Shown: in pieces, positions 1-42,135 of the stretch
How the letters are laid out: every line of letters starts with the position of its first letter
Position numbering within the stretch: position 1 is the stretch's first letter
IMG/VR virus record: IMGVR_UViG_2558860274_000001
Location: 1-42,135 of that record
Length of the DNA stretch: 42,135 nucleotides
Origin: a virus
Lineage: Duplodnaviria > Heunggongvirae > Uroviricota > Caudoviricetes
Direction: 5' to 3' (one strand)
Program-made: the position numbers and the translations under genes
Notes under the pieces: generated by a model
The model's database searches: none
Seen by the model: only the letters and a program-made list of their open reading frames with translations
What the model was told of the DNA's origin: nothing

Positions 1-30506: not shown

Positions 30507-30528
30507 CAAAAACCCGCCGAAGCGGGTT
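30507..30528 (-). terminator. Rho-independent terminator downstream of hokD
   Basis: Minus strand AACCCGCTTCGGCGGGTT followed by TTTTGC; same hairpin core as at 28678. Confidence 0.6.
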
Positions 30529-30596
30529 AAGTGCGGGTGCGTTGAGGATGCCTGGCACATCAGAGGTGGCGGGAGATTACTCCCCCGCCGGGTCTC

Positions 30597-30752
30597 TTAC
30601 TCCTCAGGTTCGTAAGCTGTGAAGACAGCGACCTCCGTCTGGCCGGTTCGGATTCGTACCTCGCAGAGGTCTTTCCTCGTTACCAGTGCCGTCACTATGA
30701 CGGTTAAACAGATGACGATCAGGGCGATTAACATCGCCTTTTGCTGCTTCAT
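30597..30752 (-). CDS. hokD: Hok-family type I toxin (HokD/RelF-like), 51 aa
   Basis: Manual translation MKQQKAMLIALIVICLTVIVTALVTRKDLCEVRIRTGQTEVAVFTAYEPEE; below the ORF-track size cutoff. Confidence 0.85.
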   Translation of the reverse strand: MKQQKAMLIALIVICLTVIVTALVTRKDLCEVRIRTGQTEVAVFTAYEPEE

Positions 30753-31041
30753 AGCCTGCTTCTCCTTGACCTTTTGGTCCGTAAGAGGCTAATCTCTATG
30801 TGTCGCATAGATATGGCCTCAGATTAATGTTAAGCGTCTTGCAGGACGCGTAATGTTAACTGGGGCTTTTCTCTATCTGCCGTTGGTGTTCATGCCTGAG
30901 GCAGATAGCCTCAAGCACCCGCAGCAATTCTACTTAACTCTCCTTTTCCCGCAAATCGTTTTTATCCCCAGCGGCAAATCGAATACACCACCAGCGCCAC
31001 CGCCATTGCAATTCCCATCGTTGCGAATGCTTCAGGCCAGG

Positions 31042-31761
31042 TCATTGACTCACCTCCAGCGGCGGTTCTGGTAGCGGCATCCAGTGAGTTACTTGCCCAA
31101 GGTCATTACCCGGACTAACTGCTATACCTCCGCGTCGGAACGTGTCTCCGATATAGCGTGCGGAATATATTAATGGCCCAGCCTCGCTGTCGATATTCAC
31201 CGAAATAAGCACGTTCTGGCTCTTTTCAGGCGTTCGCTCACTGCAGCTTATCCAACTATCCGGAGCTCCCGGAGAGTTGCCCGACAGCTCGTTCAACTTG
31301 TAAGTCTGGCTTACAGGCTCGTCACCATTAAGCATGGCGTTGCTCCGCTCTATACCATCCAGCGCGATTCGCAGTGCCTGAATTGTGGTAGTGCTATCGT
31401 TTGGGGCTATTCCATATCGCTCGAATACAGCGATATGACCGCGCATAATCTCAGGTGTAAGTTCTTTGTAAGCATAAGCAAGAGACGCTGATGCATTATC
31501 CGGCACAACCGACGCAGGCGCGGCAGCATAAACAGGAATAACGTCCGCTTGCTCTTTATTGCTTTCATCCGTTAAAGCCCAGAATAATTTCCCGGCTGGA
31601 TGTTTGAAAATATAAGCAATTGGTTCTGCTTCCAGCGATGCCAGAGCAATTTTGAATAACTCACCCTCTACTCGTGCCCCCCCTGAATTGGGGTGGCATT
31701 TCGCAATCGCTATTTTTAATTTAGCTTCTTCGATTAATTGCTCTTTTGTTAATTCAGTCAT
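31042..31761 (-). CDS. DUF551 domain protein
   Basis: 239 aa ending QVTHWMPLPEPP motif. Confidence 0.6.
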   Translation of the reverse strand: MTELTKEQLIEEAKLKIAIAKCHPNSGGARVEGELFKIALASLEAEPIAYIFKHPAGKLFWALTDESNKEQADVIPVYAAAPASVVPDNASASLAYAYKELTPEIMRGHIAVFERYGIAPNDSTTTIQALRIALDGIERSNAMLNGDEPVSQTYKLNELSGNSPGAPDSWISCSERTPEKSQNVLISVNIDSEAGPLIYSARYIGDTFRRGGIAVSPGNDLGQVTHWMPLPEPPLEVSQ

Positions 31762-31919
31762 TTTTCATTACCGCCCTTTCGGGCGGCCTCCTGATGTTTT
31801 GAGGGGGCAGGAATCCCTCCTGTTAAGGATTAAATTTTATTTACAGTGCTGAGATTAATTATTCAGATTTGGATTATGTTTTCTCTTTCACTTCACGCAG
31901 TCCTGATTGTTAATTTGGC

Positions 31920-32336
31920 TCACAGTATCACCTCCTGCAAACTTCCCTTCCAGAAAGCCAGCACCCGTTGCATAGCTTCGCTCTGGCGGCACTCGCGACA
32001 AATTATGTTCTGTCGTCTGTTGTAGCGACGTATTTCGCCATCTGGCAATGAATAAATCAGGTCAGGGTCGCTCTTCTTTTTCACTGCCGCTCTCGACATT
32101 TTTTTGCAGGCTTTTATCCAGTCCTTACGAGCCTGCTTCGAAGGAAATATTCCATGTCCTGAACCATATACTGCGCCACTAACTACCAGCTCTTTCGCCA
32201 GAACTTCTATCAGGTGCCTCGTTGCTCCGGTTTCATCCTCCAGTTGCTTACGTGTTTTCCGCCCATCCCGCTGTACCAGCTCCACAATGCGCGCCTTCAG
32301 TTGCTTCCTGTATTCAGGTGTAAAAACGTTTCCCAT
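31920..32336 (-). CDS. Hypothetical phage protein
   Basis: Start at internal ATG (MGNVFTPEYRK...) after RBS GTGAGG; track ORF extends to 32393. Confidence 0.45.
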   Translation of the reverse strand: MGNVFTPEYRKQLKARIVELVQRDGRKTRKQLEDETGATRHLIEVLAKELVVSGAVYGSGHGIFPSKQARKDWIKACKKMSRAAVKKKSDPDLIYSLPDGEIRRYNRRQNIICRECRQSEAMQRVLAFWKGSLQEVIL

Positions 32337-32343
32337 AAACGCC

Positions 32344-33084
32344 TCACTTTTCCGATACAACGCGACTGGTGGAATCGACAATCTGTCGGACAATATCCCG
32401 GTGTTTATTCAGCTCCCGCAGTGCTGCGCAGACGCGCTCCCACTTCTGGACACGGTTTTTTGCCCGGCGCAGTTCGCGGTTTGCCAGATGCAGCGATGGT
32501 AAAGTCAGGTCATCGGCTCGCGTTTTGGTGAACGATGGCAACGACTGCACAATGTCCGCCACAGTTTCTGTTTTAATTTCTTCCTGTATTGCAGCTTTCG
32601 GCTCTGCTGGTAAATTATCGTCCGGCATGCAGTAACGAAATTTACCGTTCTGATTTACGCGAATCAGGCGACCTTTGCTGATTGCCTGAGCCAGCGTTGA
32701 AGCCACTTTGCGTGATGTGGTACCGAACAACGTAGCCAGTTCATCCGCCGTTTGTGGTCCGCGTTGTTCAATCGTCGCGGTTAAATCGCACTCTGAGATT
32801 TTCGCTACTGTTGCTGTGGTGGTTTCTTCCGGCAGTTCTGCCTGCGCTGGCTGTTCCTGCTGAACGTTGTTATCAGCCACACGCCAGGTGTACGCGCTTT
32901 TATCAACAAAACCAGCATTTTTCAGTTCCCATAGTTCGTTAAGCACTTCTTCACGACTGATATCAAGTCGCGCCGCAAGTTCTATGGATGTGGCTTTTCC
33001 CATTGCTTTCAGTGCGTCAAAAACAGTCTCCATTAAATTTTTCTCCCGGTAAAAATCACTTCGTGATTCCTGGCTGGACGACAT
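32344..33084 (-). CDS. Hypothetical phage protein, possibly DNA-binding
   Basis: 246-aa ORF, overlaps DnaC-like gene stop. Confidence 0.45.
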
Positions 33085-33802
33085 TCGGGCGCCAGCTTTC
33101 CCAGTTAAAATTCACCCAGCGTCCGCCGTTCATGGTCATGCGATCCATAATCCGCTCACCGAGCAATGTTTTCATGGCCTCATAGTTCAGGTTTGTCAGC
33201 ATTCCCACGCTACGCATCGACGCTGTCCGTCGATCAATAATCTGGTGCAGTACCACCTGCTCGTTTTTCGTCTCACGCTGAATGCCAATTTCATCAAGAA
33301 CCAGCAGATCCACTTCGCACAGTTCCTGCAAAAATTTTTCGCCTGACTGCCCGTCGTCATAGCTGGCGTGCAGGGCACTCATAACATCAGCCACAGTAAC
33401 CACTATCACTGTCTGGCCGTCTTTCAGCAGGCGATTTCCGATAGCCGCCGCCAGATGGTTTTTCCCGGTACCAGGTTTTCCACTGAACGCGAAATTTGTA
33501 CACCCGGTCATCAGTTCATCGGCGATGGATTTTGCCTGGCTTAACGCGTATCGCTGACCGTCGTTCTGCACCTGGTAATTCGCAAACGAACATTTGCGGT
33601 GCAACGGCTGGATGCCTGAGCGATTCAGAATTTTTTCCACCCGCAACTGACGATTCAGGCGGTTGATCTCCTCGCTACGTTTCTGGCCTTCGGCAAGCTG
33701 CCACTCGCGCCACTCCGCCACCGTTCTGTATGGAGCGGTTACATGTGGCGGGGTCAGTCTGCGGAGGCGTTCCAGAACACCACCTGTCGCAATATTTTTC
33801 AC
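33056..33802 (-). CDS. DnaC-like replicative helicase loader (AAA+ ATPase)
   Basis: Walker [10 protein letters not shown], Walker B LLVLDEIG; follows O-like gene. Confidence 0.85.
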
Positions 33803-33808
33803 AGTTCG

Positions 33809-34828
33809 TTACCCCCTGAACCCCGGCGGAATTTCGGTGTCCGGTTCAGAAATGTGATTCACACAACGCTGTACAGGCGAACGCCCCAGACGGATAACCA
33901 GCTCATCCCATTTTTCGCGAAGCTTTGACGGGCTCATGACGTTTTTTACCCAGAATGGATCCCGCTGTACCCGACCAAACATTTCGCAAATTTGCCTGTG
34001 AGTTCTGCCATCCAGCATCCGCATTGTGCGCACGTCATTGGCCCACACGGTCCAGTTTGGTTCTTTCGGTCGCATGATCTCGCCATCATCGCTGGCAGCC
34101 TGCTCGTAAAGACTCACGATTCGTCCCCAGATCCACTGCGCACAAGCTAAATCTTCCTGGCTACCCCACTGGCGTTTTTTCGCACTGAACACAACCGCGT
34201 CAGGGTGTCGGGTTAAAAAATCCTGTTCAGCCGTCTGCATGTCCGGTTGCGAAGCTTCCGGACGAGAAGTGTTTTTATTCTCTGTAGTAATCTCTGTTGT
34301 ATTCTCTGTAAGATCATCGGGCCATTTTGACCCGATGACATTGGGTCGTTTTGAACCAATGGAGCGTGCCATTTTGACCTCTTCCATCGTGTCATTTTGA
34401 CCTGATGGAGCGGCGCATTTTGACCTGATGGATTCGCTCACTTTGCCACCATCTAAAAGCTCACTCTCGTAATTAATCGTGTAAAAATTAGTCATGTCAC
34501 GCTTTGATTTGTTGAGCTTTTCGCAACGCAAAAGCCCCAGCGTTTTCAGACTTGTAAATGCGCGTTTTAACGTTGACTCTGACCAGAACGGGAACTGTTC
34601 CAGCCATTGTTCTGTTGTGTTATAAATCCAGCGAACCCCGTTACATTCCATGCCGGAATTAGTATCTCTCAACCAGTAATGCAGCTGCTGCAGTACAATG
34701 GCTTCATTCAGGCCAATTTTCATCGCCAGCTGCGTGTTAATAACCAGTGGGCGTTCAGCAAAAAGAAGACTCATAATTCCATCCGGCTTTTTGTTGATAT
34801 TGCTGACGATACGCATGCTTGAAAGCAA
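33809..34828 (-). CDS. Replication initiation protein (O-like), carrying ori iterons internally; start uncertain
   Basis: 339 aa; internal array of direct repeats; position upstream of DnaC-like gene. Confidence 0.65.
   Translation of the reverse strand: MLSSMRIVSNINKKPDGIMSLLFAERPLVINTQLAMKIGLNEAIVLQQLHYWLRDTNSGMECNGVRWIYNTTEQWLEQFPFWSESTLKRAFTSLKTLGLLRCEKLNKSKRDMTNFYTINYESELLDGGKVSESIRSKCAAPSGQNDTMEEVKMARSIGSKRPNVIGSKWPDDLTENTTEITTENKNTSRPEASQPDMQTAEQDFLTRHPDAVVFSAKKRQWGSQEDLACAQWIWGRIVSLYEQAASDDGEIMRPKEPNWTVWANDVRTMRMLDGRTHRQICEMFGRVQRDPFWVKNVMSPSKLREKWDELVIRLGRSPVQRCVNHISEPDTEIPPGFRG
34320..34450. repeat. Origin-like iteron array inside the replication initiator gene
   Basis: Five to six copies of CATTTTGACC(T)-like repeat at ~23-bp spacing (34323, 34347, 34370, 34393, 34416, 34439), flanked by an AT-rich stretch at 34451..34500. 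Confidence 0.65.
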
Positions 34829-35276
34829 TAGCTTTTTCTATAAGCTCGTCAGTCTCACGCTCCACAACAGCGGGATCTGCCAAAAGCAGACCGGACTCCA
34901 CCACATCGCCATATTCTTTGTTTAACCCGGCGATCATGTACGTAATGCTTTTTCCGTCAGTAATTTCACAATACAACCTGAAATCGCTGATCCGGATAGC
35001 CTCCATAATTGCCGGAATCAGCGCCATGAATTTTTCCCGCTTATCCCTGGTGTCGATAGCTTTCCAGCGTTCGAATATCTTCACCCGGTTAACGCCCAAC
35101 GCCCGTTGATCAACCTCGCCATCATTAAACGTGACGCGTTGAACATCGATGTTCGGGCGTTCTTTCAGAGCCCAGAATGCTTCCGTGATTAATATCGTCG
35201 CCTGCTCCTGTGTCATTCCTGGTCGGCATACCCAGGCATCCAGAGCCTCACAAACCTGTTCAGGGGTGATTTTCAT
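34755..35276 (-). CDS. Hypothetical regulatory protein in the cII position (YdaT-like?)
   Basis: 173-aa ORF between cro-like dicC and replication genes; family assignment not verified. Confidence 0.35.
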   Translation of the reverse strand: MKITPEQVCEALDAWVCRPGMTQEQATILITEAFWALKERPNIDVQRVTFNDGEVDQRALGVNRVKIFERWKAIDTRDKREKFMALIPAIMEAIRISDFRLYCEITDGKSITYMIAGLNKEYGDVVESGLLLADPAVVERETDELIEKAIAFKHAYRQQYQQKAGWNYESSFC

Positions 35277-35490
35277 TGTTCAACCGCCCCGCCCGCTTTG
35301 CCTTACGATATTCGTCATAAACTTTGGGGTCGTACTGAAGTTCCCCGCCGGATGCATCTTGCAGGCGCATCGCGCGACCTTCAGGTACTAGCTCCCCTTT
35401 CCAGCTATAAAGCGAAGCCAAACGAATACCAGCAGCTTGTGCAAGTTTTGTTTTTGAACCGAAATACAAAAGTGCGTCAGTTTTAAGCAT
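35260..35490 (-). CDS. dicC: DicC, Cro-like repressor
   Basis: 76 aa MLKTDALLYFGSKTKLAQAAGIRLASLYSWKG..., matches Qin DicC as I recall it; divergent from dicA. Confidence 0.85.
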   Translation of the reverse strand: MLKTDALLYFGSKTKLAQAAGIRLASLYSWKGELVPEGRAMRLQDASGGELQYDPKVYDEYRKAKRAGRLNNENHP

Positions 35491-35505
35491 TTAAAGCACC
35501 TTAAT

Positions 35506-35571
35506 TGTTAGCCATAACTAACAAAATAGATGTTAACAAAAACATAGTCAATAAGATTTAGCATTAGCTAA
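35506..35571. promoter_or_regulatory. dicA-dicC divergent control region with two palindromic operators
   Basis: TGTTAGCCATAACTAACA (35506..35523) and TTAGCATTAGCTAA (35558..35571), inverted-repeat arms TTAGC/GCTAA. Confidence 0.6.
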
Positions 35572-35573
35572 CT

Positions 35574-35981
35574 ATGGATACAAAAAATTTAACCATTGGC
35601 GAACGCATTAGATATCGCCGAAAAAACCTCAAATACACCCAAAGGTCTCTTGCTAAAGCCCTGAAAATTTCTCATGTATCGGTTTCACAATGGGAACGGG
35701 ATGATAGCGAACCTACAGGAAAGAATCTTTTTGCCCTCAGCAAAGTACTGCAGTGCTCGCCAACATGGATTCTATTTGGCGATGAAGACAAGCAGCCATC
35801 ACCACCTATTGAGGAGCCAGTTGCTCTATCCCCCAAAGAACATGAGCTCCTTGAGCTTTTTAATGCATTGCCTGAATCAGAACAGGATGCTCAGCTCACC
35901 GAGATGCGCGCCCGAGTAAAAAATTTCAACAAACTCTTTGAAGAGTTATTAAAAGCCCGTCAACGAACAAACAAAAGATAA
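35574..35981 (+). CDS. dicA: DicA, CI-like XRE-family repressor
   Basis: 135 aa MDTKNLTIGERIRYRRKNLKYTQRSLAKALKISHVSVSQWERDDSEPTGKNLFALSKVLQCSPTWILFGDE, matches Qin DicA as I recall it. Confidence 0.9.
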   Translation: MDTKNLTIGERIRYRRKNLKYTQRSLAKALKISHVSVSQWERDDSEPTGKNLFALSKVLQCSPTWILFGDEDKQPSPPIEEPVALSPKEHELLELFNALPESEQDAQLTEMRARVKNFNKLFEELLKARQRTNKR

Positions 35982-36005
35982 CGCAATCAATGCGTTATCT
36001 TTTTG
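35978..36005 (+). terminator. Rho-independent terminator after dicA
   Basis: GATAACGCA-ATCAA-TGCGTTATC followed by TTTTTGG. Confidence 0.6.
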
Positions 36006-36041
36006 GCCGCCCAGAATGTTAGCTATGACAAACAAAAATGC

Positions 36042-36070
36042 TTGACCAAATTGTTAGCCATGGCTAATAT
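36042..36070 (+). promoter_or_regulatory. dicB-operon promoter with overlapping operator
   Basis: TTGACC, 17-nt spacer, TAATAT; palindrome TTAGCCATGGCTAA (36054..36067) overlaps the spacer and -10; second operator-like site at 36017..36034. Confidence 0.6.
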
Positions 36071-36147
36071 TGCTTGCATCAAGACACCGCACGGTGTTCT
36101 CAGCAAACAGTTCCGCTACCCCGGCGTTAAGGGGAAATGAGGTCAGC

Positions 36148-36303
36148 ATGGATACTATCGATCTTGGCAACAACGAATCTCTGGTGTACGGCGTGTTTCC
36201 CAACCAGGACGGCACATTCACCGCGATGACGTATACCAAAAGCAAAACGTTTAAAACCGAAAATGGTGCCCGTCGCTGGCTGGAAAGAAACTCAGGTGAG
36301 TGA
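36148..36303 (+). CDS. ydfA: YdfA
   Basis: 51 aa from internal ATG MDTIDLGNNESLVYGVFPNQDGTFTAMTYTKSKTFKTENGARRWLERNSGE. Confidence 0.8.
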   Translation: MDTIDLGNNESLVYGVFPNQDGTFTAMTYTKSKTFKTENGARRWLERNSGE

Positions 36304-36304
36304 T

Positions 36305-36433
36305 ATGGATTTCGACACAATCATGGAAAAGGCTTACGAAGAATACTTCGAAGGCCTTGCCGAAGGCGAAGAAGCTCTCAGCTTCAGTGAGTTTAAACAG
36401 GCGCTTTCCAGCTCGGCAAAATCTAACGGCTGA
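36305..36433 (+). CDS. ydfB: YdfB
   Basis: 42 aa MDFDTIMEKAYEEYFEGLAEGEEALSFSEFKQALSSSAKSNG, manually translated; below track cutoff. Confidence 0.75.
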   Translation: MDFDTIMEKAYEEYFEGLAEGEEALSFSEFKQALSSSAKSNG

Positions 36434-36462
36434 TAAGCGAAGCAGCACCGCGAGGAATCAGT

Positions 36463-36681
36463 ATGCAGAAACGAGAACCCGTCATCATCGCGCCAGACTA
36501 TACCGATGATGAACTTTATGAGTGGATGCGCCAGAAAATTAATGCAGCGCAGGATCTGAAATGGGCCAATGAAGCCAGGGCTAAGCAGGCTGAAAATCTG
36601 TCCGCTCTGGAGCAGGATATCACCAATCTGGAAAAAGCAGCGGCATTAAGCATTGCCAGAATGATTACATACCCGCGTTAA
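36463..36681 (+). CDS. ydfC: YdfC
   Basis: 72 aa MQKREPVIIAPDYTDDELYEWMRQKINAAQDLKW... Confidence 0.8.
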   Translation: MQKREPVIIAPDYTDDELYEWMRQKINAAQDLKWANEARAKQAENLSALEQDITNLEKAAALSIARMITYPR

Positions 36682-36703
36682 TAGCTAACCAACGAGGCTA
36701 ATA

Positions 36704-37111
36704 ATGGAATTTAAAGATTTACCAAAAGAAATCCAGACAATTGCTGCAACGACTCTCGGTGATAGTCTGGTGAAAATTGACCCGGCATACACCAAAAAAG
36801 AAACCATCGATAATATGGTTCGTAATGTGCGCAATGCTTTTTCTGGGCTATATGGTTCTGATAATCAAAAGCAGGAAAGCGATGTTAATAAACGGGTAAT
36901 TTCTGTTTGCGTGAATGGCCATGTTCTTTCATCAATCAAAACAGAAACGGCGACAGTCTTCGATTGCCTTTGCATTGTACAGAGCCTTGTTGATGCCCTG
37001 TTTCGTTCAGTGAATTTAGAAAATGATGCAAATCTGCGAGGGCGCACAATAGCACATCCATATGCACATACTTTAGGCTCTGTGGATATCAAAGATCCCA
37101 CAAATCTTTAA
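36704..37111 (+). CDS. Hypothetical 135-aa protein in the dicB operon
   Basis: ORF with RBS GAGG upstream; 3' end overlaps a convergent ORF. Confidence 0.5.
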   Translation: MEFKDLPKEIQTIAATTLGDSLVKIDPAYTKKETIDNMVRNVRNAFSGLYGSDNQKQESDVNKRVISVCVNGHVLSSIKTETATVFDCLCIVQSLVDALFRSVNLENDANLRGRTIAHPYAHTLGSVDIKDPTNL

Positions 37112-37322
37112 TGAAATAGTTAACGCGAATTGTACTTGCTCTTTCAGTTGCTTTCAGAATACGCGTTGAAACTGCTGGCGGTAATTTGGTATTCCATTTA
37201 TTAAAATCATGCCCGGGAAAGTACTCTTCGAAAATACTTTTAACTGCAGACTCGCCTATTGAAATGCTGCTTACCATGCGATTTTGATAAAGGCATTTAG
37301 CAATAAGAGTTGATTTTAACAT
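37089..37322 (-). CDS. Hypothetical 77-aa protein encoded antisense to the dicB operon
   Basis: ORF with strong RBS AGGAGG-4nt-ATG on the minus strand; converges on and overlaps the 135-aa ORF by ~23 nt. Confidence 0.45.
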   Translation of the reverse strand: MLKSTLIAKCLYQNRMVSSISIGESAVKSIFEEYFPGHDFNKWNTKLPPAVSTRILKATERASTIRVNYFIKDLWDL

Positions 37323-37656
37323 TCACCCTCCTGAGGGTTGGTAATTAAGGAGTTCTCCACGGGTGAAATGGAGTGCGTGCGCCGGACACGGGTGAACATC
37401 CGGCACTGACAGTTTACTGAAAGGATATTTCTCTGAAAAGTCAGAGCATAACGCGAAAGCGCACGGCGAGGTTGCTGGTTCATAGATAGCCTGTCGTTAA
37501 ATTTTCGTCGACCGTGCGCTTCCGGTTGTGGCACTCCGCGAAATGGCGCGGCGGTAAGTATGGCGGGGTTATTCCTTCCCCCGTTGAGGACACCGGGTTG
37601 TCAGGTTGACCATACGCTTAAGTGACAACCCCGCTGCAACGCCCTCTGTTATCAAT

Positions 37657-37711
37657 TTTCTGTGACGTTTGGCGGCATCTGTTTGCCCATGAACTGATGT
37701 CCGCCCTTTTT
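37657..37711 (+). ncRNA. dicF: DicF-like small RNA (ftsZ-targeting sRNA homolog)
   Basis: TTTCTGTGACGTTTGGCGG...CCGCCCTTTTT resembles K-12 DicF (UUUCUGGUGACGUUUGGCGG...) with 3' terminator hairpin; located upstream of dicB. Confidence 0.7.
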
Positions 37712-37880
37712 AAAGTGAATTTTGTGATGCGGTGAATGCGGCTAAGCGCACGCGGAACAGTTAAAGCTAAAAACAGTGTTATGGGTGGATTCTCTGTATC
37801 CGGCGTTAATTGTTAACTGGTTAACGTCACCTGGAGGCACCAGGCACCGCATCACAAAATTCATTGTTGAGGACGCGATA

Positions 37881-38069
37881 ATGGAAACGTTATTACCAAA
37901 CGTTAATACGTCTGAAGGTTGTTTTGAAATTGGTGTCACTATCAGCAATCAGATATTTACTGAAGATGCCATTAATAAAAGAAAACACGAACAGGAACTG
38001 CTAAATAAAATATGCATTGTTTCGATGCTGGCCCGTTTACGTCTGATGCAAACAGGATGCAGGCAATGA
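37881..38069 (+). CDS. dicB: DicB cell-division inhibitor
   Basis: 62 aa METLLPNVNTSEGCFEIGVTISNQIFTEDAINKRKHEQELLNKICIVSMLARLRLMQTGCRQ from internal ATG. Confidence 0.85.
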   Translation: METLLPNVNTSEGCFEIGVTISNQIFTEDAINKRKHEQELLNKICIVSMLARLRLMQTGCRQ

Positions 38070-38256
38070 ATACGGCATTTGTACTCGTTCTGACTGTTTT
38101 TTTGTTTCTGGTGAACCGATTGATCTTGTTATTGACATACATGACTCAATGGAAGAATGCATGACTGCCGCGGCAGAGCAAAAAATTCCCGGGAACTGTT
38201 ATCCTGTCGACAAAATTATTCGCATGAACAATAACGAAATCCCGGCAGGCCTTTAA
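38066..38256 (+). pseudogene. ydfD: ydfD with apparent frameshift in a poly-T tract
   Basis: ATG overlaps dicB stop; MNTAFVLVLTVFL then stop after 32 codons; the alternative frame downstream of the T-run (~38096..38104) encodes VSGEP...ECMTAAAEQKIPGNCYPVDK...IPAGL, matching YdfD as I recall it. Confidence 0.5.

Positions 38257-42135: not shown

What the first reader, a model, noticed from the sequence alone, without database searches (positions are those of the whole stretch)
30597..30960. hokD type I toxin locus without relBE, with an upstream leader ORF and an antisense promoter-like element
A 51-aa Hok toxin (identical to the HokD/RelF sequence as I recall it) is encoded at 30597..30752 on the minus strand, below the ORF-track cutoff. 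On the minus strand a 19-codon upstream frame (MRHIEISLLRTKRSRRSRL) ends in TGA overlapping the hok ATG, resembling mok-type translational coupling. On the plus strand, TTGACC-18-TAATCT (30767..30796) could drive a Sok-like antisense RNA across the hok leader. In K-12, hokD is the third gene of relBEF; here relBE is missing, so expression control of this toxin must differ.
Basis: partly seen in the sequence, partly recalled or inferred. Interest (0 to 1): 0.5.

Follow-up and report, generated by a model that had tools for sequence, protein, structure and literature searches.

The report
Intact prophage hok/sok toxin-antitoxin cassette
This is a complete, ordinary copy of the well-known hok/sok RNA-controlled toxin cassette carried by a lambdoid prophage, a close relative of the characterised hokW-sokW locus found in most E. 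coli genomes; the K-12 "relBE-hokD" arrangement is the truncated exception.

Summary
A 51-aa Hok toxin identical to K-12 HokD is encoded at 30597..30752 (-). A 19-codon upstream ORF (30749..30808, -) ends in a TGA that overlaps the hok ATG.

The locus is a full hok/sok-type type I toxin-antitoxin cassette spanning about 30508..30954:
- The leader matches Rfam RF01794 end to end (102 bits; gathering score 59).
- The predicted 413-nt mRNA folds with its 5' end paired to a 3' fbi box.
- The antisense promoter is homologous to the sokW promoter of phage 933W/Sp5. That locus is 93% identical, was annotated mokW/hokW/sokW, and was shown experimentally in 2021 to be a type I TA.

Similar DNA occurs in 4731 of 5426 complete E. 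coli genomes, and RefSeq calls it hokD. K-12 keeps only 14 nt upstream of hokD, so relBE-hokD is a 5'-truncated remnant and this window shows the intact state.

The one mildly unusual feature is the out-of-frame 19-codon mok. Most relatives have an in-frame 70-codon mok. The short form is still recurrent: about 790 E. coli records carry it. Verdict: already known, low interest.

The parts
30927..30954 (-). Putative hok (mok-hok) mRNA promoter: -35 TTGCGG (30954..30949), 16-nt spacer, -10 TAGAAT (30932..30927)
   Evidence: Read directly from the sequence. The -10 ends 7 nt before the G at 30920, where the Rfam leader model begins. This is inferred: the strict consensus scan did not call it.
30508..30920 (-). 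Predicted full-length mok-hok mRNA (about 413 nt)
   Evidence: The 5' end is set by the Rfam RF01794 model start and the 3' end by the intrinsic terminator. MFE is -169.5 kcal/mol with z = -8.6 against shuffles.
30909..30920 (-). tac element (mRNA nt 1-12, GGGUGCUUGAGG)
   Evidence: It pairs with fbi in the full-length MFE fold. In the 3'-trimmed RNA it pairs with ucb within 1.4 kcal/mol of the MFE, and it does so in the Rfam consensus structure.
30862..30869 (-). ucb / anti-SD box (AAAGCCCC, mRNA nt 52-59)
   Evidence: In the full-length fold, GCC and CAG (nt 55-61) pair with CUG/GGC (nt 99-105) across the mok SD. In the tac-stem fold the same bases pair with the 5' end (Rfam structure).
30818..30821 (-). 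mok Shine-Dalgarno (GAGG)
   Evidence: Read from the sequence, 9 nt upstream of the mok ATG. The column is invariant among 102 unique related loci.
30749..30808 (-). mok-type leader ORF: 19 codons plus TGA, which overlaps the hok ATG (ATGA)
   Evidence: Translation. The start aligns with the annotated mokW start of 933W. The same 19-codon class is found in 13 sampled loci.
30766..30795 (+). sok promoter: -35 TTGACC, 18-nt spacer, -10 TAATCT
   Evidence: Single match, 0.01 expected by chance. It is homologous to the sokW promoter TTGCCT-17-TAACCT, whose -10 was mutated experimentally (PMC8621323).
30802..30870 (+). Predicted Sok antisense RNA (69 nt): about 12-nt largely single-stranded 5' tail, long stem-loop, GGGGCUUUU end
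   Evidence: The ends were transferred from the annotated 71-nt sokW of 933W through the alignment. Fold is -29.3 kcal/mol, z = -5.0. It is complementary to the mok SD and start codon.
30762..30765 (-). hok Shine-Dalgarno (GGAG within AAGGAGA)
   Evidence: Read from the sequence. This is the only upstream element retained in K-12, where homology starts at 30766.
30597..30752 (-). hok toxin gene, 51 aa, identical to K-12 HokD
   Evidence: PHROG 251 'MokW-like host killing', E = 2.8e-33.
30611..30614 (-). TACG motif at the Tyr47 codon (candidate TadA A-to-I editing site, Tyr to Cys)
   Evidence: Read from the sequence. PMC5630033 reports editing of hokD at the equivalent Tyr within a TACG motif.
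30535..30547 (-). fbi (fold-back inhibition) box CCUCAACGCACCC
   Evidence: It pairs with mRNA nt 1-12 in the MFE fold. It is nearly invariant in relatives.
30511..30528 (-). Intrinsic terminator of the hok mRNA (AACCCGC-UUCG-GCGGGUU followed by a U run)
   Evidence: Terminator scan. Homology with K-12 hokD ends just after it.

Best explanation
The locus is an intact hok/sok-type type I toxin-antitoxin cassette of the hokD/hokW clade. It sits in the early-right (nin) region of a Qin-like lambdoid prophage.

Proposed mechanism, by homology with R1 hok/sok and Sp5 hokW-sokW:
1. A weak promoter makes a mok-hok mRNA of about 413 nt. Its 5' tac box pairs with the 3' fbi box. In this closed form the ucb/anti-SD box covers the mok SD, so the mRNA is neither translated nor bound by Sok.
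2. Slow 3' trimming removes fbi. The 5' end then pairs with ucb instead, which frees the mok SD and start codon.
3. The constitutively made, unstable Sok RNA of about 69 nt (promoter 30766..30795) base-pairs over the mok SD/AUG. The duplex is destroyed with help from RNase III and Hfq.
4. When Sok falls, for example on prophage induction or loss, ribosomes translate the 19-codon mok. They terminate at the UGA that overlaps the hok AUG and reinitiate on hok.
5. The 51-aa membrane toxin is then made and depolarises or lyses the cell.

Shown here: the sequence elements, the homology, and the alternative folds. Inferred: transcription, processing, coupling, toxicity of this allele, and the biological role. 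The most likely role is help with lysis and phage release on induction, as shown for hokW-sokW. Prophage stabilisation or phage exclusion are alternatives.
For: - Toxin: Pfam HOK_GEF 1.2e-23; protein identical to K-12 HokD.
- Leader: full-length Rfam RF01794 match at 30750..30920, 102 bits against a gathering score of 59, E = 3e-22.
- Closest relative: 93.3% identity over 476 nt to the 933W locus annotated mokW/hokW/sokW. That locus was shown to be a type I TA. Sok promoter mutation releases toxicity. RNase III and Hfq are needed. sokW disappears and HokW appears on mitomycin C induction. Phage release is halved in the deletion (PMC8621323).
- Folds: the full-length MFE pairs nt 1-12 with fbi nt 374-386, z = -8.6. 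Forcing the tac/ucb stem costs 12.4 kcal/mol in the full-length RNA but only 1.4 kcal/mol in the fbi-less RNA. This matches the switch described for R1 (PMC9841398).
- Sok: the fold has a 5' tail, a long stem-loop and a U tail, z = -5.0.
- mok: in R1, only mok translation up to the hok start is needed for Hok synthesis (PMC9841398). A 19-codon mok that stops at the hok ATG is therefore sufficient.
- Conservation: the cassette is nearly invariant among 102 unique relatives, apart from the Sok 5' tail.
Against: - There are no expression data for this allele. Transcript ends are transferred by homology.
- The consensus promoter scan called neither promoter. The sok -10 TAATCT matches TATAAT at only 3 of 6 positions.
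- Chromosomal hok loci tested by Pedersen and Gerdes 1999 did not mediate post-segregational killing (as cited in bioRxiv 10.1101/2025.08.07.668861).
- The mok frame here differs from the characterised hokW locus, where mok is in frame and 70 codons long. Coupling efficiency is untested.
- tac and fbi are invariant in this clade, so no covariation support could be obtained here.
Confidence: 0.9

Rival explanations
1. The cassette is structurally intact but functionally silent. It would be a chromosomal or prophage hok relic that is never activated, like the K-12 hok loci.
For: Several chromosomal hok loci failed to mediate post-segregational killing, and four K-12 hok loci were reported inactive. 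These are cited (bioRxiv 10.1101/2025.08.07.668861; PMC5630033). There is no expression evidence for this allele.
Against: Every regulatory element is present and conserved: ORF mean pairwise identity is 0.97, and tac, fbi, the SDs and the sok promoter are nearly invariant across 102 unique loci. There is no IS insertion or truncation, unlike K-12. The 93%-identical hokW-sokW is toxic, Sok-controlled and affects phage release.
Confidence: 0.12
2. Hok expression is governed mainly by read-through transcription of the prophage early-right operon, not by the autonomous hok promoter and the 3'-processing cycle. The operon runs dicC/cro-like, O-like, DnaC-like, DUF551, hok, and on to Q, all on the minus strand. 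On induction, PR-type transcripts would cross the cassette, interfere with the convergent sok promoter, and supply hok RNA that lacks the proper tac 5' end.
For: All flanking genes from 35490 down to the Q region are co-directional with hok. No terminator was found between the DUF551 gene and hok. In Sp5, sokW vanishes and HokW appears only on RecA-dependent induction.
Against: In Sp5, hokW mRNA was present before induction and its level did not change, which argues for an autonomous promoter. In 933W the cassette sits in a different genome position, so operon context is not conserved. The idea is pure inference here.
Confidence: 0.25
3. The 19-codon upstream ORF is a frameshifted, non-functional remnant of the usual 70-codon in-frame mok. 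Hok would then be translated directly or not at all.
For: Most sampled relatives have mok in frame with hok at -57, 70 aa. The window differs from them by a 2-nt deletion and a 1-nt insertion.
Against: Three mok frame classes coexist (-57, -56 and -58), all keeping the same ATG and SD. The 19-codon class recurs in 13 sampled loci, and about 790 E. coli records carry the window-type segment at 95% identity or more. In R1, translation of mok beyond the hok start is dispensable, whereas the first 19 codons are needed (PMC9841398). The UGA/AUG overlap is a classical coupling arrangement.
Confidence: 0.1

Closest known systems
hokW-sokW (mokW/hokW/sokW) of Stx2 phage 933W / Sakai prophage Sp5
   Same: The two loci are 93.3% identical over 476 nt, including the promoter region, tac, ucb, Sok stem-loop, hok ORF and fbi. 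Both sit in a lambdoid prophage. The mok start and sok promoter are at the same positions. The Hok proteins are the same length, 51 aa, with 47 of 51 residues identical.
   Different: - mok: out of frame and 19 codons here, ending on the hok ATG; in frame and 70 codons for mokW.
- sok promoter: TTGACC-18-TAATCT here, TTGCCT-17-TAACCT in 933W.
- Sok 5' tail: the sequence differs.
- 3' end: 933W diverges before the terminator hairpin.
- Position in the phage genome: nin region here, near attR in 933W.
- Hok C-terminus: TAYEPEE here, VDYESEK in HokW.
hokD (relF) of the relBEF operon, E. coli K-12 Qin prophage
   Same: The hok ORF is 100% identical and the 3' UTR, fbi and terminator are 98.5% identical (260 nt). 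The prophage backbone and slot are the same: dicA/dicC on one side and rem-ydfU(DUF968)-Q on the other.
   Different: K-12 homology stops 14 nt upstream of the ATG. It has no tac, ucb, mok start, Sok target or sok promoter; relB-relE lie there instead. The window has no relBE, keeps the replication genes, and carries an extra RmrT/RmrA pair downstream of hok.
hok/sok (parB) of plasmid R1
   Same: The architecture and predicted folding switch are the same: tac/fbi, tac/ucb, anti-SD over the mok SD, and a Sok with a 5' tail plus stem-loop. The leader matches the Rfam family. Nineteen mok codons precede the hok start in both.
   Different: The sequences are distant: HokW is 44% identical to R1 Hok according to PMC8621323. 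R1 mok is 70 codons and overlaps hok. R1 is on a plasmid and acts in post-segregational killing.
hokC (gef)/mokC/sokC chromosomal locus of E. coli
   Same: It belongs to the same family. One sampled mok class (MLVTYRLPLTDRKVKEKQ...) resembles MokC as I recall it from memory. mok is an in-frame N-terminal extension in most hokD/W loci, as in mokC (and my own knowledge).
   Different: It is a different chromosomal, non-prophage locus and is IS-inactivated in K-12 (my own knowledge of Pedersen and Gerdes 1999). It was not compared by tool here.

Membership tests
[quoted passage not shown] | Small hydrophobic Hok/Gef toxin | tested here: met
   Pfam PF01848 HOK_GEF, E = 1.2e-23, 82.9 bits against a cutoff of 22. 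PHROG 251, E = 2.8e-33.
[quoted passage not shown] | Conserved structured hok mRNA leader (tac stem, ucb, Sok target, mok start) | tested here: met
   Rfam RF01794 matches positions 1-157 of 157, 102.2 bits against a gathering score of 59, at 30750..30920. Note that the model lies on the hok-sense strand.
[quoted passage not shown] | Long-range 5' tac / 3' fbi pairing that closes the full-length mRNA | tested here: met
   The MFE fold pairs nt 1-12 with nt 374-386. Forcing the alternative costs 12.4 kcal/mol. No covariation test was possible because the columns are invariant.
[quoted passage not shown] | Alternative tac/ucb stem that frees the mok SD after 3' trimming | tested here: met
   The tac/ucb fold lies within 1.4 kcal/mol of the MFE once fbi is removed, and ucb otherwise pairs across the mok SD. 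This is in silico only.
[quoted passage not shown] | mok leader ORF with its own SD, translated up to the hok start | tested here: met
   GAGG-9 nt-ATG at 30808. The 19 codons end in a TGA overlapping the hok ATG. The start is homologous to mokW. Translation itself is not testable here.
[quoted passage not shown] | cis-encoded Sok antisense RNA with a promoter inside the mok region, complementary to the mok SD/AUG | tested here: met
   Promoter at 30766..30795, homologous to the sokW promoter. The predicted 69-nt RNA has Sok-like architecture. Transcription was not tested.
[quoted passage not shown] | Toxicity of Hok, neutralisation by Sok, RNase III cleavage, 3' processing | not testable with these tools
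   Shown only for the 93%-identical hokW-sokW (PMC8621323) and for R1 (PMC9841398).
relBEF operon (K-12 context of hokD) | relB and relE immediately upstream of and co-transcribed with hokD | tested here: not met
   tblastn of K-12 RelB gave no hit and RelE only a chance fragment, E = 0.17. The alignment shows a hok leader where K-12 has relE.

The most novel reading that the evidence does not exclude
The prophage hokD/hokW cassettes may form a set of mutually orthogonal specificity classes. The only hypervariable stretch of the transcribed locus is the Sok 5' recognition tail, which overlaps mok codons 2-4. That would let several cassettes (up to 11 places per genome) co-reside without cross-protection.

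On this reading the window's class would be a distinct regulatory subtype. It combines an improved sok -35 (TTGACC), an 18-nt spacer, and a minimal 19-codon mok that terminates on the hok AUG.
Probability: 0.3. Interest if true: 0.35.

Novelty: already known. Interest (0 to 1): 0.15.

Why it matters
It matters little as a discovery. The locus type was annotated in phage 933W and functionally characterised in 2021, and it is present in most E. coli genomes.

It is useful for annotation. RefSeq labels only the hokD CDS and omits mok, Sok and the mRNA elements. Readers who know only K-12 may wrongly take relBE-hokD as the reference state.

Two by-products are small leads. One is the three coexisting mok reading-frame classes. 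The other is a hypervariable Sok recognition tail in an otherwise almost invariant cassette. Both bear on how multiple hok/sok copies avoid cross-talk. The recent Hok survey explicitly left mok and Sok unanalysed.

Tried and rejected
- The consensus promoter scan of 30400..31100 found no sigma-70 site. I do not count this as evidence against the promoters. The scan needs at least 4 of 6 matches in each hexamer, and the homologous sokW -10 (TAACCT) is experimentally supported.
- I searched the window for relB, relE, ydfV and flxA. None is present, while rem, ydfU, dicA and dicC homologues are. This rules out a displaced relBE.
- PADLOC has no model that hits Hok.
- I looked for tac/fbi covariation in 102 unique relatives. 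The columns are invariant, so the result is uninformative.
- I tested whether hok is generally linked to the RmrTA pair found downstream. Only 4 of 90 sampled loci (plus L002, which is not among the 90) have it, so it is not a fixed association.
- The co-residence analysis of Sok-tail classes covered only six genomes, and the copies differ in five of them. This is suggestive only.
- The Rfam family name 'sok' could be read as direct detection of the antisense RNA. I rejected that reading because the hit is on the hok-sense strand and ends at the hok AUG.

Full report
**1. What is in the sequence**

The minus strand of 30300..31300 and the ORF list confirm three features:
- A 51-codon ORF at 30597..30752 (-). 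Its product, MKQQKAMLIALIVICLTVIVTALVTRKDLCEVRIRTGQTEVAVFTAYEPEE, is identical to K-12 HokD translated from NC_000913. It matches Pfam HOK_GEF at E = 1.2e-23.
- A 19-codon ORF, MRHIEISLLRTKRSRRSRL, at 30749..30808 (-). Its TGA overlaps the hok ATG. It is preceded by GAGG, with 9 nt between the GAGG and the ATG.
- TTGACC-18-TAATCT on the plus strand at 30766..30795. It occurs once against 0.01 expected by chance.

The window has no relB and only a chance-level RelE fragment.

**2. What it is**

Rfam's family RF01794 ('sok') matches 30750..30920 over the whole model (1-157 of 157). The score is 102 bits against a gathering score of 59, E = 3e-22. The hit is on the hok-sense strand and ends at the hok AUG. 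It therefore certifies the conserved, structured hok mRNA leader rather than the antisense RNA itself.

A 501-nt query over the locus finds similar DNA widely:
- 4731 of 5426 complete E. coli genomes have a match, and 3828 hold at least 80% of the query. The median is 2 places per genome and the maximum is 11. RefSeq labels the CDS hokD.
- 84 phage records have a match.

Phage 933W (AF125520) is 93.3% identical over 476 nt. There the locus is annotated mokW, hokW and 'SokW antisense RNA'.

The same locus in Sakai prophage Sp5 was characterised by Takada et al. 2021 (PMC8621323):
- HokW is toxic.
- sokW, expressed from its own promoter, neutralises it.
- Mutating the sokW -10 releases toxicity.
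- RNase III and Hfq contribute.
- On mitomycin C induction sokW RNA disappears and HokW accumulates in the inner membrane, in a RecA-dependent way.
- Deleting the locus delays lysis and halves phage release.

**3. Mapping the elements**

I aligned the window to 933W and transferred the annotated features:
- The mokW ATG corresponds to 30808.
- The 71-nt sokW corresponds to 30802..30870 (+), which is 69 nt here.

Primer YO-421 of Takada et al. replaces TAGGTTAG (hok sense) with CCGGCTCG. It therefore mutates exactly the hexamer homologous to TAATCT. This is my inference from the primer sequence and the Figure 1E legend.

The predicted Sok folds into a 5' tail of about 12 nt that is largely unpaired, a long stem-loop and a GGGGCUUUU end. 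Its energy is -29.3 kcal/mol, z = -5.0.

A candidate hok promoter (TTGCGG-16-TAGAAT, 30954..30927) ends 7 nt before the G at 30920, where the Rfam model starts. This promoter is inferred. An intrinsic terminator lies at 30528..30511.

**4. The folding switch**

The 413-nt RNA 30920..30508 has an MFE of -169.5 kcal/mol, z = -8.6. In that fold:
- nt 1-12 (GGGUGCUUGAGG) pair with nt 374-386 (CCUCAACGCACCC). This is a tac/fbi fold-back.
- nt 55-61 (GCC.CAG) pair with nt 99-105 across the mok SD.

Enforcing the Rfam tac/ucb stem (nt 1-8 with nt 52-59) costs 12.4 kcal/mol in the full-length RNA. It costs only 1.4 kcal/mol once the fbi region is removed.

This is the closed-to-open switch described for R1 hok mRNA. 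In that model tac/fbi closes the RNA, ucb acts as the anti-SD of mok, and tac/ucb forms after 3' processing (Le Rhun et al., PMC9841398).

**5. The mok ORF**

I collected 142 loci carrying the hok start region from IMG/VR, GTDB genomes and the collections. Those with a leader fall into three classes that share the same mok ATG and SD:
- -57, in frame with hok, 70 aa. This is the majority and includes 933W.
- -56, 19 codons ending on the hok ATG. There are 13 of these, including the window.
- -58, 68 aa in the other frame. There are 9 of these.

The window class differs from 933W by a 2-nt deletion after the mok ATG and a 1-nt insertion. The insertion also creates the better -35, TTGACC.

An 86-nt query over this segment finds matches at 95% identity or more in about 790 E. 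coli records, so the class is common.

[quoted passage not shown] A 19-codon mok ending at the hok AUG therefore retains exactly the part that is needed.

**6. Relation to K-12 hokD**

Alignment with the K-12 relE-hokD region shows that homology begins only 14 nt upstream of the hokD ATG and runs through the ORF, fbi and terminator. BLAST gives 98.5% identity over 260 nt, window 30507..30766.

The flanking prophage backbone is shared:
- dicA/dicC correspond to window 34997..36140.
- rem and ydfU correspond to window 27019..28692.

K-12 Qin has thus lost the hok leader, mok start, sok gene and replication genes, and carries relBE-ydfV-flxA there instead. The window shows the intact arrangement in a Qin-like lambdoid prophage. 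Annotation of the 100%-identical locus in E. coli PS1Thumoskin9 is, and PHROG assignments are. 'relBE is missing' is the normal state, and K-12 is the derived one. This agrees with reports that hokD is inactive in K-12 (Pedersen and Gerdes 1999, as cited in PMC5630033).

**7. How it most likely works**

The mechanism is as set out under the best explanation. A stable, closed mok-hok mRNA is slowly 3'-trimmed into an open form. Sok binds the open form over the mok SD/AUG and triggers its decay. When Sok falls, mok is translated, ribosomes terminate at the UGA overlapping the hok AUG and reinitiate, and Hok damages the inner membrane.

For the biological role, the only direct evidence concerns the close homologue hokW-sokW, which gives earlier lysis and more phage release on induction. 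Prophage stabilisation or phage exclusion remain possible.

Here the cassette is co-directional with the early-right operon, and no terminator lies upstream of it. Read-through on induction could therefore contribute. This is inference only.

**8. Novelty**

The locus type, its elements and its function are already known, and this exact sequence is present in a public genome. A 2026 preprint catalogues 44,248 Hok homologues and reports enrichment in prophages. It explicitly did not analyse mok or Sok (10.1101/2025.08.07.668861).

The small residue of novelty has two parts:
- Three mok frame classes coexist.
- The Sok 5' tail is hypervariable. Mean pairwise identity is 0.66 over 30797..30815, against 0.90-0.97 for the rest of the locus from the mRNA 5' end through fbi and 0.79 for the terminator. 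Co-resident copies differ there in 5 of 6 sampled genomes. This hints at orthogonal specificity classes.

**9. Verdict**

The finding is an ordinary, already-known system, so interest is low.

Noticed in passing
window 28697..30431 (-): The two genes immediately downstream of hok match the RosmerTA anti-phage defence system. The 216-aa protein hits RmrT (PADLOC PDLC03929, 4.6e-25). The 368-aa HTH + M78-peptidase protein hits RmrA (PDLC03943, 8e-105). K-12 Qin lacks this 1.8-kb insert at the same spot. The same pair follows hok in 4 of 90 sampled loci (one of them is L142) and in L002; 2 further loci have distant RmrA homologues at that position. The slot after the hok terminator therefore looks like a variable defence/moron site.
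   Followed up: partly
window 30797..30815 (both strands); alignment of 102 unique related loci: The Sok 5' tail, which overlaps mok codons 2-4, is the only hypervariable part of the transcribed cassette. Mean pairwise identity there is 0.66, against 0.90-0.97 for the rest of the locus up to fbi (0.79 for the terminator). Co-resident copies differ in this segment in 5 of 6 genomes sampled. This may reflect diversification of antisense specificity.
   Followed up: partly
window 30962..31045 (-): A 27-aa hydrophobic ORF, MTWPEAFATMGIAMAVALVVYSICRWG, has an ATG that overlaps the stop of the DUF551 gene (ATGA). It is conserved with amino-acid substitutions but an intact frame in at least 21 related loci, including 933W. 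It has no Pfam or PHROG hit. It is probably an unannotated small membrane protein that travels with the hok cassette.
   Followed up: partly
window 30611..30614 (-): The Hok Tyr47 codon lies in a TACG motif, which is the TadA A-to-I editing signature. Editing of K-12 hokD at the equivalent Tyr, giving Cys, has been reported (PMC5630033). The motif is also kept in 933W.
   Followed up: no
window 30750..30920 (-): Rfam RF01794 is named 'sok antitoxin', but its match is on the hok-sense strand and ends at the hok AUG. A hit to this family therefore marks the hok mRNA leader. The true Sok RNA is on the opposite strand, as annotated in 933W.
   Followed up: yes
window 25228..25381 (-): Two adjacent tRNA genes, tRNA-Thr(UGU) and tRNA-Gly(UCC), lie downstream of the Q antiterminator region of the prophage.
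   Followed up: no
window 29781..30431 (-) versus L002 6773..7078: In the 100%-identical genome NZ_CP180607, RefSeq annotates only a 101-aa ORF where the window has the 216-aa RmrT ORF. The full 216-aa ORF is annotated in NZ_CP030111. This is an annotation inconsistency.
   Followed up: no
L127, L130, L132, L141 (genome-contig hits): Exact hokD-type sequence appears on short contigs attributed to Xanthomonas pisi, a Haemophilus MAG, a Veillonella parvula MAG and 'Candidatus Scatousia'. One phage record is labelled Actinobacillus phage vB_Apl-pPE4. These are most likely E. coli contamination or mis-binning rather than real host range.
   Followed up: no

Follow-up and report, generated by a model that had tools for sequence, protein, structure and literature searches.

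The minus strand of the window (the whole 42,135-nucleotide stretch of phage DNA analysed here) carries a 27-codon open reading frame (ORF) which we regard, with a probability of about 0.7, as a real, translationally coupled and autonomous small membrane-protein gene and not as a component of the adjoining hok locus. The conserved unit is exactly a Shine–Dalgarno (SD) sequence, 27 codons and a stop codon, recombined behind and before varied modules. It probably represents a family without earlier description in lambdoid and P1-like prophages of Escherichia, Shigella and Salmonella. The coordinates of the ORF and its neighbours are collected in Table 1.

Table 1. The small ORF and neighbouring features in the window.
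Feature	Position	Strand	Basis
27-codon ORF encoding MTWPEAFATMGIAMAVALVVYSICRWG (stop included in the coordinates)	30962..31045	-	sequence and ORF list
SD sequence GGAGG, 7 nt 5' of the ATG, within the last codons of the DUF551 gene	31053..31057	-	
ATGA start/stop overlap (putative termination-reinitiation junction)	31042..31045	-	
Upstream partner gene, 239-aa protein with C-terminal DUF551 domain	31042..31761	-	Pfam PF04448
Neighbouring hok/sok module, separate from the small-ORF module	30511..30954	-	
Putative hok/sok promoter	~30954-30927	-	by eye; scan did not find it
sok match	30750-30920	-	Rfam
hok CDS	30597-30752	-	
hok/sok terminator	30511-30528	-	

On the minus strand, the ORF reads ATGACCTGG...TGGGGATAA and translates into MTWPEAFATMGIAMAVALVVYSICRWG followed by the stop. 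The 27 residues are the maximal ORF because the ATG is the first start codon past the upstream in-frame stop, the frame being open for only 19 codons upstream of the start. The earlier note had described a hydrophobic minus-strand ORF with one predicted transmembrane helix, whose ATG overlaps the stop of the DUF551 gene as CAATGA, and both observations hold: the ATG occupies 31045-31043 and the upstream TGA 31044-31042, and the peptide has a GRAVY of 1.10 and a best 19-residue Kyte–Doolittle mean of 2.12, consistent with one predicted transmembrane helix. A single acidic and a single basic residue make up its charge. The peptide looks like neither a lipoprotein nor a cleavable signal peptide, as the N-terminus MTWPEA is acidic and no lipobox of the form [LVI][ASTVI][GAS]C is present; Y-S-I precedes Cys24 (Ile at -1), and cleavage there would leave just three residues. 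No second copy of the ORF was found within the window. Length by itself carries no significance, since 29000-33500 is overlapped by 63 ORFs of 20 aa or longer; the ORF is judged to be non-random because of its conservation pattern.

The upstream partner is named 'DUF551 domain-containing protein' in RefSeq, and its residues 169-234 match PF04448 (E=5e-19); the peptide itself has no DUF551 (PF04448) match. Overlapping start and stop codons are found throughout the family: in 88 of 111 members, an upstream ORF of 30 aa or longer overlaps the start by 4 nt (ATGA), and 15 more have a 1-nt TGATG or TAATG overlap (103 of 111 overall); of 33 distinct upstream contexts, 31 contain a GGAGG, GGAG or GAGG motif. 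From the overlap on the same strand, we infer that the ORF is a translationally coupled downstream cistron. At least five or six unrelated upstream genes precede the block. These encode DUF551-ending proteins of many architectures, a 114-aa protein, an L0139-like 131-aa protein, EaA and Ea22-like proteins, and all of them join the block by an ATGA or TGATG overlap. Some DUF551-, Ea22- and EaA-type early proteins influence the lysis–lysogeny decision.

Such an arrangement may suggest that the peptide is a membrane anchor or partner of the upstream protein (DUF551-, Ea22- or EaA-type), coupling serving to match synthesis and to tether the partner to the inner membrane. In these partners the ORF start always overlaps the upstream stop, and a DUF551 C-terminus is found in most of them (48+5+2+... 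of ~94 clustered). Further, there are natural in-frame fusions in which an Ea22-like or other upstream ORF runs into the peptide to give a tail-anchored protein, namely P0096 (143 aa), P0100 (206 aa; DNA checked in L361), P0085, P0086 and L136 (236 aa). However, we consider this explanation unlikely. The partners are mutually unrelated, the 114-aa, L0139-like and EaA proteins carry no DUF551, and the peptide follows only ~7 of 116 DUF551 genes sampled without bias, on which ground an obligate DUF551 partnership was rejected. The fusions are rare and resemble 1-nt frameshift variants; P0100 lies on a single 1.8-kb contig, and a full-length fusion occurs in 0 of 50,697 phage records. The '121-aa DUF551' proteins grouped with the peptide in a 90% cluster do not contain it, so that these are a clustering artefact and not fusions.

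The earlier note had also taken adjacency to a type I toxin locus as a hint at the role of the peptide, a suggestion that comparison of the contexts did not support. In the window, the hok module starts immediately past the ORF stop, and homology to hok loci elsewhere begins at query position 834-861, at or after that stop. Among 84 distinct contexts, hok lies within 500 nt downstream in ~27, which falls short of constant linkage with hok/mok/sok, and thousands of genomes contain hok modules without the ORF (most of 13295 places). About ten kinds of downstream context are found; where hok is missing, the ORF adjoins DUF4222/xis/int genes, terminators or ParDE, and in ~16 contexts a terminator hairpin directly follows the ORF stop. 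Because both upstream and downstream neighbours vary, the ORF is best read as an autonomous coupled small-membrane-protein gene and not as a part of hok/sok.

That the peptide acts as a membrane toxin resembling those of type I systems, or as a regulator functionally belonging to the adjacent hok/sok, is considered improbable. The peptide is a small hydrophobic membrane peptide like Hok/Gef, TisB, DinQ, ShoB, Ibs and Ldr, hok adjoins it in the window and in about a third of contexts, and its conserved Cys near one end loosely recalls Hok. Over-expression toxicity is common among small hydrophobic peptides. However, hok is missing from two thirds of the contexts, and hok modules without the ORF are far commoner than those with it, most alignments beginning at or after the ORF stop. 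The conserved block consists of the SD and the ORF alone, with no promoter of its own, no antisense RNA or space for one, and no mok-like leader, and the flanks are not conserved. Coupling to an upstream gene is unlike type I toxins, and the one acidic and one basic residue are unlike pore-lining toxins such as TisB. Neither homology to a toxin nor to a defence family was found: Hok/Gef, Ldr, Ibs, ShoB, TisB, DinQ, Zor and Fst gave no match at E<=1 in Pfam, NCBIfam and PADLOC.

Evidence for a gene comes from the reading frame itself. A lack of reading-frame conservation had been named in the earlier note as the finding that would speak against the ORF; instead, frame, length, start and stop are kept across 77 distinct 84-nt DNA versions encoding 51 peptides, counts that are not independent events because the sequences are related and recombining. 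When matches were anchored on the C-terminal eight codons alone, the ATG was found exactly 27 codons before the stop in 112 of 120, and the maximal ORF was exactly 27 aa in 97 of 120. In every sequence, the remaining sense frames all contain stops. Most length variants keep the frame and comprise deletions to 23-25 aa and (GCAATG)n-type expansions to 31, 33 and 35 aa. Pairwise pN/pS is 0.35-0.37 in frame, whereas the two alternative sense frames give 0.82 and 1.90. When the comparison is restricted to codons 7-20, into which neither search anchor extends, the ratio is 0.48; column shuffling gives a null value of 0.88 ± 0.21, and 1 of 300 shuffles reached the observed ratio. The proposed comparison of synonymous with nonsynonymous changes was also carried out on a tree, where parsimony gave 56, 49 and 130 changes at codon positions 1, 2 and 3 and an omega of ~0.35 in the peptide frame; third positions vary ~2.5-fold more than first or second positions. 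Replacements in the sense frame are conservative (mean BLOSUM62 of mismatches +0.45). Column entropy is low from -15 (the SD) through the stop codon and rises to 1-1.9 bits immediately outside, positions -15 to -7 being nearly invariant and the flanks not. Collectively, with start, stop and length kept and synonymous changes in excess, the ORF fits a protein-coding gene under purifying selection.

The resulting consensus is M-[TSN]-W-P-[ED]-A-F-x-x-x-G-x-A-x-A-x-A-[LF]-x-V-[YF]-S-I-C-R-W-G, in which the small residues G11, A13, A15, A17 and S22 are invariant or nearly so. A one-sided conserved helix face was not significant (moment 0.08, permutation p=0.75).

Could the 84-nt block instead be non-coding, either a boundary or linker at which lambdoid modules recombine or an RNA element, with the ORF only incidental? 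The block sits exactly at mosaic junctions, BLAST alignments begin or end at its edges, and the synonymous positions of codons 2-6 are unusually invariant. The codon periodicity and omega given above are nevertheless unexpected for a non-coding linker, and the in-frame length changes and the retention of ATG, SD and stop while the flanks vary also speak against one. Further, folding of the ORF region is unremarkable, with no excess of RNA structure (z = -0.3), and an Rfam scan gave no match over the ORF. Such a linker therefore seems very unlikely.

The selection test is blind to strand, since the antisense frame sharing wobble positions is open in 96% of sequences and has an omega of 0.31-0.35, equal to that of the sense frame. 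An open shadow antisense frame is expected when the sense frame avoids TTA, CTA and TCA codons. Selection on the plus-strand ORF (30853-31074, 73 aa) is hardly credible, as its start and stop lie in variable flanks and depend on context (a start codon is missing from six contexts), it has less conservative replacements (BLOSUM62 -0.49 versus +0.45), and its product is proline- and polar-rich, of low complexity and encoded against the operon direction. The sense strand was assigned to the gene because of the conservation of start, SD and stop, the quality of substitutions and the operon orientation.

The 84-nt block is widespread. It was found in 1609 of 5426 complete E. coli genomes at 3064 places, with up to seven copies per genome and 162 on plasmids, and in 94 phage records (tblastn). 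About 4% of ORF copies are broken by TGG->TAG or a 1-nt deletion, and the gene is therefore dispensable. Distant candidate relatives (L170, L177, L145, L236 and Achromobacter P0024) have E values of 0.006-0.6 and are unproven. A scan of 596 Gb of genome contigs with a 15-base pattern, too short for that amount of sequence, gave almost nothing but chance matches, so that a range beyond the Enterobacteriaceae is not established.

The claim that the ORF is unannotated was borne out in the four RefSeq (PGAP) loci inspected: RefSeq NZ_CP180607.1, a locus of 99.9% identity, has no CDS at the ORF position, and the same is true of three further RefSeq loci. Similarly, phages 933W, ArgO145, BP-4795, WGPS2 and PhiR12_1 have no CDS at the ORF, and the peptide is absent from the lambda-type annotations inspected. 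In one P1-like plasmid, two annotated genes leave a gap (2005-2086) that the ORF occupies exactly. Gene callers now and then predict the ORF as a 27-aa 'hypothetical' or 'bacteriophage' protein. Database entries that name the peptide 'DUF551, partial' stem from calls made at contig edges or out of frame.

Searches of Pfam, NCBIfam, PHROGs and PADLOC returned only sub-threshold compositional matches (PTR2, KdpF and phrog_4612); the match to KdpF, for example, had E=0.029 and 14.4 bits against a cut-off of 26.85. The 57-position profile of phrog_4612 has weak similarity to the peptide at positions 33-54 (E=0.005-0.1). It was rejected as the same family because 14-18 bits are unconvincing and three of six family variants gave no match. 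Protein-homologue searches made use of in-frame extensions of the peptide taken from the window. The peptide strings occur in no paper of the searchable literature, and the exo-xis papers searched do not mention a 27-aa peptide. The strings are also missing from the supplementary data of two EHEC Ribo-seq papers, a weak negative since the cultures were grown in conditions that keep prophage early genes repressed.

Small single-pass bacterial membrane proteins of ~25-50 aa include YohP (27 aa), KdpF (29 aa), PmrR (29 aa), MgtR (30 aa) and AcrZ (49 aa). The peptide resembles these in size class, in having one hydrophobic helix, terminal aromatics and G/A/S positions, and in being routinely missed by annotation. 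However, there is no sequence relationship, and the peptide, which phages carry in multiple copies, is coupled to early genes of the phage, whereas the YohP/KdpF type is tied to a chromosomal transporter or regulon. A second comparison is with the exo-xis, 'ea' and nin genes of lambdoid phages (orf60a, orf61, orf63, ea8.5, ea22; P22 eaA-eaI), which share the neighbourhood and mosaicism of the ORF and, like it, are early-operon genes, often with ATGA-type overlaps. In contrast to the 27-aa, predicted membrane peptide, their products are soluble, measure 60-200 aa and have been the subject of genetic studies.

Returning to the reading of the ORF as an autonomous gene, a mode of action can be outlined. 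The ORF, having no promoter of its own, would be expressed as part of the phage early operon, its translation being due to ribosomes that end on the preceding gene at the ATGA, that initiate at GGAGG, or both, so that expression should track prophage induction or infection. The product would be a single-helix inner-membrane micro-protein, with Trp3 and Trp26 spaced for the two membrane interfaces. Insertion may be post-translational, as for peptides of YohP size; PMC7549839 documents post-translational membrane insertion for YohP itself (27 aa). The likeliest action, which we offer only tentatively, may be helix–helix packing within the membrane, either by self-association or by binding to a host or phage membrane protein, in analogy to other small membrane-protein modulators of bacteria; the peptide would not be a partner dedicated to hok. 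The small residues alone suggest such packing, because conservation is not concentrated on one helix face. A further idea, which we rate as doubtful, is that these are widespread, overlooked phage 'tail-anchor' micro-proteins that bring the soluble DUF551/Ea22/EaA proteins encoded upstream to the inner membrane or, upon induction, act directly on a host membrane machine such as FtsH/HflKC, the divisome or a transporter. If true, it would provide a membrane-linked effector for the exo-xis/ea regions of Stx and other lambdoid prophages, and the rare in-frame fusions P0096, P0100 and L136 would be its Rosetta-stone trace.

If translated, the ORF is a gene that ~30% of sequenced E. coli carry and that RefSeq annotation omits, with several copies in EHEC strains and further ones on P1-like plasmids, and with neither a family model nor an entry in the searchable literature. 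It also serves as an example for annotation pipelines, in which a hole the size of a gene comes together with a strong SD, an ATGA overlap and conservation in phase with the codons, and it corrects the tempting inference that the ORF is a member of hok/sok. The effects on induction and lysogeny of the early accessory regions hosting the ORF are only partly explained, and the peptide is a candidate for inclusion among the small membrane proteins that Stx and other lambdoid prophages encode.

The 27-codon open reading frame (ORF) that follows the DUF551 gene is probably (about 0.7) a real, translationally coupled gene for a hydrophobic peptide, its association with a type I toxin being incidental. 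The ORF reads ATG ACC TGG CCT GAA GCA ... TGG GGA TAA and encodes MTWPEAFATMGIAMAVALVVYSICRWG. An earlier note had described it as a hydrophobic ORF whose ATG overlaps the DUF551 stop codon, and the sequence, the ORF list and the Kyte–Doolittle profile bear this out: the best 19-residue mean is 2.12, sufficient for one transmembrane (TM) helix, and the upstream in-frame stop lies 19 codons before the ATG with no earlier start between, so that the maximal ORF is 27 aa. Length by itself is little evidence: window 29000–33500 is overlapped by 63 ORFs that reach 20 aa or more. The ORF was also said to be unannotated, as is indeed the case in all four RefSeq loci inspected. E. coli NZ_CP180607.1 is 99.9% identical to the window at this region, and its RefSeq annotation places hokD next after the DUF551 gene, with no CDS between.

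Features around the small ORF in the window
Feature	Position	Strand	Remarks
DUF551 gene (239-aa ORF)	31042-31761	-	Pfam DUF551 in C-terminal 66 residues, E=5e-19
Shine–Dalgarno GGAGG	31057-31053	-	7 nt 5' of small-ORF ATG
Small ORF	31045-30962	-	27 codons
Small-ORF start ATG	31045-31043	-	TG shared with upstream TGA, followed by A of TGA
DUF551 gene stop TGA	31044-31042	-	ends 239-aa ORF
Promoter-like TTGCGG-16-TAGAAT	~30954-27	-	weak, by eye, not detected by consensus scan; begins 8 nt past small-ORF stop
hok/sok module, complete	30511-30954	-	first in slot after small ORF
sok	30750-30920	-	Rfam, 102 bits
hok CDS	30597-30752	-	
hok/sok terminator	30511-30528	-	
RosmerTA-like defence pair	28697-30431	-	directly downstream of hok
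216-aa ORF	29781-30431	-	PADLOC RmrT, E=5e-25
368-aa ORF	28697-29803	-	overlaps 216-aa ORF; RmrA E=8e-105; Pfam HTH_3 and Peptidase_M78

The start/stop overlap is ATGA in 88 of 111 members and TGATG or TAATG in 15, and 31 of 33 distinct upstream contexts have a GGAGG-type Shine–Dalgarno (SD) sequence. Such tight coupling could mean that the peptide is a membrane anchor of the upstream-encoded protein, and in-frame fusions of the two do exist (protein records P0096, P0100, P0085 and P0086, and locus L136), that of P0100 being verified at the DNA level in locus L361 (...ENKK-MSWPDAF...). However, the fusions are rare and resemble 1-nt frameshift variants, the phage collection holds no full-length fusion, and the upstream partners are mutually unrelated, all of which makes an anchor unlikely. 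The partners comprise proteins of many N-terminal architectures that terminate in the DUF551 motif ...HWMPLPEPPQEVNQ, a 114-aa protein with no Pfam match, a 131-aa protein of the 933W L0139 type, EaA-type and Ea22-like proteins and, on P1-like plasmids, a dATP/dGTP pyrophosphohydrolase–DUF551 protein. Unrelated upstream proteins end in the same last two or three codons (..VNQ or ..MNQ before the stop), which points to a recombining cassette of SD, spacer and ORF. An obligate partnership with DUF551 was rejected, as the peptide follows only ~7 of the 116 DUF551 genes found by an IMG/VR scan anchored on the DUF551 C-terminus.

In IMG/VR loci L252–L360, the DUF551 C-terminus (...HWMPLPEPPQEV) itself encodes the SD (CAGGAGGTG) for the next gene, mostly with a 1–4-nt overlap. 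These next genes are extremely diverse and include unrelated small TM ORFs of 41 (L258/L325), 40 (L275), 46 (L291), 50 (L328) and 28 aa (L355). In phage 933W (L005, AF125520; 2034–2504), L0139 is annotated with an N-terminus (MDNSWCVVETVTLDAATRTAAGGEL...) that is the preceding DUF551 C-terminus read out of frame; its true start is probably the internal MENEGDNI..., at the SD–ATG junction used elsewhere by the small ORF.

The earlier note had suggested, from the neighbouring type I toxin locus, that the peptide may be a membrane-active toxin or a regulator. This reading is supported in part, the ORF being probably a genuine coupled gene for a hydrophobic peptide, but hok is a facultative neighbour: among 84 evaluable distinct downstream contexts, hok/sok lies within 500 nt in ~27, a DUF4222 gene (MFALIQRGQ...) starts 4–5 nt later, ahead of xis/int, in ~29, and a terminator hairpin directly follows the stop in ~16, the remainder having ParDE in opposite orientation, a 34-aa small TM ORF or unrelated genes. 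Further, the conserved block carries neither a promoter of its own nor an antisense RNA, and the peptide has no homology to toxins in Pfam, NCBIfam or PADLOC, so that a type I-like toxin or a hok regulator is improbable. In BLAST searches against E. coli genomes, many alignments start precisely at the first base of the ATG (query 756), many that cover hok alone start at or after the small-ORF stop (query 834–861), and the match in phage PhiR49_2 is confined to the 84 nt. Together with the facultative neighbours, these edges indicate that the small ORF and hok/sok are two separate modules, which often adjoin, the slot past the ORF being a hotspot for accessory genes, addiction and defence cargo included.

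Other occupants of this slot were seen. In phage ArgO145 (L006, 1709–2220) and E. coli Ceylon31 (L432, 1409–1971), a ParDE/RelE-type type II toxin–antitoxin module in opposite orientation takes the place that hok/sok has in the window. Six prophage contexts form a group, with IMG/VR locus L197 as the example inspected, in which a 34-aa hydrophobic ORF (MSDDISLAMEGALAVIAVVGVYCLVVFLMDRLGN, preceded by AAGGAGGG) sits between the 27-aa ORF and hok, at +36 past the small-ORF stop in L197. Homologues of the RosmerTA-like pair are named in RefSeq just 'hypothetical' and 'helix-turn-helix domain-containing'.

The locus displays gene-like conservation besides its overlap, SD and modular mobility. Two IMG/VR pattern scans, anchored on the first six and the last eight codons, and the annotated loci yielded 77 different versions of the 84 nt, which specify 51 peptides and are related to one another so that counts are not independent. 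Of 120 C-terminal-anchor matches, 112 have an ATG and a stop exactly 27 codons apart and 97 a maximal ORF of exactly 27 aa, and the N-terminal motif M-[TSN]-W-P-[ED]-A reappears in them unselected. The other two sense frames contain stops in 100% of sequences. Pairwise pN/pS is 0.35–0.37 for the ORF's own frame, and those two frames give 0.82 and 1.90; for codons 7–20, outside both anchors, it is 0.48 against 0.88 ± 0.21 in a column-shuffle null (1 of 300 shuffles as low). Parsimony on a neighbour-joining tree assigns 56 changes to first, 49 to second and 130 to third codon positions (omega ~0.35). Thus, the frame is kept across related prophages, with largely constant start, stop and length, as the earlier note's conservation check had asked. 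Column entropy stays close to zero over the SD (-15 to -7) and through the ORF, and climbs to 1–1.9 bits just 5' of the SD and at the first base past TAA, with sharp edges. Length variants are mostly in frame (23–25-aa deletions; 31-, 33- and 35-aa forms by (GCAATG)n-type expansions within the helix), and ~4% of copies are disrupted, by TGG to TAG (phage POCJ13, L364) or a 1-nt deletion (689R5, L371, L385). This codon-phased variation and the in-frame indels contradict a non-coding recombination linker, which is very improbable; the region shows no excess RNA structure (folding z = -0.3) and no Rfam match over the ORF. A selected antisense gene, whose frame shares third positions with the sense frame, has the same omega (0.31–0.35) and is open in 96% of sequences, as such 'shadow' frames are expected to be when the sense frame lacks TTA, CTA and TCA codons, is excluded because its start and stop, lying in the variable flanks, change or are absent from one context to the next, the amino-acid exchanges in it are less conservative (mean BLOSUM62 -0.49 vs +0.45) and it runs counter to the operon. 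In protein records P0075, P0090 and P0077, the hexanucleotide-repeat expansions lie in frame inside the TM helix (...GIAMAMAMAMAMAVAL..., 31–35 aa), which can apparently be extended by pairs of Ala-Met or Ala-Val.

Among 5426 complete E. coli genomes, 1609 carry the 84-nt block, at 3064 places in all and up to seven in one genome; plasmids, namely P1-like phage-plasmids of ~98 kb, account for 162 of these places. By tblastn, 94 phage records match the peptide at identities as low as 59%, including Stx phages such as 933W and VT2-Sakai, BP-4795, ArgO145, and Salmonella and Shigella phages. Sporadic gene calls for it exist in E. coli, E. albertii, Shigella and Salmonella; they either name a 27-aa 'hypothetical protein' or 'bacteriophage protein' or add spurious N-terminal extensions of 40–53 aa. 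The peptide is outside every described family: Pfam, NCBIfam, PHROGs and PADLOC gave no convincing match, the best, phrog_4612 (14–18 bits), being judged unconvincing, and the peptide string has no match in the text of the searchable literature. Two records labelled as large virulent myoviruses, Escherichia phage vB_EcoM_TH18 (L007, 133.9 kb, Vequintavirinae) and Av-05 (120.9 kb), carry the peptide alongside lambdoid-type EaA/Ea22 genes; either ea-region cassettes are truly exchanged with virulent phages or these assemblies are chimeric.

As a coupled gene, the small ORF would be expressed from an early operon, in the window the rightward, Rac-like ydaT-ydaV-DUF1627-DUF977-DUF551 operon and in Stx phages the exo-xis/ea end of the leftward operon, by termination–reinitiation and/or direct initiation, and the peptide would thus appear on induction or infection. 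It may insert post-translationally as a single helix; YohP, also 27 aa, is a precedent for such insertion (PMC7549839). The 23-residue spacing of Trp3 and Trp26 roughly equals the thickness of one bilayer, and the small residues G11, A13, A15, A17 and S22, invariant or nearly so, would suit helix–helix packing. These features favour, tentatively, self-association or binding to a membrane protein, as small membrane-protein modulators do, a step weakened by conservation that is not significantly one-sided on the helix. For orientation, the positive-inside rule suggests C-in (R25), while the rare natural fusions imply N-in.

By analogy, the peptide would be of the same general kind as bacterial and phage small single-pass membrane proteins and may work alike. 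As a class, small hydrophobic ORFs of phages are well known, and the peptide gives no sign of an unusual mechanism. Regardless, its family is widespread, present in multiple copies in pathogenic E. coli, unannotated and readily testable.

Follow-up and report, generated by a model that had tools for sequence, protein, structure and literature searches.

A polymorphic convergent-gene cassette and a structured DicF-precursor RNA share the ydfC-dicF interval of a dicBF-type prophage operon

What fills the interval between ydfC and dicF in this viral genome, and what is a minus-strand gene doing inside the dicB operon? We analyzed positions 36682-37656 of a 42,135-nt stretch of DNA (IMG/VR record IMGVR_UViG_2558860274_000001), which we call the window, where an earlier note made from the letters alone had described an unannotated, highly structured region with two overlapping convergent open reading frames next to DicF. 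The results show that the segment is two independent things, a cassette of two convergent genes and a structured DicF-precursor RNA. Its main features are the following.

36463-36681, plus strand: ydfC, 72 aa (PHROG 1744, E 1.6e-39), the last conserved gene ahead of the cassette
36702-37335: two-gene cassette of 634 bp, an insertion/deletion polymorphism, absent from K-12 Qin
36704-37111, plus strand: ORF135, 135 aa (PHROG 1363, E 3.8e-47; RefSeq WP_000394520.1, hypothetical protein)
37089-37322, minus strand: ORF77, 77 aa, small, basic and modeled as all-helical (RefSeq WP_000920491.1, hypothetical protein)
37089-37111: tail-to-tail overlap of the ORF135 and ORF77 3′ ends, 23 nt, a near-palindrome AAAGAT...ATCTTT
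37327-37332, minus strand (read 37332 to 37327): ORF77 ribosome binding site AGGAGG, 4 nt from the ATG
37657-37709, plus strand: DicF sRNA, variant form, with its terminator (Rfam RF00039)

Both reading frames are present as the earlier note had claimed, ORF135 with GAGG ahead of its ATG and ORF77 with the ribosome binding site listed above, and their convergent overlap is confirmed as coding and conserved, with PHROG families and homologues in many genera. Matches to these families are at the E 1e-47 level for both ORFs; the only one for ORF77 is PHROG 10348, a family to which no function is assigned there. The description of the segment as unannotated does not hold, as RefSeq lists both ORFs as hypothetical proteins, and a RefSeq locus 99% identical to the window annotates ydfC at the corresponding gene.

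ORF135 and ORF77 are the whole gene content of the cassette, whose GC content is 0.37-0.43 against 0.48-0.59 in the flanks. A K-12-like locus joins window position 36701 straight to 37336 in blastn. Among 5426 complete E. coli genomes, 650 carry the ORF135/ORF77 cassette and 2854 an empty ydfC-dicF junction, while about a quarter have one of at least five alternative convergent pairs upstream of dicF. Five cassette types were distinguished in these genomes (650, 594, 125-169, 28 and 8 genomes), all at one site; each consists of a plus-strand gene with a common N-domain and a variable C-terminus, and of a private, unrelated minus-strand gene convergent to it. The minus-strand genes of the other cassettes also belong to PHROG protein families. 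Pfam, NCBIfam and PADLOC searches with ORF77, ORF135 and the proteins encoded by the other four cassettes yielded noise-level matches at most; in PADLOC-DB v2, ORF77 and ORF135 had no match and the other cassettes' proteins only noise at E≥0.01. A weak RelB-like match (E 0.014) falls on an unrelated 92-aa gene of the L003 cassette. We rejected a type II toxin-antitoxin system, given that the genes are convergent and that no match reached a curated cut-off in Pfam, NCBIfam or PADLOC. Literature searches turned up neither the protein accessions nor the PHROG identifiers, nor any account of the cassette; PMC6206680 mentions the UTI89 dicBF region solely as a source of division inhibitors.

The plus-strand protein is modular, with an N-terminal helical hairpin (residues 1-53), a disordered linker and a C-terminal domain (about 60-135) that we call the P domain.

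36704-36862, plus strand: N-terminal domain (MEFKDLP...), common to all alternative cassettes (alignment A4)
36884-37108, plus strand: P domain, 75 aa, the part of ORF135 linked to ORF77

The AF2 model (mean pLDDT 75.6) places helices at residues 8-23 and 32-50, disorder at 54-61, then a β-hairpin followed by helices, and residues 55-128 additionally match PHROG 23433. The N-terminal domain gave 505 matches on viral contigs and is joined to at least five unrelated C-termini. Homologues of the P domain are stand-alone proteins of 75-80 aa in Serratia, Dickeya, Hafnia, Klebsiella and others (alignment A1); its relatives form 116 clusters, and its dN/dS is 0.33. The P domain also occurs without ORF77, in 201-aa variants and at locus L169, and is therefore more than a mere ORF77 antagonist.

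ORF77 has a dN/dS of 0.18, indicating purifying selection, and its length is conserved among homologues. Its structure model (pLDDT 96.8) is all helical and forms a compact bundle, for which a fold search of BFVD returned a single match, a member of its own family. No Pfam family was found for ORF77, profile searches of the PDB found no relative of solved structure, and domain, profile and fold searches revealed no likeness to known defense, toxin, antitoxin or regulator families. One source names the exact ORF77 sequence “dGTP triphosphohydrolase”, which we take to be a misannotation, and a T7 gp1.2-like dGTPase inhibitor was rejected as its identity when hhalign gave that match a probability of 0.1%. 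In species-representative genomes, ORF77 is encoded at only 4 loci. A relative in Psychrosphaera (43% identity) lacks a P-domain partner and does not clearly lie in a prophage.

The two genes are strictly linked and their tail-to-tail geometry is fixed: ORF77 and a P-domain gene occur together at about 160 of 173 loci, convergent in every case, and their 3′ ends overlap by 23 or 26 nt at all of the more than 150 loci where both are intact. Such paired loci are found in E. coli, Serratia, Dickeya, Yersinia, Proteus and others. In Serratia, Dickeya and Yersinia prophages the pair directly follows a cI-type repressor, and the Serratia and Dickeya prophages have no dicF or dicB downstream of it. 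At five loci ORF77 is a pseudogene beside a persisting P-domain gene, and at one locus the plus-strand gene is frameshifted, so that neither gene is strictly required once the other is present.

We then considered the sequence from which ORF77 would be transcribed, which contains the following elements.

37355-37373 and 37381-37404, minus strand: two hairpins, each with TTCACCCGTG in the loop region, the second (hairpin 2) being GCCGGA...TCCGGC
37411-37439, minus strand: putative weak sigma-70 promoter TTTTCA-N17-TAAACT of the minus-strand gene, agreeing with the consensus at 8 of 12 positions, which is under the threshold of the scan

An inverted-repeat and repeat check of the window letters located all the stems and the duplicated motif that the earlier note had pointed out; the motif, CACGGGTGAA, lies at 37358-37367 and 37387-37396, and the stretch upstream of ORF77 is GC-rich as described (GC 0.52-0.59 in 37350-37650). 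In alignment A5, which comprises 47 unique sequences, the region from the start codon of the minus-strand gene onward is conserved across three cassette types, and in four unique variants a stretch of 29 nt between the two copies of the 10-mer is deleted. In the L244/L246 group, the ORF77-type ribosome binding region has diverged but keeps GGAGG, and hairpin 1 has a wholly different stem sequence. In Serratia and Yersinia, an inverted repeat homologous to hairpin 2 lies upstream of ORF77, and comparison shows covariation between the two arms (GCCGGA/TCCGGC, GCCGGG/CCCGGC, GCCTG/CAGGC). The two-hairpin stretch is more stable when folded as minus strand (-23.1 kcal/mol, z -2.78) than as plus strand (z +0.45). 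These hairpins (37355-37404) are probably the 5′ leader or the operator of the minus-strand gene, and at most the proximal ~80 nt (37323-37404) may be a minus-strand leader.

ORF77 comes with a promoter element of its own in other genera, an extended -10 (TGnTAnnnT) located 39-43 nt before the ATG in all of about 20 distinct non-E. coli upstream regions. This element is mutated in the window, and a consensus sigma-70 scan found no minus-strand site within 37323-37656. The TTTTCA-N17-TAAACT candidate is invariant in alignment A5 and would place the start of the ORF77 transcript near 37404, where hairpin 2 begins on that strand.

The remainder of the segment, 37336-37656, is by its sequence the ordinary K-12-type untranslated spacer between ydfC and dicF, of which the biology is known. 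Positions 37336-37712 are 93% identical to the K-12 ydfC-dicF region, and the blastn match to the K-12 form shows 92.7% identity over 769 nt. The earlier note had suggested a precursor structure guiding DicF processing, and this is the RNase III/RNase E pathway already published: in the account given in PMC10448788, which cites Faubladier 1990, a 190-nt species owes its 5′ end to RNase III, and the 53-nt DicF is made by RNase E.

37447-37533, plus strand: long stem-loop of the dicBF transcript, predicted RNase III substrate, with core arms at 37454-37466 and 37512-37524
37520-37656, plus strand: 5′ part of the 190-nt DicF precursor, with almost no variation in alignment A5 and better conserved than DicF

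The core arms form a 13-nt inverted repeat that was absent from the note's list of stems. Counting back from the DicF 3′ end, the 190-nt species would begin at about 37520-37524, in the 3′ arm of this stem, in agreement with the 813/814 cleavage position (PMC10448788), which maps to window ~37522-37524 on the assumption that transcription starts at ~36077, a promoter-like site, and with the 634-bp cassette subtracted. Covariation, an Rfam scan and conservation in related prophages, all named in the note, gave the following. RNAalifold found no broken pair in the long stem, with compensatory CG to UA and GC to AU changes and four one-sided changes that all give G-U pairs on the plus strand; both ORFs and the spacer stem are conserved. 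The Rfam scan returned no family for the cassette or the spacer and nothing in the region at the gathering threshold; relaxing the cut-off to E≤10 brought up just DicF and, downstream, an STnc100-like match. The RF00039 match (37657-37706, full model 1-52, E 4e-7) scores 41.1 bits, below the gathering score of 48. DicF lies between ydfC and dicB (Pfam DicB, E 4e-39), and its stem and TTTTT run are visible at 37670-37711; by position and flanks we regard it as a divergent but homologous variant. It begins at 37657, where the structured stretch ends, as had been said.

The claim that the region is packed with stem-loops stands for the 390 nt as a whole (z -2.4 on both strands; -2.42 on the minus strand) and for the long stem (37440-37535, z -2.3), and fails for the 137 nt ahead of DicF (37520-37656), which has a multibranch consensus structure and is no stabler than shuffled sequence (z -0.2). 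Stem-loop content thus only partly exceeds the expectation from GC. Those 137 nt include the 9-bp inverted repeat GGGTTGTCA/TGACAACCC at 37595-37603 and 37623-37631. Two spacer ORFs, of 31 aa on the plus strand and 72 aa on the minus strand, were rejected as genes, being broken by indels in related sequences and not coding. By the published pathway, RNase III would cut at the stem 37454-37466/37512-37524 to yield the 190-nt precursor, from which an RNase E cut at 37656/37657 would release the 53-nt DicF.

How might the pair work? Our best guess is that it consists of a small lysogen protein that is opposed, upon induction, by a partner from the early operon; we infer the expression timing, the relationship of the two proteins and any phenotype as follows. 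ORF135 would belong to the repressor-controlled early operon and combine an adaptor-like N-terminal hairpin with a swappable C-terminal domain, while ORF77, a small soluble helical protein, would have a promoter of its own and be read in opposition to the operon. With the early operon repressed in the lysogen, ORF77 would be made, its position and orientation being those of lambda sieB, and would have a role in the lysogenic phase, such as exclusion, modulation of the host or control of the switch. Upon derepression, convergent dicBp transcription through ORF77 would interfere with it, and the P-domain protein would then bind or otherwise counteract the leftover ORF77 protein. By the same logic, each of the other four cassettes would supply an alternative effector/partner pair. 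As a joint explanation, the known DicF precursor plus an inserted cassette of lysogen factor and early partner is one that we hold tentatively, as somewhat short of an even chance. It is possible, if doubtful, that these pairs form an undescribed class of swappable lysogen-protein/induction-partner modules in the early-left operon of Qin-like and other lambdoid prophages, coupled both by convergent overlapping transcription and by antagonism between the proteins. Such modules would amount to an exclusion system with built-in self-immunity or to a lysis-lysogeny safety catch, and the ydfC-dicF site would be a diversity hotspot for them.

The roles may also be reversed, an assignment we consider rather unlikely: the plus-strand C-terminal domains would be host-directed, potentially toxic early effectors and the minus-strand genes their cognate antidotes, made constitutively in the lysogen, neutralizing leaky effector and turned off by convergent transcription upon induction. 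The operon does hold toxic products (DicB, DicF and YdfD; PMC10448788). The geometry is fitted equally well, the promoter element that ORF77 owns in other genera also suits an antidote, and five variants with a co-varying small neighbor gene recall the layout of polymorphic toxins and their immunity genes; however, no toxin domain was recognized in any cassette C-terminus, P-domain genes persist beside ORF77 pseudogenes and P is also found with other partners, and an immunity gene normally follows its toxin gene closely and is read in the same direction. If the proteins were secondary, the minus-strand genes could act in cis, as an antisense promoter or brake colliding with leaky dicBp transcription ahead of the toxic dicF and dicB. 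Antisense control has a lambdoid precedent in OOP/cII, the minus-strand genes run convergent to the operon immediately upstream of dicF and dicB in E. coli, and all five cassettes are taken to have one upstream minus-strand region in common (conserved across three types in alignment A5). This cis action is nevertheless improbable, as ORF77 shows the dN/dS, conserved length and confident fold of a protein, the other minus-strand genes also fall into PHROG protein families, the Serratia and Dickeya prophages lack a downstream dicF or dicB to control, and more than half of E. coli genomes have the site empty.

Two further readings are less probable still. ORF77 might act on the DicA/cI-type repressor, in the manner of the smORFs of TF-smORF modules (PMC10432266) or of Rem of Qin; it is small, has no homologues of known function and lies near the immunity region, and the covarying inverted repeat over its promoter's -35 could be an operator. 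Yet ORF77 proteins that are 55-70% identical stand beside an HTH_3 + Peptidase_S24 repressor, a 237-aa HTH_3 protein without S24 and a 135-aa DicA type, and given such unrelated repressors a specific antirepressor is ill-suited; no divergent transcription factor adjoins it, and the strict pairing with the P domain goes unexplained, making this action quite improbable. The earlier note's suggestion that the whole of 37323-37656 (~330 nt) is a structured minus-strand leader or ncRNA of ORF77 does draw on a minus-strand fold overall as good as that of the plus strand and on proximal hairpins that favor the minus strand. It is contradicted by K-12, which keeps the same spacer without any minus-strand gene, by the one-sided stem changes, which are wobbles on the plus strand only, by the other genera, where the promoter element lies about 40 nt from the ATG and there is no such spacer, and by published work, in which it is the plus strand that is processed and the region has no further promoter (PMC10448788). 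We regard it as very improbable.

How cryptic prophage products (DicF, DicB and YdfD) influence the division, metabolism and phage resistance of E. coli is studied with the dicBF operon as a model, and K-12, in which this was done, has the empty form of the cassette site. The minus-strand genes, if expressed in lysogens, would be candidates for new prophage exclusion, defense or switch factors, and convergent transcription could alter the amounts of DicF and DicB in a strain. For the spacer, what is new is limited to comparative evidence in favor of the RNase III stem already published.

Among known systems, the Qin dicBF spacer (Faubladier 1990; Ragunathan 2023, PMC10448788; Balasubramanian 2016, PMC5069750) has the same RNase III stem, DicF position and terminator, whereas here a 634-bp two-gene cassette parts ydfC from the spacer and DicF is a variant under the Rfam gathering threshold. 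TF-smORF modules (Silpe et al. 2023, PMC10432266) resemble the cassettes in being variable modules near lysis-lysogeny control genes and in encoding small phage proteins that have no homologue with an assigned function, but they pair a transcription factor with a divergent smORF, while the genes here are convergent and include no transcription factor. Convergent transcription, overlapping 3′ ends, a lambdoid regulatory region and an RNase III-processed operon are shared with OOP RNA/cII, although both partners here encode conserved proteins and the coding overlap is just 23 nt. With polymorphic toxin/immunity systems the cassettes share an N-terminal module that is conserved, a C-terminal domain that can be swapped, a small neighboring gene that co-varies and recombination boundaries that fall in the conserved flanks; unlike those systems, the cassette has no recognizable toxin or secretion domain, its partner is convergent and overlapping rather than co-directional, and it sits inside a phage early operon.

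The closest architectural precedent for the pair, by analogy, is lambda sieB/N, which also makes the earlier note's view of an antisense gene in such an operon as unusual an overstatement: sieB opposes the early-left pL operon and likewise adjoins N, tail-to-tail (34482-35036 on the plus strand against 35037-35438 on the minus strand). ORF77 has no sequence relationship to SieB (no Pfam or PHROG sieB match) and is a modeled compact helical bundle of 77 aa against 184 aa, its partner is not N-like, and the two are strictly linked where N and sieB are not. Compared with a SieB-type exclusion gene, ORF77 differs in homology and agrees in orientation and position, the place of lambda sieB after the repressor being exactly that of ORF77 and its partner in the Serratia and Dickeya prophages.

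Between 35.5 and 40.8 kb, the window carries a Qin-like dicB operon, as judged from the sequence, from domain matches and from how RefSeq annotates a locus of strain CAU16175 that is 99.1% identical. Its elements follow the order DicA-like repressor gene, promoter-like site, ydfA, ydfB, ydfC, the convergent ORF135 and ORF77, a GC-rich spacer, DicF and dicB (3′ of DicF; Pfam DicB, E 4e-39), and beyond dicB lie a DUF1482/ydfD-like gene and then an exonuclease gene:

35574-35981, DicA-like repressor gene
36042-36070, promoter-like site
36702-37335, 634-bp cassette
36704-37111, plus strand, ORF135 (135 aa)
37089-37322, minus strand, ORF77 (77 aa)
37336-37656, GC-rich spacer, ending at the 5′ end of DicF
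37355-37373, hairpin 1, just upstream of ORF77 on the minus strand
37381-37404, hairpin 2, likewise
37657-37706, plus strand, DicF copy

Inspection of the sequence, ORFs and repeats found every feature that an earlier note had listed in this segment at its position. The segment is not unannotated, as that note had it, since RefSeq has both ORFs as hypothetical proteins; each belongs to a PHROG family of unknown function (E ~1e-47). A sub-threshold Rfam match to STnc100 (37704-37913, plus strand; 39 bits vs gathering 47, E 1.5e-6) spans the DicF terminator to the start of dicB. Elsewhere in the prophage, a strong Rfam match to the sok antitoxin RNA (30750-30920, minus strand, 102 bits) indicates a type I toxin-antitoxin locus of the hok/sok kind, and two adjacent tRNA genes lie at 25231-25381 (minus strand; Rfam 64.9 and 73.8 bits).

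In an alignment with a K-12-like Qin locus, position 36701 abuts 37336, and the 634 bp missing there hold exactly ORF135, ORF77 and the ORF77 ribosome-binding site, indicating that this block is an insertion/deletion cassette. The GC-rich 37336-37656 is the ordinary ydfC-dicF spacer of K-12. Judged by this alignment, the segment is two separate things, a cassette and a spacer.

The spacer half of the finding is already known biology. DicF is cut from the polycistronic dicBp RNA: RNase III cleavage sets the 5′ end of a 190-nt RNA, RNase E yields the 53-nt form, and an internal promoter was not found (PMC10448788). Across 47 distinct spacer versions, the consensus fold retains a stem of 16 pairs (core arms 37454-37466 and 37512-37524) that shows no broken pair and two kinds of compensatory change; four one-sided changes stay G-U pairs only with the plus strand as RNA, and the stem exceeds shuffled sequence in stability (z -2.3). 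The point 190 nt before the DicF terminator lies at about 37520, within the 3′ arm, and the published cleavage at 813/814 would fall at 37522-37524, assuming a transcription start ~7 nt past the promoter-like site and with the cassette subtracted. The 137 nt from the RNase III site to DicF (37520-37656, plus strand) are near-invariant in the 47 versions, exceeding DicF and the neighbouring genes in conservation, and their folding stability does not exceed that of shuffled sequence (z -0.2); the stretch may act in its own right, as a functional RNA fragment or as a binding platform. The DicF copy here departs from that of K-12 in the central loop and scores below the Rfam gathering threshold, and alignment A5, which holds the 47 versions, contains at least four DicF sequence types across related prophages.

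The observation in the earlier note is confirmed, and its interpretation is supported in part. Precursor structure guiding DicF processing, its second reading, was right, and this processing had already been published (PMC10448788). A long minus-strand leader for ORF77 falls, because K-12 has the spacer without such an ORF and ~20 distinct ORF77 upstream regions from other genera have nothing spacer-like. The proximal ~80 nt next to ORF77 are a different matter. In these ~20 regions, an extended -10 (TGnTAnnnT) lies 39-43 nt before the ORF77 ATG, and the GCCGGA...TCCGGC hairpin (37381-37404) has a homologue in the inverted repeat that immediately precedes the -10 in Serratia, Yersinia and others; the arms of this hairpin covary. 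The two proximal hairpins reach z -2.78 on the minus strand vs z +0.45 on the plus strand. E. coli has a mutated form of the extended -10, and a consensus scan found no promoter for ORF77 there; a weak TTTTCA-N17-TAAACT (minus strand, 37439 to 37411), invariant in the spacer alignment, is a low-confidence candidate whose start would be the first base of hairpin 2.

Four distinct variants (loci L116, L201, L202 and L203, aligned to 37358-37386) lack 29 nt exactly between the two CACGGGTGAA copies, a deletion that takes out hairpin 1 together with one arm of hairpin 2; the hairpins are therefore dispensable in some prophages. Loci L004-L009, L076-L092 and L166-L172 carry, ~40-70 nt upstream of ORF77, an inverted repeat with covarying arms (GCCTG-N14-CAGGC or GCCGGG-N12-CCCGGC); it overlies the -35 region of the conserved extended -10 promoter and could be an operator for some regulator.

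ORF77 has 33 close clusters, nearly all of 77 aa and 55-72% identical, from Klebsiella, Dickeya, Xenorhabdus, Yersinia, Serratia, Morganella and Salmonella, and a profile search gave 163 representative clusters. Its dN/dS is 0.18 (39 distinct sequences), and its AlphaFold model has five helices (pLDDT 96.8). One public source names the exact sequence "dGTP triphosphohydrolase," for which we found no supporting evidence, and comparison with the T7 gp1.2 dGTPase inhibitor showed no similarity. A relative in a Psychrosphaera MAG (L012 3989-4228, plus strand; 43% identical) sits beside a large glycosidase-like gene, without a P-domain partner and with no obvious prophage context.

The P domain, as we name it here, is the C-terminal 75-aa domain of ORF135, which is modelled behind an N-terminal helical hairpin and a disordered linker. 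Many Enterobacterales also have it as a free-standing protein of 75-80 aa, and it occurs fused behind N-termini of other kinds. In Yersinia (L008 4212-4787, minus strand) the fused segment is YdfC-like, which hints that YdfC and the P domain are functionally linked; in other proteins it is a ClpX C4-type zinc finger (PF06689, E 2.4e-8; listed with proteins P0102, P0116 and P0161). When 173 loci were scanned with HMMs of ORF77 and its partner, the two occurred together in ~160, convergent in every one, and overlapped by 23 or 26 nt wherever both were intact (>150 loci). In Serratia, Dickeya and Yersinia prophages the pair directly follows a cI-type repressor gene, the P gene running in the early-left direction and ORF77 opposed. 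The ORF77/P pair is a real conserved module.

The site is a hotspot for such cassettes. At least five C-termini, unrelated to one another, occur behind a common N-terminal domain (MEFKDLP...), and each version of the plus gene has its own unrelated, convergent minus-strand gene.

Cassette versions among 5426 complete E. coli genomes
Plus 135 aa, minus 77 aa; 23-nt overlap; 650 genomes
Plus 212 aa, minus 73 aa; abutting; 594 genomes
Plus 133 aa, minus 92 aa; 41-nt overlap; 125-169 genomes
Plus 129 aa, minus ~105 aa; 131-nt overlap; 28 genomes
Plus 201 aa, minus 66 aa; 23-nt overlap; 8 genomes
No plus or minus gene (K-12-like empty junction); 2854 genomes

Homology between cassettes restarts within the sequence coding for the N-domain at one end and at the start codon of the minus gene at the other, showing that exchange happens through the conserved flanks. 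Of the other four minus-strand genes, three fall in PHROG families of unknown function and one, of ~105 aa, has no PHROG match, and none of the 10 cassette proteins matches known defence, toxin or regulator models.

Based on the analogy with lambda sieB and on the promoter element in other genera, we propose that ORF77 would be made during early-operon repression, that derepression would bring convergent transcription across it, and that the co-inherited P-domain protein would counteract the ORF77 protein. The reverse assignment, with a plus-strand early effector and a minus-strand lysogen antidote, is about equally compatible with the geometry. Purifying selection on the proteins, together with loci that lack dicF or dicB downstream, speaks against a purely cis-acting antisense brake, and the presence of ORF77 beside unrelated repressor types speaks against a specific antirepressor role for it.

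The literature searched contained no description of the gene-pair module. Its closest architectural precedent is lambda sieB/N, in which sieB (34482-35036, plus strand), an exclusion gene expressed in the lysogen, abuts N (35037-35438, minus strand) inside the pL operon. Taken together, the gene pair is a real, widespread and polymorphic module, with a layout that is a variant of the sieB/N arrangement.

Follow-up and report, generated by a model that had tools for sequence, protein, structure and literature searches.

A one-base deletion in a poly-T tract interrupts a ydfD-family gene of a lambdoid prophage

Immediately downstream of the cell-division inhibitor gene dicB, the prophage analyzed here carries a start codon that opens a frame of 32 codons. 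Is this short frame a gene in its own right, a switchable or recoded form of a longer one, a sequencing error, or a broken copy of the prophage gene ydfD? The window, that is, the whole stretch of 42,135 nucleotides under analysis (IMG/VR record IMGVR_UViG_2558860274_000001), is almost wholly one lambdoid prophage. Within it, dicB (37881..38069, + strand) is intact, its 62-aa product matches the Pfam DicB profile over the full length (132.5 bits), and the closest genomes annotate it as WP_000449200.1. The ydfD ATG at 38066 lies inside the dicB stop codon, forming an ATGA overlap at 38066-38069. Translation from this ATG gives MNTAFVLVLTVFLFLVNRLILLLTYMTQWKNA, with a TGA at 38162-38164 ending the truncated frame (38066..38164, + strand), just as a first sequence-only reading of this DNA had described.

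Identity and native form of the gene

The native frame is lost at a run of seven Ts with a G on either flank (38097..38103, + strand), which sharpens the position of about 38096..38104 given earlier for a poly-T tract; a display line of 59 characters, once feared to upset the numbering, had no bearing on the coordinates. The frames of 38066 and 38068 join exactly at this T7 run. Past it, the frame of 38068 (the -1 frame) reads through VSGEPIDLVIDIHDSMEECMTAAAEQKIPGNCYPVDKIIRMNNNEIPAGL to a stop that ends at 38256, supplying the C-terminal 50 residues of a YdfD/DUF1482 protein. The gene as a whole spans 38066..38256 (+ strand), 191 nt versus 192 nt in intact alleles and one nucleotide short of whole codons; the translations, the alignment to T8 and K-12 alleles, and flags from the PGAP annotation pipeline on three genomes with the same sequence all point to a 1-bp deletion here. 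When one T was added, the frame encoded a 63-aa protein whose exact sequence is present on 123 public contigs (E. coli and E. albertii) under the name DUF1482 family. For this restored product, the match to Pfam DUF1482 (PF07358) spans all 57 profile positions at 80.9 bits (cut-off 25), and the identity to K-12 YdfD is 73%. The proposal that the alternative frame holds the rest of YdfD was therefore correct.

The truncated 32-aa product retains 12 native residues, followed by 20 out-of-frame and very hydrophobic ones, and its best 19-residue Kyte-Doolittle window averages 2.71. A weak match of this peptide to PspB reached 17.9 bits (cut-off 25.6) and was set aside as a non-specific resemblance between hydrophobic helices. 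Two in-frame ATGs, corresponding to native Met29 (38149) and Met33 (38161), lie in the orphaned C-terminal coding part, read from the sequence in the native frame (38149..38256, + strand). The Met33 codon shares bases with the stop of the truncated frame in an ATGA (38161-38164) and has GGAAG five bases upstream, and the C-terminal 35 aa still match DUF1482 at 44 bits. Exact look-ups of the 32-aa, 50-aa, and 35-aa frames in a collection of 15 billion proteins returned no match; these null results are uninformative on allele frequency because ORFs so short are rarely reported by gene callers.

By position, the gene is a typical member of its family: it lies directly 3' of dicB in the dicBF operon, its start overlaps the dicB stop, and the gene order is that of K-12-like and other genomes. 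By length, it is not, since an uninterrupted ORF of ~63-67 aa is broken here after codon 12 and stopped after 32 codons. As written, the locus is best read as a pseudogene member of the YdfD/DUF1482 family, relative to the 192-nt intact alleles. Alignment resolved three states of the tract. T7, found in the window and its lineage (six copies in all), breaks the frame; T8, found in the nearest intact alleles (E. coli DCE7, PK8241, and others), is in frame and encodes Phe-Phe; and TTTTTCTT, found in K-12-like and most other alleles, is in frame and encodes Phe-Leu. Through the stop codon, the ydfD of the window is the DCE7 allele save for the missing T. The alignment to K-12 ydfD that had been suggested as a check thus returned an in-frame tract in K-12, and a window one T short of its closest T8 alleles.

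Among the best 80 of at least 592 IMG/VR ydfD loci, 78 encode an unbroken protein of 63-67 aa, and the two broken ones both belong to the T7 lineage; 29 apparent ORF failures among these 80 loci were checked by eye and proved to be intact genes with variant N-termini, save for the same two. Since 78 of the 80 best loci are uninterrupted, the long form is the native one. One IMG/VR locus (2724679239_000009) has the same N-terminal haplotype with TTTTGTTT (Thr-Val-Leu-Phe) in place of T8 at codons 10-13, a natural interruption of the homopolymer.

The closest known system is YdfD of the K-12 Qin prophage, a 63-aa lysis protein that binds IspG. Like the window gene, it lies immediately 3' of dicB with an ATGA overlap; the two proteins are of equal length once the T is restored, and a hydrophobic N-terminus and the conserved EQKIPGNCYPVDK core are common to both. 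The K-12 tract is, however, interrupted, whereas the frame in the window is broken after codon 12 by the T8-to-T7 deletion. Moreover, Qin is a remnant, whereas the prophage in the window looks complete and is integrated at yccA.

We therefore propose, with a probability of roughly 0.85, that the T7 sequence is a real and heritable allele in which a toxin gene of the ydfD family (DUF1482), part of the early dicB operon, has lost its function; the lambdoid prophage that carries it integrates beside yccA. In the likely sequence of events, a C-to-T substitution would have turned the common TTTTTCTT (Phe-Leu) into TTTTTTTT (Phe-Phe), an 8-nt homopolymer, after which replication slippage would have dropped one T. 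Translation that begins at 38066, coupled to that of dicB by the ATGA, would run out of the native frame past residue 12 and terminate at 38162-38164. A 32-aa hydrophobic peptide would then be made in place of the 63-aa protein, whereas the remainder of the prophage, including dicB, DicF, and the exonuclease, is intact. This is ordinary prophage gene decay, and the gene is already annotated as a frameshifted pseudogene in three public E. coli genomes. The import beyond annotation is small: the locus should be labeled a ydfD/DUF1482 pseudogene (frameshift, T8 to T7) and not two small hypothetical ORFs. It is nonetheless a tidy case in which a point substitution makes a homopolymer that then sheds a base.

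Consequences for YdfD function and residual expression

What would the deletion do to the activity of YdfD? Cell lysis and IspG binding are known for the K-12 protein alone. In a study of it, expression of YdfD causes cell lysis, which is prevented by DicB or SulA (PMC8835842). YdfD binds IspG via its N-terminal 28 residues; cells survive expression of variants that lack 1-5 residues at either end, and a variant without the N-terminal 28 residues (the C-terminal 35 only) did not pull down IspG (PMC8835842). YdfD thus needs both ends to lyse cells, and its C-terminal 35 residues alone do not bind IspG. With only 12 native residues left at the N-terminus, the T7 allele has most likely lost YdfD toxicity, either wholly or in large part. 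The same data suggest that a C-terminal fragment made by reinitiation would be largely inactive. Aside from the missing T, the gene shows no further decay, which fits a recent lesion and equally fits a retained partial function.

"Null" may nevertheless be too strong a word, given that T7 is at the threshold for slippage. In E. coli, seven Ts are the shortest run at which slippage by RNA polymerase is detectable; on a T7 tract, an out-of-frame GFP was rescued by insertion at ~5%, and RNA sequencing detected 0.75% insertions (PMC6260861). The allele could in that case be leaky, with polymerase slippage at the U7 run (+1 U), or a rare -1 slip of the ribosome on U_UUU_UUG, restoring a few percent of full-length protein and so lowering the dose of YdfD rather than abolishing it. 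We consider this unlikely as a description of the allele. The tract length does sit at the reported polymerase threshold (PMC6260861), the zero-frame heptamer T_TTT_TTG is formally a slippery X_XXY_YYZ sequence, and in each of the six T7 copies the 3' frame remains open and carries no more than one substitution. However, the open 3' frame may just reflect a young lesion, there is no sign that a leak is selected, and the arrangement is limited to one small lineage. Furthermore, no RNA structure stands out 3' of the tract (z = -0.48), and U_UUG is a weak -1 motif in E. coli that reached 1.8- to 3.6-fold over background even with a strong stimulator (PMC4066793). Unprogrammed insertion of one U at the U7 run might yield ~1-5% full-length YdfD, a product that would carry the junction peptide TVFFVSGEPIDL.

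A more elaborate version of the leaky reading is that the T7 allele encodes a tuned-down toxin, with ~1-5% full-length YdfD made via U7 slippage, the new 32-aa hydrophobic peptide as the main product, and possibly a 31- or 35-aa C-terminal fragment. The fragment would arise by reinitiation at the ATGA at 38161-38164 (31 aa) or at the ATG at 38149 (35 aa). If so, a lytic protein would have become a low-dose toxin accompanied by small peptides with effects of their own; in our judgment this is more doubtful still than a simple leak.

Nothing supports programmed recoding, whether by transcriptional slippage or by -1 ribosomal frameshifting. A split frame is not conserved among homologs, given that 78 of the best 80 IMG/VR loci are single intact ORFs. 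The search for a frameshift-stimulating RNA structure 3' of the tract found a fold no better than that of shuffled sequences, and the locus does not combine an efficient slippery site with a stimulator. Frameshifts in A/T runs that are rescued by slippage include Shigella mxiE (T9), Thermus dnaX (A9), IS elements (A9), and the human apoB lesion (eight As). The window gene resembles these in that its defect is a single base in a T run of the sense strand, which one additional U in the mRNA could correct (PMC1088944, PMC6260861). The rescued cases, however, use runs of 8-9 or more, whereas the run in ydfD is 7, and programmed cases keep their arrangement across homologs, whereas the T7 arrangement is confined to its one lineage.

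Origin and spread of the T7 allele

Outside the window, T7 was found in two IMG/VR contigs and in three complete RefSeq genomes of E. coli (CAU16175, PS1Thumoskin9, and EPSSH018), in each of which PGAP (NCBI) gives ydfD as "DUF1482 family protein, frameshifted". None of these five other assemblies is identical to the window across the shared region. The N-terminal haplotype of the window is carried by 11 of 5,426 complete E. coli genomes, and a comparison of tract length across strains, as had been recommended, gave 3 T7 and 8 T8 among these carriers. Single matches came from the GTDB species representatives (E. albertii NBRC 107761) and from the JGI metagenomes (one metagenome contig), and both are T8.

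We aligned 2.2 kb from 18 copies (6 T7, 12 T8) and found T7 tied to one haplotype (6/6 versus 0/12, Fisher p = 5e-5). The T7 lineage has a second private indel in the leader upstream of DicF, where all six copies read C5 at 37578-37582 and all twelve T8 copies read C4, and a downstream SNP block is common to the six. The lesion is inherited and has a single origin. The group has diversified since: two members carry an extra ydfD substitution, the only one in the gene among the six copies, one has a different block in the DicF region, and the flanks are mosaic. In the three complete genomes, the T7 tract, the haplotype, the yccA site, and the 191-nt span are all as in the window; these genomes differ from it by at most 1-2 substitutions near the gene and by mosaic flanking modules, and EPSSH018 has also lost the immunity region to IS elements. 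In EPSSH018 (positions 900-4100 of locus L102), the repressor/cro immunity region has gone via ISEc20 and ISKpn26, and ydfA-ydfC, dicB, and the broken ydfD are kept.

These data bear directly on the suggestion of a sequencing or assembly error, according to which the true tract would be T8 and the gene intact. Homopolymers of 7-8 nt are classic sites of single-base deletion in long-read assemblies, and T7 was read here from assembled sequences. Yet T7 recurs in five other assemblies, its six copies share one haplotype with a second private indel, and the twelve aligned relatives, which have other haplotypes, are all T8. The window also contains 16 homopolymers of at least 7 nt, at least eight of them inside long intact ORFs, so that there is no general tendency of this assembly to shorten homopolymers. 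Judged from these sequences, an artefact is very unlikely.

Lastly, the idea of a slippage-prone switch, in which the tract would often alternate between an off state (T7) and an on state (T8) and so yield mixed populations, is scarcely credible: the frameshift does lie inside a homopolymer, both lengths are natural, and T8 is in frame, but just these two lengths were seen (no T5, T6, or T9-T11, in a T5-to-T11 pattern scan of IMG/VR or in complete genomes), T7 is monophyletic with 0/6 carriers reverted despite later divergence and recombination, and the homopolymer is not conserved, most alleles having TTTTTCTT or other interrupted forms. Neither recurrent multi-length polymorphism with reversions nor a conserved repeat tract, the two marks of a contingency locus, was therefore found. 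In mismatch-repair-proficient E. coli, a 7-8 nt A/T run mutates far slower than known contingency tracts.

A reverse pattern of loss in the dicB/ydfD pair was seen in a sibling prophage of E. coli Z1323CEC0009 (positions 1522-1709 of locus L004), where the T8 ydfD is intact and dicB is frameshifted (CCC to CC at dicB nucleotide 151); this break could be an assembly error.

The prophage around ydfD

The sequence-only reading had offered, as one possibility, that a domesticated prophage had one of its lytic functions inactivated. Of the three explanations in that reading, inactivation is the supported one; the terms "lytic function" and "domesticated" go too far. The prophage encodes a full-length integrase, 826-aa exonuclease, DicA-like repressor, Q-like antiterminator, endolysin, Rz spanin, large terminase, portal, and major head protein. 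In the three complete T7 genomes and in T8 relatives, its integration site is beside yccA rather than in the Qin position. By its gene content it looks complete, with its own lysis genes kept, and it shows no visible sign of domestication. The dicB-ydfD-exonuclease module is also present in isolated viable phages such as mEp460, Tritos, and HannyBb, and ydfD is therefore an accessory early-operon gene of active phages. It is not part of the phage lysis cassette, and what was lost is an accessory toxin, with the dicB/DicF module and the lysis cassette remaining intact. The T7 and T8 alleles, one base apart, constitute a natural strain pair for the role of YdfD in a whole, inducible prophage.

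Upstream of dicB, the operon contains a divergent allele of a DicF-like sRNA (37657..37706, + strand), which scored 41.1 bits against Rfam RF00039 (E = 2.6e-7), short of the gathering score (48). In PS1Thumoskin9, whose prophage is a close relative, a different sequence block occupies the DicF position. Between ydfC and DicF lies an extra 135-aa ORF (36704-37111, + strand; phrog_1363, function unknown) that is absent from the K-12-like operon, and in related genomes a 77-aa antisense ORF is annotated over its end. The next operon gene after ydfD encodes the intact 826-aa exonuclease (38349..40829, + strand), with a C-terminal Rv2179c-like 3'-5' exoribonuclease domain (233.5 bits); its homolog in a K-12-like genome is truncated by IS2.

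We also noted two features elsewhere in the prophage. A hok/sok type I toxin-antitoxin system lies at 30750-30920 (- strand; Rfam sok, 102 bits), where a related genome has hokD annotated. Two phage-borne tRNA genes, Gly(tcc) and Thr(tgt) (25228-25381, - strand), lie a short way downstream of the gene for the Q-like antiterminator (25678-26499).
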